This document shows, in pieces, positions 1 to 64,000 of a stretch of 64,000 bases of DNA. Each line of letters opens with the position of its first letter. Position 1 is the stretch's first letter. Under the pieces are notes generated by a model. It worked only from the letters and a program-made list of their open reading frames with translations. It did not search any database and was not told where the DNA came from. The position numbers and the translations under genes were made by a program. This DNA comes from an uncultured Clostridia bacterium (lineage in GTDB: Bacteria; Bacillota; Clostridia; Christensenellales; UBA1242): NCBI GenBank assembly GCA_934746645.1, contig CAKVFE010000002.1, positions 26,044 to 90,043 of the forward strand, in the 5' to 3' direction.

Positions 1-1
1 T

Positions 2-2917
2 GATAATTCTGGTTTTGTACAAGATTATAAGACAGACAGCTTTACTGTTAAGGATAGTTTTGATAGTTCTAGCATCAAACTTAACTTCTCTTATAAATCA
101 ACCAAACCTACAACAGCAGTTCTAGGTGTTAAGACATCATTACCACAAGTAAAAGCATTTGATGAATCTACTACAGATAAATCAGAAATTGATGCTTATG
201 TTGACATCAAAGTTAAACACGAACAAAGTGGTAAGGAATATACAGTTACTGATTATTCATTCATTCCACAAGAAAGTGGTGCATATTTGGTAACATATCA
301 AGTATCTATTCCATTGTTTGGTATTACAACAAAGACCAATACTTTCAGAATTACTGATGTTAAAGATAACCAAAACCCAACAGTTAAGGTAGTTAATAAC
401 TATAGTTATACAACAACTAATGGTGTTACTGTAATTGATAGAGTATACAACGATGTCAATAGAAACAACACTTATGATGCTGGCGATATCGAATTGTACA
501 ATAAAGACAATTATACCGATCTTACAGATGATGAAAGACTAGAAAAGATAGAAACAGCTATGTCTAGCACAGAATACAATATTCCATCTGTTGTTTATCT
601 ATCAACAGACGGTACAGGTGCTGCAAAAGCTACTGTTAAACTTCCAGCTATATATTCTGTTGATAACTATTCTGATTTTAGCAAACTTACACTTACTCGT
701 TCTGTAAAGACATCAACAGGTCTTATTACTGAAGTTAAGAAGAGCAATGCTGATGGTACAAAAACAGCATATCCAGCTAACGAATGGGCAGAATATACAT
801 TCACAGCTGAAGGTGATTATTCTATTAGATATGAAGCTAAAGATGAAAATGGCAACTCATATATGAGTAGTTATTCTATCACTGTTAAAGCTAACGATGC
901 TGCATTAAAAGAAGATGGCAACTTTGTATTACCAACAGTTGACTTCCCAGCTATTACAAGCTATGCAAAGAACAATGCGACATTAACATTTACAAAACCT
1001 TCTGCTACTGATAAATATGATACTCGTGTAGAAACAAGAGTATACTATTCATTTAGTAAAGATAGTTTTGATACAGCCAACGAAGTTACAACAGTAAATT
1101 CTGACGGCAAAATGGAATTAGATTTGTCAAGCATTACTGATATTGCTTCACAAAGCAAGATTTATATTCACGCTGTAGCATATAATGACTATGCTAATAA
1201 CGGAACAGATAGATTGTATTCTAAAGTAACAAGAGAAATTACTTTAATTAATACAACAGATAACAATGCTCCAACAATGACAAACATTGACAATTTCTTT
1301 ACACTATTAGGTAACAAGAATGATAGAACAATTGATGATAAGGGTATGAATGGATCCAACAAACCTGCATTTGATCAAAAAGACCTTATCCAATTGCCTT
1401 CAATAACAATTGAAGATGCTGAAGACACTAACTTGAGTGTTTCTTTGGAAGTTAGAGATCCTAATGGTCAAAAAGTTACTGTTAAGAACTCTGTTTACAA
1501 CAAGACAGTTAGCCGTGATGGTGCTGGCAATATTACAAACAATATTTACACTATCGAAAATGGTTCATTTACAGCAGATTATAGTGGTGTATATACAGTT
1601 ACTTACACTGCAAAAGATGCTGGTGGCAACATTGTTGCAAAGACAGTTGGTATTAGAGTAAGAGATACTGAAAAACCTGATATCGTACTAAGCAGTTATG
1701 ATCCATTTACAAGTGCAGTTGAAGTTGGTAAATTTATTGAAGTTCCAGCTGCAACATTGACAGATAAGGGTGTTACATTAACTGATATTACAACCAATGT
1801 ACCTTACGCAAGTAGAGTAGAAGGCAAAGCCGGAACATATTGGGAATTGGTTGAAGGTCCATCACTATCTACAATGGGTACAGTAGGATTTACACCAACA
1901 GTTGCTGGTGACTATGTAATTAAGTATTATGGTTGGGACGCTGAAGGCAACTATACCGAAACAAAGAAATACACAATTACAGCTACTGATACAATCAAAC
2001 CTACAATCAAACTTGAAAATGATTATGTTTTAAGTGATGTTGCTTGGGACGATAGTAAGCCAGTTGTAGTATATGCACCAGGCGTACTAGAATTGTATGA
2101 TGGATATAGAGATTCTAAGAATCCAGCTAATGACTTTGATCAAACAAATGTAAGTGATATTACATTAACAGTTAAAGTATATGACAAGAACAACAATATC
2201 GTTGAAGGCGTAGTAGCTACAGACCATAAAGTTGTATCTGTAGATGGTGTTGACACTAACGAATACTTTGTAATTGGTGAAGATGCTAATGGTAACAAGA
2301 TTACTGTAACAAGATATCAATTTACAGCTAAAGAACAAGGCGTATATACAATTAAATATATCGCAACAGACGGTGCAGGTAACTCAACCGAAATTTCTAA
2401 AGAAGTTAGAGTTGGTGATACAGTTGCTCCAGAAGTTGAATGGGTAGATAGTGAAAACAATCTAATCACAACAGCTAATGTTGGCGATAGCTTCGAATTT
2501 AATCTAGATATGATTGAATTAGATGGTATTAAAGGTAGTTCTGCTATTGAAGTTCCAGATGGACAAGATAAAGCAGAATATACAGTAACAGTTAATATGT
2601 ATGATTCTTCAAGTTCATTAGTAACTAACCAATATAGAAACGACACAACAAAGAAAAATTCTTATAAATGGGATTTTGAAAAATCAGGAACTTACGAACT
2701 TCGTATTGTAGCTCAAGATAAAGCTGGCAACAAGATTACTAAATCTTACAATATCGTTGTAAGTGCTGAAGATAGCAACAAAGAATCTGTTAAACCAATA
2801 GTTGGTACAGTACTAATTGTTGTTTCTGCATTAATCTTAGTTGGTGTAGTAACATACTTTGTTGTTACTGGTCGTAAAAAATCAGTTTCTAAAAAAGCTC
2901 CAAAAGCTAAAAAGTAA
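2..2917 (+). CDS. Large cell-surface protein, 5'-truncated by the window edge; tandem Ig-like (HYR/DUF5011-type) modules, C-terminal TM anchor and Lys-rich tail
   Basis: Frame 2 is open from nt 2, with no stop upstream of the track TTG at 287, so the gene begins outside the window. The module signature GxYx[IV]xYxAxDxxGN recurs five times (AEGDYSIRYEAKDENGN, YSGVYTVTYTAKDAGGN, VAGDYVIKYYGWDAEGN, EQGVYTIKYIATDGAGN, KSGTYELRIVAQDKAGN). It ends with the helix IVGTVLIVVSALILVGVVTYFVV followed by GRKKSVSKKAPKAKK. Confidence 0.8.
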   Translation, partial: DNSGFVQDYKTDSFTVKDSFDSSSIKLNFSYKSTKPTTAVLGVKTSLPQVKAFDESTTDKSEIDAYVDIKVKHEQSGKEYTVTDYSFIPQESGAYLVTYQVSIPLFGITTKTNTFRITDVKDNQNPTVKVVNNYSYTTTNGVTVIDRVYNDVNRNNTYDAGDIELYNKDNYTDLTDDERLEKIETAMSSTEYNIPSVVYLSTDGTGAAKATVKLPAIYSVDNYSDFSKLTLTRSVKTSTGLITEVKKSNADGTKTAYPANEWAEYTFTAEGDYSIRYEAKDENGNSYMSSYSITVKANDAALKEDGNFVLPTVDFPAITSYAKNNATLTFTKPSATDKYDTRVETRVYYSFSKDSFDTANEVTTVNSDGKMELDLSSITDIASQSKIYIHAVAYNDYANNGTDRLYSKVTREITLINTTDNNAPTMTNIDNFFTLLGNKNDRTIDDKGMNGSNKPAFDQKDLIQLPSITIEDAEDTNLSVSLEVRDPNGQKVTVKNSVYNKTVSRDGAGNITNNIYTIENGSFTADYSGVYTVTYTAKDAGGNIVAKTVGIRVRDTEKPDIVLSSYDPFTSAVEVGKFIEVPAATLTDKGVTLTDITTNVPYASRVEGKAGTYWELVEGPSLSTMGTVGFTPTVAGDYVIKYYGWDAEGNYTETKKYTITATDTIKPTIKLENDYVLSDVAWDDSKPVVVYAPGVLELYDGYRDSKNPANDFDQTNVSDITLTVKVYDKNNNIVEGVVATDHKVVSVDGVDTNEYFVIGEDANGNKITVTRYQFTAKEQGVYTIKYIATDGAGNSTEISKEVRVGDTVAPEVEWVDSENNLITTANVGDSFEFNLDMIELDGIKGSSAIEVPDGQDKAEYTVTVNMYDSSSSLVTNQYRNDTTKKNSYKWDFEKSGTYELRIVAQDKAGNKITKSYNIVVSAEDSNKESVKPIVGTVLIVVSALILVGVVTYFVVTGRKKSVSKKAPKAKK

Positions 2918-2927
2918 TATATAAAAA

Positions 2928-2956
2928 ATAACCACTAATTGTGGTTATTTTTTTTG
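2928..2956 (+). terminator. Rho-independent terminator
   Basis: Stem ATAACCAC/GTGGTTAT with a 5-nt loop, followed by a T-run, 10 nt after the stop codon. Confidence 0.6.
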
Positions 2957-3145
2957 TTATCAATATTTTAAATTTTGTTGTAATTAACTATTAATTTTAA
3001 TAAAAATTTTGATTTTATATGTGCTAAATTTGTAATAAAAAAGATTAAAGCAATATATAATATGGTTAAAATAAAAATATAACTTAACTTTGTTTACAAA
3101 TTGATAAGTATTTTGATAAAATGTATATGTTAAAAGTGAGTAAAT

Positions 3146-3514
3146 ATGTTAGATAAAAAGACATCAATGACACTTAAAGTGCTTAATTTAATATGTGAAG
3201 ATGATGTATATAAAGTAGTTGATTATGACGGACTAATATCACATTTTCCTAAGAAAGTTCAATGTGATAAATCAAAACTTGAAGATATACTCAACTATCT
3301 AAAAGCAGGTCAATATATTGACATCAAATATTCACAAGATGACACATATTGTTTGTGTGTTATGCCAAAAGGAAAGATATTTTTGGAAGACACAGATAGA
3401 GATATCAAAACAATGTCTAGATTTACAAAACTTTTATTTGCTTGTTCAATAACAAGTGGAATAATGGCTTTTTTAGGTGCTTTTTTAGCAATTATGATTT
3501 TGAAAGGAATGTAA
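3146..3514 (+). CDS. Small tail-anchored protein of unknown function (paralog a; possible winged-helix N-domain plus C-terminal TM)
   Basis: 122 aa. Shares a pattern with the next ORF (LExIL, YIDI, then a KGK region) and has the C-terminal hydrophobic helix LLFACSITSGIMAFLGAFLAIMIL. SD-like AAAGTGAG lies upstream. Confidence 0.55.
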   Translation: MLDKKTSMTLKVLNLICEDDVYKVVDYDGLISHFPKKVQCDKSKLEDILNYLKAGQYIDIKYSQDDTYCLCVMPKGKIFLEDTDRDIKTMSRFTKLLFACSITSGIMAFLGAFLAIMILKGM

Positions 3515-3521
3515 GATACTT

Positions 3522-3884
3522 ATGCTTAATGGTAAAGAACGCAAAGTTATGCAGTATCTATATACTACTTGTATTGGTAAGCGAAGTGTACTTGTTGACC
3601 CCAACGATATACTCAACCATTTACAACCAAAATACGAGATTAATAATATCGAACTAGAAGAAATACTTAATGGTTTGGTAATAGATAATTATATAGATAT
3701 AGTCAACTCTGACAAGAATGGCAAATTAATATATTGTATATCACTAAAAGCTAAAGGCGAAGGCTATGAAAGAGAAGTTAAAAATTCAAAGAAAAAACTT
3801 TATCTTTTACTTACCCGAACTATTATTTTAGCTTGCATTTCATTTGCTGTAACTATGATACTTAAAGCAATTTTTAAATTTTAA
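3522..3884 (+). CDS. Small tail-anchored protein of unknown function (paralog b)
   Basis: 120 aa, 7 nt after paralog a, with the same architecture (ELEEILNGL, NYIDIV, C-terminal TM LLLTRTIILACISFAVTMIL). Confidence 0.55.
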   Translation: MLNGKERKVMQYLYTTCIGKRSVLVDPNDILNHLQPKYEINNIELEEILNGLVIDNYIDIVNSDKNGKLIYCISLKAKGEGYEREVKNSKKKLYLLLTRTIILACISFAVTMILKAIFKF

Positions 3885-3907
3885 CTAGACTATAAATTGG
3901 GCAAATT

Positions 3908-3921
3908 AAAACATTTGTTCG
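3908..3921. promoter_or_regulatory. Candidate LexA/DinR (Cheo-type) SOS box, imperfect
   Basis: AAAACATTTGTTCG compared with the Firmicute consensus CGAACATATGTTCG. The right half is perfect; the left half reads AAAC instead of GAAC. It lies 17 nt upstream of the -35 of the promoter facing uvrBA. Confidence 0.25.
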
Positions 3922-3938
3922 ATTTATTTTTTTTTTAG

Positions 3939-3967
3939 TTTACATTATTTTTAATATAGACTATAAT
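3939..3967 (+). promoter_or_regulatory. Near-consensus sigmaA-type promoter
   Basis: TTTACA (3939-3944), a 17-nt spacer, then TATAAT (3962-3967). The predicted TSS is about 10 nt before the first repeat unit. Confidence 0.5.
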
Positions 3968-3983
3968 TAGTATGTTATGGTAT

Positions 3984-4437
3984 TATAAACTATGTGATGT
4001 TGATTTACTCACTATGTTCGTAAATCAAGTTGCTAATCGCAACAACCATTGCTACACAATGGATACATAGTTTTGATTCGGCGTCAGTTTATGCTAAATG
4101 CCACTCCGTGTCGCTTGCATAAACTTCCTTGAGTATAAACTATGTGATATTGTATTGTTCACTTTGTTCACAATACAAGTTGCTAATCGCAATTCCACGA
4201 TAAATCGTGGCATCACAGTTTGAATAAACATCAGTTATACGAAAATATTGCTTTGCACTGCTTTCGTCTAACTTCCGATAATATAAGCTATGTGATGTTG
4301 ATTTACTCACTATATTCGTAAATCAAGTTGCTAATCGCAACAACCATTGCTACACAATGGATACATAGTTTTGATTCGGCGTCAGTTTATGTTAAATGCC
4401 ACTCCGTGTCGCTTACATAAACTTCCTTGAGTATAAA
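3984..4437 (+). repeat. Tandem A-B-A array of a ~150-nt multi-hairpin element (units 3984-4133, 4134-4281, 4282-4431)
   Basis: Units abut directly, and each starts TATAA(A/G)CTATGTGAT. The two A units are near-identical. The B unit shares the helix layout but has compensatory changes in the helices (details in findings). Confidence 0.9.
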
Positions 4438-4480
4438 ATACAATTTTAGACAATAATTAAAATACAATTAGTTAGGTGTT

Positions 4481-6442
4481 ATGGAAAAATTTGAATTAGT
4501 TAGTAAATATCAACCAACTGGTGACCAGCCACAAGCTATTGAAAAGATAACAGAAGGCATTGAAGATGGCCTAAAATATCAAACATTGCTTGGAGTTACT
4601 GGTAGTGGTAAAACATTTACTATGGCCAATATTATCAAAAATCTTAATAGACCAGCATTAGTTATTGCTCACAATAAGACCCTTGCTGCACAGTTGTGCA
4701 ATGAGTTTAGGGAGTTTTTCCCACACAATAGAGTAGAATACTTTGTATCATATTATGATTATTATCAACCAGAAGCCTACATTGTAAGTTCGGACACTTA
4801 TATTGAAAAAGATATGAGTATTAACGATGAAATTGACAAACTTAGACATTCAGCGACTTGTTCGTTGTTTGAACGCAATGATGTTATTGTTGTAGCGTCA
4901 GTAAGTTGTATATATGGTTTAGGTGCTCCAGAAAACTATTCTAGTATGTGTATTAGCCTTAGACCTCATGACCGTGTAGATCGTAATGAAGTAATTAAAA
5001 AATTATTGTCACTTCAATATATGCGTAATGAGATAGATTTTAAGCGTGGTACTTTTAGAAGTAAAGGTGATATATTAGATGTAATACCTGCATCTTCTTC
5101 TGATGTAGCTATTAGATTTGAATTTTTTGATGACGAAATAGAAAGTATATCTGAGATAGATGTTGTGACCGGAAGACGAATATCAAGTCTTAACCACGCA
5201 TTTATTTTGCCAGCAAGCCACTATGCAGTTAGCCCTGAAAAATTGGAAAATGCTTTTGAACAAATCAAACAAGATTGTTTGGTAAGAGTAAGTGAGTTTG
5301 AAAAACAGGGCAAACTTATTGAAGCTCAACGCATAAAAGAAAGAGTTTTTTATGACTTAGAGATGATGAAAGAAGTAGGATATTGTTCTGGTATAGAAAA
5401 TTATTCTAGATATTTTGATGGTAGAAGCCCAGGCGAGCCACCTTATACATTGTTAGATTATTTTAAGAAAAATTTTGTTATGTTTATAGATGAAAGCCAT
5501 ATTTCTATACCTCAAATTAGGGGTATGTATGCTGGTGACTTGTCTAGAAAAACCAATCTAGTTGAGTATGGGTTTAGACTTCCTGCTGCTTATGACAATA
5601 GACCACTTAACTTTAAAGAGTTTGAACAAAAAATTAACCAAGTAGTCTTTGTTTCTGCAACCCCAGGTCCTTACGAATTGGAACATTCTGATCAAGTTGT
5701 AGAGCAAATTATTAGACCAACAGGATTGTTGGACCCACCAATTGAAGTAAGAAAAATTGAAGGTCAAATTGATGATTTAATTACCGAAATATATAAGACA
5801 ATAGATACCAATGGTAGAGTACTAGTTACTACATTGACAAAGAAAATGGCTGAAAATTTGACCGGATATTTAAGTGAACGCAAAATCAAGGTTAGATATC
5901 TTCATAGTGATATTGATACACTAGAGCGTGTAGAAATAATCAATTCGTTAAGATTGAAAGAATTTGATGTACTTATTGGTATCAATTTGTTGCGTGAAGG
6001 TTTGGATATACCAGAAGTTAAACTTGTGGCTATATTAGACGCTGATAAAGAAGGATTTTTGCGTAGTAGTTGGGCTCTTATTCAAACTATTGGTAGAGCA
6101 GCTCGTAATGCAGATGCAAAAGTTATAATGTATGCTGACAATATAACTGATAGTATGAAAGTTGCTATTGACGAAACCAATCGTCGTAGAGCAATACAAT
6201 CGGAGTATAATAAAATACATCATATCACTCCAACAACAATCATCAAACCAGTTAAAAATACATTGGAAATCACTAAGAAAGAATCTTCTAAGCCAAAAGT
6301 TGCTAAGAAAGATATTCCTAACGAAATTAACAAACTTACTGCTCTTATGAAAATCGCAAGTGACAGCTTAGATTTTGAACAAGCTATAATTTTGCGTAAT
6401 CAAATTGCACAGCTTAAAAAAGATATAGACAAAAAGGATTAA
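4481..6442 (+). CDS. uvrB: Excinuclease ABC subunit B
   Basis: 653 aa. Walker [25 protein letters not shown], helicase motifs, and a C-terminal UVR motif ([18 protein letters not shown]). Confidence 0.97.
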
Positions 6443-6444
6443 AT

Positions 6445-9258
6445 ATGCTTAAAGATATTGTTATTAAAGGCGCAAGGGAAAACAATTTAAAAAATATTGA
6501 TGTTACTATACCAAGGGGACAATTAGTTGTATTTACTGGTGTTTCGGGTAGTGGTAAAAGTACATTGGCTTTTGACACAATTTTTGCAGAAGGTCAAAGA
6601 AGATATATTGAGAGTTTATCAAGTTATGCTCGTATGTTTTTAGGTCAAATGCACAAGCCAGATGTTGATATTATTGAAGGATTAAGTCCAAGTATTTCTA
6701 TAGACCAAAAGACAACTTCTCACAATCCTCGTAGTACTGTTGGTACAGTAACCGAAATCTATGACTATCTAAGATTGTTGTATGCACATATTGGTACACC
6801 ATATTGTCCTAACTGTAAAAAGCCTATTTCTACTCAGACAATAGACAATATTATTGACCAAGTTTTGACATTAGAAGAAGGTACAAAGATTGTTATACTA
6901 GCACCAGTTGTAAGAGGCAAAAAGGGTACTTTTGCTAAAGAATTGGCCGAATACTTGAAAGAAGGATATTTAAGAGTAAAAATTGATGGCAATGATTATA
7001 TGCTTGATGAAGACATTGTTTTGGATAAAAACATCAAACATAATATTTATTTGACTATAGATAGACTTATTATTAAGCCAGAAATGCATACAAGACTTGC
7101 AGAAAGTCTAGAAAATGCTCTTAAACTTACTAATGGTGTTGTTATTGTCGAAGCCAATGGTACAGAAACATTGTATAGTACCAATCATAGTTGTCCAGAG
7201 TGTGGATATAGCATAGAAGAAATTGCACCTAGACTATTTAGTTTTAATACTCCATTTGGAGCTTGTCCAAAATGTAGTGGTTTAGGTTTTAGACAAGTTA
7301 TGGACGAAACAAAGATTATTAAAGACCGTAATTTGAGCTTATTACAAGGTGCTATCAATGCTTCAGGTTGGGCGTATGACACTGGACTAGGCAATATGTT
7401 TTATAAAGCAGTTGCCAACAAATTTGGTGTTGATGTCAATACTCCAATAAAAGATTTACCTAAAGAAATGTTAAATATGGTACTATATGGTACTAATGGC
7501 GAAAAGATAGATGTCACATACCGAATGAAAGGTGTACTTACAACTTCAAAAATGAAGTTTGAAGGGGTTATTCCTAATCTTGAGAGAAGATATAGAGAAA
7601 CCAATTCTGAGTACGCTAAAGGCGAAATTGGCAAGTATTTAAGCGAAATTGAATGTGATATGTGTCACGGAAAAAGATTGAAGCAAGACGCTCTTAATGT
7701 TAAGATTAAAAAATATAATATTATCGAACTTACAGATTTATCTGTTACAAAAATTAGCGAATTTATAGAAGGTTTAAAACTTAACAAAACACAAGAACAA
7801 ATTTCAGCTCCAATATTAAAAGAGATAAAGGCTAGACTTAACTTTTTAATTAATGTTGGATTGGGATATTTGACTTTAAGTCGTACTGCTTCAACATTAA
7901 GTGGTGGAGAAGCACAAAGAATAAGACTTGCTACCCAAATAGGTAGTGGACTTACTGGTGTACTATATATTTTGGACGAGCCAAGTATAGGATTACATCA
8001 AAGAGATAATGATAGATTGCTTGCTACTTTAAAAAATCTAAGAGATTTAGACAATACAGTTATAGTAGTAGAACACGATGAAGATACTATAAGAGCTGCA
8101 GACTATATTGTTGATATTGGACCTTATGCTGGTGTCAATGGTGGCGAAGTAGTAGCAACAGGAAAAGTAGAAGACCTAATCAAATCTCCAAGAAGTATTA
8201 CTGGTAAATATTTAAGTGGCGAATTAAAGATAAGTGTACCTCAAAATAGAAGACCTATTGAAAAAGGTTATATTGAGATAAAGGGCGCTAAACAAAACAA
8301 TTTAAAAAATATTGATGTCAATATTCCTGTAGGTGTTATTACTGCCATAACTGGAGTATCTGGAAGTGGTAAGAGTAGTTTAATCAATGAGATATTATAT
8401 CCAGCTAGTAGCAATGTCCTTAATAAGAGTAATATTGCAGAAGGCAAATATAAAGAAATACTAGGACTAGAAAAACTTGATAAAGTAATCAATATTGACC
8501 AAAGTCCAATAGGTCGTACTCCAAGAAGCAACCCAGCAACATATACCAATGTTTTTAATGATATTAGAGAACTATTTAGCAAAACCACAGACGCTAAAGA
8601 GCGTGGTTATAACGCTGGTAGATTTAGTTTTAATATACCAGGTGGAAGATGTGAAAATTGTTCTGGTGGTGGTATCAACAAGATAGAAATGTTCTTTTTA
8701 CCAGATGTTTATGTTACTTGTGATGTTTGTGGTGGTAAGAGATATAATAAAGAAACTTTGCAAGTTAAATATAAAGGAAAGAGCATATACGATGTCCTTA
8801 ATATGACAATAGAAGAGGCTTGTGTCTTCTTTGAAAATGTTCCTAAAATATACAACAAATTAAAAACACTTAATGATGTTGGCTTAGGATATATTAAACT
8901 TGGACAACCTGCTACAGAATTAAGTGGTGGCGAAGCACAGAGAGTTAAACTTGCTACAGAGTTGAGTAAGCGTAGCACAGGCAAATCACTTTATATTTTG
9001 GACGAACCTACAACAGGTCTTTCTATGTATGATGTAGATAAACTTATAAAAATTCTTAATAGATTGGTTGCTAATGGCAATACAATAGTTGTTATTGAAC
9101 ACAACTTAGATGTCATTAAGATAGCAGACTATATTATTGATTTAGGACCAGAAGGTGGAGAAAATGGTGGACAGATTGTAGCCGTTGGTACTCCAGAGCA
9201 AATAGCAAAAAATAGTAAAAGTATTACAGGAAAGTACTTAAAATCCTATCTAAAATAA
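6445..9258 (+). CDS. uvrA: Excinuclease ABC subunit A
   Basis: 937 aa. Two ABC ATPase modules (GVSGSGKST, GVSGSGKSS; LSGGEAQR twice) and zinc-finger Cys clusters. Starts 2 nt after uvrB. Confidence 0.97.
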   Translation: MLKDIVIKGARENNLKNIDVTIPRGQLVVFTGVSGSGKSTLAFDTIFAEGQRRYIESLSSYARMFLGQMHKPDVDIIEGLSPSISIDQKTTSHNPRSTVGTVTEIYDYLRLLYAHIGTPYCPNCKKPISTQTIDNIIDQVLTLEEGTKIVILAPVVRGKKGTFAKELAEYLKEGYLRVKIDGNDYMLDEDIVLDKNIKHNIYLTIDRLIIKPEMHTRLAESLENALKLTNGVVIVEANGTETLYSTNHSCPECGYSIEEIAPRLFSFNTPFGACPKCSGLGFRQVMDETKIIKDRNLSLLQGAINASGWAYDTGLGNMFYKAVANKFGVDVNTPIKDLPKEMLNMVLYGTNGEKIDVTYRMKGVLTTSKMKFEGVIPNLERRYRETNSEYAKGEIGKYLSEIECDMCHGKRLKQDALNVKIKKYNIIELTDLSVTKISEFIEGLKLNKTQEQISAPILKEIKARLNFLINVGLGYLTLSRTASTLSGGEAQRIRLATQIGSGLTGVLYILDEPSIGLHQRDNDRLLATLKNLRDLDNTVIVVEHDEDTIRAADYIVDIGPYAGVNGGEVVATGKVEDLIKSPRSITGKYLSGELKISVPQNRRPIEKGYIEIKGAKQNNLKNIDVNIPVGVITAITGVSGSGKSSLINEILYPASSNVLNKSNIAEGKYKEILGLEKLDKVINIDQSPIGRTPRSNPATYTNVFNDIRELFSKTTDAKERGYNAGRFSFNIPGGRCENCSGGGINKIEMFFLPDVYVTCDVCGGKRYNKETLQVKYKGKSIYDVLNMTIEEACVFFENVPKIYNKLKTLNDVGLGYIKLGQPATELSGGEAQRVKLATELSKRSTGKSLYILDEPTTGLSMYDVDKLIKILNRLVANGNTIVVIEHNLDVIKIADYIIDLGPEGGENGGQIVAVGTPEQIAKNSKSITGKYLKSYLK

Positions 9259-9322
9259 TTAATTGTATGATATACTATAAGTGTATTAATATGTTTTATT
9301 TAGATAAAAGGACGGAAAAATT

Positions 9323-9853
9323 ATGTATGTTACAGATTTAGTCGTAGAAAAAGACTCATTAGGTCTTATGAAAAAGAAATTGTTTGTTAATAGATTATTT
9401 TTATATCTTTTCGTTTTTAGTACTTTATTGTCTATTGCTATGATAGTATTTGCTATTGTTAAAAAAATAGGAGATTTTAATACTTACTTGTTTGGTGCTT
9501 TTGCATTACTAATATCAGTATTTTGGTTGTATTATGACATCAAATCTTTAAAAACTAGCAAGCTTGCTTGTCTAGAACTTGAACAAACAGGTAAATATAC
9601 AATAAGAAAAGTAGTTGAAGTAAATGCAGAACATAAACACAATACATCAACAATCTTTACTCTTGTATGTGCAGTAGTTGTATCAATTTGTGCTGTTATT
9701 GCTGGTGTTATGCAATGTATAAGATTGGATTTGTTGACATTGTATATTGTGCCTATGTTGGTTGTTTTAGCTATATTTTCTTGCTATCAAGCAAGCAATA
9801 ATCTAATTGATGACAAAATCTATCGTAATTGTATTTTTAATCAAAATAAATAA
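9323..9853 (+). CDS. Hypothetical polytopic membrane protein
   Basis: 176 aa with four hydrophobic segments. An SD-like AAAGGA lies upstream and a terminator follows. No family recognised. Confidence 0.5.
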   Translation: MYVTDLVVEKDSLGLMKKKLFVNRLFLYLFVFSTLLSIAMIVFAIVKKIGDFNTYLFGAFALLISVFWLYYDIKSLKTSKLACLELEQTGKYTIRKVVEVNAEHKHNTSTIFTLVCAVVVSICAVIAGVMQCIRLDLLTLYIVPMLVVLAIFSCYQASNNLIDDKIYRNCIFNQNK

Positions 9854-9855
9854 TT

Positions 9856-9887
9856 AAAAAGACGGCTTATTAAAGTCGTCTTTTTTT
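9856..9887 (+). terminator. Rho-independent terminator
   Basis: AAAGACGGC...GTCGTCTTT hairpin followed by a T-run. Confidence 0.5.
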
Positions 9888-9993
9888 GTTTTGTTATATT
9901 ATTTTTTTTCTTTAACTTTTTTGTTTTTTACTTATGACATCTTTTTACTATATACAAATGTAAGTGTAGAGCAAAGAAATAATAATATATTTG

Positions 9994-10380
9994 TTACAAT
10001 AAATTTTGCAAATTAAATCCCATAATGTGTCTGTTTTTCTCACTATATTCTTTTAGTAGATTGACTTCTATTATAGCGTTGTCATAGTCATTGTTGTTGA
10101 CACTACTAGATAACCTAGATAAAGTATCGGTGATTGTACTTAAATCTTTGTGGTTAAACATTAAACATAAGTTTTCCTCGTGTTTACTCCAAAAAGATTT
10201 AACTTCATCTACCGAAGTACTTGTATCAATTACATTATCTTCGTTTTCGCTTATTTCCACTTGAAGTTGTACTGTCATTACTTCCAATTGACTTATTATA
10301 TTGTCTACAGCAATTAGTTCGTATGTGGCAAGTCCCAATAGTAGTACGGACAAAATAATAACAATAAGAGCTTTTTTCAC
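9994..10380 (-). CDS. DUF4363-like small membrane-anchored protein
   Basis: 128 aa with an N-terminal TM (ALIVIILSVLLLGLATY). Overlaps by 4 nt the stop of the upstream DUF421 gene, which is the usual DUF421-DUF4363 pairing in spore formers. The family call is from memory. Confidence 0.5.
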   Translation of the reverse strand: MKKALIVIILSVLLLGLATYELIAVDNIISQLEVMTVQLQVEISENEDNVIDTSTSVDEVKSFWSKHEENLCLMFNHKDLSTITDTLSRLSSSVNNNDYDNAIIEVNLLKEYSEKNRHIMGFNLQNLL

Positions 10381-11096
10381 CAGTTGCCATCTCCTTTGTA
10401 ATTGGTTTGAACAATCTGAAACTTGCCATTTTCAGGTTGGATATACATTTTGCCATTAGAGTTGATTGATAGAAAAACGACTTCTTTTTTGGGAATATTT
10501 AATTTTTTTAATTGTATATCTATAAAATTATCATCTAATTTGGTTATAACAAGATTTTCTTTTATACTTTTGCCTTTATCTACAAGTATGACTGGAAGAC
10601 TGGATTCTTCAACTTTTAGATTAACTGCATCAGCTGTTAATGGCGAATAAGCACTTCTAGGCAATACTGTCAAAGTACCATTGGTTTGCATAATCGCATA
10701 CAATATTTCTTCTAAGTTAAAATATCCGGCATCTCGTATTCCTTCCATAAGGTCATTGTAGTTCATATTAAGTTTTTTCATTGCTTTAAAATCAATGCCG
10801 TTTGGGTTGATAACAATAACTGGTTTGCCATTAAGCCACTTTCTAAAACGCAAACTTTTTTGACTTGAAAATGTCAATAAGTAGTGCAGGATAGCAAGAG
10901 TTATTATTGGTATTATTCCGTGTACCAATGGCAACGCTGTTTCTGCCATTGGTATGGTGGCAAGGTCTGCAATGATAAGGGTTATGACTAATTCAAATGG
11001 TTGCATTTCGCCAATTTGTCTTTTACCCATAAGTCGTATTAAGAAAAATACTAATAAGTATATTATTATACTTCTTGTTATTAATGTGTATGTCAT
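10377..11096 (-). CDS. DUF421 (YetF-like) membrane protein
   Basis: 239 aa. The N-terminus IIIYLLVFFLIRLMGKRQIGEMQPFELVITLIIADLA is typical of the YetF/DUF421 family. Confidence 0.7.
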   Translation of the reverse strand: MTYTLITRSIIIYLLVFFLIRLMGKRQIGEMQPFELVITLIIADLATIPMAETALPLVHGIIPIITLAILHYLLTFSSQKSLRFRKWLNGKPVIVINPNGIDFKAMKKLNMNYNDLMEGIRDAGYFNLEEILYAIMQTNGTLTVLPRSAYSPLTADAVNLKVEESSLPVILVDKGKSIKENLVITKLDDNFIDIQLKKLNIPKKEVVFLSINSNGKMYIQPENGKFQIVQTNYKGDGNW

Positions 11097-11166
11097 ATTA
11101 TTATTGTTGTTTAATTTTGATTTTTTATACTAAATTTACTACATTAATGACATACATTTTTATTGT

Positions 11167-12750
11167 CTATGTGCTACATTTTTTATTGGCTTTTACTTTT
11201 GTTTTGTACATTGCACTTAAATATGTGATATCTACAATATTAAAAACACTCATCATAATTGTAAATATAATAATACTAATACCACCACTTATTACTATAG
11301 AAACAAAGTTGCCAAAGACATACAAAATTAAGTTGTACAGCCAGTTGGTAAAATATATACAGGGTATACTAATAACAACTAATTTAAGTATTATACCTAA
11401 ATATGTTTTGTTGGACTTAATAGTTTTGTTGATAGTTATTAAGTTTAAAATTGATATTAGTAGCATACTTAGACCAATAGCATACATTAAAGCATAAACA
11501 CCAATATATTTAGGTAAGATTATTACGCACAATATAGAAACCACACAACTATATAGGTAGTATCTAAAAGTTTTTGATTCTAAATTAAGACTATTAAGCA
11601 TTGAAGTGGTTATTTGTGAAAGTCCCATAGGAACTATCATCCAACTAATATATTTTAAATATGTACCTGCCGTGATGTTGTCAAATATTAATTGACACAA
11701 TGGTTCTCCAAGTGCAATAAAGCAAGGGATTGCTATAAACGAACAACACAATGTAAAGTTGATAGCGTAAGTTATTTGCTTTTTTAAAGCACTATAATTT
11801 TTAGTATTGTATAAATCAGTTAGATTGGGTACAATAGCCATTCCCAATGAACCTATAAGGGTAGATGGTATTGAAAGAAAAGGTAATGTCATACCCATAG
11901 CTATACCCAACTGACTTAGTGCTTGTTCGTTGGTAAATCCAGCTTTAACAAGCATAATTGGTAGCAAAAACGCCATAAATGGTTGCATTAGGCTAGTTGC
12001 TAGTCGTACGCAAGTAATTGGTGTGGCTGACTTAAATATCGGTTTAAAACACGATTTTGGGCTTGTAAGCCTACCTTTGGACTTGAAAAATAAGATTATG
12101 CCAAGTATTGTACTAAGAATACACGCAACACTTAATGATATACCGGCAGGGTATAAGATATTGTTGGGTTGTAGCAAATAAAAACAAATAAAATAACAAA
12201 CTAGTCTTATTATTTGTTCGATAAATTCGACTAAACTTACTTCCGTAAATTTTTCTTTTCCCCAAAGATATCCTTTAAAAGGAGAGTATATACCAGTAAA
12301 TATAATTGCTGGTGTCATAAGTAACAACAAAATATAGGCATTTGTATTGCCAAAATAACCAACAAATAGTTTTTTGCAAACCAATATAATTAGAGCAATA
12401 ACAATAGAAATAATTGTACTAATAATTAGTGCACTAGTAACACTTCCGTTGGCTTTTGATGGCTTGTCTTTATTGATGATTGTAGTTTTTGATACAGCTA
12501 AAGGTATACCAGACGCAAGTATTGTTACAAATACCATAAATATGGACACTACAATAGAATATATACCCAACATTTCGGTTGTAAGAGTACGGGATAAAAA
12601 TATTTTAAATACAAATCCCAACATTCGAGTTATTACAGAAAAAATTGTTAGTATAGCAACAGCTTTAAAAAGTTTAATAATATCACCTCTATTTTTTATA
12701 TGTTTATTAAAAAAATCAACAAAACTTGACAAAATTATAAAATTATTCAA
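11167..12750 (-). CDS. MOP-superfamily flippase (SpoVB/MurJ-like polysaccharide or lipid II flippase)
   Basis: 527 aa with about 14 TM segments. The N-terminus LTIFSVITRMLGFVFKIFLSRTLTTEMLGIYSIV resembles SpoVB/MurJ. Confidence 0.65.
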   Translation of the reverse strand: MNNFIILSSFVDFFNKHIKNRGDIIKLFKAVAILTIFSVITRMLGFVFKIFLSRTLTTEMLGIYSIVVSIFMVFVTILASGIPLAVSKTTIINKDKPSKANGSVTSALIISTIISIVIALIILVCKKLFVGYFGNTNAYILLLLMTPAIIFTGIYSPFKGYLWGKEKFTEVSLVEFIEQIIRLVCYFICFYLLQPNNILYPAGISLSVACILSTILGIILFFKSKGRLTSPKSCFKPIFKSATPITCVRLATSLMQPFMAFLLPIMLVKAGFTNEQALSQLGIAMGMTLPFLSIPSTLIGSLGMAIVPNLTDLYNTKNYSALKKQITYAINFTLCCSFIAIPCFIALGEPLCQLIFDNITAGTYLKYISWMIVPMGLSQITTSMLNSLNLESKTFRYYLYSCVVSILCVIILPKYIGVYALMYAIGLSMLLISILNLITINKTIKSNKTYLGIILKLVVISIPCIYFTNWLYNLILYVFGNFVSIVISGGISIIIFTIMMSVFNIVDITYLSAMYKTKVKANKKCST

Positions 12751-12794
12751 AAAATTTATTCTTTTATCATATATATTGTTAAATGGGGTGAGAT

Positions 12795-13220
12795 ATGTTA
12801 ATAGAATACAATTTAGGTAAATTTGAATCTCTGGAAGATGTATCTAAAAGATTTAATGTGTCTATTATGGATATAAAACAATGCAATGGTATTAGTGGAG
12901 ATAATATACCTAAGACATTGTATATTCCAAAAAGGAAAAGTGATATAAAAGTTATTGCCAATCTTCAAAGAGAATATGTGACAACTTTGAATTATGACGC
13001 AATCAAAACAAAATTTAATAGTTTAAATATGGTGTGTGTTAATCCACAAGACAATCTAAAATTATTTGTACCTAAACAAAATAATATATATGTTGTAACT
13101 GCTTTAGACAACTTAAATTCGGTATGTAAAAAACTGGGAGTTGAAAAACAGAAAATAATCCAATTAAACAATCTAAAAAGTGAAAAATTGTTTATAGGGC
13201 AGTTGTTGATTTTGAGTTAG
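12795..13220 (+). CDS. Protein with two LysM domains
   Basis: 141 aa. LysM-like segments at the N-terminus (YNLGKFESLEDVSKRFNVSIMDIKQCNGI...LYIP) and C-terminus (YVVTALDNLNSVCKKLGVEKQKIIQLNNL...IGQLLIL). SD GGGGTGA. Confidence 0.65.
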   Translation: MLIEYNLGKFESLEDVSKRFNVSIMDIKQCNGISGDNIPKTLYIPKRKSDIKVIANLQREYVTTLNYDAIKTKFNSLNMVCVNPQDNLKLFVPKQNNIYVVTALDNLNSVCKKLGVEKQKIIQLNNLKSEKLFIGQLLILS

Positions 13221-13289
13221 ATATCAATATATTATCTACAATATTTGACTAACATTTTGAAAAAAGTTAAACTATCAATAGGTGATTAT

Positions 13290-14375
13290 ATGATAGATAT
13301 TGTAGAAGTAAAAACTCCTAAACAACAAAAAGAATTTGCTCTATTTCCACTAAGTTTGTATAGAGATTGTCCATATTATATCCCTAATCTTCAGATGTCA
13401 GAAAGAGGGATATTTAAGTCCAATAATCCTGACCAAAAGTCAGTGTTCTTTCTTGCGTATCAAAAAGATGTTTTAGTAGGTAGAATTGGTGGTATTATCA
13501 ATAATCTTTACAATGAAAAGATGGGTGTAAAACAAGTTCGTTTTACAAGATTTGATAGTATCAATGATTATGAAGTCGCAAAAGCATTATTTAAAGCTGT
13601 AGAAGAATGGGCTATTAGTAATGGTATGGATTCGGTACACGGACCTATGGGATTTAATGACCTAGAAAAAATGGGTATTCAAGTTTCTGATTTTACAAGC
13701 GAAGGTAATATTATTACTCAATTCAATTTTCCATACTATAAAAAGCTTTTAGAAAAATGTGGATATTTGCCTGATGCGTCATTTATAGAATGTAAAATTT
13801 TCGAACCAAAAGGATTTAAGATTGAACTTTCAAATGACAAATTTCACAATGTAAAAACAGTAAATTCTGGCAAACTTTTGAAAAAATATAAAGGTCAAGT
13901 TTTTGATTTAATCAACGAATCTTATATTCCAGTATACGGAGCTGTTCCAATAACTCCAACATTAAAAGAAAAATTGATTAACCAATTCAAATTTTTAATT
14001 AATCTAGACTTTATAAGTATTGTTGTTGACAACAATGATAAAGTAGTTGGTTTTGGTGTAGCAATACCGGGTATTGCTAAAGAAATGAAGGAGAGTAAGG
14101 GCAAACTTGTATCAATGCAAAGTTTTAAGATGCTAAAAGCTTTCAACAAACCTAACTATGCAGAAATATTGCTTGCGTGTGTTAGCAACCAATGTAAAGA
14201 TTGTGGGCTAGAAAAACTAATAATTAGCAAAATGTTACTTGGCTTTAAAAAATACAATATAAGAAGTATTAATACAAACCCAGTTATATATAATGATTTT
14301 TGCCAAAATATATTAAGCAATTTTGAATATATTAAACATAAAAAGCGTGTTGTATATTATAAACAATTAATCTAA
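13290..14375 (+). CDS. Long (~360 aa) GNAT-related N-acetyltransferase family protein
   Basis: Start moved to the ATG at 13290 (SD AGGTGA 5 nt upstream). The pattern EVKTPKQQKEFALFPLSLYRDCPYYIPNL...VGRIGGIIN...RFTRFDSINDYEVAKALF...GMDSVHGPMGF matches a family I recall being annotated as GNAT. Confidence 0.5.
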   Translation: MIDIVEVKTPKQQKEFALFPLSLYRDCPYYIPNLQMSERGIFKSNNPDQKSVFFLAYQKDVLVGRIGGIINNLYNEKMGVKQVRFTRFDSINDYEVAKALFKAVEEWAISNGMDSVHGPMGFNDLEKMGIQVSDFTSEGNIITQFNFPYYKKLLEKCGYLPDASFIECKIFEPKGFKIELSNDKFHNVKTVNSGKLLKKYKGQVFDLINESYIPVYGAVPITPTLKEKLINQFKFLINLDFISIVVDNNDKVVGFGVAIPGIAKEMKESKGKLVSMQSFKMLKAFNKPNYAEILLACVSNQCKDCGLEKLIISKMLLGFKKYNIRSINTNPVIYNDFCQNILSNFEYIKHKKRVVYYKQLI

Positions 14376-14392
14376 TTAATAATGTTAATAAA

Positions 14393-14427
14393 AAAAGAAG
14401 ACTTAATTTAAGCCTTCTTTTTTTATT
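14393..14427. terminator. Bidirectional terminator between convergent genes
   Basis: AGAAGACTTA/TAAGCCTTCT stem flanked by A- and T-runs. Nearly identical to the terminator after rpsT (32913-32946). Confidence 0.55.
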
Positions 14428-14431
14428 GTTA

Positions 14432-17400
14432 TTATTGATTGTTGTTAGTGTCACTATCTTCTTTAACATCTTCAGTATTTTCTTCTACTGCGTCTGTTTT
14501 TGGTTCATCAATCTCTACCTCAGTGGTATTGTCTGAAGGAGTAGTGTCTTCTGTTGTTTCGCTAGGTTGATTATCGTGGTTATGCTTTTTAGCTTTAGCT
14601 TCTTCTTTAGCTTTACGCTTTTCAGCAAGATAAGCAAGTTTTTCTTTCTTAGCTTCTTCTTTAGCTTTACGATATTCGTTCCACATAATTTCTTCTTGTT
14701 TAGCAATTTCTTCGATTTCTTTTTCGATTCTAGCGATTTCTTCTTGAATATATTTTTGTCTTTCACTAAGTTCTTTAACTTTTTGATTGTGCTTAATTTC
14801 AATAACTTGGATTGTGTTATCTTTCTTATTGTACTTCTTAGCTTCTGCAGCTGCACGCTTGTCAAGTTTCTTAATGTAAGCTTTAAATTCTTTTTCGTAC
14901 TTAGACTTATCTTGTTCGGTTAAGTTTTCAGTAGCGTTAAGTTTGTCATTATATTCTCTTGTAACTTTTTCACGCTCAATAATAATTGCTTGTTTAACTT
15001 CTTCATACGCTTTTAGTTTTTCTTCTTGCAATTTTAAAGCATCTGCTTTTTCTTGCTCAAATTGTTTAACTAAATCATTGATTTCTTTATCAATATCATT
15101 GTATTCGGTGTTAAGTTCTTTAATGATTTCGTTACGCAATTCTATGCGCTCACGCTTATCAAGGTCAACTTCAACAGTTTTTCTTCTGTCATATTTTGTT
15201 TTGATTTTTGGAGTTTTTGTAAATTTAAACTTTCTAACTGTTGTACCAACTATTGCTATAATGATAGCCAAACTTGTAAGGATTGATGGTACAAGTACCC
15301 AGTTAAATTCAGAACCAGTGAAGTCTGTACCACTGTCTGTATCATCAGTAGTTGTTGATTGTTTTGACAAAAGTAGGGTACGGATATTTGTGTTTTCACT
15401 AGCTTCAGTATAGTTGGCTTCGCTTAATTCGCTAACAACTATATCGTCTACAAATACATAACCACTAGCCCAATTATCTTCACCACCAATACCCAATATT
15501 ACATTGGTTTGAGTATCTTCGGTTGGCTTAATTAGGAATGAGTATGTTACATATCCATCTTCAAGATCTCTTTCAGTATCAATAGCTGTAAACATATCAT
15601 CATAGCCATCAAGACCAATAAATGCACCATATTTAATTAGGTTGCCGTCATCATCATATTTCTTTACATCTTTATTGATGTTTCTTGTTTTGATTTTTAC
15701 AGCAATCTTATAATATTTGTCTACACTTAAATCTATTTTTTGTGAACTTGTAAGTGTAAAGTATGAATCATTAATTGATTGTAATGCAAGTATGCTTGTA
15801 CCATTGACAGAACCAGGATTGGTTATACCAGTAAATACTTCATTAATGTTTTTAGTTGTGTCTAATGCACCATATACTACGCCACTGGTTTCGCTATTGT
15901 TGGTAGATGTCCAGTTAAATAGGGTAGATAGGACAGTGTCACTTTGTGAGTGTACATCAAATGTATCACTTGATTGTAGGTTAAGTTCTACTTTATATTG
16001 ATTTTCTGTTAAAGTGTTGTTAAATTCTGTTTCACTAGATTCGGCTACTACAACATCATCAAAGAATACATAACCTTTAATATTGTTTAAAGCAAGTGTA
16101 AGATTGAATGTTGTGTACTTAGAACCAACATGTACAAACATATCTATTTGTTTCCATTGTCCGTTGGTATCAATATTGCCTATTTCCATAGCTGTAAATG
16201 CAGAACTATCTAATGTGATTTTTGCACCTTTTGTTAAGCTTGGATTTTCGTATTGTGTATTAACTAACATACTGATTTTATAATAACTACTTGCTGTTAG
16301 TGAAAAATCTTCTGATTTATAACTTTGAGTAGTAGTTGTTGTATTACCAATCATTAATACATTGTTGCTAGAGTTGTCTAGTGTTGCTCCAACAATCTTT
16401 TGTACTGGTGTAAGTCCAGGATTGTATGGAGTGTCTGTAATACCTTTAGTATTGATATAATCTTTTAAAATTTGGAATTGGTCAGTTTTTGTATTAATAA
16501 CACCTGTTAAATTATATTCTTGATTATAATTTTCGTCAGAAGTTAATGTCCAGTTACTTGCTGTAAGTGGATAAGTTAATTCTTTTTCAGATTTTTGCGT
16601 AACATTGAAGTTACCATTAACTATTGTAAATTGAGTATTGTCTGTATTGTATGTGTAAGTTGCATTAGTACCACTTGAGTTAGCATCTGAAAAATCTTTG
16701 TAACTTATTTTTTGAACTGTGATATTGTCGAAGAATACATATCCAGAAGTCTTAGAGTCTTCAGTACCCAACCATAATTGTAGAGTAACTTTAGTATCTT
16801 GAAGTGGGTGACCTTCTACAAACAATTTGTATTGTGTCCAGTTGTTGGTAGTAGCATCAGTTGTTAGGGAAGTAGCTGTAGTAAGTGTTGCAGTAACTGC
16901 TTCAAAATCTTCATCTTCTTCGTCTTCATTAACTTGTTCTAGTTTAACAGTTGCACCACTACCTGTAGCACAATCAGATTTTGCCCAAACAGAGATAAGA
17001 TATAATTCGTTTTGTTTGATTGTAAATTCGTTTGATTTTATACCTTGTGCGCCATCTGTTTTGTTGTACATAAATAGTACACTATCATCAGAAGCTTTAA
17101 AGTTTGTACCAGGATTAGCAATACCTTTTTCTGTATCTATAGAAGCGTGGTAGTTATTGGTTGTAATAACCTTTAACATTTGATTTTCATTGTAGCTAGC
17201 TTCTACAGTTGACCAACCAGTGATTGGACTAGAATCACCAATTACGCTTGTAGCATCAAATGATGGGTTGTTGATTGGTGTTTCGTATATAGGGTTATAT
17301 AAACTTATTTGTTTAGAACGGGTAGTGTCAGCAGAAGAAACTTTTGTACGATAAGATGTTTCGCTATAACGGGTAAGTGTAACTTTGTTAAAGAATACAG

Positions 17401-18076
17401 CACCTTGACAGTTGTCATCACTATCTTTACTACCTAACCACAATTCTAGGGTAGCAGTTTCTGAAGTAAATGCGTTGGTTTCTACAAACATTTCGTATGT
17501 TTCCCAAGCTTCGTTGGTAGATATACTCTTTATGCTTGCATCAACTGTACTATCACTAAGACCACTTAGATATACAGAAGCTTTTGCTTTGTCGTTGGTT
17601 CTAACAGTAATAGCAATAGAATAATAGCTATTTGCGTTAAGAGTAAACGAAGTACTTGTGTATCCAGCACGACCAAGACCAGCATAACTGTTTATCATTA
17701 GGTGCTTGTACAAAGTATCGTTGCTACCTTCAGTAATATTACCAGGGGCAGGAGTTACAGGATTTTCCAATTCATAGTCGTCTTTATTGTTTGAGAAAGA
17801 AGAATCCGAAACATTGATAACGCCGTATTTTATATTGTCATTATTGGCTGGGTTAGTAAATGTCCAGCTATTAGGACTATATGGATTAGAAGATGTACTG
17901 TAAGAAGTAAAGTCATTATTTGATATTGATGTTTGTTGCTCTGTATAGTGAGCATAGATTGGAGAATTGTTGTTCTCAAAATTGCTTACTAAAAAAGAGG
18001 TGCTAAACACGCTTAATGCTAACATCCCACCTACTAAAAATTTTTTAAATCCGTATTTTTTGTTTTTATATTTCAT
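14432..18076 (-). CDS. Giant bitopic surface protein: signal peptide, four ~215-aa CBM/jelly-roll-like modules, TM, 267-aa Lys/Glu-rich cytoplasmic coiled coil
   Basis: 1214 aa. N-terminal signal/anchor FLVGGMLALSVFSTSFLV. Four modules each end with a G[AY]VF[FV][DN]x[IV]x[VL] strand (GAVFFNKVTL, GYVFFDNITV, GYVFFDDVVV, GYVFVDDIVV). TM VLVPSILTSLAIIIAIVGTTV (about 15236-15300). The tail (14432-15235) is heptad-like and K/E-rich. Confidence 0.8.
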   Translation of the reverse strand: MKYKNKKYGFKKFLVGGMLALSVFSTSFLVSNFENNNSPIYAHYTEQQTSISNNDFTSYSTSSNPYSPNSWTFTNPANNDNIKYGVINVSDSSFSNNKDDYELENPVTPAPGNITEGSNDTLYKHLMINSYAGLGRAGYTSTSFTLNANSYYSIAITVRTNDKAKASVYLSGLSDSTVDASIKSISTNEAWETYEMFVETNAFTSETATLELWLGSKDSDDNCQGAVFFNKVTLTRYSETSYRTKVSSADTTRSKQISLYNPIYETPINNPSFDATSVIGDSSPITGWSTVEASYNENQMLKVITTNNYHASIDTEKGIANPGTNFKASDDSVLFMYNKTDGAQGIKSNEFTIKQNELYLISVWAKSDCATGSGATVKLEQVNEDEEDEDFEAVTATLTTATSLTTDATTNNWTQYKLFVEGHPLQDTKVTLQLWLGTEDSKTSGYVFFDNITVQKISYKDFSDANSSGTNATYTYNTDNTQFTIVNGNFNVTQKSEKELTYPLTASNWTLTSDENYNQEYNLTGVINTKTDQFQILKDYINTKGITDTPYNPGLTPVQKIVGATLDNSSNNVLMIGNTTTTTQSYKSEDFSLTASSYYKISMLVNTQYENPSLTKGAKITLDSSAFTAMEIGNIDTNGQWKQIDMFVHVGSKYTTFNLTLALNNIKGYVFFDDVVVAESSETEFNNTLTENQYKVELNLQSSDTFDVHSQSDTVLSTLFNWTSTNNSETSGVVYGALDTTKNINEVFTGITNPGSVNGTSILALQSINDSYFTLTSSQKIDLSVDKYYKIAVKIKTRNINKDVKKYDDDGNLIKYGAFIGLDGYDDMFTAIDTERDLEDGYVTYSFLIKPTEDTQTNVILGIGGEDNWASGYVFVDDIVVSELSEANYTEASENTNIRTLLLSKQSTTTDDTDSGTDFTGSEFNWVLVPSILTSLAIIIAIVGTTVRKFKFTKTPKIKTKYDRRKTVEVDLDKRERIELRNEIIKELNTEYNDIDKEINDLVKQFEQEKADALKLQEEKLKAYEEVKQAIIIEREKVTREYNDKLNATENLTEQDKSKYEKEFKAYIKKLDKRAAAEAKKYNKKDNTIQVIEIKHNQKVKELSERQKYIQEEIARIEKEIEEIAKQEEIMWNEYRKAKEEAKKEKLAYLAEKRKAKEEAKAKKHNHDNQPSETTEDTTPSDNTTEVEIDEPKTDAVEENTEDVKEDSDTNNNQ

Positions 18077-18410
18077 AATACACCATGCTTTTAAATTTTG
18101 CTTTTATACTTATATATATAAACAATTAGTATTATATAAAATATTGGGTTTATAAGCAACTAATTTTAATTATATAAATAATTAACACTTTTATTTATTG
18201 GTTGATTTTTGTGCCATAAATAATAAATTTTGTCGTATCTAATAAATACTAAAATCTTATTTTTTACAACCTAATCAAATTAATATAAATTAAATGTGCT
18301 ATTTCATCTTAACAAAAAATGCAAAAATGGTAAATTTTGGTAACTAATTTTAGTATATTCTTTTTTATTTTTTTTACTCATAACATTTTTAATTTTTACA
18401 CAAAATATTT

Positions 18411-19067
18411 GTGATGGAAAAAATTGTATACAAAACTTTAAATTTAAAACTTAATAAATGTATGAAAGCTAAAAAATATATGTTTAGAAGTTCAGATGTA
18501 AAAGGAATGACTAAATATAAATATAGGCACATATTAACGAAAGGTAATATGATACAACCAGTGCTGACAGTAAGAAAAAATAATAAGTGGAAAGTTGCAT
18601 ATAAGACCACTCTCAATCAGTTTAATTGTGTTTATATTTACAAGCAAAGATTGTGTAAAGATTATAAGCCTAAGACTAAAAATGTTTTTTATTTTGGTAA
18701 AAAGAAAAACAAGTTCTTAAACACATTATCTGTACTAGTATTAGGACTAATTATTGGCTTTATCAATGGATTTTGGGGTGGTGGTGGAGGTATGGTTTGT
18801 GTACCAACACTTACTGGAATAATTGGACTAAAAGACAAAAAAGCTCACGCAACAGCAATACTCATTATGCTTCCATTGAGTATTGCAAGTTTTGTTGTTT
18901 ATATGCTAAAAGGCTCACTTAAATGGGATATTGCTGGGATAGTGTCTGGAGGCTTTGTGGTAGGTGGAGTACTGGGTGCTTTGCTACTAAAGAAAATTAA
19001 TAATATTGTGTTACAAATAGTATTTGCACTAGTCATAATTGCTGGTGGAATAAAAATGCTATTATAG
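18411..19067 (+). CDS. TSUP (TauE/SafE) family half-size transporter subunit; start uncertain
   Basis: The last ~117 aa (LGLIIGFINGFWGGGGGMVCVPTL...) form a 4-TM TSUP half. The first ~100 aa are Lys-rich low complexity and may be non-coding; an internal ATG at 18549 is an alternative start. Confidence 0.55.
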   Translation: MMEKIVYKTLNLKLNKCMKAKKYMFRSSDVKGMTKYKYRHILTKGNMIQPVLTVRKNNKWKVAYKTTLNQFNCVYIYKQRLCKDYKPKTKNVFYFGKKKNKFLNTLSVLVLGLIIGFINGFWGGGGGMVCVPTLTGIIGLKDKKAHATAILIMLPLSIASFVVYMLKGSLKWDIAGIVSGGFVVGGVLGALLLKKINNIVLQIVFALVIIAGGIKMLL

Positions 19068-19074
19068 GAGAATT

Positions 19075-19500
19075 ATGATTTGGTTATGGTATATAATTGC
19101 TGGCGTAGTTAGTGGTGTTGTTGCTGGTATGGGTATGGGTGGTGGAACATTGCTTATACCTATATTGACAATATTTTTCAATATTGCTCAAGCAACTGCA
19201 CAGGGTATCAACTTGTTTGCTTTTTTGCCTTGTGCAATAGTAAGTCTTATTATTCATATTCGCAATAAGCTAGTTGATTTTAAAGTTGGTTTGCTTATTA
19301 TTGCTAGTGGTGTAGTAAGTAGTATTTTGGGCAGTATACTTGCTGTCAACACTACCAACAAAACTCTAAAAACATTGTTTGGTGGATTTTTGTTGTTAAT
19401 AGGTGTGTATCAAGGAACAGTAGCTATTGTCAATATTGTAAAAAGTAAGAAAAATCAAGATAAAAAGATTAAATCTAAAATAATTTATAAATTAAAATAA
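19075..19500 (+). CDS. TSUP (TauE/SafE) family half-size transporter subunit
   Basis: 141 aa, 4 TM, with GVVAGMGMGGGTLLIPIL (the TSUP glycine motif). Starts 7 nt after the preceding half. Confidence 0.65.
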   Translation: MIWLWYIIAGVVSGVVAGMGMGGGTLLIPILTIFFNIAQATAQGINLFAFLPCAIVSLIIHIRNKLVDFKVGLLIIASGVVSSILGSILAVNTTNKTLKTLFGGFLLLIGVYQGTVAIVNIVKSKKNQDKKIKSKIIYKLK

Positions 19501-19559
19501 TGGCTTTTAGTAAAAAAAAGAGAACAATATGTTCTCTTTTCTATTTTTAATAACCAGTA

Positions 19560-20411
19560 TTATTTAAGTATGTTGTCAACAATACAATTACCAAAAAGTT
19601 GTCCCAATTTTAATTCGCTAACATCATTATAGTGCACACCACCACTAGTGATTAGTCCATTTATACCTTCTTCAATTAAATTGTCAATATGTGTATTTAT
19701 GAAGTAATTGGACTGATTTAATTGAGAAAACGCTAATTTTGCGTTGTTGACATCTCCATCATCTTTGATACTTGCGTCAACAAAATTTAGATTATTATCG
19801 CTTAGATATTTAGAAAAATCTTCTGTTAAATTGTTTTTAAAAGCAATTAAATTTTCATAATAATATTCGCCATAACTACCATTGTCTGTTTCGCCTTGCA
19901 TCCAACAAAAAGAAATTATTTTAGGCGTTTTATTAGATTTTGTTAGGTCACTTAATGCATTATTGACATTTTCTATCAATTTAGGGTAATATTGACCATT
20001 TTTTGACCAATCTAAATGTAAACTTGAACCACCATAGGCACATTTTATTATATAAAATTTGTCTTTAGGATATTTTTCATTTAAGACATCACATAATCCT
20101 AATTCTACACCAAAACTATTTTCGTGTGCACCAACACCTAGTTTATATTTTTGGAATGGTAAAACTTGTTCATTATCAATAGCAGAATATAACTGAATGT
20201 TGTCATAACCATTAACAAATTCGTTATATTTTTTAGAGCCTATAGATTGTTCTAGATTAAGCGAACTAGTAATACCAACCATATTTGATTGTCCAGATAG
20301 TATTATTACTTTTACTTCTTGATTTTTATTTGAACATCCAAATAAAATTGTAGATGACAACGCAACTAAAAATGTTGCTAAAATAAATAAATTTAAGATT
20401 TGTTTTCTCAT
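19560..20411 (-). CDS. Sialate O-acetylesterase-like (SGNH/DUF303) lipoprotein
   Basis: 283 aa. Lipobox LFGC. VIILSGQSNMVG is the hallmark catalytic-Ser block of the carbohydrate acetylesterase family. Confidence 0.65.
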   Translation of the reverse strand: MRKQILNLFILATFLVALSSTILFGCSNKNQEVKVIILSGQSNMVGITSSLNLEQSIGSKKYNEFVNGYDNIQLYSAIDNEQVLPFQKYKLGVGAHENSFGVELGLCDVLNEKYPKDKFYIIKCAYGGSSLHLDWSKNGQYYPKLIENVNNALSDLTKSNKTPKIISFCWMQGETDNGSYGEYYYENLIAFKNNLTEDFSKYLSDNNLNFVDASIKDDGDVNNAKLAFSQLNQSNYFINTHIDNLIEEGINGLITSGGVHYNDVSELKLGQLFGNCIVDNILK

Positions 20412-20585
20412 AAATACCTCAATAAATAATATGTATACAATATATTTATGTCAAGTAGATTTATTGTTTTAATTAAAAATTTGTATGATAATATTATGAT
20501 ATATAAAATGTCGTGTTATTTAGTTATAAAGCCAGTTTTGGGTTATATCGTATATTAATATACATATTTTTGTTTGCCTTTTTGT

Positions 20586-20614
20586 TTGCCTAAAAATATA
20601 AAATATGGTATTAT
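20586..20614 (+). promoter_or_regulatory. sigmaA-type promoter with extended -10
   Basis: TTGCCT, a 17-nt spacer, then TGgTATTAT, about 30 nt before the ferredoxin start. Confidence 0.4.
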
Positions 20615-20643
20615 CTATGTATCAATATTAAGGAGAGTTTAAT

Positions 20644-20817
20644 ATGGCAGCAGTAGTTGATAAAAATGTATGTGTAGGCTGTGGTGCGTGCACAATGACA
20701 TGTCCAGTTGAAGCTATCAAATTGGTTAATGGTACAGCACAAATTGATCCAGCAAAATGTATATCTTGTGGTGCTTGTGTTGCTACTTGCCCAGTAGGAG
20801 CTATTAAATTACAATAA
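20644..20817 (+). CDS. 2x[4Fe-4S] ferredoxin (57 aa; below the ORF-track size cutoff)
   Basis: MAAVVDKNVCVGCGACTMTCPVEAIKLVNGTAQIDPAKCISCGACVATCPVGAIKLQ contains two CxxCxxCxxxCP motifs. Strong SD AAGGAGA; a terminator follows. Confidence 0.85.
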   Translation: MAAVVDKNVCVGCGACTMTCPVEAIKLVNGTAQIDPAKCISCGACVATCPVGAIKLQ

Positions 20818-20834
20818 TATTATGGTAATTGAAG

Positions 20835-20871
20835 TTAATTTGTGATTTTTGGTTACAAATTAATTTTTTTT
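20835..20871 (+). terminator. Rho-independent terminator
   Basis: TTAATTTGT...ACAAATTAA hairpin plus a T-run. Confidence 0.5.
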
Positions 20872-21038
20872 GCTAAATTTGCAAAACATTCTATACAAAT
20901 TTTTTTAAATATGGTATATTATTATCGCATAGTGTGAAAAGTGTGTGCATTTTTCACTTTTAATGCGTTTACTAGTAGTTTTGAATTTGTGGTGGAAAGC
21001 AAAATTAGTAGAAATAGTAGAAAACGACAGATTAAGGA

Positions 21039-22556
21039 GTGTTCAGATTGGAAAAATTAGCAATTATTGAACTAGATACAACAAAATTAAAATTAGTTTT
21101 TGCTGATGTTATTAAAAATAAGTCTTTTTTGGTATACGACCATGTTGATGTTCCTATCAACCTTATGAAAGATTTTAATGACGAAAATATAATCAAGTCT
21201 ACTATTATAAAGGAAGTAGTATGTATTCTATCAGTATTTAAGAAGATGATTGATAGTGAAGGTATTACTGATGTTATTTGTGTGGCTACTAGTAAGATTA
21301 ATGAAGCAAAAAATCAAAATGGTTTCCTAAACGAAATATTTAGTATTACTAACTTAAAGTTTAATATATTAACTCCAGAACAAGAGATTAATTATATTTA
21401 TACTGCAGTTATCAATTCTTTCAACAAACCTAAAGCTTTGATAATTAGTGTATCAAATTATCAAACAGAATTGTTGTTGTACAATAGAAGAAATATACTT
21501 AATACTTGTGTTATCCCTTATGGCTCAGTCAACCTTGCTGAAAAGTTTAATGGCTTGACAACAAAAGAGATGATGGATAATGCAAAAGATTTTGTATATC
21601 AACAACTAAAAGAAAATGACTGGATATTTAATCTTGAAGAAGAATACGAGATTATTGGTACAGGAGATGTTTTCCTAAGCTTAGGTGAAGTAAGTAGACG
21701 AGCTAGAAAATATCCTTTACAAGTAGAACATAACTATACAATGTCTACTCAAGACTTAAATAAAGTTTATGATGTAGTATCCAATATGGAGATTACTAAA
21801 AACTCTAAGATAAAAGGTGTTTCTGTAGACGATACAAAAGCTATGCCAACAGGTCTTGCTATTATTTCTGCTATTGTCAATAACGGCAATAAGACCGAAT
21901 TGTCAATCAGTAAAAATGGCTTAATCAACGGCATTTTGCTTAATACAGTTATTCCTCTAACTTTAGAAAAACCAATTAGTGATAACTTAGGATATAGTCT
22001 TCAAGTTCTTAACGAATTTTATGATAAAAAACCTAATAATGCAGAACATGTTTATGATTTAAGTATGATATTATTTAAACAATTAAAAGTACTTCATAAA
22101 CTAAATCGTAGTTATGTTAGAGTATTGAGAGTTGCAAGTTATATGTATGCTTGTGGTTTGCGTGTAACCAACGACAATCCAGAAAAAATAAGTTTCAATA
22201 TTATACTTAACTCTAATATTTATGGTGTATCTCATAAAGAATTAGTTCTTGCAGCATTTACTTCTATATTAAGAGATGTTGACAACTTCAATTTAGCTGA
22301 TTGGGTTAAATATAAAGACTTAGTTAATGAAGAAGACCTTGACGCTGTAAAGAAACTTTCTGTTATACTTCAAATTGCTTCTAGTCTAGATTGCACAAAA
22401 TTTGGCAATGTAGTAGACATTAGCTGTGATATTTTAGGAGATAGCGTTATTATGAAAACTATCACTAAAGGCGAAGTTCCACTAGAAATTAGACAAGCAA
22501 AACTTTCAAGTATTGACTTTAAGCGTGCTTATAATAAAAATCTTGAAATTTTATAA
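21039..22556 (+). CDS. Ppx/GppA-family phosphatase (exopolyphosphatase-like)
   Basis: 505 aa. An N-terminal ASKHA-fold pattern (AIIELDTTKLKLVFADV, ...VATSKINEAKN) and a C-terminal HD-like helical region. GTG start after AAGGAG. Confidence 0.6.
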   Translation: MFRLEKLAIIELDTTKLKLVFADVIKNKSFLVYDHVDVPINLMKDFNDENIIKSTIIKEVVCILSVFKKMIDSEGITDVICVATSKINEAKNQNGFLNEIFSITNLKFNILTPEQEINYIYTAVINSFNKPKALIISVSNYQTELLLYNRRNILNTCVIPYGSVNLAEKFNGLTTKEMMDNAKDFVYQQLKENDWIFNLEEEYEIIGTGDVFLSLGEVSRRARKYPLQVEHNYTMSTQDLNKVYDVVSNMEITKNSKIKGVSVDDTKAMPTGLAIISAIVNNGNKTELSISKNGLINGILLNTVIPLTLEKPISDNLGYSLQVLNEFYDKKPNNAEHVYDLSMILFKQLKVLHKLNRSYVRVLRVASYMYACGLRVTNDNPEKISFNIILNSNIYGVSHKELVLAAFTSILRDVDNFNLADWVKYKDLVNEEDLDAVKKLSVILQIASSLDCTKFGNVVDISCDILGDSVIMKTITKGEVPLEIRQAKLSSIDFKRAYNKNLEIL

Positions 22557-22580
22557 AAAGTAAAAATATATTTAGTTTAA

Positions 22581-22608
22581 AAAACCATACTTTTTGTATG
22601 GTTTTTTG
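22581..22608 (+). terminator. Rho-independent terminator
   Basis: AAAACCATAC/GTATGGTTTT stem plus a T-run. Confidence 0.6.
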
Positions 22609-22656
22609 TTTTGAAAATTATTATATTTTGCTACAATATACTTAGAGGTAATAAAT

Positions 22657-23670
22657 ATGGCATTATTTAATCTTGGTATCGAACTAGGTACATCTAATAC
22701 AGTTATTTATATGGCTGGTTTAGGTGTGGTATTAAAAGAACCTTCTTGTATTGCAGTTGAAACTGTCAATAATAAAAGAGTAGTTAAATGCGTAGGTAAT
22801 GAAGCTAAAAAACTTATTGGTAAAACTAATGAAAGTATAGAAGTTGTTTGGCCAATATGTGAAGGTGTTATATGCAACTTTCAATTAGCAAAACTTATGC
22901 TTAAGGAATTTTTAAAGAAAGTAGCACCTACAGGACTATTTAAACCTAAAAATCGTGTAGTTTTTGCACACCCTTGTGGACTAACTAAAGAAGAAAAAGA
23001 CAAGTTGAGAGATTTGGCTTATTCTCTTGGTATCACAACAATAGGATTTGTACCAGCTGGAGTATGTGGACTTATAGGAATGGAAGTTGAAGAAAACGAC
23101 CTAAATTCACATATGATAGTTAATATTGGTGGTGGTGTAACCGATATATGTATTGTTAATAACAATCATATTATTAGAGGTGCAACTATCAATGTCGGTG
23201 GCAATCAAATAGATGCACATATATACGATTATATTAAAGAACAATATCAAATAGAATTGGGACAAAATACTGTAGAAACTATAAAAAATAGTATTGGCTC
23301 TTTGCTTGTAAATGATATTAGTTCAATTAATGTAGTTGGTATGGAAATTGATACTAAAAGACGCACAGAAATTAAATTGTTTTCACAAGACATTTTACCT
23401 ATACTTGAAGGAGCATTTGGCAAGATTGCCGAAGCCTGCGAATCATTGATTAGTATGTGTAGTAGTGAAGTGTTAAAAGATATTAATCAATTAGGACTTT
23501 ATGTCTGTGGCGGTGTAAGCAATATAACAGGTGTAGATAAGTTCTTATCAAAATTGTTACAATTACCAGTTTATGTAGACCCAGATGCTGAAAGTACAGT
23601 AATTTTGGGATTGGGTAATTTGTTAAACAACCAAAATTTCTTATTGGAATTATGCAAAAATTATAAATAA
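22657..23670 (+). CDS. mreB: Rod-shape determining actin homolog MreB/Mbl
   Basis: 337 aa. GIELGTSNTVIY phosphate-1 motif, VNIGGGVTDICIV, and GGVSNITGVDKFLSKLL. Confidence 0.8.
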   Translation: MALFNLGIELGTSNTVIYMAGLGVVLKEPSCIAVETVNNKRVVKCVGNEAKKLIGKTNESIEVVWPICEGVICNFQLAKLMLKEFLKKVAPTGLFKPKNRVVFAHPCGLTKEEKDKLRDLAYSLGITTIGFVPAGVCGLIGMEVEENDLNSHMIVNIGGGVTDICIVNNNHIIRGATINVGGNQIDAHIYDYIKEQYQIELGQNTVETIKNSIGSLLVNDISSINVVGMEIDTKRRTEIKLFSQDILPILEGAFGKIAEACESLISMCSSEVLKDINQLGLYVCGGVSNITGVDKFLSKLLQLPVYVDPDAESTVILGLGNLLNNQNFLLELCKNYK

Positions 23671-23705
23671 TCAAAATAAGATATAAATAATTAATTAAAT
23701 TGTAG

Positions 23706-23742
23706 AATAATTTGGTTTTATGTAAACCAGATTATTTTTTTT
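23706..23742 (+). terminator. Rho-independent terminator
   Basis: ATAATTTGGTTT...AAACCAGATTAT hairpin plus a T-run. Confidence 0.5.
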
Positions 23743-23854
23743 ATGTTTAAAAAAGATATTAAATTTACAATAGTTTTTTTTAACATTAAACTTACAATGT
23801 TATCTAAATTAAAATGATTTATAGTTTAAATACATATTAAAAATAAGGAGAAAT

Positions 23855-24649
23855 ATGGCACGCAAAATTGTTGTAACATCAGGTAAGGGTGGAGTTGGAA
23901 AAACTACTATTACTACCAATATTGGTATAGCACTTAGCAATATGGATTTAAAAGTGTTGGTTATGGATGTGGATTTTGGACTTAATAATTTAGATGTTGT
24001 GCTAGGTGTCGAAAATAGGGTGGTCTATGATGTTATTGATGTTCTTAATGGCAAATGTAGGGCTAAGCAAGCATTGATACAAGATTTTTTCAATCCTAAT
24101 TTGTATATTTTGCCAAGTGTTCATTCGGTCAATAATATCAATATTAGTAGCGAGCAAATCAAGTTTATAATATCTCAATTAGAGAGTATGTTTGACTATA
24201 TTCTTATAGATTGCCCAGCCGGAATTGAAGTTGGATTCCACAGAGCAGTCAAATGTTCCGATGAAGCTATAGTTGTTACAACTCCACATATTTCTGCTAT
24301 AAGAGATGCTGATAAAGTTTTGACTTTACTTAATAGTTACAATTTAAATGATGTAAAAATGATAGTCAATAGAGTTAGAGGCGACTTAATTGCTAGTAAA
24401 GAAATGTATAATGCAGAAACCATAAAAGAGTTTTTAAATGTAGATTTGCTTGGTGTTGTGCCAGAAGATGATGATATCAACTTGTCATTAAATATTGGAC
24501 AACAAATCAACAAAAATAGTACTGCATATTCTGCCTTTAATATGATTGCTCGCAATATAAATTATGGAGAAAGAAACATATTCGACTATACAAAAAAGTA
24601 TAGAGGTCTGATTGGTAATATAAGAAAAAAGATTAGGAAGTATGTGTAG
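23855..24649 (+). CDS. minD: Septum site-determining ATPase MinD
   Basis: 264 aa. Deviant Walker A SGKGGVGKTT and a C-terminal amphipathic tail. Confidence 0.9.
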   Translation: MARKIVVTSGKGGVGKTTITTNIGIALSNMDLKVLVMDVDFGLNNLDVVLGVENRVVYDVIDVLNGKCRAKQALIQDFFNPNLYILPSVHSVNNINISSEQIKFIISQLESMFDYILIDCPAGIEVGFHRAVKCSDEAIVVTTPHISAIRDADKVLTLLNSYNLNDVKMIVNRVRGDLIASKEMYNAETIKEFLNVDLLGVVPEDDDINLSLNIGQQINKNSTAYSAFNMIARNINYGERNIFDYTKKYRGLIGNIRKKIRKYV

Positions 24650-24889
24650 ATGAAAGCATTAAAGTTTGAAGATAGATTGAAAAATGTTTTGGTTAGTGAC
24701 AAGCAAGACAATCCATTAAAAGTTGTCAATGTTATTAAATCTGATATTTTAAAAGTGCTACAAAATTATATGAACATATCTAGTGAAGACCTTGATGTCA
24801 ACATAACTGTCGATGAATATGGTAACTTTATTTTCAACTCCTATGCTAAAGTTAGAAGACTAAAATCTTTAAGTGCAATATTGGATTAA
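24650..24889 (+). CDS. minE: Cell division topological specificity factor MinE
   Basis: 79 aa. Starts immediately after the minD stop; size and position are typical of MinE. Confidence 0.7.
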   Translation: MKALKFEDRLKNVLVSDKQDNPLKVVNVIKSDILKVLQNYMNISSEDLDVNITVDEYGNFIFNSYAKVRRLKSLSAILD

Positions 24890-24944
24890 TAGTAATAATA
24901 ACCACTTTTTTGTCATATTATTTTTATAAGAAAAGTGGGGAATT

Positions 24945-25556
24945 ATGAAAATAAAAGTATGTTCACTTACAAAAAAATCAATACAACATTTGTATGTAAA
25001 GAAAATCAATAAACACAATTTTGTCACATTTGGCATAATGCTTTTGATGGTTATGCTAAGCGTATTGGGTATAAAATATATAGATGTGTTTAATGGTTAT
25101 GACCAACTGTGTACCGAAATATACAATCCTATTGACGCATTATTTAATGACAATGGTGGTATAGTTTTTACTAGCAAAATGCTAAACAATATCAATAAAA
25201 ATAATCTAAAATTTGTAACTCCAATTAAGTGCAGTGATATATCAATTGTTGATGATACAATCAATTATGTTATAGATAATAGCATTATGATTATTGCTCC
25301 TGAAGATGGAATAATTAAAAGTATTGGGTATCTACCTAATGGCGAAAAATATATAGAAATTGCACATTCTAAAAACATTGTTTCTAGATTGGAAAACATA
25401 TATATTACTGGTGTAGTAACAGGTCAAGTAGTGGCAAAAGGTAAGGACATTGCTACAGCTCGTATGGACTCAGTTGTTAGATTTTCTATATATGAAGATG
25501 GTACAAAAATTAGCAATCTTAAACTAAATAAAAATGTGATAACATGGGAAAATTGA
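24945..25556 (+). CDS. spoIVFA: SpoIVFA-like membrane protein with a degenerate M23/LytM domain
   Basis: 203 aa. N-terminal TM. The C-terminal M23 beta-barrel pattern (PEDGIIKSIGYLPNGEKYIEIAHSKNIVSRLENI...GQVVAKGKDIA) lacks the metal ligands. Overlaps the downstream M50 protease gene by 13 nt, as with spoIVFA-spoIVFB after minD in Bacillus. Confidence 0.55.
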   Translation: MKIKVCSLTKKSIQHLYVKKINKHNFVTFGIMLLMVMLSVLGIKYIDVFNGYDQLCTEIYNPIDALFNDNGGIVFTSKMLNNINKNNLKFVTPIKCSDISIVDDTINYVIDNSIMIIAPEDGIIKSIGYLPNGEKYIEIAHSKNIVSRLENIYITGVVTGQVVAKGKDIATARMDSVVRFSIYEDGTKISNLKLNKNVITWEN

Positions 25557-26395
25557 AAGTAGAGTTTCATCCAATATTTATTTTATTTTCATTTCTTATT
25601 GTGTATTTTGGTTGGTTTTATCAATTTTTAATATATTTTTTAGTTTTGTGTTTACACGAGTTTGCACACTATTTTGTGGCAAAAAGACTAGGGTATATGT
25701 TAAATAAGGTAGTGTTTATGCCATACGGTGCTGGTTTGGGTGGTAAAAATCAAATAATACTTCCTAAGCACGAAATCGCTATTGCATTAGCTGGACCACT
25801 ATTTAATATGATATTGGTACTACTAACAATTGTTGTTTGGTGGGTCTATCCATTAAGTTATGCATACACTGATATATTTGTAATGGCTAATTTAAGTTTG
25901 GGTGTATTTAACCTTTTACCGTTGTTTCCATTAGATGGTGGTAGAGTATTAGTTTGTCTATTATCCAATAAAATAAAAAGACAAAAAGTATATTTGATAA
26001 TGAAGATAATGGGTATAATTGGCAGTGTGATTTTTGCGACATTATTTGTTTTGTCTGTGTTTACTAAAGTCAATTTAACATTCTTTTTTATATCATTATT
26101 TTTATTTACATCTTGCTTTGGTAATGATGTTAATGTGTATTTTGAAAGGACTCATATTGTCAATTTTTCAAAAAATATCACAAGTCCAATTCCTATTCAA
26201 CATTATGTTGTAGATAAAAATACTCCTTTATATAAAATGGTCAAATATTTAAAATCTGGATACTATGTTGTATTTTATGTTATGGATAACAATAAGATAG
26301 TTAAAGTAATAACCGAACAAGAAATTTTGAAAATGATAGAAAATAATAATATAGAAACAATGGTAATAGATAAGTATAAAAATAAGCAAACTTAA
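25544..26395 (+). CDS. spoIVFB: Site-2 (M50) intramembrane metalloprotease, SpoIVFB-type
   Basis: 283 aa. HEFAHYFVAKRLG (HExxH), NLLPLFPLDGGRV (the LDG motif), and a C-terminal CBS-like domain. Confidence 0.7.
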   Translation: MGKLKVEFHPIFILFSFLIVYFGWFYQFLIYFLVLCLHEFAHYFVAKRLGYMLNKVVFMPYGAGLGGKNQIILPKHEIAIALAGPLFNMILVLLTIVVWWVYPLSYAYTDIFVMANLSLGVFNLLPLFPLDGGRVLVCLLSNKIKRQKVYLIMKIMGIIGSVIFATLFVLSVFTKVNLTFFFISLFLFTSCFGNDVNVYFERTHIVNFSKNITSPIPIQHYVVDKNTPLYKMVKYLKSGYYVVFYVMDNNKIVKVITEQEILKMIENNNIETMVIDKYKNKQT

Positions 26396-26466
26396 AAGTT
26401 AAAGTTTGCTTTTTTATTTTTTATAGATGTGGTATGATATATTTAGATATAAAAGGTGGATTAGTT

Positions 26467-28737
26467 ATGCCATATTACATTACAAAAGAAATTATTAATA
26501 AAGCAGTGCTTAATATTTTTAATGATGTTAATTTAGACAATCGCATTATTGGACAGATTGGCGAAGACTTAAACAACGAAACATTTACTACAACTGATGA
26601 TACTAATTTGTGTGATGTTTTGTCTAAAGTTAGTCTTAATGATAGTGGTTTGTACAATGTGTCTGATATGTTATTCCAGTTAAGGGATTATAGATTTTAT
26701 TTGGGATACATTGTAAGGTTGTTGCTTAATAGTCGTCACTATGATGAGATAGCAAAATTTTTCTCTCATATGTTTGTTAATCATATAGGTGATGTTAGTT
26801 ATGTAAGTAAAGATTATAACTATGAATACAACGAAAGATATTTTGATAGATTTGTAGAATCAGTTAAATATTGCCAAATTGACAACTTCAAAATTTTGCC
26901 ATTTTTGTTTTATATTTACAATAGTGATTCTAATGCTCCTTGTCATAAATTTTTGCGTCCTGCACTTGAATTTTTAAAAGGTATTATTACCAACAACGAG
27001 GCAAGTTATCTAAATTATATTAATGACGAAAAATTATACAAAACAGGTTATCGTATATATTTAGATGTGTTTGATACTAAAGGTGCACAACGATTGATAG
27101 ACAACCTTATCAATGAAAACTATTTTTCTAAAGACGACTTAGTAGAATTGTTTTTATATAAAAAAGATGTATGCCTTAATGAATTGAGAGAGTACATTTT
27201 GTGTCAAGTAGGTGAGAAGCAAATTGTTGCACTTAAATTTTATTTATGTTTTTCACAAGATGTAAAATCTACTTTGCCAAAATTGTATGAAAAACTAACA
27301 GATGAAAATGTAAAAGCTTTGTTGAAAGATGAGATTGAATTAAGTAAGACTACTAAGTTTGAAACAATTAAAGATTTTGTTGACTATGTCGAACTTAATA
27401 ATGATATTGAAACCATAGAAGGTATAAGTACAAAATATCTAATATATTTTAAAAACAATCAAAGAGTTGGAGATAAAGTTTTAACTTATATCCTTAATAT
27501 GTTTAAAAATATTTCTTCTCCAATAGTTATAACAAAATATAGATATCTAAAAGATTTCTTTACTGATGCCGAACTAGACAATCTTGGTACTAGATTGTTG
27601 TTTGGTATGAACAACACAATTACAGAAGACAACAAATGGATTGTTGCTTATGTGTGTGCAATGTGTTCGCAAGATACAATATCCAACTTAGTTGATATGA
27701 CACCAACTTGTCTTGGCAATACCGAATTAAGCAGTTTTGTTTTGGGCTGTTTGGTCGAAACCAACAATGCAAAAGTTATTAGTCTAATCAAACAATTGTA
27801 TATGGAAAGCAATAACAAACAAGTATACTACAATTATTTGGAATTGCTTGCCCACAACAATTCAATGACGGCATTGGATTATTTAGACGAAATGGTATCC
27901 AACTATGGATTAGATGACAACTGTACTAGACAGATTGTTTGCAATGGCGAAACATTATTGTTTGAGATAACGGACAATTTGAGTGTTAAAGTTCGCAATC
28001 TAAACACATATCAATATGTCAATTTAAGCAATCCACAATTTGTGGACACTGCCAATGCCATAGATTATTACAATAATTTAAGTATGGAAATTCGCAATCA
28101 AATCGACAAATTTAATAATGCATACCTTACTCGCAGGACTTGGACTATTGCTACTTTTATTGCCAATATTTTGTCCAATCCAATATTGAAAAAGATAAGC
28201 ACAACTCTTACTTGGGGTGCTTATGAAAAAGATAGTTTAATCAAAATTTATGATAGTTCGTTAGATGTAATGCAAGAAACCAATCAATATGTAAAAATTG
28301 CATTGGTACATCCTGTTGAATTGCAAAAACCAATTTTCAAATCTTTTGAACCATTTAGACAACTTAACAAGTGTGTATTTGTTGCCAATAATTCCAATTA
28401 TTCCAATAAGTGTTGCAATGAATTTAATGGCATAATGGTTAATGATATCTCATTTAATACTAGACTTAGAGTTAGAGGGTATAAGATGAGTGCAAATAAT
28501 GACTCTTATTATTACAAGAGATTTGATAAAGACAATTTGCTTGTAAAAGTCGAACTTATCAAAACTTCATCTCGAAGTACAAGTATAATAGGCAATATTA
28601 AGTTCTACAATCTTAATTTGGTTGAAACAACCAACCATAAATACAACCTTGTTGATACTCAACCAGAAGATATTGGAAGTGTCAATAAGCGTATTTATAG
28701 TGATGTGCTTAACGATGTCTATGAAGCAAGCTATTAA
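26467..28737 (+). CDS. Large cytoplasmic protein, possibly DUF4132 family
   Basis: Start moved to the ATG at 26467 (SD AAAGGTGGA). The C-terminal segment TWGAYEKDSLIKIY...VKIALVHPVEL...FEPFRQLNKCVF resembles the DUF4132 signature as I remember it. No TM or signal peptide. Confidence 0.4.
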   Translation: MPYYITKEIINKAVLNIFNDVNLDNRIIGQIGEDLNNETFTTTDDTNLCDVLSKVSLNDSGLYNVSDMLFQLRDYRFYLGYIVRLLLNSRHYDEIAKFFSHMFVNHIGDVSYVSKDYNYEYNERYFDRFVESVKYCQIDNFKILPFLFYIYNSDSNAPCHKFLRPALEFLKGIITNNEASYLNYINDEKLYKTGYRIYLDVFDTKGAQRLIDNLINENYFSKDDLVELFLYKKDVCLNELREYILCQVGEKQIVALKFYLCFSQDVKSTLPKLYEKLTDENVKALLKDEIELSKTTKFETIKDFVDYVELNNDIETIEGISTKYLIYFKNNQRVGDKVLTYILNMFKNISSPIVITKYRYLKDFFTDAELDNLGTRLLFGMNNTITEDNKWIVAYVCAMCSQDTISNLVDMTPTCLGNTELSSFVLGCLVETNNAKVISLIKQLYMESNNKQVYYNYLELLAHNNSMTALDYLDEMVSNYGLDDNCTRQIVCNGETLLFEITDNLSVKVRNLNTYQYVNLSNPQFVDTANAIDYYNNLSMEIRNQIDKFNNAYLTRRTWTIATFIANILSNPILKKISTTLTWGAYEKDSLIKIYDSSLDVMQETNQYVKIALVHPVELQKPIFKSFEPFRQLNKCVFVANNSNYSNKCCNEFNGIMVNDISFNTRLRVRGYKMSANNDSYYYKRFDKDNLLVKVELIKTSSRSTSIIGNIKFYNLNLVETTNHKYNLVDTQPEDIGSVNKRIYSDVLNDVYEASY

Positions 28738-28869
28738 AAAAATAAATTTTAATAAAAAAGACATTAATACCGATTAGTTAAAAATTAAGATATATTTTTC
28801 ATTATTAATTATCTTAAATTTATATACTATTGGTTTAATGTCTTTTTTTAGTTTTGTAAATGGATAATC

Positions 28870-29022
28870 CTAATTATTGTTAGGTATAAAAGTATCGTTG
28901 CCACAGTTGGGACAAGCAAGCAATATACCATTGTTGTCGTGGTCTATATGTGTACCACAATTACAACAGATGTATTCGCCTTTTGGTTGATAAGTGTTGC
29001 ATTGACAAATATTATTGTCCAT
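28870..29022 (-). CDS. Small zinc-ribbon protein (50 aa; not in the ORF track)
   Basis: MDNNICQCNTYQPKGEYICCNCGTHIDHDNNGILLACPNCGNDTFIPNNN has CxC, CCNC and CPNC clusters. SD AGGA lies 8 nt upstream. Confidence 0.45.
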   Translation of the reverse strand: MDNNICQCNTYQPKGEYICCNCGTHIDHDNNGILLACPNCGNDTFIPNNN

Positions 29023-29116
29023 AACATATCCTTTTTTTATTTAGTTTAATTAAATTGTCAAAAAATATACAATTACATTTTTTATATTAATTATATTTTG
29101 ATATACTTATGAAGTT

Positions 29117-31240
29117 ATGAAACAATTATTTAATCCTAGACCAATATTTGTAGGATTTATAAGTTTAATATTAGGGATTGTGGCAACAGTTAATTTAGTA
29201 ATCAATAACTCTATAATCAATATTATAGTGTTTGTTTTTGCGTGCTTAGTATTAACTGGATTGATTATAGCTCTTATCTTTGGCGTTACTAAATTTAAAT
29301 TTCCTAAGATAAAAATCCTTGTGTTAGTATTTGGTATACTATTCTTAGCTTTTGGTGGAATAATAGGTAGTGCAGTCATTACAAAACCAGTTACTCAGTA
29401 TAGTGGTGAAGTCAATGTTAGTGGTAGAGTAACTAATATAAAAATATACAATAATGTGTATGTACTTCAGTTGGATAAAGTAAAAATTGAAGATACCAAA
29501 ACATCGTTTGATTTAGAACTTGTTGTGTTTGCTCGTGGTAGCAATTTTAATATCGTTACTGGCAATACAATAACTGGAAGTGTAGACATTTCAACTATTT
29601 TAAATAGTTCTCAAAATATGTATTATATCGCCAACAATTTAAGATATAAAGCGACATCTAATCTTGAACAAATATCTAGTGATAATAGTGTTGGTTGGAA
29701 ATATGTAATTAAACATAAAGTAAAAGATAATCTTGAAAAATTCCTTAATCCAACTAATGCAGATATAGCATATTCGATTATCTTTGGTGAAAAGGAAAAT
29801 ATGTCCAATGATACATACAAAGTATTTAGTTATTCGGGCATAGCACACATACTTGCAGTATCTGGTTTACATATCGGATTTTTAGTAACAATGTTGTTGT
29901 TAATTTTTAAATTGTTTAAAGTTAATCAACATATATCTAATGGTGTTATGATAGCAATATTGTTCTGCTATGCAAGTTTATGTGATTTTACACCTAGTGT
30001 TACAAGAGCAATAATAATGTCTATTGTGTTGATAATTGCAAAAACATATAGTTTTCAATATGATGGTCTAAACTCTATATCTGTAGCAGGATTAAGTATT
30101 TTGCTATTTAGTCCATTAAGTATTTATCTTGTCGGTTTTCAATTAAGTTTTCTTTGTGTTTTTAGTATTTTAGTTTTTGCCAATTCGTTTACCAACAAAT
30201 TTGTAAAGATGAAAGTACCAAATAAAATTGCCAATTCTATAGCTATATCATTGGCTGTTAATATTGGTGTTGCGTGTGTAATGCTTCAAAATTTTAAACA
30301 ATTAAGTCTTATATCTATACTATCCAATATGGTAGTTCTACCTATATTTTCTATTTGTTTTAGTACAATGTTTTTGGTTCTATTTTTGGGACTGCTTATT
30401 CCAGTCATCAACTATTTATTGATAGTACCCAATGTCTTGTTGCATTTTATACGACTGATAGCCAATGTGTTCTGTGATATCAATATTGTCAATTTTGAAG
30501 TAATGCATTTTAGTTATATTTTGGTTGTTATGGCATTAATAGCTTCTTATATTTATCATTTTGCATTAACCAAAATAAGTATTAGAAGAATTATTTGTAT
30601 TACAACTGCAGTCATTATAATCGCAGTAACATTTGCAATTAATATTCCGTTACATTTTAAAAATGATTATTGTATGGTTGGTGTAGATAGTGTAGGTAAT
30701 TATGCTTGTATTATCAACAATGATAAGCGAACATTAATAATCAATGATTTGTATAATTCGGAAGATATAATAGAAGATTTAAACAATGCTCGAATCAATC
30801 ATATTGACAACTTAGTTATAAGCAAATATAGCGTAAAACAAAAATCAATGGTAAATGAGCTTGTGTCAAAATATAATATAAAAGTACTTTATGTTGATAA
30901 TTATCTTGAAAATTCAATATATAGTTCGTTTAGTAAAAATGTATTTGTAAAAACAATCAGTGAAAACATAAATGTCGACAATATTAATATCCAATTTTTA
31001 AATAGTGTCAATGACAATTTTGGTGTGCAGGTTGATTTTGGCGATTATAAGTTTATGATACTTAACACCAATGTTACATTGTCCAAAATTAATTTGTATG
31101 TTGATAAATCACACTATGATTATATTATACTTTCAAAATCATTAAATTTAGATGATAATATAGATTGTGATTGTATAATCAACCGAAACAATATAGACAA
31201 TTATAAAGATAAAAATATTTTAAGTCTGGACTTTAACTAG
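29117..31240 (+). CDS. comEC: DNA internalization-related competence protein ComEC/Rec2
   Basis: 707 aa, polytopic. SGIAHILAVSGLHIGFL is the ComEC competence-domain motif. Sits upstream of holA, as in Bacillus. Confidence 0.85.
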   Translation: MKQLFNPRPIFVGFISLILGIVATVNLVINNSIINIIVFVFACLVLTGLIIALIFGVTKFKFPKIKILVLVFGILFLAFGGIIGSAVITKPVTQYSGEVNVSGRVTNIKIYNNVYVLQLDKVKIEDTKTSFDLELVVFARGSNFNIVTGNTITGSVDISTILNSSQNMYYIANNLRYKATSNLEQISSDNSVGWKYVIKHKVKDNLEKFLNPTNADIAYSIIFGEKENMSNDTYKVFSYSGIAHILAVSGLHIGFLVTMLLLIFKLFKVNQHISNGVMIAILFCYASLCDFTPSVTRAIIMSIVLIIAKTYSFQYDGLNSISVAGLSILLFSPLSIYLVGFQLSFLCVFSILVFANSFTNKFVKMKVPNKIANSIAISLAVNIGVACVMLQNFKQLSLISILSNMVVLPIFSICFSTMFLVLFLGLLIPVINYLLIVPNVLLHFIRLIANVFCDINIVNFEVMHFSYILVVMALIASYIYHFALTKISIRRIICITTAVIIIAVTFAINIPLHFKNDYCMVGVDSVGNYACIINNDKRTLIINDLYNSEDIIEDLNNARINHIDNLVISKYSVKQKSMVNELVSKYNIKVLYVDNYLENSIYSSFSKNVFVKTISENINVDNINIQFLNSVNDNFGVQVDFGDYKFMILNTNVTLSKINLYVDKSHYDYIILSKSLNLDDNIDCDCIINRNNIDNYKDKNILSLDFN

Positions 31241-31272
31241 ACTAAATTTTTGAAAATGAGTATACTTAAATT

Positions 31273-32241
31273 ATGAAATATGTTGAATTAAAAAATTCTT
31301 TAAAAACCAATATTTGTAACAATTATCTGTTGTTTGGGGCAGATGAATTTTTGCTAAACAAAAGTGTTGAACTTATTTTTAATGCTTTACATATCAATGT
31401 CGTAGATATGAACTATCAAAAATTTTTAGGCGAAAATCTTGATTATGCTGATGTGGTAAAAGCACTAGAAACAATGCCAGTATTTGATGAAAAAAAATTG
31501 GTTGTTGTTTATCTAAACATAAAGACAAGTACAACCAATCTTAACCAGTTGTCAGCATATTTAAAAAATCCTAATCCACAAAGTGTGCTTATATTGGTAG
31601 TAGGAGATAACATTGCAGATGTTAAGTCTATTGAATCCAAATTTGAAAAAGTTGATTGTAATAGACTTACTGAAGAAGTTGTTAATAGATTTGTTTTGAG
31701 CGAACTTAAAAAATCCAACACCAATATAACAGCAAGTGCTTTAAAAACTCTTAATGAATACTGTGTATATGACTTAACAAAAATAGTTAATGAAGTAACA
31801 AAATTGGTAAGTTATGTTAGTGATAAAAAACTTATTGAAGAGAAAGATGTAAAAAATCTTGTCAACAAAACAGTAGAATTTCAAATATACGAACTTACTG
31901 AAAATCTTGCTAAAAAGAATAAAAATAGGGTATTTGAAATACTTGATACATTGAAAGCAAAAAAAGATGTTTATCGTACAATAATGCCACTTATCTACAA
32001 CCATTTTAGAAGATTGTTTTATGTGGCTGTTTCAAAAGAAGCTAAGAGTGAATTGGGTATTATGCTAGGGGTAAAAGATTATGCGATTACTGTGGCATAT
32101 AAGCAAAGTAAAATGTTTACAAAATTGCAACTTAAAAATATACTTGATTGTATGGAACAACTAGATTATGAGTTAAAAACTAGTGCAATCTCAAACGAAC
32201 TTGCAATAGATTATTTAGTATTAAAAATACTTAACTACTAA
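31273..32241 (+). CDS. holA: DNA polymerase III delta subunit
   Basis: 322 aa. The N-terminus YLLFGADEFLLNK is typical of HolA. comEC-holA-rpsT synteny supports the call. Confidence 0.75.
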   Translation: MKYVELKNSLKTNICNNYLLFGADEFLLNKSVELIFNALHINVVDMNYQKFLGENLDYADVVKALETMPVFDEKKLVVVYLNIKTSTTNLNQLSAYLKNPNPQSVLILVVGDNIADVKSIESKFEKVDCNRLTEEVVNRFVLSELKKSNTNITASALKTLNEYCVYDLTKIVNEVTKLVSYVSDKKLIEEKDVKNLVNKTVEFQIYELTENLAKKNKNRVFEILDTLKAKKDVYRTIMPLIYNHFRRLFYVAVSKEAKSELGIMLGVKDYAITVAYKQSKMFTKLQLKNILDCMEQLDYELKTSAISNELAIDYLVLKILNY

Positions 32242-32320
32242 ACTTATAATTTTTACATTAATTAATTGATACAATAGTTAAAAATTAAATCAAATAAAGC
32301 AATATTTACAAATTATTTAC

Positions 32321-32349
32321 TTGCAATAATCATATTAATGTGCTAAAAT
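32321..32349 (+). promoter_or_regulatory. sigmaA-type promoter with extended -10
   Basis: TTGCAA, a 17-nt spacer, then TGcTAAAAT, about 45 nt upstream of rpsT. Confidence 0.5.
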
Positions 32350-32394
32350 ATTGCAGATTTTAAAAATATCAAATATATTTCAAGGAGAAAACAA

Positions 32395-32901
32395 GTGGCA
32401 AACATTAAATCAGCAAAGAAACGTATTAAAGTTATAGATCGCCAAAAAGCAGAAAACAAATTTGTTAAAGCTACTATTGCAACTTACACAAAGAAGTTTA
32501 GAGCATTAGTTGAAGAAGGCAAGTTTGATGAAGCTGAGGCTAAACTTAAAGAAACTATTAGCTTAATCGACAGTGCTGAGTCTAAAGGTATTCTTCATAA
32601 AAATAATGCTTCTAGAAAAGTTGGCAGATTATCTTATGCTTTAGCTAAAGCAAGATTTGAAGCTAAACCTGTAGAAGAAGTTGAAGAAAAACCAGCTAAG
32701 ACAGAAGCTAAAGTTGAAGAAGTTAAAGAAGTTCCTGTTGCTAAAAAAGCTCCAGCTAAAAAGACAACTGCTAAAAAAGCAGAAGTTGCTGAAGAAAAAC
32801 CAGCTAAAAAAGCAACAAAAACAGTAGCAAAGAAAGAAACTAAAGCAGAAGAAAAACCTGCTAAAAAGACAGCTACAAAGAAAACAGCTAAAGCTGAATA
32901 A
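32395..32901 (+). CDS. rpsT: 30S ribosomal protein S20 with an ~80-aa Lys/Ala/Glu-rich C-terminal extension
   Basis: GTG start after AAGGAGA. MANIKSAKKRIKV... is canonical S20 for about 88 aa. A tail follows with EEKPAKK-type repeats. Confidence 0.9.
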   Translation: MANIKSAKKRIKVIDRQKAENKFVKATIATYTKKFRALVEEGKFDEAEAKLKETISLIDSAESKGILHKNNASRKVGRLSYALAKARFEAKPVEEVEEKPAKTEAKVEEVKEVPVAKKAPAKKTTAKKAEVAEEKPAKKATKTVAKKETKAEEKPAKKTATKKTAKAE

Positions 32902-32912
32902 TTAGTATTAAA

Positions 32913-32946
32913 AAAGAAGACTTAAATTTTAAGCCTTCTTTTTTTA
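32913..32946. terminator. Rho-independent (bidirectional) terminator
   Basis: AGAAGACTTA/TAAGCCTTCT stem plus a T-run. Near-identical to 14393-14427. Confidence 0.55.
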
Positions 32947-32959
32947 TTGTTAATTTAGT

Positions 32960-33187
32960 TTAAGCACAAGCAAGCTCAATAGTCCATTGGCATTGCATTA
33001 GTTTTACTAAAAGTTTATTGAGTAAATTGTTGAGTTTTAATATTTGATACTTAATACCTTTTGACTGTTTAGACTTAGGTATAGAGTATGCCTTTTCAAG
33101 TTTGGTATGGAGTTCTTCACATTGTAATAATAATTGTATGTAGTTTTTTATGTATTTATCTTTATGATTTTTTGTGCATTTGTTCAT
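32960..33187 (-). CDS. Small helical hypothetical protein
   Basis: 75 aa. Strong SD GGGAGGA 7 nt upstream of the ATG. No family recognised; it lacks the Spo0E SQxLD motif. Confidence 0.4.
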   Translation of the reverse strand: MNKCTKNHKDKYIKNYIQLLLQCEELHTKLEKAYSIPKSKQSKGIKYQILKLNNLLNKLLVKLMQCQWTIELACA

Positions 33188-33406
33188 ATATATCCTCCCT
33201 TGTTTTTCTACATTATAAATCGGATATTTGGACTTTTCAATGATTTATGTCGATATTTTTCCTAGATATTTTTTATGGTAGACAAAATATTTTTTGTTAT
33301 GTCAATGTACGACAAAATACCCCAAATTTTTACTTCGATAATATTGCATAAATGAACATTTGTTGTATTATTTTATGTTTTTGTCGAACAATAACTAAGG
33401 GGTAGT

Positions 33407-34198
33407 ATGACAGAATTAATCAATGAAAGTAGTGACCAAAATGTATTAAAGGGAAGACTATATAAATTAAAATACAATATTACCAAACAGAAGTTTAAAG
33501 AAGACGAAAAAACATATTTGTTGTATAGTATACCCAATGTAATTGGAGCAATAACTCAAGAAAAAGAATATATAATAGATAAGTTAGGTGATAGTTTAAA
33601 ACGCTTTTTAAATGGTACTAATAAAGTCCTTGTTGTTGGACTAGGTAATAGGCATATAAGGTCAGATAGCTTTGGTACAGAATGTATCAATAAAGTTATT
33701 GCTACTAGACATCTAATCAATAGTAAAAGAGAAGTAAGCGTTATTGGCCCTAGTGTTTTTGGTTTGACTGGTATAGAAAGTGCAGACATAATAAAAAGTG
33801 TGTGCGATTTAGTTAAACCTGATGCTGTGCTTCTTATAGACACTTTATGTGCCAATGATTACAATAATCTAATAACCAATATACAAATATCAGATGATGG
33901 TTTTAGACCGGGTGCAGGTGTTGGAAATATGCGAAAACATATCAATCATACTACTCTAAATACAAGGACAATATCTATAGGAGTCCCTTTGGTAGTATAT
34001 GCAAAAACTTTAGTAGATAATGCTGTTGGAGAAAATCAAAATATAAAATTAAAAGATAAATTATTTGAGAATTTGGTCGTAACAACAAAAGATGTTGATG
34101 TGGTCATAAACAAATTGTCATATATTATTTCTTCTTCCATTAATCTTGCTCTCAATGATTATAGTTTGGCTGAGCAAAACATAATACTGGATAATTAA
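33407..34198 (+). CDS. gpr: Spore germination protease GPR (short form)
   Basis: 263 aa. VLVVGLGNRHIRSDSFG...ATRHL matches the GPR core (GLGN...TPD..GP...TRH). rpsT-gpr adjacency is as in Bacillus. Confidence 0.7.
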   Translation: MTELINESSDQNVLKGRLYKLKYNITKQKFKEDEKTYLLYSIPNVIGAITQEKEYIIDKLGDSLKRFLNGTNKVLVVGLGNRHIRSDSFGTECINKVIATRHLINSKREVSVIGPSVFGLTGIESADIIKSVCDLVKPDAVLLIDTLCANDYNNLITNIQISDDGFRPGAGVGNMRKHINHTTLNTRTISIGVPLVVYAKTLVDNAVGENQNIKLKDKLFENLVVTTKDVDVVINKLSYIISSSINLALNDYSLAEQNIILDN

Positions 34199-34340
34199 GT
34201 TTGATATTCAATCTAACTTATTTAAAATAAGAGTAATAACGAAAATCTTTATGTGGGTATTAGTATTATATTAGTAGATAATTTATAGAATATAAAATAT
34301 AAAAAAGACTCTTTGTTGTGTAGAGTCTTTTTATTATAAA

Positions 34341-35072
34341 TTATTCTTTTGTTTGTTCTTCTGTATTTTCTTGTATTGTAGTATTATTTTTCTTTTTTCT
34401 ATATATATTAAAATAATCAAATATTGCCATAGTTGCAACTGACAAAGCAACTACCAATATTCCTGTAAACCACCAAGTAAGGATTGTTCCTTCAAGTAGT
34501 GGAGTGGTTATGTTCATAGCACTGGTATGTCCAACTGCGTCTAATAGGAATAATCCGTAAGTCATAACACAAGCCAAACCTAGTGGTAAGTAATACCATT
34601 TTTTAAGTGTTGGTACAAAGTATTTTGTTATAACCATAATTAAAACTAGATAGAACATTATTGTGTGATGTAACAGTCCAGAAATTGTTGCAGGGTATAA
34701 GAATGATTGATTTTGACCTAAGAAATCTGGATAAATAAGAGTAATCAATCCTCCAATAAATCCAAGGTAACATATAAAGTGGAAAAACCAATTATCTTTT
34801 TTGCCAACAAGTACACTAATAGATAATAGTAGACTTGACAATCCACAGAATGAGTTAGGTATCATATGTATCCAACTACCTTTGTTGATTGTGATACATA
34901 TTCTGTTCCACAATATTGCAAGTAACAATGCACCAGCAATAGATTTAATAACAATAGTTAATGTCTTTTCGTTTTTAACAAATTTTAATATACAATATGT
35001 GCCTACAACTGCTAATACAAGAAAAATAGCAAGATATGTTAGATGTTGCCATCCAAATACTTTTGGATACAT
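34341..35072 (-). CDS. Polytopic membrane protein (YwaF/TIGR02206-like, tentative)
   Basis: 243 aa with about 7 TM. The N-terminus FGWQHLTYLAIFLVLAVVG resembles YwaF-type proteins. Confidence 0.4.
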   Translation of the reverse strand: MYPKVFGWQHLTYLAIFLVLAVVGTYCILKFVKNEKTLTIVIKSIAGALLLAILWNRICITINKGSWIHMIPNSFCGLSSLLLSISVLVGKKDNWFFHFICYLGFIGGLITLIYPDFLGQNQSFLYPATISGLLHHTIMFYLVLIMVITKYFVPTLKKWYYLPLGLACVMTYGLFLLDAVGHTSAMNITTPLLEGTILTWWFTGILVVALSVATMAIFDYFNIYRKKKNNTTIQENTEEQTKE

Positions 35073-35203
35073 ATATCCCTCCTTATAAATACATTCTAGT
35101 ATATCATATCAACTTAAAAGTTCTAAATATTTTTAAGTGTTTTGTTATTTGCTTTTTAAATTTTTGATTTTGTGCTTTAATATTATATGTGAAAGGAGAA
35201 TGT

Positions 35204-35614
35204 ATGGAAACATTAAAAGCTGGTTGTTATTTGTTGGACAAAAACAATATGAAGATAGGTTTAATATATAGAGAAAAACTTAACGATTATTCATTTCCAA
35301 AAGGACATTTGGAAAACCTAGAATCACTTATGCAATGTGCTATAAGAGAAACTGCAGAAGAAACAAAACGAGATTGTGTTATTGTAGATAGTATTCCACC
35401 TATTATAGATAGGTATACTACACCTAAGGGCGAACAATGTGTATGTTATATGTTTGTGGCTATAGACATAGGCAAAAGTGATAATGACTCTCTTGACACT
35501 CACGAACTTATTTGGGTTGACATAGACAAAGTAGAATCTATACTATCTTATGATGACCTTAAAAAGCATTGGTTAATAGCTAAAGAAAAAATATTGGAAT
35601 ATGTAAAGGATTGA
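35204..35614 (+). CDS. NUDIX hydrolase
   Basis: Start moved to the ATG at 35204 (SD AGGAG). The Nudix box GHLENLESLMQCAIRETAEET fits Gx5Ex7REUxEExGU. Confidence 0.8.
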   Translation: METLKAGCYLLDKNNMKIGLIYREKLNDYSFPKGHLENLESLMQCAIRETAEETKRDCVIVDSIPPIIDRYTTPKGEQCVCYMFVAIDIGKSDNDSLDTHELIWVDIDKVESILSYDDLKKHWLIAKEKILEYVKD

Positions 35615-35618
35615 TATT

Positions 35619-36470
35619 ATGACAGATGAAGTAATCAAATTTGAAAATGGTGACGAATATATAGGTGGTGTAGACAATGGTATGTTTAATGGCAAAGGTA
35701 AGTTTACACTAGTAGAAGGTATTGTGTATGAAGGCAACTTTACCAATGGTGTGTTAAAAGGACAAGCAAAAATAACATATCCTAATGGCAATTATTATGA
35801 AGGCGAAGTATGTATTGGTGACCCTAATGTAACCGAATATGAAAGCAAGGGTAAGTACACAACTACAGATGGTACAACTTTTGAAGGTACATTTAAGAAT
35901 GCTACACTTAACGGAAATTGTACTGTTAAATTTGTGACAGGCGAAGTCTATGTTGGCGAAATTAAAAATGGACTTTTTGATGGACAAGGTAAACTTGTAT
36001 ATAATGGCTCAATATATGAAGGACATTTTAAGTCTGGCAATCTTGATGGAAAAGGTACTATAACATATCCTAATGGTAACTACTATAAAGGCGATGTTAA
36101 GGACAATGCTCCTAACGGAAAAGGTTATATGACTTATGGTAAAAATAGTTATGATGGTGAGTTTGTAGACGGTATTAGAGAAGGTAAGGGAACATACAAA
36201 TTTGAACAAGGCTCAGTGTATACTGGAGAGTTTAAAAATGATATGTTTGATGGTGTTGGCGAAATCATCAATCCAGACGGAACAGAGTATAAAGGTACAT
36301 TTAAGAGTGGTCAATTTGATGGACACGGTCAATACAAATTTGCTACTGGCGAAGTATATGATGGTGGTTTTAAAATGGGACAACTTGTAGGTACCGGAAC
36401 AATCACAACTAAAGATGGAATAGTTAAAAAATGTGTGTGCGAAAAAGGACTTGTAAAGATAGTAGAATAA
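35619..36470 (+). CDS. MORN-repeat protein
   Basis: 283 aa made almost entirely of YxGxfxnGxxxGxGxxxyxnG repeats (more than 10 copies). Starts 4 nt after the NUDIX gene. Confidence 0.85.
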   Translation: MTDEVIKFENGDEYIGGVDNGMFNGKGKFTLVEGIVYEGNFTNGVLKGQAKITYPNGNYYEGEVCIGDPNVTEYESKGKYTTTDGTTFEGTFKNATLNGNCTVKFVTGEVYVGEIKNGLFDGQGKLVYNGSIYEGHFKSGNLDGKGTITYPNGNYYKGDVKDNAPNGKGYMTYGKNSYDGEFVDGIREGKGTYKFEQGSVYTGEFKNDMFDGVGEIINPDGTEYKGTFKSGQFDGHGQYKFATGEVYDGGFKMGQLVGTGTITTKDGIVKKCVCEKGLVKIVE

Positions 36471-36612
36471 TTGTTTTATAATAAATTATTAAAAATAAAA
36501 CAAATATTTTATGTACTATGCATAAGTTAAGTATTAATATGTTAATATTTGCTTAATTTAGGAGATTATTGACATTTTGAATAGTACTAATAATTTACAC
36601 AATTAATAATAA

Positions 36613-36641
36613 AAAAGACCATAATTAAATGGTCTTTTTTT
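36613..36641 (+). terminator. Rho-independent terminator
   Basis: AAGACCAT/ATGGTCTT stem plus a T-run. Confidence 0.6.
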
Positions 36642-36768
36642 AGTGCTTTAATTTTTGAATTTAAGATTATTATTAAATAAATAATTAATGATTTAAAATA
36701 TTTTGTAAGCTATATTTACTTATATTTAGATTTAAAATAAAGTAGTTTTAATATTGAATATATAAAGT

Positions 36769-37134
36769 TTATTGTTGATGAATTTTTATTTCTCTATTAA
36801 TCCATTCCATAATAATTTCTACTACAAAATCAATTTCTTTTTGTGTTAATGGACGATCCAATGGAATGTTATACCATTTGCTTAGACAGCCTCTACAACA
36901 AGTCGCTGTTGCGTGTTGAGCAATAAAAACAGGGTGACCATGCATAGGTGTCTGCTTGCCATCATTAGTAGGGTTGAGTGGTGCAAGTTTTTTTGTTATA
37001 AAATCGTAAGCGTGACTTTTTATAGTATCTATAGATTTTTGTTCTATGTATTTAAAATCACTTTCTTTTAGATGAAAACTTGACCTAAATTTTGATTTAT
37101 TAAGTTTGTCTAAATATAAATTTATTAGTTCCAT
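36769..37134 (-). CDS. Small Cys-motif protein, DUF4186-like
   Basis: 121 aa. HGHPVFIAQHATATCCRGCLSKWYNIP resembles the DUF4186 signature as I recall it. Confidence 0.45.
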   Translation of the reverse strand: MELINLYLDKLNKSKFRSSFHLKESDFKYIEQKSIDTIKSHAYDFITKKLAPLNPTNDGKQTPMHGHPVFIAQHATATCCRGCLSKWYNIPLDRPLTQKEIDFVVEIIMEWINREIKIHQQ

Positions 37135-37261
37135 AATTACCCATATTTTACAACTCTAAATTTTAATATACAACATATTTTATGAAAATAATTATTATTT
37201 TTATTAATTCTTTACATTGAGAATTTTATGTAATTTATTGTAATAATACAATATTAAAAAT

Positions 37262-37294
37262 AAAAAAAGACACAAATCTAATTGTGTCTTTTTA
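37262..37294 (-). terminator. Rho-independent terminator of paralog 1
   Basis: AAGACACAA/TTGTGTCTT stem. The A-run on the plus strand gives the T-run on the minus strand. Confidence 0.55.
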
Positions 37295-37299
37295 TCTGA

Positions 37300-37926
37300 T
37301 TATGATATATGTAGTTTACTTGTTTTTTCTTCTAAATACTCATTGTATTTTTTTTGTTCCAAATTGGTAAGCTTATCAACAAATGCTTTTTGCTGTTGAT
37401 TTAGTTTATTGTACTTTTCGTTAGGAGCCCAACTATCTTCAAAATATATGCGTTTGTGATGTCCACGCCAAGTTTGTTTAATTTCGTTGCCTAATGCGTG
37501 ATACATAAGTTGTAAAAATTTATATTCGTTGGTTTCATTTTCTTGTTCGTTTAATTTAGAATTTGATACGCCTTTTATTTTTGCAACAGGGCATATAGTA
37601 CCACTAGAATATCTTTGACCAACTTTATCAGCGTGAGCTTGTGCCATTTGATATACATATTTTCCTAGTCCAGTACCTTGATAATCATAACGAGTTATAA
37701 AGTATTCGATATAACAGTTGTTGCAATCTAGGTCATATTCGATAGATGTTGCTGGACGCATATAATCGTCTTCGTCCAATAATACTATTTGATATTTTCT
37801 TTGTCTTATTTCGTTAATTGTAAACCAAGCAACAAAAGACCTGTTTGCTTTTGGAACAAAAACGATTCTTGCTATAGAATCTTTGTCATTGGATTTTATG
37901 GTGTCTAAAACTTCTTCTAATGTCAT
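37300..37926 (-). CDS. GNAT-motif paralog 1 (208 aa)
   Basis: Start moved to the ATG at 37926 (AGGAG 7 nt upstream; the N-terminus MTLEEV matches paralog 5, MTLEEL). Motifs: YDYQGTGLGKYVYQMAQAHAD, ICPVAKIKGVS, FLQLMYHALGN. Confidence 0.8.
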   Translation of the reverse strand: MTLEEVLDTIKSNDKDSIARIVFVPKANRSFVAWFTINEIRQRKYQIVLLDEDDYMRPATSIEYDLDCNNCYIEYFITRYDYQGTGLGKYVYQMAQAHADKVGQRYSSGTICPVAKIKGVSNSKLNEQENETNEYKFLQLMYHALGNEIKQTWRGHHKRIYFEDSWAPNEKYNKLNQQQKAFVDKLTNLEQKKYNEYLEEKTSKLHIS

Positions 37927-37958
37927 TATAGAACTCCTAATCAATTAATTACATATTT

Positions 37959-37987
37959 ATTATATCATATAATTGTCCATTTGTACA
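37959..37987 (-). promoter_or_regulatory. sigmaA-type promoter of paralog 1 (a duplicate of the paralog 5 promoter)
   Basis: Minus strand: TGTACA, a 17-nt spacer, then TGaTATAAT. The block TGGGTATGTACAAATGGACA...ATATGATAT is shared with 41047-41084. Confidence 0.5.
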
Positions 37988-38016
37988 TACCCAACTTAAA
38001 AGTGTTGCGATGATAA

Positions 38017-38320
38017 TATAAACTATATGATGTTGATTTACTCACTATGTTCGTAAATCAAGTTGCTAATCGCAACAACCATTGCTACACAATGGATACA
38101 TAGTTTTGATTCGGCGTCAGTTTATGTTAAATGCCACTCCGTGTCGCTTGCATAAACTTCCTTGAGTATAAACTATGTGATGTTGTATTGTTCACTTTGT
38201 TCACAACACAAGTTGCTAATCGCAATTCCACGATAAATCGTGTCATCACAGTTTGAATAAACATCAGTTATACGAAAATATTGCTTTGCACTGCTTTAGT
38301 CTAACTTCCGATAATATAAA
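38017..38320 (+). repeat. A-B pair of the ~150-nt multi-hairpin element (units 38017-38166 and 38167-~38320)
   Basis: Near-identical to units A and B at 3984-4281, differing only by a few point changes. Lies between paralogs 2 and 1, in the antisense orientation to them. Confidence 0.9.
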
Positions 38321-38350
38321 AAAGACTAAGCAATTTTACTTAGTCTTTTA
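38317..38350 (-). terminator. Rho-independent terminator after paralog 2
   Basis: AAAGACTAAG/CTTAGTCTTT 10-bp stem flanked by A- and T-runs. Confidence 0.6.
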
Positions 38351-38353
38351 TTA

Positions 38354-39052
38354 TTAATTTGTTTTACCTTTTTTATTAATATCATCTAAATAATCAAATC
38401 TATGTATGTACTCATTATATTGATGTTTTTCGTACTTTACAGCATCTTTAATAAATTTTAGTTGTTCGTCATTAAGTTTTGCTGTTTTTTCTCCAAGTTT
38501 CCATTTATCAGAAAAAGTTAGGATATCAATATCTCCTGCTTCAACTTTGGTTATTTTATTGCCAAGAGCGTGATACATAAGGGTTAGGAAAGTATATTCT
38601 TTTTCTGTACAATCTTCTTTATTGTTTGATACACCTTTAATTTTGCCAACAGGGCATATCATACCTTCAGAGTATGGAGTTTTTAATATATCAGCGTGAG
38701 CTTGTGCAAGTTGATATATGTATTTACCTAGTCCAGTACCTTGATAGTCATATCTTGTTTTAAAATAACAAATATAAATTCCACTATTATTAATTTGATA
38801 TCTGATAAGTGCAACTGGATCTAAAGGGTGCTTTTCGTCTTGCAATATTATTTGGCAGTTTCTTGTTTGAAAATCGTTTATAGAAAATGAAACAATAAAT
38901 TTTCTTTTTGCTTTATCAACATAAACAATATTTGATGGTTCTTCTTTACCGTCATCTTTTAAAATAGATTTAAGCAAAAATGTATAGTTTATATCCAAAT
39001 TGGTATCAGTATCAACACTTTTTGTATCGTCAACGAATTTTGATTTATCCAT
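38354..39052 (-). CDS. GNAT-motif paralog 2 (232 aa)
   Basis: YDYQGTGLGKYIYQLAQAHAD, ICPVGKIKGVS, FLTLMYHALGN, KLNDEQLKF. Confidence 0.8.
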   Translation of the reverse strand: MDKSKFVDDTKSVDTDTNLDINYTFLLKSILKDDGKEEPSNIVYVDKAKRKFIVSFSINDFQTRNCQIILQDEKHPLDPVALIRYQINNSGIYICYFKTRYDYQGTGLGKYIYQLAQAHADILKTPYSEGMICPVGKIKGVSNNKEDCTEKEYTFLTLMYHALGNKITKVEAGDIDILTFSDKWKLGEKTAKLNDEQLKFIKDAVKYEKHQYNEYIHRFDYLDDINKKGKTN

Positions 39053-39053
39053 A

Positions 39054-39710
39054 TTATTTACTCTTATCCTTTTTATTTTTTGATTCTAGATATTTTTGGT
39101 TTTGTTTCATTTCGTACTCAACCATTTTTTCTAAAAATTCTTTTTGGTTTTCGTCTAACTTTTCTAACTTTTGTCCGTGTTTCCAGTTGTCTTCAAATGT
39201 TAAGTCAACACCTTGATAATTACTTTTTTCTATTATCTTATTACCAAGAGCGTGATACATAAGAGCTAAAAATTTAAATTCTTTTTCAATGCTATCATCA
39301 CTATCTGAAGATACACCTTTTATATCATCAACAGGGCAGATATAACCATCTGAAAATTTAAGACCAAGTTTGTCAGCGTGTGCTTGAGCAAGTTGGTACA
39401 AGAATTTGCCAAGTCCAGTACCTTGATAATCATATCTTGTTTTAAAATATGAGATGTGCATACCATAATCTCTAAGTTCGTATCTTATAAACGATACAGG
39501 CTCAACTATAGTAGTAGGTCCATCTACCAATGAAATTTGGCAAAGTCGACCCATTTTTGCACTGTACTTAAAAGTTATTATCAAATCTCTTTTTGCTTTA
39601 GGTACATATATTAGTTGAGCAGGTGAGCCAACTCCGTTGTAGGATTTTGCCCATTTTATTGTGTCTTTTTCTTCTTGAGTTAGTGGTCTTGTGTTTTTAT
39701 CTTTTGACAT
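39054..39710 (-). CDS. GNAT-motif paralog 3 (218 aa)
   Basis: YDYQGTGLGKFLYQLAQAHAD, ICPVDDIKGVS, FLALMYHALGN, KLDENQKEF. There is a 1-nt gap to paralog 2. Confidence 0.8.
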   Translation of the reverse strand: MSKDKNTRPLTQEEKDTIKWAKSYNGVGSPAQLIYVPKAKRDLIITFKYSAKMGRLCQISLVDGPTTIVEPVSFIRYELRDYGMHISYFKTRYDYQGTGLGKFLYQLAQAHADKLGLKFSDGYICPVDDIKGVSSDSDDSIEKEFKFLALMYHALGNKIIEKSNYQGVDLTFEDNWKHGQKLEKLDENQKEFLEKMVEYEMKQNQKYLESKNKKDKSK

Positions 39711-39722
39711 TTCTTTTTGTCC

Positions 39723-40313
39723 TTATTTAGTCTTTTCTATTTTTAAGTTTAATTTATTATCATATTCAAGCATTGAATCCAAAAATTTTAATTGTTCATT
39801 ATTTAGTTTTGCTATCTTTGTATTTGGTTTCCAGACATCTTTAAATGAGTCTAATTGTATACCGGGATATAAATCAGATTCATTTTGTATTTGATTGCCA
39901 AGTGCGTGATACATTAGCTTTAAAAAATTCATTTCTGTTTCGTATGTTTCTTGTGGTGTCCCAGTAATGCCTTTTATTGCTCCAATAGGGCTAATAATAC
40001 CATGAGAACAACATATTTTATACTTATCGGCGTGAGCTTGAGCAAGTTGATACAAGAATTTACCTATGCCTTTACCTTGATAGTCATAATCAGTTTTAAA
40101 AGAAGATATATAGCATTTGTCTTCGTGTAAGTCATATTCAATAGTTGATATTGGGTCAGTTGATTCAACATCATATAGAATTAAGTCAGCATAAATATCT
40201 TTTCTTCTATATCTTAAAACATAATCCTTATCAGCTCTATCAATATGTACTTTTTTAATATATGATGAAGGGTATCTTCTTGTAAGTCTTTCTTCCAATT
40301 CATCTATAATCAT
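39723..40313 (-). CDS. GNAT-motif paralog 4 (196 aa)
   Basis: YDYQGKGIGKFLYQLAQAHAD, ISPIGAIKGIT, FLKLMYHALGN, KLNNEQLKF. Confidence 0.8.
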   Translation of the reverse strand: MIIDELEERLTRRYPSSYIKKVHIDRADKDYVLRYRRKDIYADLILYDVESTDPISTIEYDLHEDKCYISSFKTDYDYQGKGIGKFLYQLAQAHADKYKICCSHGIISPIGAIKGITGTPQETYETEMNFLKLMYHALGNQIQNESDLYPGIQLDSFKDVWKPNTKIAKLNNEQLKFLDSMLEYDNKLNLKIEKTK

Positions 40314-40326
40314 AGTTTACTTCCAA

Positions 40327-41016
40327 TTATTTTTGATTGTTATTAATTTTTGCATCAAGAGTTTGTGTACTTTTATATTGTATTATTCTTTCGTATTTTA
40401 ACATTGAGTTGACAAATTCTTTTTGCTCAGTATTTAATTTTTCATATTTTTGGTTGTGTGTCCAACTATCTCTAAATTTTGTTATTGGTTTACCATTACT
40501 TTTGGATTCGATAATAGTATTGCCAAGAGCGTGATACATAAGTGCTAAAAATTTGCGTTCTGCTTTGTCAGAATCTACACCAGATTTTGTTACACCTTTA
40601 ATATCATCTAGGGGAGAGATTACACCATAAGAATTATTGATGTTGGTGCAATCCATATGTGCTTGAGCTAATTGGTAGATATATTTGCCTATACCTTTAC
40701 CTTGATAGTCATAACTTGTTTGAAAATGAGCTATATAGTATTCTCTTTGTTTTTCAAAAGAAATTATTTTTTCATCACTATTAGGATTGTTGCTGTATGT
40801 AGTAACTGGGTTTTCTGTAAGTTGATACCATATTTGTGCTATTGGAGCAAAACATCTTATTTCGTCCATAACCAAAATTTTGCAAGTCTTAAATGGTGGC
40901 ATTTCTTTAGTAAATGCCAATAAAAAATTCTTTTGTGCTTTTGGTATATACACAATTTTTGTTGGCATATTAGGATTGCAAAATTTAATTTTCTCTTGAA
41001 GTTCTTCTAATGTCAT
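40327..41016 (-). CDS. GNAT-motif paralog 5 (229 aa)
   Basis: Start moved to the ATG at 41016 (GGAG 8 nt upstream). YDYQGKGIGKYIYQLAQAHMD, ISPLDDIKGVT, FLALMYHALGN, KLNTEQKEF. It has a ~20-aa insertion before the motif strand. Confidence 0.8.
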   Translation of the reverse strand: MTLEELQEKIKFCNPNMPTKIVYIPKAQKNFLLAFTKEMPPFKTCKILVMDEIRCFAPIAQIWYQLTENPVTTYSNNPNSDEKIISFEKQREYYIAHFQTSYDYQGKGIGKYIYQLAQAHMDCTNINNSYGVISPLDDIKGVTKSGVDSDKAERKFLALMYHALGNTIIESKSNGKPITKFRDSWTHNQKYEKLNTEQKEFVNSMLKYERIIQYKSTQTLDAKINNNQK

Positions 41017-41046
41017 TTTCAAAACTCCATAATATATCTTATATAT

Positions 41047-41075
41047 ATAATATCATATATATGTCCATTTGTACA
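41047..41075 (-). promoter_or_regulatory. sigmaA-type promoter of the paralog 5-2 operon
   Basis: Minus strand: TGTACA, a 17-nt spacer, then TGaTATTAT. Confidence 0.5.
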
Positions 41076-41189
41076 TACCCATATTTTTCAAAATTTGATA
41101 TTTTTATATAAATTTTAATTGTTTATTTATAGAGTTTTGACAAAGTAAGTCAATAATGTTATTAATAAATATATACTATGGAGAAAAAT

Positions 41190-41828
41190 ATGAATAGATT
41201 TAGTTTTAATCAAACTAGAAAGATAAGAAAACAATTATTGCAAGTCAATTGTGGTAAAGACCATATTTATATGAAAGGTAATAATAATGTTATTATTTCT
41301 GTACCACACGGAGTAAGTCAAACAAGATTGGGTAAGCACAAAGTCGCTGAGTTGGGTACAATACCTATGGGTATTATTGTCGCCGATAACACTAATTCAC
41401 ATTTGATTGTAAAAACAAAAAATAATTTTGATGACGCCAATTTTGATAAAGATTGTTTTTATAGAGAAGATTTAAAACAAATTATAAAAGACAATAATAT
41501 TAAATATTTGATTGACTTCCATGGATTGGCTAGGTGGAGAAGTATGGATGTCAATTTGGGTACTCATTTAGAAAATAATGTCGCTATCAATAGACCATTG
41601 TTTGACAAATTGTGTGATAGATTAAATCAAAATTTTGTGGTAGAAATAGATAAGCCTTTTATGGCATCATATACAACTATTAGTGGATATTTTTCAAAAG
41701 AGTTGGGTATATGGACAATACAGATTGAGATAAATTCTGGTATTACCAACGACCCAAAAAATATTGAAAAATTTAATTTGTTGGCAAGCACTTTGATAGA
41801 TTGGATTAATAATGATATTGTAGTTTAA
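41190..41828 (+). CDS. Putative zinc amidohydrolase of the N-formylglutamate amidohydrolase/PghP-like fold (tentative)
   Basis: Start probably at the ATG at 41190 (GGAG upstream). VIISVPHGVSQTR and YLIDFHGL resemble the metal-ligand blocks of that fold. The call is weak. Confidence 0.3.
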   Translation: MNRFSFNQTRKIRKQLLQVNCGKDHIYMKGNNNVIISVPHGVSQTRLGKHKVAELGTIPMGIIVADNTNSHLIVKTKNNFDDANFDKDCFYREDLKQIIKDNNIKYLIDFHGLARWRSMDVNLGTHLENNVAINRPLFDKLCDRLNQNFVVEIDKPFMASYTTISGYFSKELGIWTIQIEINSGITNDPKNIEKFNLLASTLIDWINNDIVV

Positions 41829-42000
41829 TTGTTATTAACTGATATTTTGTATGCTATTTTATTTAATTGTTTTTTACTCAGTTTTTTAGTATTAATAAGT
41901 TTTTAATGTTATTAATTAATGTGTTATTGATATTTAAAAAATTGACAAAAGTATATAATAAATTTTATTATATATAATAAATATAAAAGGAGTGTTTTAT

Positions 42001-43062
42001 ATGAAAAAAATTAAAGTAGCCCAAATTGGTTGCGGAAAAATGAGTAAGTATACAATGAGATATGTATACGAGAAAGATGGAGAAATTGTCAGTGCTTTTG
42101 ATATCAATCCAGACCGTATTGGCAAAGACATCTCTACAGTAATGGGTGGAGAAGAAAGGGGAGTAAAAATCTCTGATGTTAAAGATTTGGAAAAAGTATT
42201 GAAAAAGACAAAACCAGATATTGCTATTGTTACTACAATGAGTTTAATGTCTGACCTAGAAGATGTATTTACTATCTGTGCTAGTCTTGGTGTAAATGCA
42301 ATTTCAACTTGCGAAGAAGCGTTTTATCCTTGGAACTCTTCTAAGAAAATCACAAAGAAAATTGATAAACTAGCAAAAGAAAACAATTGTACAATTTGTG
42401 GTAGTGGATATCAAGATTATTCTTGGGGTACACTAATAACATCTTTGTGTGGCACTACACAAAGTATTAAAAAGATTAAAGGTAGATCTAGCTATAATGT
42501 AGAAGATTATGGTATCGCATTAGCACAAGTACACGGTGCTGGATTAGACCTAGAAACTTTTGATAAAGAGATAGCTTCTGTTGACCGTATGTCAGATGAA
42601 GATAGAAAAAAATTGATTGATAGTGGAAAATATTCACCATCATATATGTGGACAGTTAATGGCTGGTTGTGTGAAAAATTAGGACTTACTGTTACAAGAC
42701 AAACACAAAAATGTGTTCCTCAAACATACAAAAAAGATTTGGTATCAAAGACCCTTGATATGAAAATAAAGAAAGGTTATGCTACTGGTATGAGTGCTGT
42801 TGTAACAACCGAAACAAAAGAAGGTATTGTTATTGAAAGCGAATGTATTGGTAAAGTATATGGACCAGACGAATTTGATGTCAACGAATGGACAGTAGAA
42901 GGTGAGCCAACAACTACAGTTACTGTTAATCGTCCAGCTACAGTAGAACTTACTTGTGCTACAGTTGTTAATAGATTGAAAGATGTTATCGAAGCACCTA
43001 GTGGTTATGTAACAACTGACAATATGAAAGATATTCACTTTGTTCAAAAATTATATAAATAA
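42001..43062 (+). CDS. NAD(P)-dependent dehydrogenase of the DapB-like / 2,4-diaminopentanoate dehydrogenase type
   Basis: Start at the ATG at 42001 (SD AAGGAG). The N-terminal Rossmann segment is KIKVAQIGCGKMSKY. Size (~353 aa) and layout fit the amine-dehydrogenase/DapB-N family. Confidence 0.45.
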   Translation: MKKIKVAQIGCGKMSKYTMRYVYEKDGEIVSAFDINPDRIGKDISTVMGGEERGVKISDVKDLEKVLKKTKPDIAIVTTMSLMSDLEDVFTICASLGVNAISTCEEAFYPWNSSKKITKKIDKLAKENNCTICGSGYQDYSWGTLITSLCGTTQSIKKIKGRSSYNVEDYGIALAQVHGAGLDLETFDKEIASVDRMSDEDRKKLIDSGKYSPSYMWTVNGWLCEKLGLTVTRQTQKCVPQTYKKDLVSKTLDMKIKKGYATGMSAVVTTETKEGIVIESECIGKVYGPDEFDVNEWTVEGEPTTTVTVNRPATVELTCATVVNRLKDVIEAPSGYVTTDNMKDIHFVQKLYK

Positions 43063-43077
43063 AAAATACGATAATAA

Positions 43078-43109
43078 AAAACACTTTCTAATATAGAGAG
43101 TGTTTTTTT
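43078..43109 (+). terminator. Rho-independent terminator
   Basis: AACACTTTCT...AGAGAGTGTT hairpin plus a T-run. Confidence 0.55.
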
Positions 43110-43192
43110 ATTGAGTACTTAACAATAACATAAAAATTAAAAACAATAAAAACTGTAAAGACTTTTAAAATTACAATAATACAATTAAAGTA

Positions 43193-43429
43193 TTAATTAA
43201 AAAAATATTTTTTTATTATTGCATATAGTATCCAGTTGTTTATGTAATTTTTCCTAGTTGGAGTATAAGGAGAGATAAAGTTAAGATTTTTTGGAAAATA
43301 CTTAGGCTTAATATATTCTGGTTTTTTATTTAATGTTGTTGTAACAATATTGCTTACAATAGTTATTGTTTCGTTATTCCTTGATTGATTTGCAGGATAT
43401 TGCAATTTTGCTTGATTGGTTAATATCAT
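43193..43429 (-). CDS. Small Lys/Tyr/Pro/Asn-rich hypothetical protein
   Basis: 78 aa with no TM or signal peptide and a weak SD. Divergent from the DUF11 gene. Confidence 0.35.
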   Translation of the reverse strand: MILTNQAKLQYPANQSRNNETITIVSNIVTTTLNKKPEYIKPKYFPKNLNFISPYTPTRKNYINNWILYAIIKKYFFN

Positions 43430-43476
43430 AATATTTTCTCACTTATTTTTTTATATATTTTAGTCTATTACAATTA

Positions 43477-43504
43477 ACCATTTATTGTGAGTTGGCATAG
43501 TATA
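43477..43504 (+). promoter_or_regulatory. Candidate sigmaK-type (late mother-cell) promoter
   Basis: AC (43477-78), a 17-nt spacer, then CATAGTATA (43496-43504), which fits AC-N17-CATANNNTA. It sits about 37 nt before the DUF11 gene start. The consensus is degenerate and the match is by eye. Confidence 0.3.
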
Positions 43505-43540
43505 CAATAGCAAAGCAAATCTATATAAAAGGATAATAAT

Positions 43541-43933
43541 ATGGCTGAAGTTCAATTAATTAATAAAGTAGATGTTGCAGGTAATTATGGCGATGACAAT
43601 GTACCAGTAACATTTTCTAGTGCAGATGTAACAACAACTATTGTTCAAGGTTTAACTGTTACTAAAAGTGCAAATAAAAATTATTGGGTTGACGGAACAT
43701 TACTATATACAATAGTGGTAGACAATCAATCTGGAGCAAAATTGTCAGGTGGTACAGTAACTGATGTTTTGGATACTACAAAAATTGTATTTGATACCGA
43801 TTTTGGTGTAACAATCAATGGCGAAAAAACAACCAACTTTACCTATAATGATGGTACACTTACAGTAACATTACCAGATGTTTTGGATACTTCCAATGCA
43901 ACAATTGCTTTCCAAGTAACAAAGATTGTTTAA
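43541..43933 (+). CDS. Single DUF11 (conserved repeat domain, TIGR01451-like) protein without a signal peptide
   Basis: 130 aa. LTVTKSANKNYWVDGTLLYTIVVDNQSGAKLSGGTVTDVL matches the DUF11 pattern (l.v.K...v..G..l.Yti.v.N.G...a..v.v.D.l). Confidence 0.6.
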   Translation: MAEVQLINKVDVAGNYGDDNVPVTFSSADVTTTIVQGLTVTKSANKNYWVDGTLLYTIVVDNQSGAKLSGGTVTDVLDTTKIVFDTDFGVTINGEKTTNFTYNDGTLTVTLPDVLDTSNATIAFQVTKIV

Positions 43934-43996
43934 TTGATTATTTCAAACATCTATTATTGAAAAGTATAAATTTAATAGTATTGTACTTTTATAAAA

Positions 43997-44025
43997 AAGA
44001 CATTATTAATTAATGTCTTTTTTTG
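43997..44025. terminator. Bidirectional terminator between convergent genes
   Basis: AAGACATTA/TAATGTCTT stem flanked by A- and T-runs. Confidence 0.6.
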
Positions 44026-44064
44026 TTTTGTCTTTAATTTAAATATAATTTACTAAAAATATTT

Positions 44065-45918
44065 TTATTCTATTTCTTTTATGGTCCACAATAATTGTGT
44101 GGTATATTTGCCAGCAGAATATAGTTTTTTGTCATCAACATACAATAGTATGCCATTTTCTTTACTCCAAGTGATATTAGTAACTTTTGGTGGTGTATCC
44201 CAATCTCCAGTATATACTAATAATGGAGTATTAGTTATAACTGTATTTAAATTGTTGTTATTGTATACTATACAATCATCTATAGTGTTAGTATCAGAGT
44301 GTAATTGTTGGTCTATATATACATACAATTCCCATTGACCACCAGATGTTCTAGTATCTGTAACTTCTATAGACCAGTTGGGATTGATACGATTGATAAT
44401 GTTTTTATTATATGGGACACCAATACTATAATAGTCCAAATTTTCTATCTTTGTTATTGATACACTTCCAACACTTATTACACTTATATTTTTAGTCAGC
44501 ATATTGTGATTGGCACTTATTTCTATTTTTGTTCCAACTGGTATTTTGTCTAAGATATCTAAGTTGTATTGTCCATTTTCTTCTGCAGTGCCCGTTAATG
44601 TTGTGCTGTCATATACAGCTTTCATATTAGATGTGGATTCAGACATTCCAGAAATTGCAGTAGATATATCACTTACTTTTTCTGCTGTTAAAATTAAGTT
44701 TCCCATACTAATAACTTTAGATGTTAAAATATTTAAAGTACTTGTTGTCATTGGATAACCTGTGTCTTCTTCGACTAAATTGTTTTGAGTTGAAATAAGG
44801 GCAGTGTTAGTTGAAGTTATGTTGACGACAATATCACTTTCATAGTTGTATTTAAAAAACTCTTTGATTGGTATATCGTCAAAAGTTCCTGCGCTTGCCA
44901 ATGGGGTTTTGGCTGTATTCCATAATCTTAACATTTGAGTAGTTATATCTATTTTATTTGGACTTGCACTTGTGCCAGTTTGAAAACTAAATACATTACC
45001 ACCATTGTTGTAGAGTATGATACTTTTTGGATTGTTAAAGACAAGGTTAGACGCTTTAGCAAAATACATAAGTGATGCCGAACCTGACGCTGGAGAATAC
45101 AAATGGAATGTTGTGTTATTGCCAATTGTGCAACTAGAAATACATTTAAACATTGGTGTTGAATTGCTAGCAGTTTGTGTTGAAATAAAACTTGAACCAT
45201 CTTGCATTGTAAACGAATTGGCAATGTGAGATGTTGTTCCGGTTGAATAAAATAGACCATTGAGTGTATTTATTTTTGTGTAGGAATTAGCATTTAAAAG
45301 TATATCAGGTTGACTATCTGTATATAAAAAGTATGTTGATGGTGCATCAACAATAAAGGTTGCATTTTCTGCTACTTCCAATCTAGAATTGGCATTAGTA
45401 AACCATATCACTGCAGTAGATGTTGTTTCTGATGTTACTTGTGTGTTGCCAGAAATATATAGTCTATTTGCTTCACAAAATTCTTGCGAGTTGGTAGACG
45501 AATTGTTTTTAGATAGTTTTACAATACAATCAACTATTTTGGTTGTACCATTTTTATTGTATACAAATTGTGGACCTGTATAATTAATGTTGTCCAAAAC
45601 AATAGTTGTGTTGGTGTTTCCGTCATAGACACCTATAACACCATAATAATTTCGACCATTCCATATAGCGTTTTTTGCTGTTATAGTTATTGTTGCTGTT
45701 GTCCCAGATTGTACATAAATAGTGTCGGTAAAAGTTGACGAATTATTGTCAGTTATATTGTGTCCACCAAAATCAATAGTTACATCGCCTTTAGTAGTAT
45801 TTATTCTAGCTCCGCCACCACTAAATACAATATCTTGCGTAACAATTATATCTGTAGAAGTTGTGTCTTCTATGGCTGTTTTTAACTCTGAAAAAGTACT
45901 TACATTTATTGTTGCCAT
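44065..45918 (-). CDS. Beta-helix (pectate-lyase-like adhesive domain) protein with a WxL-like C-terminal domain and no signal peptide
   Basis: 617 aa. The N-cap STFSELKTAIEDTTSTDIIVTQDIVF is followed by long N/T/S-rich beta-solenoid-like sequence. The C-terminus has VTDTRTSGGQWELYV and ends YTTQLLWTIKEIE (the two WxL-type motifs). SD AAGGA is present and an in-frame stop lies just upstream of the ATG. Confidence 0.6.
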   Translation of the reverse strand: MATINVSTFSELKTAIEDTTSTDIIVTQDIVFSGGGARINTTKGDVTIDFGGHNITDNNSSTFTDTIYVQSGTTATITITAKNAIWNGRNYYGVIGVYDGNTNTTIVLDNINYTGPQFVYNKNGTTKIVDCIVKLSKNNSSTNSQEFCEANRLYISGNTQVTSETTSTAVIWFTNANSRLEVAENATFIVDAPSTYFLYTDSQPDILLNANSYTKINTLNGLFYSTGTTSHIANSFTMQDGSSFISTQTASNSTPMFKCISSCTIGNNTTFHLYSPASGSASLMYFAKASNLVFNNPKSIILYNNGGNVFSFQTGTSASPNKIDITTQMLRLWNTAKTPLASAGTFDDIPIKEFFKYNYESDIVVNITSTNTALISTQNNLVEEDTGYPMTTSTLNILTSKVISMGNLILTAEKVSDISTAISGMSESTSNMKAVYDSTTLTGTAEENGQYNLDILDKIPVGTKIEISANHNMLTKNISVISVGSVSITKIENLDYYSIGVPYNKNIINRINPNWSIEVTDTRTSGGQWELYVYIDQQLHSDTNTIDDCIVYNNNNLNTVITNTPLLVYTGDWDTPPKVTNITWSKENGILLYVDDKKLYSAGKYTTQLLWTIKEIE

Positions 45919-46027
45919 ATTAGTATCCTTTTGTTTTAATTAGGTAGAGTTATCTACAATATATAGTATTAAAAATTTATTGCTAATTGTGAGTAGTGCG
46001 TTATAATAATGCTAATAGGTTAAGGTA

Positions 46028-46060
46028 TAAAAAAAGTACCTATGTATTGTAGGTACTTTT
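46028..46060 (-). terminator. Rho-independent terminator after the metalloprotease gene
   Basis: AGTACCTA/TAGGTACT stem. The plus-strand A-run gives the minus-strand T-run. Confidence 0.55.
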
Positions 46061-46093
46061 ATTTAATATTAAATTGTTTTTGATATTATAATG

Positions 46094-46981
46094 TTACATT
46101 ATAGTTTCTCTATCTTTTTTATTTTCATCATTTAGGGCAGTGGTAGAGAAAAGTTCTTTTGGAACTATAGTATAATAAGCTCTAACATCGGTATTTTTAT
46201 CTTCTTTATCAGGGTAGATAGTATTGATACGCTTAATATCATTCATAGACAATGTCAATCTATCAATGCTAGGGAACATTAAATCATTAGGGTTTTTACT
46301 ATGTTGAAGACCAATTACATGTCCCATTTCGTGTTGTACTACAGATGATAGTAAAAATCGTGGAACTTTTTCTGTATCTACACAGATATAACCGCTAATA
46401 GTTTTATCATCAAGCTCTCCAACAGTTGCATAAGCTAATGTTGAACCAGATATTTTTTCAGGGTAAACACCAACATCAAACTTAGCACCTTTTGTTTCAC
46501 CATAAGATATCTCAAAAGAAATACCTTTTGCTTTTTTATCAAATGTTTTAAAAGCATTTTCTATTGTGTCTTTATATTTAACATCAATTTTGTCTGATAT
46601 TCTTATTCTTACAGGGTGATCGTTATAATATCCTGCTTCAACTACTGAGTTTTGTCTATAATCTCTTTCTTCAAAATCTAAACCACCTTCAATTGCTGTA
46701 AGGGCATAGTTAGAACCTCTAGCTATTACTATTAGACCTAAACCAGTACCACCAGCTATTGCATTGGCTTTTACAAAGTATTTAACTACATTTTTAAGTT
46801 TTTCGTGTCTTTCTTCTTTTATAATTTGTTTTAGTCTTTTTTCACGAGCAACTTTTTCCATTTGCTTTTTCAATTCGCTTTCTTTTTTGTGGTCGACAAT
46901 ATATTTAATGTTGTCTAGTCTTTCTTGTTCTTCATCGTATTCTTTATTAGCATTCCAAGTTTTCATATCAACTACTTTCAT
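46094..46981 (-). CDS. Membrane-anchored matrixin-like (M10 metzincin) zinc protease
   Basis: 295 aa. HEMGHVIGLQHS (HExxHxxGxxH) with the Met-turn LMFP. A charged N-terminal region is followed by the TM VKANAIAGGTGLGLIVIA. Confidence 0.75.
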   Translation of the reverse strand: MKVVDMKTWNANKEYDEEQERLDNIKYIVDHKKESELKKQMEKVAREKRLKQIIKEERHEKLKNVVKYFVKANAIAGGTGLGLIVIARGSNYALTAIEGGLDFEERDYRQNSVVEAGYYNDHPVRIRISDKIDVKYKDTIENAFKTFDKKAKGISFEISYGETKGAKFDVGVYPEKISGSTLAYATVGELDDKTISGYICVDTEKVPRFLLSSVVQHEMGHVIGLQHSKNPNDLMFPSIDRLTLSMNDIKRINTIYPDKEDKNTDVRAYYTIVPKELFSTTALNDENKKDRETIM

Positions 46982-47196
46982 AATATATTCTCTCTTTTTT
47001 TAAAAATTTACATTAATATTATACCCCTTTATTGTCAATTAGTCAATATGACCATATTTGAAAGTTTCAATTTCAATAATAAGTAAGTTATATATGTTAG
47101 CTATTGCATATTGGCATACAATCATTTCTTTGACATTAAATATTAAAAGTTGTAATATTTTGGTGTATAAATTATTTTTATAAAGGGGATATAAAA

Positions 47197-48474
47197 ATGT
47201 TAGAATTAGACAAAAAAGATGTTAGCCAATTGTCACCAGCAATGGCATACCAATTTTATACTGATGCAATGAATGAAGAAGATACACCAGAAGCTATTAT
47301 GGAAAATTTGGTAAATGCAAATTATACTGAAGTGCTTGTTGATAGTGACATACAAAAAATGTTTTTAATATATTCTTTGATCAATAAATGGATATTTAAT
47401 AATGACGAAAATTATGCACTTTCAAAACAACAACTATTTAATAATAAAGAAAGTGCAAAAGTAGATTATTCTAGACTACAACAATATGTAGAAGACCATT
47501 ATCCTAACAAACTAGATAGATATTATCGTGTAATCAATGTTATTTCTGAGTGTTATTATGACTTAGATATGTTTTCATTTGACAACGAAGGAGAAAGTCA
47601 ACCTGACTTATATAACTTAAAAGAGTATGCTAATATTGCACATACATTACTTAGTCGTATTGGTTGTAGCATAGGACATTTTGTAGAAATACCTTATGAT
47701 GATTATCCGGATATTATTGAGAAAAAATTTGATTTTTACGATGATTTTATCAGTGAATATGAAAATTATCAACAACAATGCTTCGATGAAAAAGCACAAG
47801 ACATAATGGGCATTAAGGCTATGCAAAGAGCTGATGGCGAATACTTGTTGTACAATGGTAAAAAGTTAGTTAATTGTGACCCATTGGTAACTGGAAAAGT
47901 AGTTGTAAAAGATGGTACAATATCTATAGAACCTGACGCATTTATGTATTGTAGAGAGATGACAGAAGTTGTTTTACCTGAAAGTGTAGAGATTATCGGT
48001 GCAGAAGCATTTTATGCTTGTGAAGGTCTTACAAGTATTGACTTACCAACCAATCTAACCGAATTGGGTGCTAGTGCATTGTCTAAATGCTCTAATATTA
48101 CAAGCATAACAATACCTAGCAATATTACTGTTATTAAACAAGGTTTGTTTAAACTATGCGAAAAATTGAACAGTGTTAAGTTTTTAGGAAATGTTACTGA
48201 TATTAAACCACAAGCTTTTTGGGGTACAGGATTGAAAAATTTTGATATGCCTAAATATGTTAATTATGTTGGAGATTATTTATTTAACAATTGTCAACAA
48301 CTAGAATCAGTTACATTGCATTGTCCACTAACTAAAATTGGCGAAAAGTCTTTTGCTGGTTGTAGCAATTTAAAGACCATATATTTTGACGGAATATCTT
48401 TAGAATGGGATATGGTTGAAAAAGATAGCACTTGGAAAGATAATTCTAACAATTTTGAAGTAAAATTTAATTAA
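47197..48474 (+). CDS. BspA-type leucine-rich-repeat protein with a novel N-terminal domain and no signal peptide
   Basis: 425 aa. The C-terminal half has repeats of the type IEPDAFMYCREMTEVVLPESVEIIGAEAFYACEGLTSIDLPTNLTELGASALSKCSNITSITIP. Confidence 0.7.
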   Translation: MLELDKKDVSQLSPAMAYQFYTDAMNEEDTPEAIMENLVNANYTEVLVDSDIQKMFLIYSLINKWIFNNDENYALSKQQLFNNKESAKVDYSRLQQYVEDHYPNKLDRYYRVINVISECYYDLDMFSFDNEGESQPDLYNLKEYANIAHTLLSRIGCSIGHFVEIPYDDYPDIIEKKFDFYDDFISEYENYQQQCFDEKAQDIMGIKAMQRADGEYLLYNGKKLVNCDPLVTGKVVVKDGTISIEPDAFMYCREMTEVVLPESVEIIGAEAFYACEGLTSIDLPTNLTELGASALSKCSNITSITIPSNITVIKQGLFKLCEKLNSVKFLGNVTDIKPQAFWGTGLKNFDMPKYVNYVGDYLFNNCQQLESVTLHCPLTKIGEKSFAGCSNLKTIYFDGISLEWDMVEKDSTWKDNSNNFEVKFN

Positions 48475-48491
48475 AATATTAAAGGAAAAAT

Positions 48492-48977
48492 ATGAACAAA
48501 CAAGAAGTATATGCTTTTATTAAAAATAAAGGTATATGGTATGAAATAACTGAGCATAACGCTGTATGCACTATGGAAGAACTTAAAAGTGTTGATTTGC
48601 CATATCCTGAAGCTGATGCAAAAAATATATTTGTAAGAGATGATAAAAAACAAAATTATTATCTAATAAGTGTAAAATCTGATAAAAGAGTAGACTTAAA
48701 AGAATTTAAAAAGAAATACGACACAAGACATCTTAGTTTTGCACAACCAGAAGACTTGTGGAATATATTACAACTTGTACCGGGTTCAGTTACTCCATTA
48801 GGAGTACTTAATGATACCGAAAACAAAGTTAAAGTATATATTGATAAGGATTATGTTGATGTCGGTATTATTGGCGTGCACCCAAATGAAAATACAGCTA
48901 CTTTGTGGTTAAAAACATTGGATTTGATAGATATAATAAAAGAATCTGGACACGAAATATATATTGCTGAGATATAA
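48492..48977 (+). CDS. YbaK/ProX-type aminoacyl-tRNA deacylase domain protein
   Basis: 161 aa. NIFVRDDKKQNYYLISVKSDKRVDLKEF and GSVTPLGVLND are typical of prolyl-tRNA synthetase-associated editing domains. Confidence 0.65.
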   Translation: MNKQEVYAFIKNKGIWYEITEHNAVCTMEELKSVDLPYPEADAKNIFVRDDKKQNYYLISVKSDKRVDLKEFKKKYDTRHLSFAQPEDLWNILQLVPGSVTPLGVLNDTENKVKVYIDKDYVDVGIIGVHPNENTATLWLKTLDLIDIIKESGHEIYIAEI

Positions 48978-49008
48978 TTGAATTTATCAACCAATAAAAG
49001 GGATACTT

Positions 49009-49902
49009 ATGAAAAGAAAAACTATTACATCACTTATAATATGTGGTGTGTTAATGGTTGTGTTAGTGTTGGGTATTGTTTTTAGATATGATATATTTTA
49101 TGGATTTACTTCATTAAGGACTATCAAGATTGATACGGAAAATACTACAACATCAATAATGACATTCAATATAAGATGTGCCAATAATTCTGATAAAAAC
49201 AAATTAAATTGGAAGTATAGGACATCGTTGATTAGTGATATTTATCAGGAATATCAACCATCTATTATTTGTATGCAAGAAAATAAAAAATCACAATATC
49301 AATTTTTTAAGAAATATTTAAAAGGTTATGATAGTGTTAAGGAGTATCGTGATGATACAAGACTGACCGAATGTCTACCAATATTTTTTAGAAAAGATAT
49401 GTACACTTTAGTTAGTACAAAGACTTTTTGGTTGAGTGATACACCAGACATAATGAGTAATACTTGGGACGCATATTACAATAGGATATGTACAATAGTT
49501 GTGCTTAAATCCAATATTACAGGACAAGAATTTTTAGTTGCAAACGCACATTTGGATTATAAAAATAGTCAAATTCAACAAAAGAGCATAGATTTGATAT
49601 ACGAAAAATTGAGTGATTATTCTATGCCTACAATTATAATGGAAGATTTTAATTTTGAATCGACATCAGATATGTATCAATATTCAATTACAAAATTTGA
49701 TGATGTAGGCAATAATTTTGAGGTCAATAATACTGCAACTATCAATGAATTTAAAACCGAATATCCTAATAATAAGATTGATTATATGTTTCAAAAAACT
49801 GGGAGTTTTGAAGTTGACAATTATCAAATAATTGATAAAAAGATAAAAGGCCATTATGCTAGTGACCATTTTCCAATTTATACCGAACTAACAATTAAAT
49901 AA
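49009..49902 (+). CDS. Endonuclease/exonuclease/phosphatase (EEP) family protein with an N-terminal TM
   Basis: 297 aa. IMTFNIRC near the N-terminus, MQEN, and SDHFPIYTEL at the C-terminus. Confidence 0.7.
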   Translation: MKRKTITSLIICGVLMVVLVLGIVFRYDIFYGFTSLRTIKIDTENTTTSIMTFNIRCANNSDKNKLNWKYRTSLISDIYQEYQPSIICMQENKKSQYQFFKKYLKGYDSVKEYRDDTRLTECLPIFFRKDMYTLVSTKTFWLSDTPDIMSNTWDAYYNRICTIVVLKSNITGQEFLVANAHLDYKNSQIQQKSIDLIYEKLSDYSMPTIIMEDFNFESTSDMYQYSITKFDDVGNNFEVNNTATINEFKTEYPNNKIDYMFQKTGSFEVDNYQIIDKKIKGHYASDHFPIYTELTIK

Positions 49903-49904
49903 AT

Positions 49905-49966
49905 AAAAAACTAAGTAATTATTTAATACATTTTCTATGTTGTATCATTATTACTTAGTTTTTTTA
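49905..49966. terminator. Bidirectional terminator (11-bp stem, large loop)
   Basis: AACTAAGTAAT (49909-19) pairs with ATTACTTAGTT (49950-60), flanked by A- and T-runs. Confidence 0.45.
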
Positions 49967-50017
49967 TTTGTATATGTTAATTTTAAATTTTTAATTGTTA
50001 CATTTATTTTTATAGAT

Positions 50018-50704
50018 TTATGTAATGGTATTATTTGTTTTATTATCAATGTCTTCATCATTTTTAGTGTCAGAAACATTATTAATATTGTTATTTATTG
50101 GTTCTTCTTTTTCGTTGTTATCGTCTACAACATTGGTGTTGTCAATATTATTTTCTACTGTTTTCTTTCTATTAAATATAACATCTAAAATAGGTGTTTC
50201 TTTCTTTAACAAACAATAATATATAAAGCAGATTACAGAACTTAAAAAAGTTATTATTTTAAACACCATTGAGATATAAGCACCAATGACAGCATTGTAT
50301 ATTACATACGAACCATTGTTGATGATGTATGAAACACGCAAAATTGCTGGATTGTCTTGCCAACTACCGTATCCAGCAGAAAGTAGGGCAACAAGTGGAA
50401 GTAAATCAAGGGCATCTTGCCAAGTCAATATTGTTGTTACGACAAAACCAATTTCAAAAACTATAAGCCATATAATGTTAGGCTTCAATTTCTTTAAAGA
50501 ATAAAACATAAAAATGAAAGTTCTTATTGTAGCAACTATACATATTATTGCTGTTGTAATTCTATTAAAAGAAAAATATATTATGACAGACAATACATTG
50601 TTGATTGTATAGTAAAGCATCATTTTCCATTTTTGCTTTTGAAGTATAGCAATAACCGAAACAATGACACTTAATATTTGAAAAATAATTTGAACTGCTT
50701 CCAT
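50018..50704 (-). CDS. YgjV-like inner membrane protein with an Asn/Asp-rich C-terminal tail
   Basis: 228 aa with about 5 TM. The N-terminus and size fit the YgjV family. SD AAAGGA. Confidence 0.5.
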   Translation of the reverse strand: MEAVQIIFQILSVIVSVIAILQKQKWKMMLYYTINNVLSVIIYFSFNRITTAIICIVATIRTFIFMFYSLKKLKPNIIWLIVFEIGFVVTTILTWQDALDLLPLVALLSAGYGSWQDNPAILRVSYIINNGSYVIYNAVIGAYISMVFKIITFLSSVICFIYYCLLKKETPILDVIFNRKKTVENNIDNTNVVDDNNEKEEPINNNINNVSDTKNDEDIDNKTNNTIT

Positions 50705-50739
50705 TTTTATCCTTTGTTTGTATTTAGTATGTTGTATAA

Positions 50740-50875
50740 TCTAAAATTAAACGAGAGCATTGCAAAGCAATATTTTCGAATAACTTATGTTTACCCAAAT
50801 TGTGATGTTTGTTTTACGATGGTAGTTATGATTTGTTATTTAGGTTATAAACAACATAACATCACATAGTTTATA
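50740..50875 (-). repeat. Divergent single copy of the multi-hairpin element (minus orientation)
   Basis: The reverse complement starts TATAAACTATGTGATG and contains CATCACAATTT and CGAAAATATTGCTTTGCAATGC, matching unit B landmarks. The internal hairpins are replaced or degenerate. Confidence 0.7.
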
Positions 50876-50964
50876 TAAGTGTTGATTTAAATAAAAATAT
50901 ATAGTGATTTGTGTATTAAGATTATAAATCTTTTACTATATATTTTCAAGTTAAACAACTTAAA

Positions 50965-51261
50965 AAAATCCCGAATAAAAAAAGTACTCCGTAAGGAGTA
51001 CTAAGCTGGTGCCGAAAGTGGGACTTGAACCCACATGATATTGCTATCGCGGGGCGACTCGTAAAGTAAATAGTCCAGTGGACTATTTATAGATAGCGAA
51101 ACAGAGTGAAGCGATAAGCCGGGAGCAACTTGTTTGCGGTCAGGCTCCGACAGGAGTTTGATGTCCCGACTCAAAATCCCGAATAAAAAAAGTACCCCGT
51201 AAGGAGTACTAAGTTGGTGCCGAAAGTGGGACTTGAACCCACATGATATTGCTATCGCGGG
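50965..51261 (-). repeat. Direct duplication with a 208-nt period: 89-nt blocks 50965-51053 and 51173-51261 (tRNA-Leu 3' half plus terminator plus flank)
   Basis: The two blocks differ at 2 positions. They are separated by a unique 119-nt GC-rich spacer (51054-51172). Confidence 0.9.
51007..51053 (-). pseudogene. Orphan 3' half of tRNA-Leu(CAA): variable arm, T-arm, 3' acceptor strand and CCA
   Basis: The reverse complement CCCGCGATAGCAATATCATGTGGGTTCAAGTCCCACTTTCGGCACCA is identical to the 3' 47 nt of the intact tRNA. No 5' half precedes it. Confidence 0.85.
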
Positions 51262-51301
51262 ATTTTGAGTCCCGTGCGTCTGCCAATTCCGCCATTTCGG
51301 C
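51215..51301 (-). tRNA. tRNA-Leu (anticodon CAA), CCA encoded
   Basis: GCCGAAATGGCGGAATTGGCAGACGCACGGGACTCAAAATCCCGCGATAGCAATATCATGTGGGTTCAAGTCCCACTTTCGGCACCA. It has a 7-bp acceptor stem, the anticodon loop CTCAAAA, a long variable arm (GATA/TATC) and the T-loop TTCAAGT. The terminator hairpin AGTACTCC...GGGGTACT plus T-run follows at 51185-51210. Confidence 0.93.
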
Positions 51302-51498
51302 ATAAATGTGAAATTTTCTTTTAATCGCTTTTATATAATATCAAATTGTTTGACGAAAATCAACAATAATAATTAATTTTGCAAAATTTGTTTATCATTT
51401 TTTATTTTTTATGTTTTATGGTACAATATTATATATATAATGGTTAATGTGTGATTAAATATGCTAACATATTAAATATTGGATTAAAGGTGTATATA

Positions 51499-54060
51499 AT
51501 GAAAGATAAATTTGTTATTATTGATGGCAATAGTCTTATCAACAGAGCATTTTATGCTTTACCACAACTTGCTAATGCAGAAGGTGTTATTAGCAATGGT
51601 GTTTTTGGTTTTGCGACAATACTTGTAAAAATAATTACCGAAATAAAACCAAAATATATTTGTGTTGCACTAGACTATGGCAAACACACTTTCCGTACAG
51701 ATATGTATGCAGAGTATAAGGGTACTAGAAAAGGCACTCCAGAAGAATTGAAAAGTCAATTTCCAATACTTAGAGATATGTTAAGTGCTATGGGTATACA
51801 ACATATTGAAAAAGAAGGAATAGAAGCCGACGATATTATTGGCACACTTACTCGTAGATTTGACACAGAAAATATTGTTGTTACTGGAGATAAAGATAGT
51901 TTTCAACTTATTAATGACAATACTTGGGTTATGTTTACTAAGCGTGGTGTAACCGAAACTATCAACTATGACCAAGCACAACTATTTAATGATTATGGTT
52001 TAAAACCTTTCCAAATAGTCGAACTTAAATCTCTAATGGGTGATAGCTCGGACAATATACCTGGTGTAAGTGGTGTAGGTGAAAAGACAGCTTTAAGTTT
52101 ACTTTATAAATATGAAACATTAGACAATGTCTATAACTATATAGATGAGATAACTGGAAAACTTAAAGAAAAACTTGTTAATAGTAAAGAAATGGCTTAT
52201 TTAAGCCACGCTTTAGCAACTATTGATACCAACTGTGACTTTGAATGTACACTAGAAGATTGTGAATATCAATTCCCATTTAACGAAGAAGTTTTAAAAT
52301 TCTTTAAACGCTATCAATTTAATTCGCTATTAAAAAAATCTAATTTGTTTGAAGAATCTCAACCTAAAACTTTCGAATATGAAAAAAGTATTGAACAATA
52401 CAATATAGATAGTCTTGATATTGTGCAACAAATATCTAATGAGATAAAAAAAGAGAAAAAAATATATCTTAATTTAAGTGGTGGAGTAAGTATCTTTGTC
52501 AATAATAGAGAGTACAATTTAAGTGAAAAAGTTGATTTGTTGACCCCAACTATTGAATGTGCTGATTTGTTTAATGGTTTAAAAGAAGTTTTTGAAGATG
52601 AAACAATAGAGAAATGTGTTTTTGATTATAAAAGCATATTGCATACATTGAAAAAGTATAATGTTGGTCTTAACAATGTTAGTTTTGATGTGTACTTAGC
52701 TAGATACCTTATCAATAACAACAATAAATCTAATATTAGTTTTGAAGATTTGCTTATTGAAAATAATCTTAACTTAAATTATAGAGCATACAATTTAAAA
52801 TCACTTGAAGAGATGTATGTTGACAATCTTAATCAGTTAAAGTTGACCAATTTGTATAACGATATTGAGTTACCGCTTACAAAAGTACTTTATAATATGG
52901 AAATAGTCGGTTTTAAGATTGACCAAGATGTACTATATCAACTAGATTCAAAGTTTGATACCGAACTTAAACAGGTTTCCAACGAAATTTATGATTTGGC
53001 TGATTGTGAGTTTAATCTTAATTCGCCAAAACAGTTGGGTGAAGTGCTATTTGACAAAATGAACTTGTATCACGGCAACAATAAAAAGAAAAGTACAGGT
53101 ATAGATGTACTTAACTCACTTAAAAACGACCATCCTATTATTGAAAAAATAATTAGATATAGACAAATTAGTAAATTGTATTCAACTTATATCAAATCTT
53201 TTGAAGAATTAATTAATAAAGATACTGGTAAAATATATACAACATTCAATCAGACATTAACATCTACTGGTCGACTAAGTAGTTCTGACCCAAATTTACA
53301 AAACATTCCAGTAAGAAGTGAAGAAGGAAAAGAACTAAGAAAAATGTTTGTTCCAAGTACATCTGACGGATATATTGTTTCGGCTGATTATAGCCAAATA
53401 GAACTTAGATTGTTGGCGTCTTTTTGTGGAGATGAAAAACTTATTGAAGCGTTTAGGCGTGGAGATGATATTCACGCACTTACAGCATCACATGTGTTTG
53501 GAGTGGATTTAAAAGATGTGACAAGCCAGATGCGTAGAGATGCAAAAGCTATCAATTTTGGTATCATTTATGGTATATCAGATTATGGACTTAGTCAAAA
53601 TATTGGCAGTACAAGAAAAGCTGCAAAAGAGTATATCGACACATATTTCTTAAAGTATCCATTGGTTAAAAAATATATGGACGACAATGTAGAATATTGT
53701 AAGAAAAATGGCTATATAAAGACATATTTTGGTCGTATCAGATTTATACCAGAAATCAATAATTCCAACTATAATATCCGTCAATTAGGTGAGCGTTGCG
53801 CTATGAATATGCCACTTCAAGGCTCTGCTTCAGATATTATTAAACTTGCTATGATTAGAGTTTACAATCGTATGAAAGATGAAAACTTACAATCAAAATT
53901 AATACTTCAAATTCATGATGAACTTATTGTTGATTGTGTTAAGTCCGAACTAGAAAAAGTCACAACCATACTAAAAGAAGAAATGGAAAATGTTGTTGAC
54001 CTTAAAGTTAAACTTGAAGTCAATGTAAGTTATGGTAAAGATTGGTACGAAGCAAAATAG
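51499..54060 (+). CDS. polA: DNA polymerase I
   Basis: Start moved to the ATG at 51499 (MKDKFVIIDGNSLINRAFYAL, the 5' nuclease N-terminus). Pol motifs are present: DYSQIELR, RRDAKAINFGIIYG, QIHDELIV. Confidence 0.95.
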   Translation: MKDKFVIIDGNSLINRAFYALPQLANAEGVISNGVFGFATILVKIITEIKPKYICVALDYGKHTFRTDMYAEYKGTRKGTPEELKSQFPILRDMLSAMGIQHIEKEGIEADDIIGTLTRRFDTENIVVTGDKDSFQLINDNTWVMFTKRGVTETINYDQAQLFNDYGLKPFQIVELKSLMGDSSDNIPGVSGVGEKTALSLLYKYETLDNVYNYIDEITGKLKEKLVNSKEMAYLSHALATIDTNCDFECTLEDCEYQFPFNEEVLKFFKRYQFNSLLKKSNLFEESQPKTFEYEKSIEQYNIDSLDIVQQISNEIKKEKKIYLNLSGGVSIFVNNREYNLSEKVDLLTPTIECADLFNGLKEVFEDETIEKCVFDYKSILHTLKKYNVGLNNVSFDVYLARYLINNNNKSNISFEDLLIENNLNLNYRAYNLKSLEEMYVDNLNQLKLTNLYNDIELPLTKVLYNMEIVGFKIDQDVLYQLDSKFDTELKQVSNEIYDLADCEFNLNSPKQLGEVLFDKMNLYHGNNKKKSTGIDVLNSLKNDHPIIEKIIRYRQISKLYSTYIKSFEELINKDTGKIYTTFNQTLTSTGRLSSSDPNLQNIPVRSEEGKELRKMFVPSTSDGYIVSADYSQIELRLLASFCGDEKLIEAFRRGDDIHALTASHVFGVDLKDVTSQMRRDAKAINFGIIYGISDYGLSQNIGSTRKAAKEYIDTYFLKYPLVKKYMDDNVEYCKKNGYIKTYFGRIRFIPEINNSNYNIRQLGERCAMNMPLQGSASDIIKLAMIRVYNRMKDENLQSKLILQIHDELIVDCVKSELEKVTTILKEEMENVVDLKVKLEVNVSYGKDWYEAK

Positions 54061-54065
54061 TTTGT

Positions 54066-54115
54066 GCTTTATATTATCGGAAGTTAGACGAAAGCAGTGC
54101 GAAGCAATATTTTTT
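54066..54115 (-). repeat. Truncated 3' fragment of a B-type element (minus orientation)
   Basis: GCTTTATATTATCGGAAGTTAGACGAAAGCAGTGCGAAGCAATATTTT is the reverse complement of the last ~48 nt of unit B (4234-4281), with 2-3 changes. It starts 6 nt after the polA stop. Confidence 0.8.
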
Positions 54116-54239
54116 ATCTCTTATATTTTTTATCAAATTTTTAAATACAAGAAATGTTATTTTATATTTAAATTGTGATTAATTATTTTTAATAAATACA
54201 ATTTAGAATATTACAAAATATTTAGCATAAAATAATTTT

Positions 54240-54782
54240 ATGAAAAAGAATATTATTTTGTACTCAAGTTTGTTGGGATTTATAATAATTATGTTTGTGG
54301 CAATAATGTTGTATCTTGTTGTTTTGTATCCTATAAGATATAAAGATACGATAAGAAAATATGGGGAGATATACAATATTGACCCAGAAATTATTTGCTC
54401 AATTATTAATATAGAAAGTGGATTTGATAAAAATGCAGAATCTAGTGTTGGAGCAAGGGGGCTTATGCAAATTATGCCTAACACTGCTTATGAAATAGCT
54501 GATAAATTAAATATATCAGACTTTACTTTGGATATGTTATTTTCTCCAGAAATCAATATTCGTATGGGGTGTTATTATATCAATTATTTAGCGTCAATGT
54601 ATGAAGATTTGGACAATATAGTTGCTAGTTACAATGCAGGGTTTAACAAAGTCAACGAATGGCTTAAATCAGAAGAATATAGTTCTAATGGTGTAGTTGA
54701 CAATCCACCTATTAAAGAAACAAAACAATACATTAAAAAATTCCACAAAAATTTAAATGTGTATAAAAATAGGATTAATTAA
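54240..54782 (+). CDS. Lytic transglycosylase (SLT domain), membrane anchored
   Basis: 180 aa. N-terminal TM. IINIESGFDKNAESSVGARGLMQIMPNTA contains the catalytic Glu-Ser and GLMQ motifs. Confidence 0.8.
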   Translation: MKKNIILYSSLLGFIIIMFVAIMLYLVVLYPIRYKDTIRKYGEIYNIDPEIICSIINIESGFDKNAESSVGARGLMQIMPNTAYEIADKLNISDFTLDMLFSPEINIRMGCYYINYLASMYEDLDNIVASYNAGFNKVNEWLKSEEYSSNGVVDNPPIKETKQYIKKFHKNLNVYKNRIN

Positions 54783-54790
54783 GTTTTAAA

Positions 54791-54815
54791 AATCACTTTT
54801 ATGAGTGATTTTTTT
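54791..54815 (+). terminator. Rho-independent terminator
   Basis: AATCACT/AGTGATT stem plus a T-run. Confidence 0.55.
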
Positions 54816-54912
54816 AATGTTGATAGTTAAAAGCGTGGGTTTAAGATAAAAATAGTTAATATTATACTATATATTATAATAAAAAATAAGTTTATAAAGG
54901 CACTTATTTACA

Positions 54913-54941
54913 TTGACTTATATTGGTTTTTTATATATACT
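54913..54941 (+). promoter_or_regulatory. sigmaA-type promoter upstream of lysS
   Basis: TTGACT, a 17-nt spacer, then TATACT. Confidence 0.45.
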
Positions 54942-54976
54942 TGTTAAGTAAAAATTATCTATTATCGGAGAAAAAT

Positions 54977-56449
54977 ATGGAACAAAACAATACTGAAAAT
55001 TTATACAAAGAAGTTGATATTAGAGAAAAGAAAATTAAAGATTTAAAGGCTATGGGTATCAATCCTTATGCTGCAAAATTTGATGAAACTCACAATATCA
55101 CCGAAACTAGACAACTTAATGACGGAGATCGTACAGCAGTTGCTGGTAGAATGATATTTAGACGCACATTTGGTAAATTTATGTTTGTTCAAATTTCTGA
55201 TGTTTATAACAAACTTCAAGTTAGTTTGAGTGTTAATCAGATAGATTTGGACACATACAAATGGTTTAATGACTATGTTGACATTGGCGATTTTGTAGGA
55301 TTTACTGGTGTTATATATCACACAAAAACAGGTGAACTTACTGTTCAAGCAGATAGCTATACATTGCTAAGTAAGGCTATGAAACCTCTTCCAGAAAAAT
55401 TCCACGGTTTAACTGATATCGAAACTCGTTATAGACAACGCTATCTAGATTTAGTTACCAACGAACAATCAAGAAAAGTATTCTTAGGAAGAAGTAAAGT
55501 AGAATCTATTATTAGAAGATACCTAGAAGATATTGGCTTTATCGAAATCGAAACTCCAGTACTTCAAACAGCTGTTTCTGGTGCTTCTGCTAGGCCTTTC
55601 TTTACACATCACAATGCTTTGGACTTAGATTGTAACCTTAGAATTGCTAAAGAAACTTGGTTAAAACAAGCTATTGCTGGTGGTATACCTAGAGTATTTG
55701 AACTTGGAAAAGACTTCCGTAACGAAGGTATGGACGCTACCCATTTGCAAGAATTTACTCAAGTAGAATGGTATGCAAGTTATTGGGATTTTGAAAAGAA
55801 TATACAAGTATTTAGAGATCTTATCCAAAAATTGTTAATGGAAACTTTAGGTACAACTGTTGTTAATTATCAAGGACACGAAATTGATTTTGGTAAAGAA
55901 TGGGATCGTATTGATTATGTTGCCGAAATGACAAAAATTTTGGGATTTGATTTCTTAGACATTGAAGACCTTAACGAATTTAAGAAGAAAGTTGTAGAAA
56001 AAGGTTTGTTTAGTTATGGCGACTTAGAAGAATGTAAGTCAGTAAGAACATTGATTGACTATATCTACAAGAGAAAGATTAGGGAAGGTATGGTTGGACC
56101 TACAATCCTTTACAACTATCCAGCAGTATTAAAGACTTTAGCTAGAAGAAGTGATAAAGATAGTAGAGTTACAGAAGTATTCCAAGTTGTAGTATGTGGC
56201 GCAGAAATTTGTAACGCATATTCAGAACTTGTAGACCCTATGATTCAAAGAGAAACATTAATGCAACAATTAGTTGAAAAAGCTAATGGTGATGAAGAAA
56301 CTATGGACCTTGATGAAGACTTCTTGTCTGCTATGGAGCACGGTATGCCTCCTATGAGTGGTCTAGGTTTTGGTATTGATAGATTTATTATGCTTATCTA
56401 TGATTTGCCTAATATTAGAGATACCGTTCTATTCCCAATTATGAGATAA
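54977..56449 (+). CDS. lysS: Lysine--tRNA ligase (class II)
   Basis: Start moved to the ATG at 54977 (SD GGAGAAAAAT). It has an OB-fold N-domain, class II motifs (FRNEG, GLGFGIDRFIMLI) and the typical C-terminus FP(I)MR. Confidence 0.93.
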   Translation: MEQNNTENLYKEVDIREKKIKDLKAMGINPYAAKFDETHNITETRQLNDGDRTAVAGRMIFRRTFGKFMFVQISDVYNKLQVSLSVNQIDLDTYKWFNDYVDIGDFVGFTGVIYHTKTGELTVQADSYTLLSKAMKPLPEKFHGLTDIETRYRQRYLDLVTNEQSRKVFLGRSKVESIIRRYLEDIGFIEIETPVLQTAVSGASARPFFTHHNALDLDCNLRIAKETWLKQAIAGGIPRVFELGKDFRNEGMDATHLQEFTQVEWYASYWDFEKNIQVFRDLIQKLLMETLGTTVVNYQGHEIDFGKEWDRIDYVAEMTKILGFDFLDIEDLNEFKKKVVEKGLFSYGDLEECKSVRTLIDYIYKRKIREGMVGPTILYNYPAVLKTLARRSDKDSRVTEVFQVVVCGAEICNAYSELVDPMIQRETLMQQLVEKANGDEETMDLDEDFLSAMEHGMPPMSGLGFGIDRFIMLIYDLPNIRDTVLFPIMR

Positions 56450-56485
56450 TATATTAGTATAATATTTTAGTATAAGGGGTAATGT

Positions 56486-57310
56486 ATGAGTGTAATATTT
56501 GCAAGTTCTACTTGCGATTTGGATTTAAAGACTCTTAAAAAAGTAGATGTTGATGTTATCAATTTGCCTACTATTCTCAATGGTAAAAAATGCCTATATA
56601 ATGCCGACAAATTTAATTTTGACGAGTACTATGCAAACGGCACATTTTCCGTTGACTTTGATAGTTATAAACAACTTATCCATAAAAAATATTTAGAAGC
56701 TTTAAGTAGTGGTCAAGATATATTGTTTTTGACCCCTAATGCAAAATATGATGTTTCTTATGCTATAGTTAATCAAGAAATAAAACAGTATATTGGTAAA
56801 TATCCTGACCAAAAAATTGAGATGGTAGATTGTCAAAATTGTGGTTTAGGTTATGGACTTATTGTATATGAAGCAGGCATTGCTAATATGCACGGAAGTT
56901 CCATTACTGAAGTTATGAGTTTTGTCAATACTATCAAACGAAATATTAAAACATATATTATTCCTTCAACCAATGAAAACATTAAAGAACAACTTACACT
57001 TGTAGGAAGTTCTATAGGTGTTAGACCTGTACTAGAACTTGTGGGTGGCGAACTTAAAGTTGTAGACAATGTTAAAGGTAAGAAGAAAGTTGTTGATTAT
57101 TTGTATGAAAAAGCAAAGTCAAATTCTGCTGAAGTCCCACTAGGTATTATGTGTGGCAAAAATACAGATGAAGCGACAACTATTGCAGACCTTATTAATA
57201 AGGTTGAAGATGAGCGTATTATTTTTAAATCTAATCTTAATCCAATGTTGCTAAAAAAGTTTGGCGATAAGACATTGGCTGTAAGTTATTATAAAAAATC
57301 GAAAAGTTAA
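56486..57310 (+). CDS. DegV-family (fatty-acid binding) protein
   Basis: 274 aa. The N-terminus IFASSTCDLDLKTLKKVDVDVINLPTILNGKKCLYNAD follows the DegV layout (DS.adl....i.v.Pl.v..dg..y.D). Confidence 0.55.
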   Translation: MSVIFASSTCDLDLKTLKKVDVDVINLPTILNGKKCLYNADKFNFDEYYANGTFSVDFDSYKQLIHKKYLEALSSGQDILFLTPNAKYDVSYAIVNQEIKQYIGKYPDQKIEMVDCQNCGLGYGLIVYEAGIANMHGSSITEVMSFVNTIKRNIKTYIIPSTNENIKEQLTLVGSSIGVRPVLELVGGELKVVDNVKGKKKVVDYLYEKAKSNSAEVPLGIMCGKNTDEATTIADLINKVEDERIIFKSNLNPMLLKKFGDKTLAVSYYKKSKS

Positions 57311-57336
57311 TTTTCGATTTTTTTAAAAGGTGAGTT

Positions 57337-58146
57337 ATGAAACAATACAATGTAAAAATTTATGATGATATGGTATCACCACACAATATAAAAGTTGATT
57401 GTGACAATGTCTATGATATTGACAATGTTATTGGTTTGCCAACATTTAAATATCTCAATTTAAGTAGACTTAATAGTTATAATGTGTTTGATTTAAACAG
57501 TATTTCTTATGACAATCTTTTAAGTCAGTATAAAAACTTTGATAATGATAAAGTTACATTTTTGTATATTGATGATGTTTTAAAATATGAACAAGAATAT
57601 CAAACAATAGTAAGATTTTGTATTGATTATCGTATAGCTGTTATTGTCAATGCTGGTAGTACTTTAGAAGAGATGGGCAGATGCGACAAAATGTATGGAC
57701 TTACTCCTATTGGTGTTTTGGAAGAATTTGGCGTATTGGATTTAGAACCTATTATTCTTAGTGGTGCCAATCTTGATAAAGAAGATTATGAAAAAATGTC
57801 ATACTATAATGCAACATTATGTTTGGATATTACCAATGATATGTTAAAGGGCAATGGAATTGCTCAAATAGTTACTGCAAAAAAATATAATATTAATATG
57901 ATATTTAATTGCAAAGATATTTATAAAGAAATGTTTTTGGCATATACATTGCCAAGAGGAATACTTAATACCACTACAGCTATTAGTCCAGAAGATGTAT
58001 TGGAGATTGCTTGTATCAATATGGGTAAGGTCTTTAAGAAATACAAAAATAATACTTACAACATATTTAATACTGGTAGTTTGCTTGATGTAGTTATTAA
58101 TGGCAATAATTTAAAAATTATTGATACAATATTCTTTTCCAAATAA
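57337..58146 (+). CDS. Amidohydrolase-superfamily-like protein with degenerate catalytic residues
   Basis: 269 aa. STLEEMGRCDKMYGLTPIGVLEEFGVLDLEPIILSGANL...IACINMGKVF aligns by eye to the C-terminal two thirds of MtaD/chlorohydrolase-type enzymes. The His and Asp ligand positions are substituted and the N-terminal HxH region is missing. Confidence 0.35.
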   Translation: MKQYNVKIYDDMVSPHNIKVDCDNVYDIDNVIGLPTFKYLNLSRLNSYNVFDLNSISYDNLLSQYKNFDNDKVTFLYIDDVLKYEQEYQTIVRFCIDYRIAVIVNAGSTLEEMGRCDKMYGLTPIGVLEEFGVLDLEPIILSGANLDKEDYEKMSYYNATLCLDITNDMLKGNGIAQIVTAKKYNINMIFNCKDIYKEMFLAYTLPRGILNTTTAISPEDVLEIACINMGKVFKKYKNNTYNIFNTGSLLDVVINGNNLKIIDTIFFSK

Positions 58147-58210
58147 TTTTGGTATTGAAAATTTAAAATAGATATGTTATACTTAATTGTAATTAAAGGA
58201 GACATCTAAT

Positions 58211-58279
58211 ATGACTGCTACATTATTTATTATTGGAATATTCGTATTGTTTACCTTTTTTAAAGGATTCAATGCTTAA
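58211..58279 (+). CDS. 22-aa hydrophobic micro-protein (not in the ORF track)
   Basis: MTATLFIIGIFVLFTFFKGFNA. Strong SD AAAGGAGA 9 nt upstream; an intrinsic terminator lies 15 nt downstream. Confidence 0.45.
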   Translation: MTATLFIIGIFVLFTFFKGFNA

Positions 58280-58293
58280 TAATATATTTTTTT

Positions 58294-58319
58294 AGACAGC
58301 GTTTTTGCTGTCTTTTTTT
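58294..58319 (+). terminator. Rho-independent terminator
   Basis: AGACAGC/GCTGTCT stem plus a T-run. Confidence 0.65.
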
Positions 58320-58575
58320 ATGCTTAAATTTATGACATAATTTAGTGCTAACTTTTCTTTAATTAAACTTGTTTAAAAGATTATCAAATGATTATAAAAA
58401 GTGTATAATTAAGTATCAAATTTTAATTAAATTTATTGTTTTTGTTTTGTCTACTTACACATATTATGAGATAATGAAATATAAATTATTGTTTGATATT
58501 TTTTTACATAAAATTGATAAGTAAGATATTAATATTGATTTAAATTTTAGTAATATAAAAGGAGATATTTTCACT

Positions 58576-59037
58576 ATGTTATGCGATAAATGTAAGATTA
58601 ATCCAGCTACTTTCCATAGTAGTGTTAATATTAATGGCAATGTTATTACTAAAAATTTGTGTCAAGATTGTGCAAGTATAGAAGACGAAACCGATTTTGA
58701 TATGCTTATTAATGATAATGACAATGATATGGACGATGGCGAACTTAGTTGTCCCAACTGTGGATATACTTTAACCGATTTTAAGTCTACAGGTTTACTT
58801 GGTTGTAGCCAATGTTATGATGTATTTAGAGATATTATTGTAGCCAATTTGGAAAAAACACAACCTAACACTACTCATATTGGCAAAACTTTAGATGAAG
58901 ACAATTTGAGTGATTTAGAACTAAAAATTAAAAAGTTAGAAATTCAACTTAAACAAGCAGTCAATGAAGAGGATTATGAACTTGCAAGCAGATTAAAACA
59001 ACAAATTATTGCTTTAAAGGAGAATGCCGATGAGTAA
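58576..59037 (+). CDS. mcsA: McsA (activator of protein arginine kinase; zinc fingers plus UVR motif)
   Basis: 153 aa. CDKC...CQDC and CPNC...CSQC pairs; UVR-like EEDYELASRLKQQIIALK. Overlaps mcsB by 14 nt. Confidence 0.8.
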   Translation: MLCDKCKINPATFHSSVNINGNVITKNLCQDCASIEDETDFDMLINDNDNDMDDGELSCPNCGYTLTDFKSTGLLGCSQCYDVFRDIIVANLEKTQPNTTHIGKTLDEDNLSDLELKIKKLEIQLKQAVNEEDYELASRLKQQIIALKENADE

Positions 59038-60028
59038 TGATATTATTGTAAGTTCTAGGATACGACTAGCTAGAAATTTAGCCAACAAACCTTTTAGCAA
59101 TAACACAAGTTTGGAGATTGGCGACAATGTTCTTAATTGTGTATTTAATGCATTGTCTGATATTTCTAATTTCAATTTTTATAGATGTAAAAACTTAAAA
59201 AACAACATTATGGAAGATATGCTAGAAGACCATATTATTTCTAGCGAACTTATCAACAATTCTGATATTGCAGGAGTAGCGATTAGTGAAGACAATAGTG
59301 TATCAATTATGGTTAATGAAGAAGACCATATTAGAGAACAATGTTTTTTAGAAGGTCTTAACTTAAAGCGTGCTTACGACATAATAAGCGATATTGATAC
59401 TGAGCTTATTGAGAGTTTGGATATAGCTTATGATGATAAATTGGGATTTTTGACAGCTTGTCCATCTAATGTCGGTACTGGACTTAGAGCGTCAGTAATG
59501 ATGTTTTTACCGGGTATTGTACTTACCAACAATGTCCAAGAATTGATTGACGCAGTTAGTAGGTATGGTATTTGTGTTCGTGGTTGCTATGGCGAAGGAA
59601 GCAATGCCAATGGATATCTTTTCCAAATATCCAATCAATTTTCTTTAGGAAAAACTGAAGAAGAGATTGTGCAGTTGGTAGAAAGTACAGCTTTAAAAAT
59701 CGTGGACTTAGAAGAAAATGCAAGACAAATGCTTTTAAATACAAAAAAAGAAGAATTGACAGACGGAATACTTAGAGATTTTGGCGTTTTATCCAACTGT
59801 TATAAAATATCAACCAATGAAGCAGTAGAAAAACTTAGCAAAGTCAAAATGGGCTGTGCTATGGGACTTATAACACTTGATGATACAAAAATAATAGATG
59901 AGTTAATCAACAATATGAGTCCAGTCAAAATTAATAAATTGAGTAATATGGAACTTTCATACAATGAAAGAGATATTTATAGAGCAAATTATTTGGGGAA
60001 AATGCTAAAGGATAGTAGAATAATATAG
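59024..60028 (+). CDS. mcsB: Protein arginine kinase McsB
   Basis: 334 aa. SSRIRLARNL and ACPSNVGTGLRASVMMFLPG (the guanido kinase active-site block). Confidence 0.88.
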   Translation: MPMSNDIIVSSRIRLARNLANKPFSNNTSLEIGDNVLNCVFNALSDISNFNFYRCKNLKNNIMEDMLEDHIISSELINNSDIAGVAISEDNSVSIMVNEEDHIREQCFLEGLNLKRAYDIISDIDTELIESLDIAYDDKLGFLTACPSNVGTGLRASVMMFLPGIVLTNNVQELIDAVSRYGICVRGCYGEGSNANGYLFQISNQFSLGKTEEEIVQLVESTALKIVDLEENARQMLLNTKKEELTDGILRDFGVLSNCYKISTNEAVEKLSKVKMGCAMGLITLDDTKIIDELINNMSPVKINKLSNMELSYNERDIYRANYLGKMLKDSRII

Positions 60029-60039
60029 GGAGATAAATA

Positions 60040-62550
60040 ATGGCCACAGGAATACGACTTACTGAAAGTGTTAATAGAGCAATTCAAAATGCTGGTAGAA
60101 TAGCATTATTGTATGGCAATTATCAGATAGGTACTGAGCACCTTTTGTATGGACTTAGTTCGGTTAGAGATAGTGTCGCTTGCAAAATACTTTCTAGTTA
60201 TGGAGTTAATTATAACAAAATAGAAGAAATATTTTCTAAAAATTCTTCTAAGAAAAACAATGTTATTTTACAAAGTTCAATAGATTTTACACCAAGGTCA
60301 AAAGAAGCATTTGTGCTTGCCAATCAGTTTGCTATGCAGATTGGACACAATTTTGTTGGTACTGAGCATTTGCTAGTATCACTTCTTTTGCAAGAAGAAA
60401 GTTATGCTGTAACAATGCTAAAGAAAAACTTTAAGGTCAATATCAACAATTTGAAAAATAGTATTTTACAAGTTTTAAAAGCAGAAACTTCTACAACTTA
60501 TGACTCAGCTATGCAGACCAATTTTGATTTTGGTACAACTCAAAGAGAAAGTGTTAATGCTGGTTATAATACTAGTTACAACAATAATGCTAGTAGTCTA
60601 CCACAACAATTATTGGATATGGGACAGGATTTGACAGCCAGAGCAAGAGAAAATAAGATTGACCCTATCATTGGTAGAGATGAAGAAACCGAGCGTATAA
60701 TTGAGATATTGTGTAGAAAGACCAAAAACAATCCTTGCTTAATAGGTGAAGCAGGCGTTGGTAAAAGTGCAGTTGTGTATGGTCTTGCATTGCGTATAGC
60801 AAGTGGCAATGTGCCAGATATACTAAAAAATAAGACATTGTTTAGTCTAGAACTTGGTGGTCTTATGGCTGGTACAAAATATCGTGGAGAACTAGAACAA
60901 AGATTAAAGACTCTTATTGATATAATAACCAACAATAAAGATATAATTGTATTTATAGATGAAATACATACACTTATGCAAGTTGGAAGCGAAAAGGGTG
61001 AAATTAATCCAGCAGATATGTTAAAACCATATCTTGCTAGAGGCGAATTTCAAACTATAGGTGCAACAACAACTGACGAATATAGAAAATATATTGAAAA
61101 GGATAAAGCACTAGAACGCAGATTCCAACCAGTTATTGTTAATCCACCATCTGTAGAAGATACTATTAAGATATTGAAAGGTCTTAAAAATAGTTATGAA
61201 AAATTCCATAATGTAACTATTAGTGATGAAGCTATAGTAGCAGCTGCAAAACTAAGTGATAGGTATATCTTAGACAGGAGTTTACCAGATAAAGCTATAG
61301 ACTTAATAGATGAAGCTAGTAGTAAGGCAAAGGTTCAAACCAATAAAAGACCAGATAGTCTAGTTAGGATTGATGACGAAATAGAGTCATACGAAAATGA
61401 AAAGAAAGAAGCATTGATTAGTGATGACTTTGAAAAAGCTGCTTATGTTAGAGATAAGATAAGAGAAGCTACAGATAGAAAGAGAAGACTAGAACAAGAA
61501 TATGCCAACAATAATTCAAGAGCAGTTATTGGCGAAAGTGAAATATGTGAAGTTATTAGTAAGTGGACTGGTGTTCCTATAACTAAAGTTACTGAAAGTG
61601 AAAAACAAAGACTATTAAACTTAGAAGAAATACTTCATAAAAGAGTTGTAGGACAAGACGAAGCGATTACTGCTGTAAGTAAAGCTATCCGTAGAGCCAG
61701 AATAGGACTAAAAGAAAACAATAGACCTATAGGTAGTTTTATGTTCTTAGGTCAAACTGGTGTTGGTAAAACCGAATTGTGTAAAGCACTAGCAGAAGCT
61801 ATGTTTGACAATGAAAACAATTTTATCAGATTAGATATGAGCGAATATATGGAAAAGCATAGTGTAAGCAAACTTATAGGTTCGCCACCGGGATATGTTG
61901 GATTTGATGATGGCGGACAACTTACAGAAGCTGTAAGAAGAAAACCATATTCGGTAGTATTGTTTGATGAAATAGAAAAAGCACACCCAGATGTGTTTAA
62001 TATGTTGTTGCAAATATTAGATGACGGTAGACTTACAGATAGTCAAGGAAGGACAGTAAGTTTTAAAAATACAATTATTATTCTAACTTCCAATGTAGGT
62101 GTTGACCAGTTGCCAAAACGAAGTGGTCAATATGATGGCAATCAATTTGACCAACTTGACTATGACACAATTAGAGATACATTGATTGGTGCATTTAAAC
62201 GCAAATTTAAACCTGAATTTGTCAATCGTATAGATGTAGTGACTGTATTCCATCCATTATCATTTGAACAGATAGCTACTATAGCTAAGATGTTTATTGG
62301 CAATCTAAATAAAAGATTAAAAAATCAAGGTGCAAGTTTAAAAGTAACTGAAAGTGCATTAAAATATTTGATATATAAAGGTTACAACCCAGAATATGGT
62401 GCTAGACCTTTAAGACGACTAATTGAGCAAGAAATTGAAGATAAAATAGCAGAATATATTTTGTCCAATACATTACAACCTGGCTCAGTAATATTGATAA
62501 GCGAACGAAACAATAATCTTGTTATTAATTTTGAATATAATAGACAATAA
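60040..62550 (+). CDS. clpC: ATP-dependent Clp protease ATP-binding subunit ClpC
   Basis: 836 aa. Double Clp-N repeat, two AAA+ modules (GEAGVGKSA, GQTGVGKTE), and a middle UVR-like motif (DDFEKAAYVRDKIRE). Confidence 0.95.
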   Translation: MATGIRLTESVNRAIQNAGRIALLYGNYQIGTEHLLYGLSSVRDSVACKILSSYGVNYNKIEEIFSKNSSKKNNVILQSSIDFTPRSKEAFVLANQFAMQIGHNFVGTEHLLVSLLLQEESYAVTMLKKNFKVNINNLKNSILQVLKAETSTTYDSAMQTNFDFGTTQRESVNAGYNTSYNNNASSLPQQLLDMGQDLTARARENKIDPIIGRDEETERIIEILCRKTKNNPCLIGEAGVGKSAVVYGLALRIASGNVPDILKNKTLFSLELGGLMAGTKYRGELEQRLKTLIDIITNNKDIIVFIDEIHTLMQVGSEKGEINPADMLKPYLARGEFQTIGATTTDEYRKYIEKDKALERRFQPVIVNPPSVEDTIKILKGLKNSYEKFHNVTISDEAIVAAAKLSDRYILDRSLPDKAIDLIDEASSKAKVQTNKRPDSLVRIDDEIESYENEKKEALISDDFEKAAYVRDKIREATDRKRRLEQEYANNNSRAVIGESEICEVISKWTGVPITKVTESEKQRLLNLEEILHKRVVGQDEAITAVSKAIRRARIGLKENNRPIGSFMFLGQTGVGKTELCKALAEAMFDNENNFIRLDMSEYMEKHSVSKLIGSPPGYVGFDDGGQLTEAVRRKPYSVVLFDEIEKAHPDVFNMLLQILDDGRLTDSQGRTVSFKNTIIILTSNVGVDQLPKRSGQYDGNQFDQLDYDTIRDTLIGAFKRKFKPEFVNRIDVVTVFHPLSFEQIATIAKMFIGNLNKRLKNQGASLKVTESALKYLIYKGYNPEYGARPLRRLIEQEIEDKIAEYILSNTLQPGSVILISERNNNLVINFEYNRQ

Positions 62551-62584
62551 AATACCAAAATAAATAAAAGATAATTGCATTTGT

Positions 62585-62613
62585 TTGATTAAAAATATTA
62601 AATTTGATAAAAT
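62585..62613 (+). promoter_or_regulatory. sigmaA-type promoter with extended -10 upstream of hpf
   Basis: TTGATT, a 17-nt spacer, then TGaTAAAAT. SD AGGGAGGA follows. Confidence 0.5.
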
Positions 62614-62643
62614 CTAAGTAGGAAAACTAGGGAGGACGACATT

Positions 62644-63177
62644 ATGAAAATATCCTATACATCAAAAAATTATAATATATCTGACAAATTTAAAGATATA
62701 CTAGAAAAGAAATTGGCTAAATTGGAAAGATACTTTGACGAAGATGTTTCTGTAAAAGTTAATTGTATCGAACAAGCTAAACAAGATAAGTTAGAAGTAA
62801 CTATCAATGCTCGTGGTATGTTCTTTAGAAGTGAAGTTTTAAGTGATAATATGTACAACAATATTGATTTGGCTTTACCAAAAATTGAAAAACAAATTAT
62901 CAAACAAGGTAGTAAGTTTAAATCAAAATTGAAGAAAGATGCTTTTGCTAATGCTGAAGCTATGATGGAAGAACTTGTTAAAGAAGAACCAACTCTTCCA
63001 AAACTTGTAAAAGTTAAAAAGTTTGATTTGGATCCATTAACAGTAGAAGATGCTGCTGCTTATATGGAAGCACTAGATCACAATTTCTATGTATTCTTAA
63101 ATGCAGAAACTGGAAAAGTATGCGTTGTTTACAAGCGTAACGATAAAGACTATGGTCTAATCGAAGTTAATTATTAA
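62644..63177 (+). CDS. hpf: Ribosome hibernation promoting factor (long HPF)
   Basis: 177 aa. An N-terminal S30AE domain (NISDKFKDILEKKLAKLERYF) and a C-terminal dimerization domain (KVKKFDLDPLTVEDAAAYMEALDHNFYVFLN). Confidence 0.9.
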   Translation: MKISYTSKNYNISDKFKDILEKKLAKLERYFDEDVSVKVNCIEQAKQDKLEVTINARGMFFRSEVLSDNMYNNIDLALPKIEKQIIKQGSKFKSKLKKDAFANAEAMMEELVKEEPTLPKLVKVKKFDLDPLTVEDAAAYMEALDHNFYVFLNAETGKVCVVYKRNDKDYGLIEVNY

Positions 63178-63204
63178 GATTAATTTAATAGATTGTATAT
63201 TAAA

Positions 63205-63234
63205 AGACTCTATAATTTTATAGAGCCTTTTTTA
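63205..63234 (+). terminator. Rho-independent terminator
   Basis: AGACTCTATA/TATAGAGCCT stem (one mismatch) plus a T-run. Confidence 0.55.
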
Positions 63235-63469
63235 TATTTTTATCTATAGTAGTATGGGGAATAGTGAAAAGTTGTTGATATTAAGGTTTTTAATATTACA
63301 AAGCTTACAAAAATTGGTATTAAAAAACAATTCTATTTTTATATATTAAATTAATAAAATAATTGAATTTATAGTTTGAAGATGTTATAATCTTAATAAG
63401 TCGTATAAGTATATCAAAAAGTATTTTTAATGACTATATTTATTGTATGCTTTTATAAGGAGTAAAAAA

Positions 63470-64000
63470 GTGCTTAACGCTAGCAATGTATATCTAAAAT
63501 ACACAAAAGAATATAATACTCTTAACAACATTAACTTAAAGATTGAAGATGGCGAAAATGTTGTTCTTTTTGGCGAAAAAGAAAGTGGTAAGAGTAGTCT
63601 TATAAGAGCTATTGCTGGACTAGAAAAAATTACTAGTGGCGAAATACAAATTAAAAATATTGATATTTCAAAAATAAACTTTAAGACAGATATCAGTCTT
63701 GGATATTTAAGTGCACTTGGTGCATTTTTAGAGCGTAAGACTGTAAAACAAAATCTTGAATATGTTTTAAAAATTAGAAAGTACGATAAAGATGTAATCA
63801 ATAGTAAAGTTAATGGAGTTATACTTACTTATGGATTAGAAGGTCTTAAAGATAGAAAACTTAAAGATTTAAGTCCATTTGATAGGATTAAAGTTGCTAT
63901 TGCAAGATTGTCTTTAAGAAAGATTGACTTTTTGATTTGTGATGATATATTTAAAAATTTTGCAGATGTTGACTCATTAAAACTTGCTACATTAATCAAT
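63470..64000 (+). CDS. ABC transporter ATP-binding protein, 3'-truncated by the window edge (not in the ORF track)
   Basis: GTG start 7 nt after AAGGAG. VLNASNVYLKYTKEYNTLNNINLKIEDGENVVLFGEKESGKSSLIRAIAGLEKITSGEI... carries Walker A GxxxxGKS. The frame is open to nt 64000. The track's minus-strand ORF at 63427-63801 is its antisense shadow. Confidence 0.75.
   Translation, partial: MLNASNVYLKYTKEYNTLNNINLKIEDGENVVLFGEKESGKSSLIRAIAGLEKITSGEIQIKNIDISKINFKTDISLGYLSALGAFLERKTVKQNLEYVLKIRKYDKDVINSKVNGVILTYGLEGLKDRKLKDLSPFDRIKVAIARLSLRKIDFLICDDIFKNFADVDSLKLATLIN

Follow-up and report, generated by a model that had tools for sequence, protein, structure and literature searches.

A tandem array of hairpin-rich units stands before uvrB in the window (the whole 64,000-nucleotide stretch of DNA that was analyzed), and its position between a promoter and the start codon raises the question of whether the units form a regulatory RNA of uvrBA or belong to something else. 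The array at 3984-4436 is composed of three head-to-tail units of 148-150 nt each, all on the plus strand, namely, A1 (3984..4133), B1 (4134..4281), and A2 (4282..4436, comprising the unit at 4282-4431 and a terminal TATAA core at 4432-4436). A1 displays the whole layout, from the right arm CTATGTGATGT through P1, which encloses P2, P3, and P4, to P5 and the left arm ACTTCCTTGAG, and B1 gives the top match to the family covariance model (153 bits). The native uvrB promoter (TTTACA-17-TATAAT, 3939..3967, plus strand) lies outside the element and is present in element-free alleles too.

In the minimum free energy (MFE) folds of A1, B1, and A2, P1 closes a four-way junction with P2, P3, and P4 and is followed by a linker and P5; the fold energies are -35 to -40 kcal/mol, with z values of -3.7 to -4.1 against dinucleotide shuffles. 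The reverse strand of the units folds equally well. In the A subtype, the left-arm region also pairs with the linker via three G·U pairs. The initial annotation had placed three abutting units at 3984-4133, 4134-4281, and 4282-4431, with which the sequence agrees, and had given them a shared architecture of an outer helix, three hairpins, and P5, which the MFE folds reproduce. The paired differences that it listed between A and B (4 pairs in P2 and 3 pairs in P4) and the P5 pair series C4094-G4117, T4392-A4415, and T38127-G38150 are present in the sequence; its near-consensus promoter at 3939-3967 scores 11/12, and, as it had stated for the inside of the array, none better is found there. The three hairpin-rich units before uvrB are real and structurally constrained.

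What the units do at uvrB was explored by comparing ten conspecific contigs, which share the exact 120-amino-acid protein encoded at 3522-3884. The species of the window is frequent in human gut samples, and the sequence index has this protein in 226 blocks. The spacer before uvrB measures 147 nt with zero units in six of the ten, 296 nt with one unit in one, 444 or 446 nt with two units in two, and 595 nt with three units, as in the window, in the last one. Because the empty alleles retain the promoter, the SD/RBS, and the start codon, the array represents an insertion about 10 nt into the uvrB 5' UTR. Comparison with the empty alleles places the left insertion boundary of the window at GGTAT-TATAA (3979..3988, plus strand): the empty site reads GGTAT-TACAA-AATAC or GGTAT-GATTA-AATAC, and the filled site reads GGTAT-TATAA-body-TATAA-AATAC, with one core in the empty allele and two in the filled one. 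The genes downstream of the array are uvrB and uvrA, and the element is a passenger before them, bringing a leader of roughly 60 nt to one of roughly 510 nt. Of the earlier proposal of a uvrBA leader or small RNAs, one part stands, in that the units lie between the uvrB promoter and start codon and are probably cotranscribed; the other does not, as they are neither a uvrBA leader nor a dedicated RNA gene. The uvrB array is a mobile repeat confined to one lineage and not an RNA that regulates uvrBA.

The alleles vary in composition as well as in unit number. Mosaic units combine A-type P2 with B-type P4/P5 (L123 and L122 unit 2) or B-type P2 with A-type P4/P5 (L121 and L122 unit 1), and new P2 types appear in L121 unit 2 and L125 unit 1. 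The mosaic breakpoints fall inside the units, in the shared 18-mer, P3, or the linker. Since such breakpoints cannot come from recombination at the junctions, the copies must also exchange sequence by homologous recombination or gene conversion.

The element occupies four loci within the window. A second array, A3-B2 (38017..38319, plus strand), is 97% identical to A1-B1 and anti-oriented to both flanking genes, and its B2 unit is partly decayed: three uncompensated changes break helices in B2 (38167-38314), and its z is -0.3, indicating that individual copies also decay. A divergent third subtype is represented by unit C1 (50732..50875, minus strand; 59 bits, E value of 7e-8), just upstream of the minus-strand gene at 50018-50704. 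The fourth locus is a fragment with a B-type P5, left arm, and core (ACTTCCGATAATATAA; 54057..54113, minus strand), directly after the stop codon of an 869-amino-acid open reading frame (ORF) at 51451-54060. Near-identical copies thus occupy unrelated loci, both here (3984 and 38017) and within L024.

Outside the window, the 5' 18-mer of the unit was used as a seed to scan a single genome for each species, and it matched at least 116 loci. Among the matches listed, genuine ones come from more than 30 species-level metagenome-assembled genomes (MAGs) of low-GC Clostridia/Christensenellales, labeled uncultured Clostridia, Christensenella, Christensenellaceae, or Christensenellales and sampled from human, deer, and chicken gut, and several MAGs contain four to five loci each. 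From these, 55 distinct full units were extracted. The conserved element sequences were not found in any of the papers searched. With regard to a phage origin, the exact junction is absent from IMG/VR, and the 38 chance 18-mer matches there contain no unit. The units are a mobile repeat family, noncoding and roughly 145-165 bp long, restricted to a clade of uncultured low-GC gut Clostridia/Christensenellales.

The initial annotation had also claimed compensatory changes on a conserved fold, and the wider family bears this out. In a covariance-model alignment of 75 copies, which leans towards the model, 89.6% of helix cells pair, whereas shuffles give 69% and sliding the partners gives 29-50%; 35 of the 42 pairs show changes on both sides, and each of the five helices covaries strongly. 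Between copies differing by at most 12%, 30 minimum-spanning-tree edges carry 21 compensated double changes against 46 one-sided ones, while independent substitutions would be expected to give well under one compensated double, as an estimate rather than a computed figure. The mosaic alleles with intra-unit breakpoints mean that part of the apparent covariation is exchange of whole modules. Single-pair compensation between near-identical neighbors, as opposed to module exchange, is seen in two units of L041, where GTATGC/GCATAC in one corresponds to GTGTGC/GCACAC in the other.

Nearly every unit folds by itself into the common architecture, even though its hairpin sequences can be of several types with no relation to one another. 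Since the subtypes do not share their hairpin registers, RNAalifold run directly on the MAFFT alignment yielded a poor consensus, and per-sequence folds and the covariance-model alignment were used instead. Three unpaired segments are conserved, namely, TATAAACTATGTGATGTT at the 5' end, CATCAC(AG/ATAG)T...CATCAG after P4, and ACTTCCGATAATATAA at the 3' end; the conservation of the first is partly ascertainment, as the scan was seeded with the 5' 18-mer. Wobble pairs were considered for assigning a strand, and this was dropped in the absence of a G·U/A·C asymmetry. G·U pairs number 164 and A·C pairs 86, and as 63 of the G·U come from one doubtful terminal pair, the counts are otherwise 101 versus 86; on close-relative branches they are 13 and 11. 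The structure is conserved, yet not strand-specific.

The surroundings of the copies were surveyed next to their folds. All copies in the gene-neighbor survey are intergenic, and among the 47 arrays, 10 are co-oriented with the flanking genes (>>), 13 are anti-oriented (<<), 5 lie between divergent genes (<>), and 3 between convergent ones (><), the rest being at contig ends. A link to replication direction was dropped, because GC skew stays positive throughout the window, with no switch, and both element orientations occur there. All-against-all clustering of 304 neighboring ORFs revealed no recurrent protein family next to the arrays, and no recombinase was detected among ten window ORFs scanned against Pfam. 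An XerC/D-like ORF lies 3 kb from one unit in L010, without enrichment of such genes across neighbors. No autonomous partner or insertion sequence (IS) with matching ends was found in roughly 856 kb of carrier DNA, and the DNA between two identical L024 units consists of ordinary genes. Two candidate roles of unit parts were also abandoned: TATAAA as a per-unit promoter has no consistent -35, with only TAA-TATAA conserved upstream of first units, and P5 as an intrinsic terminator is without a U tract.

Each unit consists of a right arm (CTATGTGATGT in the main subfamily), the P2-P4 fork, an internal complement of the right arm, a linker, P5, and a left arm (ACTTCCGATAA), and P1 is the right arm paired with its internal complement. 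One copy of a TATAA(A) core flanks the units on either side, and adjacent units in arrays have a single copy in common, so that junctions between units read ACTTCCGATAATATAAACTATGTGATGT. Of 41 hexamers that follow ACTTCCGATAA, 29 are TATAAA and the others, with one exception, differ from it by a single mismatch; TTTATA never occurs. The three bases that precede first units (-3 to -1) are T, A, and A in 75-88%, and downstream of last units, A stands at +1 in 76%, followed by weaker T, T, and A. The target therefore looks like TAA-TATAAA-TTA, which is the inner dyad of a dif core. Two L024 units that are 100% identical end in TATAA and TATAG, respectively, and both start with TATAA; these unequal cores fit a right-hand core derived from the target.

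The termini match as inverted repeats at 8/12 positions (7/12 with the A-type end) in the main subfamily and at 10/11 in a sister subfamily (L075, L046, L100, and L076) whose junction is palindromic, ACTTCCTAGAA-TATAAA-TTATAGGAAGT. P1 has covaried in this sister subfamily, with TTATAGGAAGT paired to an internal ACTTCCAAT. The 5' strand of P1, which is the right arm of the site, differs between subfamilies, and its internal complement is always present.

The junctions resemble Xer/dif sites. Published predictions of dif are ACTTCCTAGAA TATATA TTATGTAAACT for B. subtilis, ACTTCCGATAA TATATA TTATGTAAACT for Macrococcus caseolyticus, and ACTTCCGATAA TAGATA TTATGTTGCCT for Desulforudis, with a TATAAA center in Chlorobium and TATAAA CTAT in Dehalococcoides (Kono et al. 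2011, PMC3025954 supplement). The junction ACTTCCGATAA-TATAAA-CTATGTGATGT agrees with the Macrococcus prediction ACTTCCGATAATATATATTATGTAAACT at 23/28 positions, a reference that is not the host's own dif; by part, the left (XerC) arm matches at 11/11, the center at 5/6, and the right arm at 7/11. The main-subfamily left arm is identical to that of the predicted Desulforudis dif, and the sister-subfamily left arm ACTTCCTAGAA is the B. subtilis XerC-side arm. Over the 128,000 28-mers of the window, the match to Firmicutes dif peaks at 8-9/28 and reaches 19 at most in unrelated sequence, while the B1/A2 junction, a dif-like 28-mer reading ACTTCCGATAA-TATAAG-CTATGTGATGT (4271..4298, plus strand), attains 22/28, the window maximum. 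In other organisms, the left arm and center of the junction also stand next to a canonical XerD-side arm. The junction is a 28-bp site built like an Xer/dif core, with a canonical Firmicutes XerC-side arm and center and a divergent XerD-side arm.

The likeness has its exceptions. The A-subtype left arm ACTTCCTTGAG is without the inner ATAA, the best-conserved part of the dif sites in PMC3025954. When main-subfamily units were folded as circles, the right arm and part of the core were paired and the left arm was mostly unpaired, so a complete CTX-like duplex of the 28-mer in a circular single strand is unsupported. Seven metagenome sites in which the left arm and core of the junction are joined to a canonical XerD arm were dropped as candidates for the host dif, as they belong to organisms of 40-55% GC that carry no units. 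An alternative register, CGATAATATAA-ACTATG-TGATGTTAAAT, has a right arm matching the E. coli XerD-side arm at 10/11; this register was ruled out because the repeat at both insertion ends is TATAA(A), not ACTATG.

From these site features we infer that the units are miniature, noncoding, structure-constrained elements mobilized by Xer-like tyrosine recombination, probably by way of a folded single strand, and we give this mechanism a probability of roughly 55%. An excised circle, or a single strand derived from one, would carry one complete site, and an Xer-type tyrosine recombinase, possibly host XerC/D or a relative, would insert the unit at an AT-rich pseudo-core, TAA-TATAAA-TTA, in intergenic DNA. 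Each integration would recreate a usable site at the unit end, by which head-to-tail arrays could pile up, and homologous recombination between conserved segments would reshuffle the arrays, which would account both for the A/B mosaics and for the variation between 0 and 3 copies. The hairpins would be kept by selection on propagating copies. The most speculative step is that the right arm would have to be base-paired in the folded single strand, like a CTX-type attP or an integron attC.

Several observations sit uneasily with Xer-type mobilization. The neighboring ORFs surveyed link no recombinase to the element. Insertions occur away from the chromosomal dif/terminus, and their targets share only about 9-12 AT-rich bases. 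A double-stranded circle of 150 bp would be a strained intermediate, and, as described above, the A-type left arm has no ATAA and the main-subfamily left arm is unpaired in circular folds. Finally, a layout in which a fixed short repeat separates two terminal inverted repeats (TIRs) is also typical of abutting MITEs of the DDE type.

The last point leads to the main rival, in which the units would be an ordinary MITE mobilized in trans by a DDE enzyme and which we regard as unlikely. Here the termini would be imperfect TIRs and TATAA(A) a target site duplication of 5-6 bp at a strongly preferred AT-rich target; arrays would arise when a unit inserts into the target copy duplicated by one already in place, and the resemblance to dif would be convergent. 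The small size, high copy number, and insertion polymorphism of these noncoding, intergenic units all suit such an origin, as do the inverted-repeat matches (8/12 in the main subfamily, 10/11 in the palindromic one) between termini that directly border TATAAA and the dyad symmetry of the target logo outside the core; the bcr1-type repeats of the Bacillus cereus group, which are structured and tied to the pentamer TTTAT, provide a precedent (PMC6542083). The initial annotation would have reclassified the units as an ordinary MITE if TIRs, target duplications, and a related IS were found, and the main part of this holds, with a TATAA(A) direct repeat, imperfect inverted termini, and insertion polymorphism, but no related IS was found in the carrier DNA. 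However, the flanking repeat is asymmetric and has a single orientation relative to the element, whereas target duplication by a DDE enzyme should show both, and the flanking core copies differ around the otherwise identical L024 units. The subfamilies have the left terminus and core in common but not the right terminus, which always has its internal complement in P1, needless for a transposase that binds duplex ends; nor did the 856 kb of carrier DNA contain an autonomous partner. Site-specific recombination is favored over a DDE transposase by the fixed asymmetric core, the unequal cores at identical units, and the need to complement a variable terminus internally, although none of them is decisive.

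It is improbable that the units are a host-maintained repeat, like the NIME/dRS3 of Neisseria or the enterobacterial BIME, whose arrays would serve as recombination or structural landmarks (sites for a recombinase or nucleoid protein, or transcription insulators) and would spread by recombination and not by transposition of their own. The mosaic shuffling of modules and the intergenic position of all copies agree with this, and, as in NIMEs, a short conserved inverted-repeat site stands between variable units, whose number differs among syntenic arrays (PMC1797815). The clean presence or absence at uvrB, with a single core in the empty allele, instead points to insertion, and near-identical copies at unrelated loci (L024; 3984 and 38017 in the window) are likewise hard to accommodate.

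Lower still do we rate a functional structured RNA, whether a cis-acting uvrBA leader or tandem small RNA genes, whose hairpins would be selected as RNA. Strong covariation in five helices, z values of about -4, a strong promoter upstream of the array, and the left-arm/linker pairing of the A subtype with its three G·U pairs are what such an RNA would show. Yet six of the ten conspecific loci have no unit before uvrB, the family is linked to no gene family, and its orientation relative to neighbors is random; the 38017-38319 array is antisense, between the terminator and promoter of minus-strand genes. Beyond TAA-TATAA there is no conserved promoter, no U tract follows P5, G·U and A·C occur at similar frequencies, and both strands fold equally. 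Rfam 15 returned no match at the gathering score and only two chance-level hits at an E value of ≤10, in line with the initial annotation, which had recognized no known riboswitch, T-box, CRISPR repeat, or tRNA.

The remaining candidates were set aside: IS200/IS605- or REP/RAYT-type single-strand transposition, as subterminal hairpins differ within one genome and orientation is independent of the replication strand; a self-cleaving ribozyme, with no Rfam ribozyme match and a minus strand that reads CUGAUGU and not the hammerhead CUGAUGA; CRISPR or type III antitoxin repeats, for which TRF finds no such array and the downstream genes are uvrB and uvrA; and tRNA, of which ARAGORN and Rfam find none in the units.

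The element belongs to none of its nearest described systems (IMEX, NIME/dRS3 arrays, and bcr1-like repeats) as these are defined. In IMEX, the attP site has a conserved XerC arm and center and a divergent XerD arm, and the CTX-type attP is a folded single strand of roughly 150 nt with two inverted sites about 90 nt apart (PMC5357621). The dif-like site of the element is similar in its conserved XerC-side arm and center and divergent XerD-side arm, as scored against predicted Firmicutes dif and not the host's; the element also encodes no recombinase and forms head-to-tail arrays, and its right arm and the inverted internal copy, which stand about 65-80 nt apart and close the fork, recall the two inverted sites of a CTX-type attP. 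Known IMEX, however, are kilobase-sized phages or islands at the single chromosomal dif, whereas these units are 150 bp, gene-free, and scattered over dozens of unrelated intergenic sites that have only TAA-TATAAA-TTA in common, and, when folded in prediction, they leave the left arm out of any duplex.

NIMEs are similar in being intergenic arrays of variable units of 50-150 bp with a short conserved inverted-repeat separator; their syntenic arrays differ in unit number, and dRS3 sites are targets of recombinases and phage integration (PMC1797815). The separator itself is different, since dRS3 is ATTCCCN8GGGAAT and bears no sequence relationship to the junctions ACTTCCGATAATATAAACTATGTGATGT; a common conserved fold is not reported for RS units, and the recombinase associated with dRS3 is a phage-encoded transposase/recombinase, not Xer (PMC1797815). 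MITEs and structured repeats such as bcr1-bcr18 of the Bacillus cereus group, Correia, BOX, and RUP are likewise small, noncoding, high-copy, intergenic, and insertion-polymorphic with stable predicted folds, and for bcr elements, which have a fixed pentamer TTTAT, a "site-specific recombination-like mechanism" has been suggested (PMC6542083). The element differs from them in its multibranch covarying fold in place of one long TIR hairpin, in the asymmetric core of fixed orientation and the dif-like junction, and in having no known parent IS.

Two further systems use Xer or its relatives. Integron attC is the folded single-strand site of an Xer-related tyrosine recombinase, with conserved structure, variable sequence, and a variable, sometimes branched terminal structure. 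The element too has a conserved structure on a variable sequence, its role as a recombination site being only proposed. Its termini, judged by eye, are without the R''/R' boxes (RYYYAAC/GTTRRRY); there are no cassette ORFs, the units abut, no integron integrase or attI was seen and none is enriched among neighbors, and the copies are dispersed rather than gathered in a single array. The pdif modules of Acinetobacter are mainly plasmid-borne, and their flanking sites are inverted. Publications describe these plasmid modules as DNA bounded by dif-like XerC/D sites and thought to move by Xer recombination. pdif modules carry genes, whereas the units have none, lie on the chromosome, and repeat in direct orientation.

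More tentatively, and with more doubt than confidence, we suggest that these may be the first miniature gene-free elements to spread by hijacked Xer-type recombination at pseudo-dif cores, with a folded single-strand substrate and a right-arm duplex. Such a "mini-IMEX" would be the tyrosine-recombinase counterpart of MITEs, with its structure selected at the DNA level. If the link to Xer is true, a dimer-resolution system would drive the genome-wide spread of 150-bp elements away from dif, structure-dependent tyrosine recombination would occur naturally outside integrons and filamentous phages, and a miniature element would have an undescribed route of spread.

For the host, the units mean strain-variable 5' UTRs, as with the uvrBA leader of roughly 60 to 510 nt, and dispersed homology for rearrangements in a poorly known gut clade. 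For annotation, they illustrate that strong covariation is not enough to define an RNA gene; what it marks here is a mobile DNA repeat at which MAG assemblies break, and many of the element matches are situated at contig ends.

A candidate regulatory site of uvrB lies outside the array inserted into its 5' untranslated region. On the forward strand of the window, a LexA-like sequence, AAACATTTGTTCG (3909-3921), precedes the -35 element of the uvrB promoter by about 18 nt; it resembles the LexA (Cheo) box of Gram-positive bacteria, GAAC-N4-GTTC, from which it departs at one position. Because this sequence precedes the promoter and is kept in the uvrB alleles that lack the element, native SOS control of uvrB would be positioned upstream of the element insertion. 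At the other border of the array, the end of its third unit (A2) and the adjoining flank together create a weak promoter-like sequence on the forward strand, CTTACA-16-TAAAAT (4412-4439; 9/12 matches), which is missing in the empty alleles; the count of promoter-like sites of this kind in the region was no higher than chance.

Variants of the unit or of its flank were found at other loci. Locus L075 carries, within one array, a "mini-unit" of about 75 nt (2913-2992, forward strand), flanked by units of the main type and of the palindromic type and composed of a right arm (ACTATGTGTATATTCG...) and a left arm (ACTTCCTAGAA) with a short hairpin region between them. This composition suggests that a unit can lose the fork P2-P4 and still keep its arms. 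At locus L024, the flank upstream of a unit (about 4068-4092, forward strand) reads TTTCCGATAACGGAAG, in which the left-arm-like TTCCGATAA is followed by its own inverted repeat; this flank may be left over from a different type of junction.

Four metagenome contigs of 43-55% GC (L165, L166, L167 and L171) share a conserved left flank of about 60 nt, after which comes a complete dif-like site, ACTTCCGATAATATAAATTATGTCAACT. Its left arm and centre are the same as those in the mobile element of the window, and the site could be either a genuine dif or the attachment site of an IMEX in an unrelated organism.

Integrase ORFs occur together with units at two loci. At L033 (936-1114, forward strand), a unit is cut short after P4 and abuts a tRNA gene, and this locus also holds an ORF for a phage-type integrase; at L040, a related integrase ORF begins at 1908, 286 nt downstream of a unit (1472-1623). 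These cases are too few to call an association.

Further repeats were observed in the window. The direct repeats D7, D10 and D14 (6455-8957, forward strand; 74-81% identical), inside the 937-residue uvrA ORF, presumably represent the two ATPase halves of UvrA and are ordinary. On the reverse strand, the 3' half of tRNA-Leu(CAA) (51215-51301) and its terminator hairpin recur at 50965-51053 with 98% identity, and the relatively GC-rich 119-nt spacer between the copies (51054-51172) matched no tRNA, tmRNA or Rfam family. The region (50965-51301) looks like the scar or att duplication that an element leaves on integrating into the 3' end of a tRNA gene; alternatively, it looks like an RNA of an unrecognised kind joined to a 3' end that resembles that of a tRNA. 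A cluster of five paralogous ORFs in tandem, each of about 196-232 residues (37300-41022, reverse strand; repeat families D2-D5), carries a 41-nt promoter-like segment at each of its two ends (37953-37993 and 41041-41081; 90% identical); the two of these ORFs that were scanned against Pfam had no match.

Follow-up and report, generated by a model that had tools for sequence, protein, structure and literature searches.

How did the same two-unit block come to sit both upstream of uvrB and inside an array of five GNAT-like genes, and did it have a part in the making of that array? In the window (the whole stretch of DNA that was analysed, 64,000 nt), the five paralogs lie on the minus strand at 37300-37926, 38354-39052, 39054-39710, 39723-40313 and 40327-41016. 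The gaps between them measure 427, 1, 12 and 13 nt, so that the element fills the sole large gap of the array. The first-pass annotation had placed it there, between the terminator of paralog 2 and the promoter of paralog 1, and had called it near-identical to a block at 3984-4281; both statements hold for A-B at 38017-38314, with 6 mismatches in 298 nt (98% identity) and with the end of unit B at 38314. Directly after unit B, the TATAAA at 38315-38320 is common to element and flank. The block had also been described as antisense to the paralogs, which is right in a nominal sense only, as either strand of the element may be the functional one. The parts of the locus are as follows.

37959..37993, minus strand: promoter of paralog 1 with the conserved box TGGGTATGTACAAATGGACA..TATGATAT; host sequence predating the element, common to paralog 5 (41047-41081).
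38017..38166, plus strand: unit A, 150 nt; four-way junction (P1-P4) in the 5' part, hairpin domain of A type in the 3' part, 3' end ACTTCCTTGAG; nhmmer and covariance-model matches, fold z = -3.6, 2 differences from the unit at 3984-4133.
38167..38314, plus strand: unit B, 148 nt; 5' architecture as in unit A and a B-type long hairpin P5, 3' end AACTTCCGATAA; covariance-model score 172 bits, structure backed by covariation in 18 B-type units.
38320..38349, both strands: stem of the bidirectional intrinsic terminator of paralog 2; host sequence predating the element, with 0.1 terminator-like sites expected by chance.

The annotation had the array grow by segmental duplication, with the promoter copied along. 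The genes contradict this as a recent event: all five have 1:1 orthologues (72-94% amino-acid identity) in the element-free relatives L137 and L138, whereas the mutual identity of paralogs within one genome is only 36-49%, and paralog 5, at 38% identity, is not a nearer relative of paralog 1 than the others are. The likeness of the two upstream regions is nevertheless real. Positions 37953-37993 and 41041-41081 are 90% identical, the promoter of paralog 1 (minus strand 37987..37959, TGTACA-17-TATAAT with an upstream TG) is of the same type as that of paralog 5 (41075..41047), and both genes begin with MTLEE. What does not stand is the recent copying, as the box GGGTATGTACAAATGGACA..TATGATAT, the SD and the MTLEE start are found upstream of both paralogs in 3/3 genomes compared; the box is thus an old, conserved regulatory or promoter element. 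Since the paralogs have 1:1 counterparts in relatives without the element, the array and its promoters are old as well. Judging by these comparisons, this arrangement of five GNAT-like genes with two similar promoters is old and conserved and did not come about by recent duplication. The paralog-2 terminator is likewise kept in the element-free relatives L142 and L137. Of the two roles that had been offered to the element, mediation of the rearrangement is contradicted by the 1:1 orthology in L137 and L138, and insertion at a later time is borne out by the presence of array and promoters in element-free relatives.

A comparison of related strains, which the annotation had recommended, shows the paralog site to be polymorphic. 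Strains whose paralog 1 is 93-100% identical to that of the window carry the element in this spacer, as 2, 3 or at least 4 units of differing variants. It is absent, with the flanks otherwise collinear, from L142, L141, L137 and L138 (paralog-1 identity 89, 88, 85 and 74%, respectively). In the uvrB leader, the promoter is kept and the array absent in the relatives L143, L145 and L149, and a covariance-model search of the empty relatives found no units. With filled and empty orthologous sites at both places, the idea that one mobile element occupies the two loci is upheld. Only L142 provides a clean empty site, which reads GACAA-TTAAAA-AAGAC.. and is weakly Xer-site-like; the empty sites at uvrB are too diverged to define a junction.

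Could the two loci be an assembly artefact (a collapsed or chimeric repeat), which the annotation itself had named as fatal to its reading, or have arisen by plain duplication of a local segment, without any mobile element? Short-read contigs do end within the element, and some (L132, L134) fuse the array to other loci. Against this, two contigs of an independent assembly (L001, L002) enter A-B from its opposite unique flanks and overlap inside B, and the related-strain contigs L131 and L133, from other samples, cover the whole junction from paralog 2 through the array to paralog 1. As the family is moreover present in many genomes and samples, we regard this explanation as effectively refuted and give it almost no credence.

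A-B belongs to an uncatalogued family of non-coding interspersed repeats of about 150 bp. The window holds six units and one fragment at four separate sites, those outside the paralog array being the following.

3984..4431, plus strand: sister array A-B-A, downstream of the uvrB promoter (3939-3967) and ahead of the start codon of uvrB (4481).
50731..50875, minus strand: lone, diverged unit 'C', located in the leader of a gene for a YgjV-like membrane protein; 73.6 bits, 3' arm decayed to AATTTTAGATTA.
54068..54113, minus strand: 5'-truncated fragment of a B unit, consisting of the 3' hairpin half and ACTTCCGATAA-TATAAA, directly after the polA stop codon.

The family occurs in Christensenella-like MAGs and in gut metagenomes: about 16 units lie on 9 contigs of the MAG 'Christensenella sp. 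UBA6345', in unrelated flanks, and gut-type metagenomes contain units in roughly 35 contigs. Arrays are head-to-tail, with a unit number that varies among strains. The element is inserted at scattered places between genes and not at the one dif of the chromosome; four of these places fall within 64 kb with no switch of GC skew, and one MAG has at least 9 loci. Both orientations of the element occur on one replichore of the window, and we found no orientation bias relative either to neighbouring genes or to GC skew (22/43). The units contain no ORF and have no terminal inverted repeats, their ends reading TATAAACTATGTG.. and ..CTTCCGATAA; no transposase, integrase or recombinase gene was seen near the arrays in the window or in the available flanks. 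In Rfam, only a tRNA-Leu reached the gathering score over the whole window, the array gave chance-level matches only at E up to 10, and a scan of six related loci returned only tRNAs. Collections of plasmids (72,556) and phages gave no blastn match to A-B, and a search of viral contigs with four patterns returned chance matches or ordinary dif sites and no units.

Each unit combines a four-way junction with a long hairpin. In this fold 94% of cells are paired, compared with 31-41% when the partners are slid, and 23 of the 45 pairs show changes on both sides (0/500 shuffles as high). Further unit variants have wholly different stems within an unchanged architecture, and the left and right hairpins are hypervariable in sequence and unrelated to each other. 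Because compensatory substitutions keep the fold, a single-stranded or cruciform form of the unit matters. The fold may help to present a recombination site, as does the folded attP of CTX phage, or may act in co-transcribed RNA. On inspection of the sequence, the B copy at 38167-38314 has 3 stem-breaking changes relative to 4134-4281. P2 stem types have been exchanged between A and B units, and such sub-unit mosaics indicate that homologous exchange does occur.

The borders of the units suggest how they might move. A unit starts with TATAAA-CTATGTGATGT and ends with (A)ACTTCCGATAA in the B type or ACTTCCTTGAG in the A type, so that every unit-unit boundary forms a 28-bp dif-like site, in which a XerC-type arm and a degenerate XerD-type arm enclose a centre of 6 bp. 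Each of them looks like the dif/Xer dimer-resolution site of a chromosome, and all are in direct orientation with an identical centre. The boundary ACTTCCGATAA-TATAAA-CTATGTGATGT agrees with Firmicutes dif in 11/11 positions of the XerC arm, 5/6 of the centre and 7/11 of the XerD arm, the references being those of other Firmicutes (B. subtilis, Macrococcus, S. aureus), which may differ from the host's own dif. Entries in the supplement of Kono et al. 2011 (PMC3025954) give dif as ACTTCCGATAA-TATATA-TTATGTAAACT in Macrococcus, ACTTCCTATAA-TATATA-TTATGTAAACT in S. aureus and ACTGCCTATAATATATATTATGTTAACT in B. cereus. In the paralog spacer, the sites are these.

38006..38033, plus strand: left end of the array; flank TGCGATGATAA, TATAAA and unit right arm CTATATGATGT; would be an attL-like hybrid site.
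38156..38183, plus strand: internal A/B boundary; dif-like 28-mer ACTTCCTTGAG-TATAAA-CTATGTGATGT, 21/28 against B. subtilis dif.
38304..38331, plus strand: right end of the array; perfect XerC-type arm ACTTCCGATAA, which is the left arm of the Macrococcus and Desulforudis dif entries in the same supplement (PMC3025954), then TATAAA and flank AAAGACTAAGC; would be an attR-like hybrid site.

The likeness to dif was first noticed by eye in the sequence and afterwards tested by simulation, in which a match of at least 22/28 is expected 0.033 times per 64 kb, both strands included. In the 1.07 Mb of all loci collected, every match of this quality is an element boundary, and the three internal boundaries of the window are its top three dif-like 28-mers (against B. 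subtilis dif, on either strand). The invariant columns of the units are the arms and TCCGATAA, mirroring the conserved positions of dif. One unit variant has CTATAGGAAGT, an exact inverted XerC-type arm, as its right arm, and a left-arm variant GCGTCCGATAA occurs in the higher-GC host of L048 and L090. Across the point that corresponds to the left end, the empty-site relative L142 reads GTGATGACAATTAAAAAAGACTAAG. TATAA(A) stands on either side of every array, with ATAA directly before TATAAA in 9/31 left flanks. At loci not selected by motif, TATAAA is present at 9/13 left and 5/12 right array ends, which is a trend only towards the asymmetry of the centre that would be expected if XerC were the first to exchange strands; metagenome loci are biased by the search pattern in this respect.

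Since the dif match of the boundaries follows the pattern of IMEX, Xer-type site-specific recombination is, as far as sequence can tell, the most likely mechanism of mobility. A conserved XerC arm and centre next to a divergent XerD arm is the pattern of the attP sites of TLC phage and GGI (PMC5357621), and excision is possible where Xer sites are directly repeated and have the same centre (bioRxiv 10.1101/2024.04.09.588662). We infer that a Xer-type tyrosine recombinase of the host would recombine the boundary sites and that units would be excised as circles. These circles would re-integrate at an existing unit boundary, giving head-to-tail arrays of variable length, and occasionally at AT-rich intergenic pseudo-sites of the form ..ATAA-TATAAA.. 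As with IMEX, no element-encoded gene would be needed. At the locus studied here, an A-B dimer entered the spacer between the terminator of paralog 2 and the promoter of paralog 1 in a recent ancestor of the strain group, by which time the gene array and its promoters were present. The lack of terminal inverted repeats, of a duplication at the clean empty site and of an orientation bias is consistent with a site-specific mechanism acting on double strands. A non-autonomous, non-coding family of repeats of about 150 bp, moved by host Xer, with A-B arriving after the array and promoters, is in sum the explanation we favour, and we think it just as apt to be right as to be wrong.

We also put forward, more tentatively and without expecting it to prevail, that the units are an undescribed kind of selfish DNA: gene-less 'mini-IMEX' cassettes of about 150 bp that would use the host dimer-resolution recombinases to excise, stack and colonise pseudo-dif sites of Firmicutes, with the fold presenting or protecting the site as in the attP of CTX.

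Several points weigh against Xer. The insertion sites are scattered and intergenic, and the clean empty site is only weakly Xer-like. Xer arms normally keep an inner ATAA, which the A-type left arm lacks, and the right arm agrees at only 7/11 positions. Many active direct-repeat Xer sites on one chromosome should be dangerous to the host. Double-strand Xer recombination gives no reason for a conserved intrastrand fold, no recombinase gene adjoins any array in the window examined, and unequal homologous crossing-over could equally well add or remove units of an array.

The conserved fold is where other readings begin. Strong covariation in five helices would suit structured non-coding RNA genes or modules, such as a leader element or an array of sRNAs, whose copies duplication and gene conversion would have spread; the likeness to dif would then be an AT-rich coincidence. 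Two arrays do lie in 5' leaders behind good sigma-70 promoters (those of uvrB and of the YgjV-like gene), and transcription has been reported for a similar repeat of the B. cereus group, bcr1 (PMC3184786). We nonetheless find such RNAs an unlikely answer. Scanning both arrays revealed no unit with its own promoter or terminator, and as P1 takes in the first bases after TATAA, the TATAAA cannot be the -10 of a unit-length transcript. The units are oriented at random to the flanking genes, no promoter faces the 38-kb copy, and no Rfam family matches. G-U pairs are modestly more frequent than A-C mismatches (53:27) in the alignment fitted to the model, which is biased in the model's favour, but about equal to them (18:16) in the MAFFT alignment, which is not structure-fitted; the latter is unlike selection on one RNA strand. 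The clean presence/absence polymorphism and a boundary-dif match far beyond chance also argue for mobile DNA over RNA genes.

A fold kept by covariation is equally to be expected where single-stranded DNA is recognised. The element might be non-autonomous and moved in trans by an HUH-type transposase (IS200/IS605-derived PATE or REP/RAYT-like), with the hairpins as recognition signals and TATAA as the target or cleavage pentanucleotide. The absence of terminal inverted repeats and target duplication and the position of hairpins close to both ends fit this, and a right end that restores the target would be expected to produce head-to-tail arrays. Yet IS200/IS605 elements and integron attC sites have a biased orientation relative to the replication strand, and here local GC skew gives 22/43 with both orientations on one replichore. 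The hairpins at the two ends are hypervariable and not related to one another, the available flanks of the copies showed no Y1/HUH transposase, and the 11/11 match of the XerC arm is left unaccounted for; HUH-driven movement thus appears improbable to us. A classical cut-and-paste MITE, moved by a DDE transposase with TATAA as 5-bp target-site duplication, is very doubtful. TATAA(A) does flank every array on either side, as the annotation had remarked in suggesting a search for such duplications, and the size, intergenic location and copy number are MITE-typical (PMC3184786). The ends TATAAACTATGTG.. and ..CTTCCGATAA are, however, not inverted repeats, the cleanest empty site (L142) is best explained without duplication, and it would be unusual for DDE elements to form strict head-to-tail arrays in which exactly one TATAAA separates the units. 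TATAA(A) is better read as the centre of a dif-like site.

Some further candidates were dismissed. Random orientation relative to the downstream gene led us to reject a cis-regulatory leader or riboswitch. A promoter in each unit, with TATAAA as -10, would have the wrong -35 spacing, P1 begins inside or just after the TATAAA, and the scan for promoters was negative. Self-cleaving ribozymes, type III antitoxin arrays, omega-RNA or bridge-RNA and tRNA-like structures were also considered; Rfam and the anatomy of the element (unit size, loops, no partner gene) lend them no support.

Small structured repeats such as bcr1, BOX and ERIC are common and their movement is mostly unexplained, and near-perfect XerC half-sites supply a testable hypothesis. 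If host Xer does move the units, its hijackers would include, besides phages, islands and plasmid modules, mini-cassettes without genes on the chromosomes of gut Clostridia. The family also breaks short-read assemblies and yields chimeric MAG joins (as in L132 and L134). It puts 150-450 nt of strongly folded sequence into leaders (uvrB, the YgjV-like transporter) and into terminator-promoter gaps, which may change expression between strains.

How does the family compare with systems already described? Integron attC sites and CALINs share with it sites defined by their fold, with AAC...GTT boxes in the outer stem and extrahelical bases, recognised by a tyrosine recombinase. Gene cassettes lie between attC sites, which are oriented to replication and recombined by IntI. 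The units of the element abut directly with no cassettes, show no orientation or strand bias and have no intI in sight, and shuffling has its breakpoints within the unit, in the P3 region that is shared, rather than at the outer stem; we thus rejected attC, despite the reminiscent AAC..GTT outer stem with a bulge. Pneumococcal BOX elements are likewise modular non-coding repeats with tandem arrays of sub-units, predicted folding and locations both intergenic and transcribed (PMC3184786). They differ in having boxA and boxC ends that act like inverted repeats around short boxB modules, in module sizes of 45-59 nt, and in that they are thought to be moved by an IS transposase and have no dif-like boundary.

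Closer in the nature of their borders are the pdif/xrs modules of Acinetobacter plasmids, discrete units bounded by XerC/D-like sites and present at many sites per replicon (bioRxiv 10.1101/2024.04.09.588662). Those modules are plasmid-borne and carry genes, their sites are mostly inverted and/or differ in their centres, and no excision was seen in assays (same source). The sites of our element are direct, share one centre and are chromosomal, the cargo is a structured non-coding segment with no gene, and the plasmid collection held no match. IMEX (CTX, VGJ and TLC phages, gonococcal GGI) also encode no recombinase and have a XerC arm and centre like those of host dif next to a divergent XerD arm, integrated copies between two dif-like sites, and tandem arrays in some cases (PMC5357621). 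CTX builds its site from a folded single strand (PMC5357621; PMC3442271). IMEX are kilobase-sized, gene-carrying phages or islands at one chromosomal dif; the units here are 150 bp long with no ORF, lie at many scattered intergenic sites, the clean empty one having no dif, and are only putatively Xer-dependent, although their attachment sites are dif-like (11/11, 5/6 and 7/11 against Firmicutes dif, which may not be the host's).

In general character, the element resembles bcr1 (group A BCR) of the B. cereus group. To our knowledge, head-to-tail arrays of mixed types and a dif-like boundary have not been described for bcr1. That repeat is about 155 bp long, non-coding and interspersed, and related strains differ in where they carry it. 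It has a 5-bp AT-rich flank TTTAT and a two-domain 'cruciform-like' fold with compensatory changes, and its mobility has been ascribed to a 'site-specific recombination-like mechanism' (PMC3184786; PMC6542083). Our element is similarly of about 150 bp, non-coding and strain-patchy, with a fold kept by compensatory changes. The TATAAA that flanks every array contains ATAAA, the complement of TTTAT, but the clean empty site is free of duplication. The two, compared here by description, differ in host (low-GC Christensenella-like gut Clostridia as against the B. cereus group) and in that A-B has no blastn match in phages or in the 72,556 plasmids, where bcr1 copies are reported. Should the mini-IMEX proposal be true, the same logic might explain the mobility of bcr1-type repeats.

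The A-B block recurs almost unchanged at two places in the window: 38017-38314 (A plus B) differs from 3984-4281 at 6 of 298 positions. The first locus is an A-B-A array (3984-4431) directly upstream of uvrB, and the second lies within a run of five paralogous genes, laid out as follows.

37300-37926, minus strand: paralog 1
37987..37959, minus strand: paralog 1 promoter, TGTACA-17-TATAAT with an upstream TG, rated good
38017-38166: unit A, in the paralog spacer
38167-38314: unit B, in the paralog spacer
38320-38349: bidirectional terminator
38354-39052, minus strand: paralog 2
39054-39710, minus strand: paralog 3
39723-40313, minus strand: paralog 4
40327-41016, minus strand: paralog 5

With inter-paralog spacers of 427, 1, 12 and 13 nt, A-B fills the sole large gap in the array. 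The region upstream of paralog 1 (37953-37993) is 90% identical to that upstream of paralog 5 (41041-41081), and both proteins begin with MTLEE. These measurements confirm what the first-pass annotation had described here: near-identical blocks at two loci, the only large gap, the terminator and the promoter likeness. An assembly artefact is excluded: in a second assembly the paralog 1 and paralog 2 contigs each reach into A-B out of unique flanking sequence and share part of B, single contigs of two related strains (L131, L133) span the whole junction, and the family is found in gut metagenome contigs.

The same annotation had the array growing by a segmental duplication that took the promoter along, a proposal that we abandon. 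The paralogs show a weak likeness to GNAT proteins and share only 36-49% identity with one another, and in the relatives L137 and L138 all five have 1:1 orthologues at 72-94% identity; the same gene run is present in four related assemblies (L137, L138, L141, L142). In 3/3 genomes compared, a box GGGTATGTACAAATGGACA..TATGATAT, an SD and the MTLEE start precede both paralog 1 and paralog 5. Given these orthologues and the retained box, the gene array must be old, as must its two similar promoters, and the upstream likeness looks like a conserved promoter/operator box rather than a recent segmental duplication. Three species conserve the box (37953-37993 and 41041-41081, also upstream of the L137 and L138 orthologues), which includes a TGTACA palindrome overlapping the -35 region; the box probably serves as an operator where one regulator acts on two GNAT-like array members that are transcribed separately. 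Strains of the 93% group (L131-L136) have an additional 322-aa DUF4932 gene between paralog 1 and the DUF4186 gene, some 400 nt downstream of the former; the window, L137, L138 and L141 lack it.

The element is found in the paralog spacer only where a strain's paralog 1 is 93-100% identical to that of the window; in relatives at 89, 88, 85 and 74% identity, the spacer holds neither the element nor a covariance-model match. The closest empty site, in L142, reads ..GTGATGACAATTAAAAAAGACTAAGCAATTTACTTAGTC.., and the window at the same point ..GCGATGATAAT[ATAAAC ... CCGATAATA]TAAAAAAGACTAAGCAATTTTACTTAGTC..; the insertion is clean, and no target duplication is apparent. At uvrB, three relatives retain the strong promoter TTTACA-17-TATAAT (window 3939-3967) with a spacer of 115-161 nt and have no array or model match in the leader, so the 450-nt array was inserted there. 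Of the earlier suggestion that the element either inserted afterwards or mediated the rearrangement, the filled and empty sites sustain mobility and later insertion; the element postdates the gene arrangement and had no role in making it.

In the window (3939-4480), 17 nt separate the strong uvrB promoter from the A-B-A array downstream of it, and the uvrB mRNA of this strain probably has ~450 nt of highly structured leader that array-free relatives do not. The last unit's end and the adjoining flank together form a weaker promoter-like site, CTTACA-16-TAAAAT (4412-4439).

The window holds six units in total (three at 4 kb, two at 38 kb and one diverged) and one 3' fragment, the last two being placed as follows.

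50731-50875, minus strand: diverged unit, in the leader of a YgjV-like gene
54068-54113: 3' fragment of a unit, after polA

Scanning one genome per species with the core CAAGTTGCTAATCGCAA returned nine contigs of a single MAG, 'Christensenella sp. UBA6345', whose ~16 units are 84-91% identical to those of the window and have unrelated flanks. Metagenomes searched with the 5' motif yielded ~35 further unit-bearing contigs, from gut-type assemblies; one of the hosts has a higher GC content. No units were found in viral contigs, phage records or plasmids, and no Rfam family matches the element. Units are solitary or arranged head-to-tail in arrays of mixed type (A-B-A, A-B, B-A, B-x-A, B-B), intergenic in every case; the paralog spacer alone holds 2, 3 or at least 4 units of differing variants across strains. 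Array orientation is random relative to adjacent genes and to local GC skew (22/43).

Short-read assemblies stop at arrays or link them to other loci. In L132 (ERZ27287398) and L134 (ERZ27287395) the paralog 1-side array runs not into paralog 2 but into a pyruvate kinase terminator and a gene for a 3026-aa protein; these joins are either repeat-induced chimeric contigs or real inter-array rearrangements, and call for caution with MAGs of this clade. In a UBA6345-like genome, a second repeat family, GTCATTCTGAGCG.AACGTAGTG.AGTCGAACCC..., directly adjoins truncated units (L032:5380-5480, L034:6540-6620, L012:3990-4060, L123:2040-2140); it begins after CAGTTTATG, as if inserted in an A-type unit, and an Rfam search gave no match. 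Elsewhere in the window, tRNA-Leu(CAA) on the minus strand has its 3'-terminal 89 nt and its terminator present twice (50965-51261), 98% identical and 208 nt apart; the ~120-nt GC-rich segment between the copies folds stably (z = -2.9) and has no Rfam match. This looks like the att scars of a mostly lost integrated element.

Each unit is predicted to fold into a four-way junction (closing stem P1 with a 2-nt bulge, hairpins P2-P4), beyond which come a long P5 hairpin and a short tail. In 18 B-type units, 94% of the cells are paired, against 31-41% with partners slid; both sides change in 23 of 45 pairs, and 0/500 shuffles reached the observed values. Some units swap every stem for unrelated sequence with the architecture unchanged (L012:3846, L039:5626 and L016/L042 among the collected loci). 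Together, covariation and stem replacement indicate that intrastrand pairing is under selection. At L016:333-470 and L042:4232-4372 the entire 5' four-way-junction domain is unrelated, again a closing stem with three hairpins, and is joined to a normal A-type 3' domain, as evidence for either domain swapping or convergent upkeep of the architecture. In contrast to the covarying B-type hairpin, the A-type 3' domain (GATTCGGCGTCAGTTTATG..AAATGCCACT.CGTGTCGCTTGCATAAACTTCCTTGAG; e.g. 38102-38166) is near-invariant across diverged genomes, which suggests sequence-specific recognition.

The best-conserved parts of the unit, by invariant alignment columns, are its two ends, and the unit-unit boundary reads ACTTCCGATAA-TATAAA-CTATGTGATGT. 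Known dif sites read ACTTCCTAGAA-TATATA-TTATGTAAACT in B. subtilis, ACTTCCTATAA-.. in S. aureus, ACTTCCGATAA-TATATA-TTATGTAAACT in Macrococcus and ACTTCCGATAA-TAGATA-TTATGTTGCCT in Desulforudis, a Clostridium-class organism (Kono et al. 2011, PMC3025954 supplement). Compared with Firmicutes dif, references that may differ from the host's own, the boundary agrees at 11/11 positions of the XerC/CodV arm, 5/6 of the centre and 7/11 of the XerD/RipX arm (arms assigned to proteins as in PMC5357621, strand exchange occurring in the central region). The match is beyond chance: at least 22/28 is expected 0.033 times per 64 kb on both strands, the window's three top dif-like 28-mers are the three internal unit boundaries, and all matches of at least 22/28 in 1.07 Mb of collected loci are element boundaries. 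TCCGATAA is invariant and the outer arm bases vary, the conservation pattern of real dif sites; in one variant unit the right arm exactly matches an inverted XerC-type arm. The inner ATAA is missing from the left arm of A-type units, ACTTCCTTGAG, and ATAA stands immediately 5' of TATAAA in 9/31 left flanks. A lone AACTTCCGATAA-TATAAA-CTCATATGTTT site with no adjoining unit occurs at L153:4540-4580 (IMG/VR contig, 116 kb, 28% GC); this could be a similar phage attachment site or a chance match.

We propose that the element most likely moves by Xer-type site-specific recombination. Units would be cassettes bounded by Xer-type sites, which a host tyrosine recombinase would excise and re-insert at existing boundaries, so that arrays grow and shrink; insertion at pseudo-sites would be rarer. 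With an A-type arm lacking the inner ATAA, A and the next unit could act as a single cassette, which would fit the A-B dimer copied as a block. Excision is possible where Xer sites stand in direct repeat and have the same centre (bioRxiv 10.1101/2024.04.09.588662). Attachment sites of the Xer-exploiting TLC phage and GGI conserve the XerC arm and centre and diverge in the XerD arm (PMC5357621), as does the element boundary. Against this model, insertion sites differ from chromosomal dif, the clean empty site is weakly dif-like, and double-strand Xer recombination does not explain the need for a folded unit body. Predicted folding of the single strand, taken as a circle or in tandem, yields one long, imperfect stem where the conserved junction segment GTTTGAATAAACATCAG faces the boundary. 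This recalls the folded attP of CTX phage; no covariation bearing on the stem was found.

Single-strand (HUH) transposition would suit an element without inverted repeats or target duplication, but we think it unlikely, as replication-strand bias is absent, the end hairpins are unrelated to each other and no transposase was seen in the flanks of copies. A DDE-type MITE is excluded by the element ends and the empty site. A dedicated non-coding RNA gene could account for the covariation and for the copies in two leaders, but is improbable in view of the random orientation, the presence/absence polymorphism and the dif match of the boundary. Moreover, promoter and terminator scans at the window arrays found neither within the units, and G-U and A-C mismatches are about equal in the unbiased alignment (18:16) and 2:1 in the model-fitted one, counts that fix neither the strand nor RNA versus DNA.

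The chief value of these results lies in the element family and its dif-like boundaries: a small non-autonomous interspersed repeat with an unusual and testable mobility hypothesis. We found no description in the literature of gene-less, dif-bounded chromosomal repeats in Firmicutes. The closest functional analogue is bcr1 of the B. cereus group, ~155 bp long, patchy among strains, with TTTAT flanks and a fold with compensatory changes, its mobility being ascribed to a 'site-specific recombination-like' mechanism (PMC3184786; PMC6542083). The bcr1 flank is the complement of the ATAAA inside TATAAA; for sequence similarity, blastn of A-B against 72,556 plasmids, among which bcr1 copies are reported to occur, gave no match. 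Mechanistically, the closest analogues are IMEX elements and, more loosely, the Acinetobacter pdif modules. IMEX are defined by integration at dif, where the element is not located, and pdif modules by plasmid location, gene cargo and inverted sites, of which it has none; by analogy, the element would thus work like both and belong to neither.
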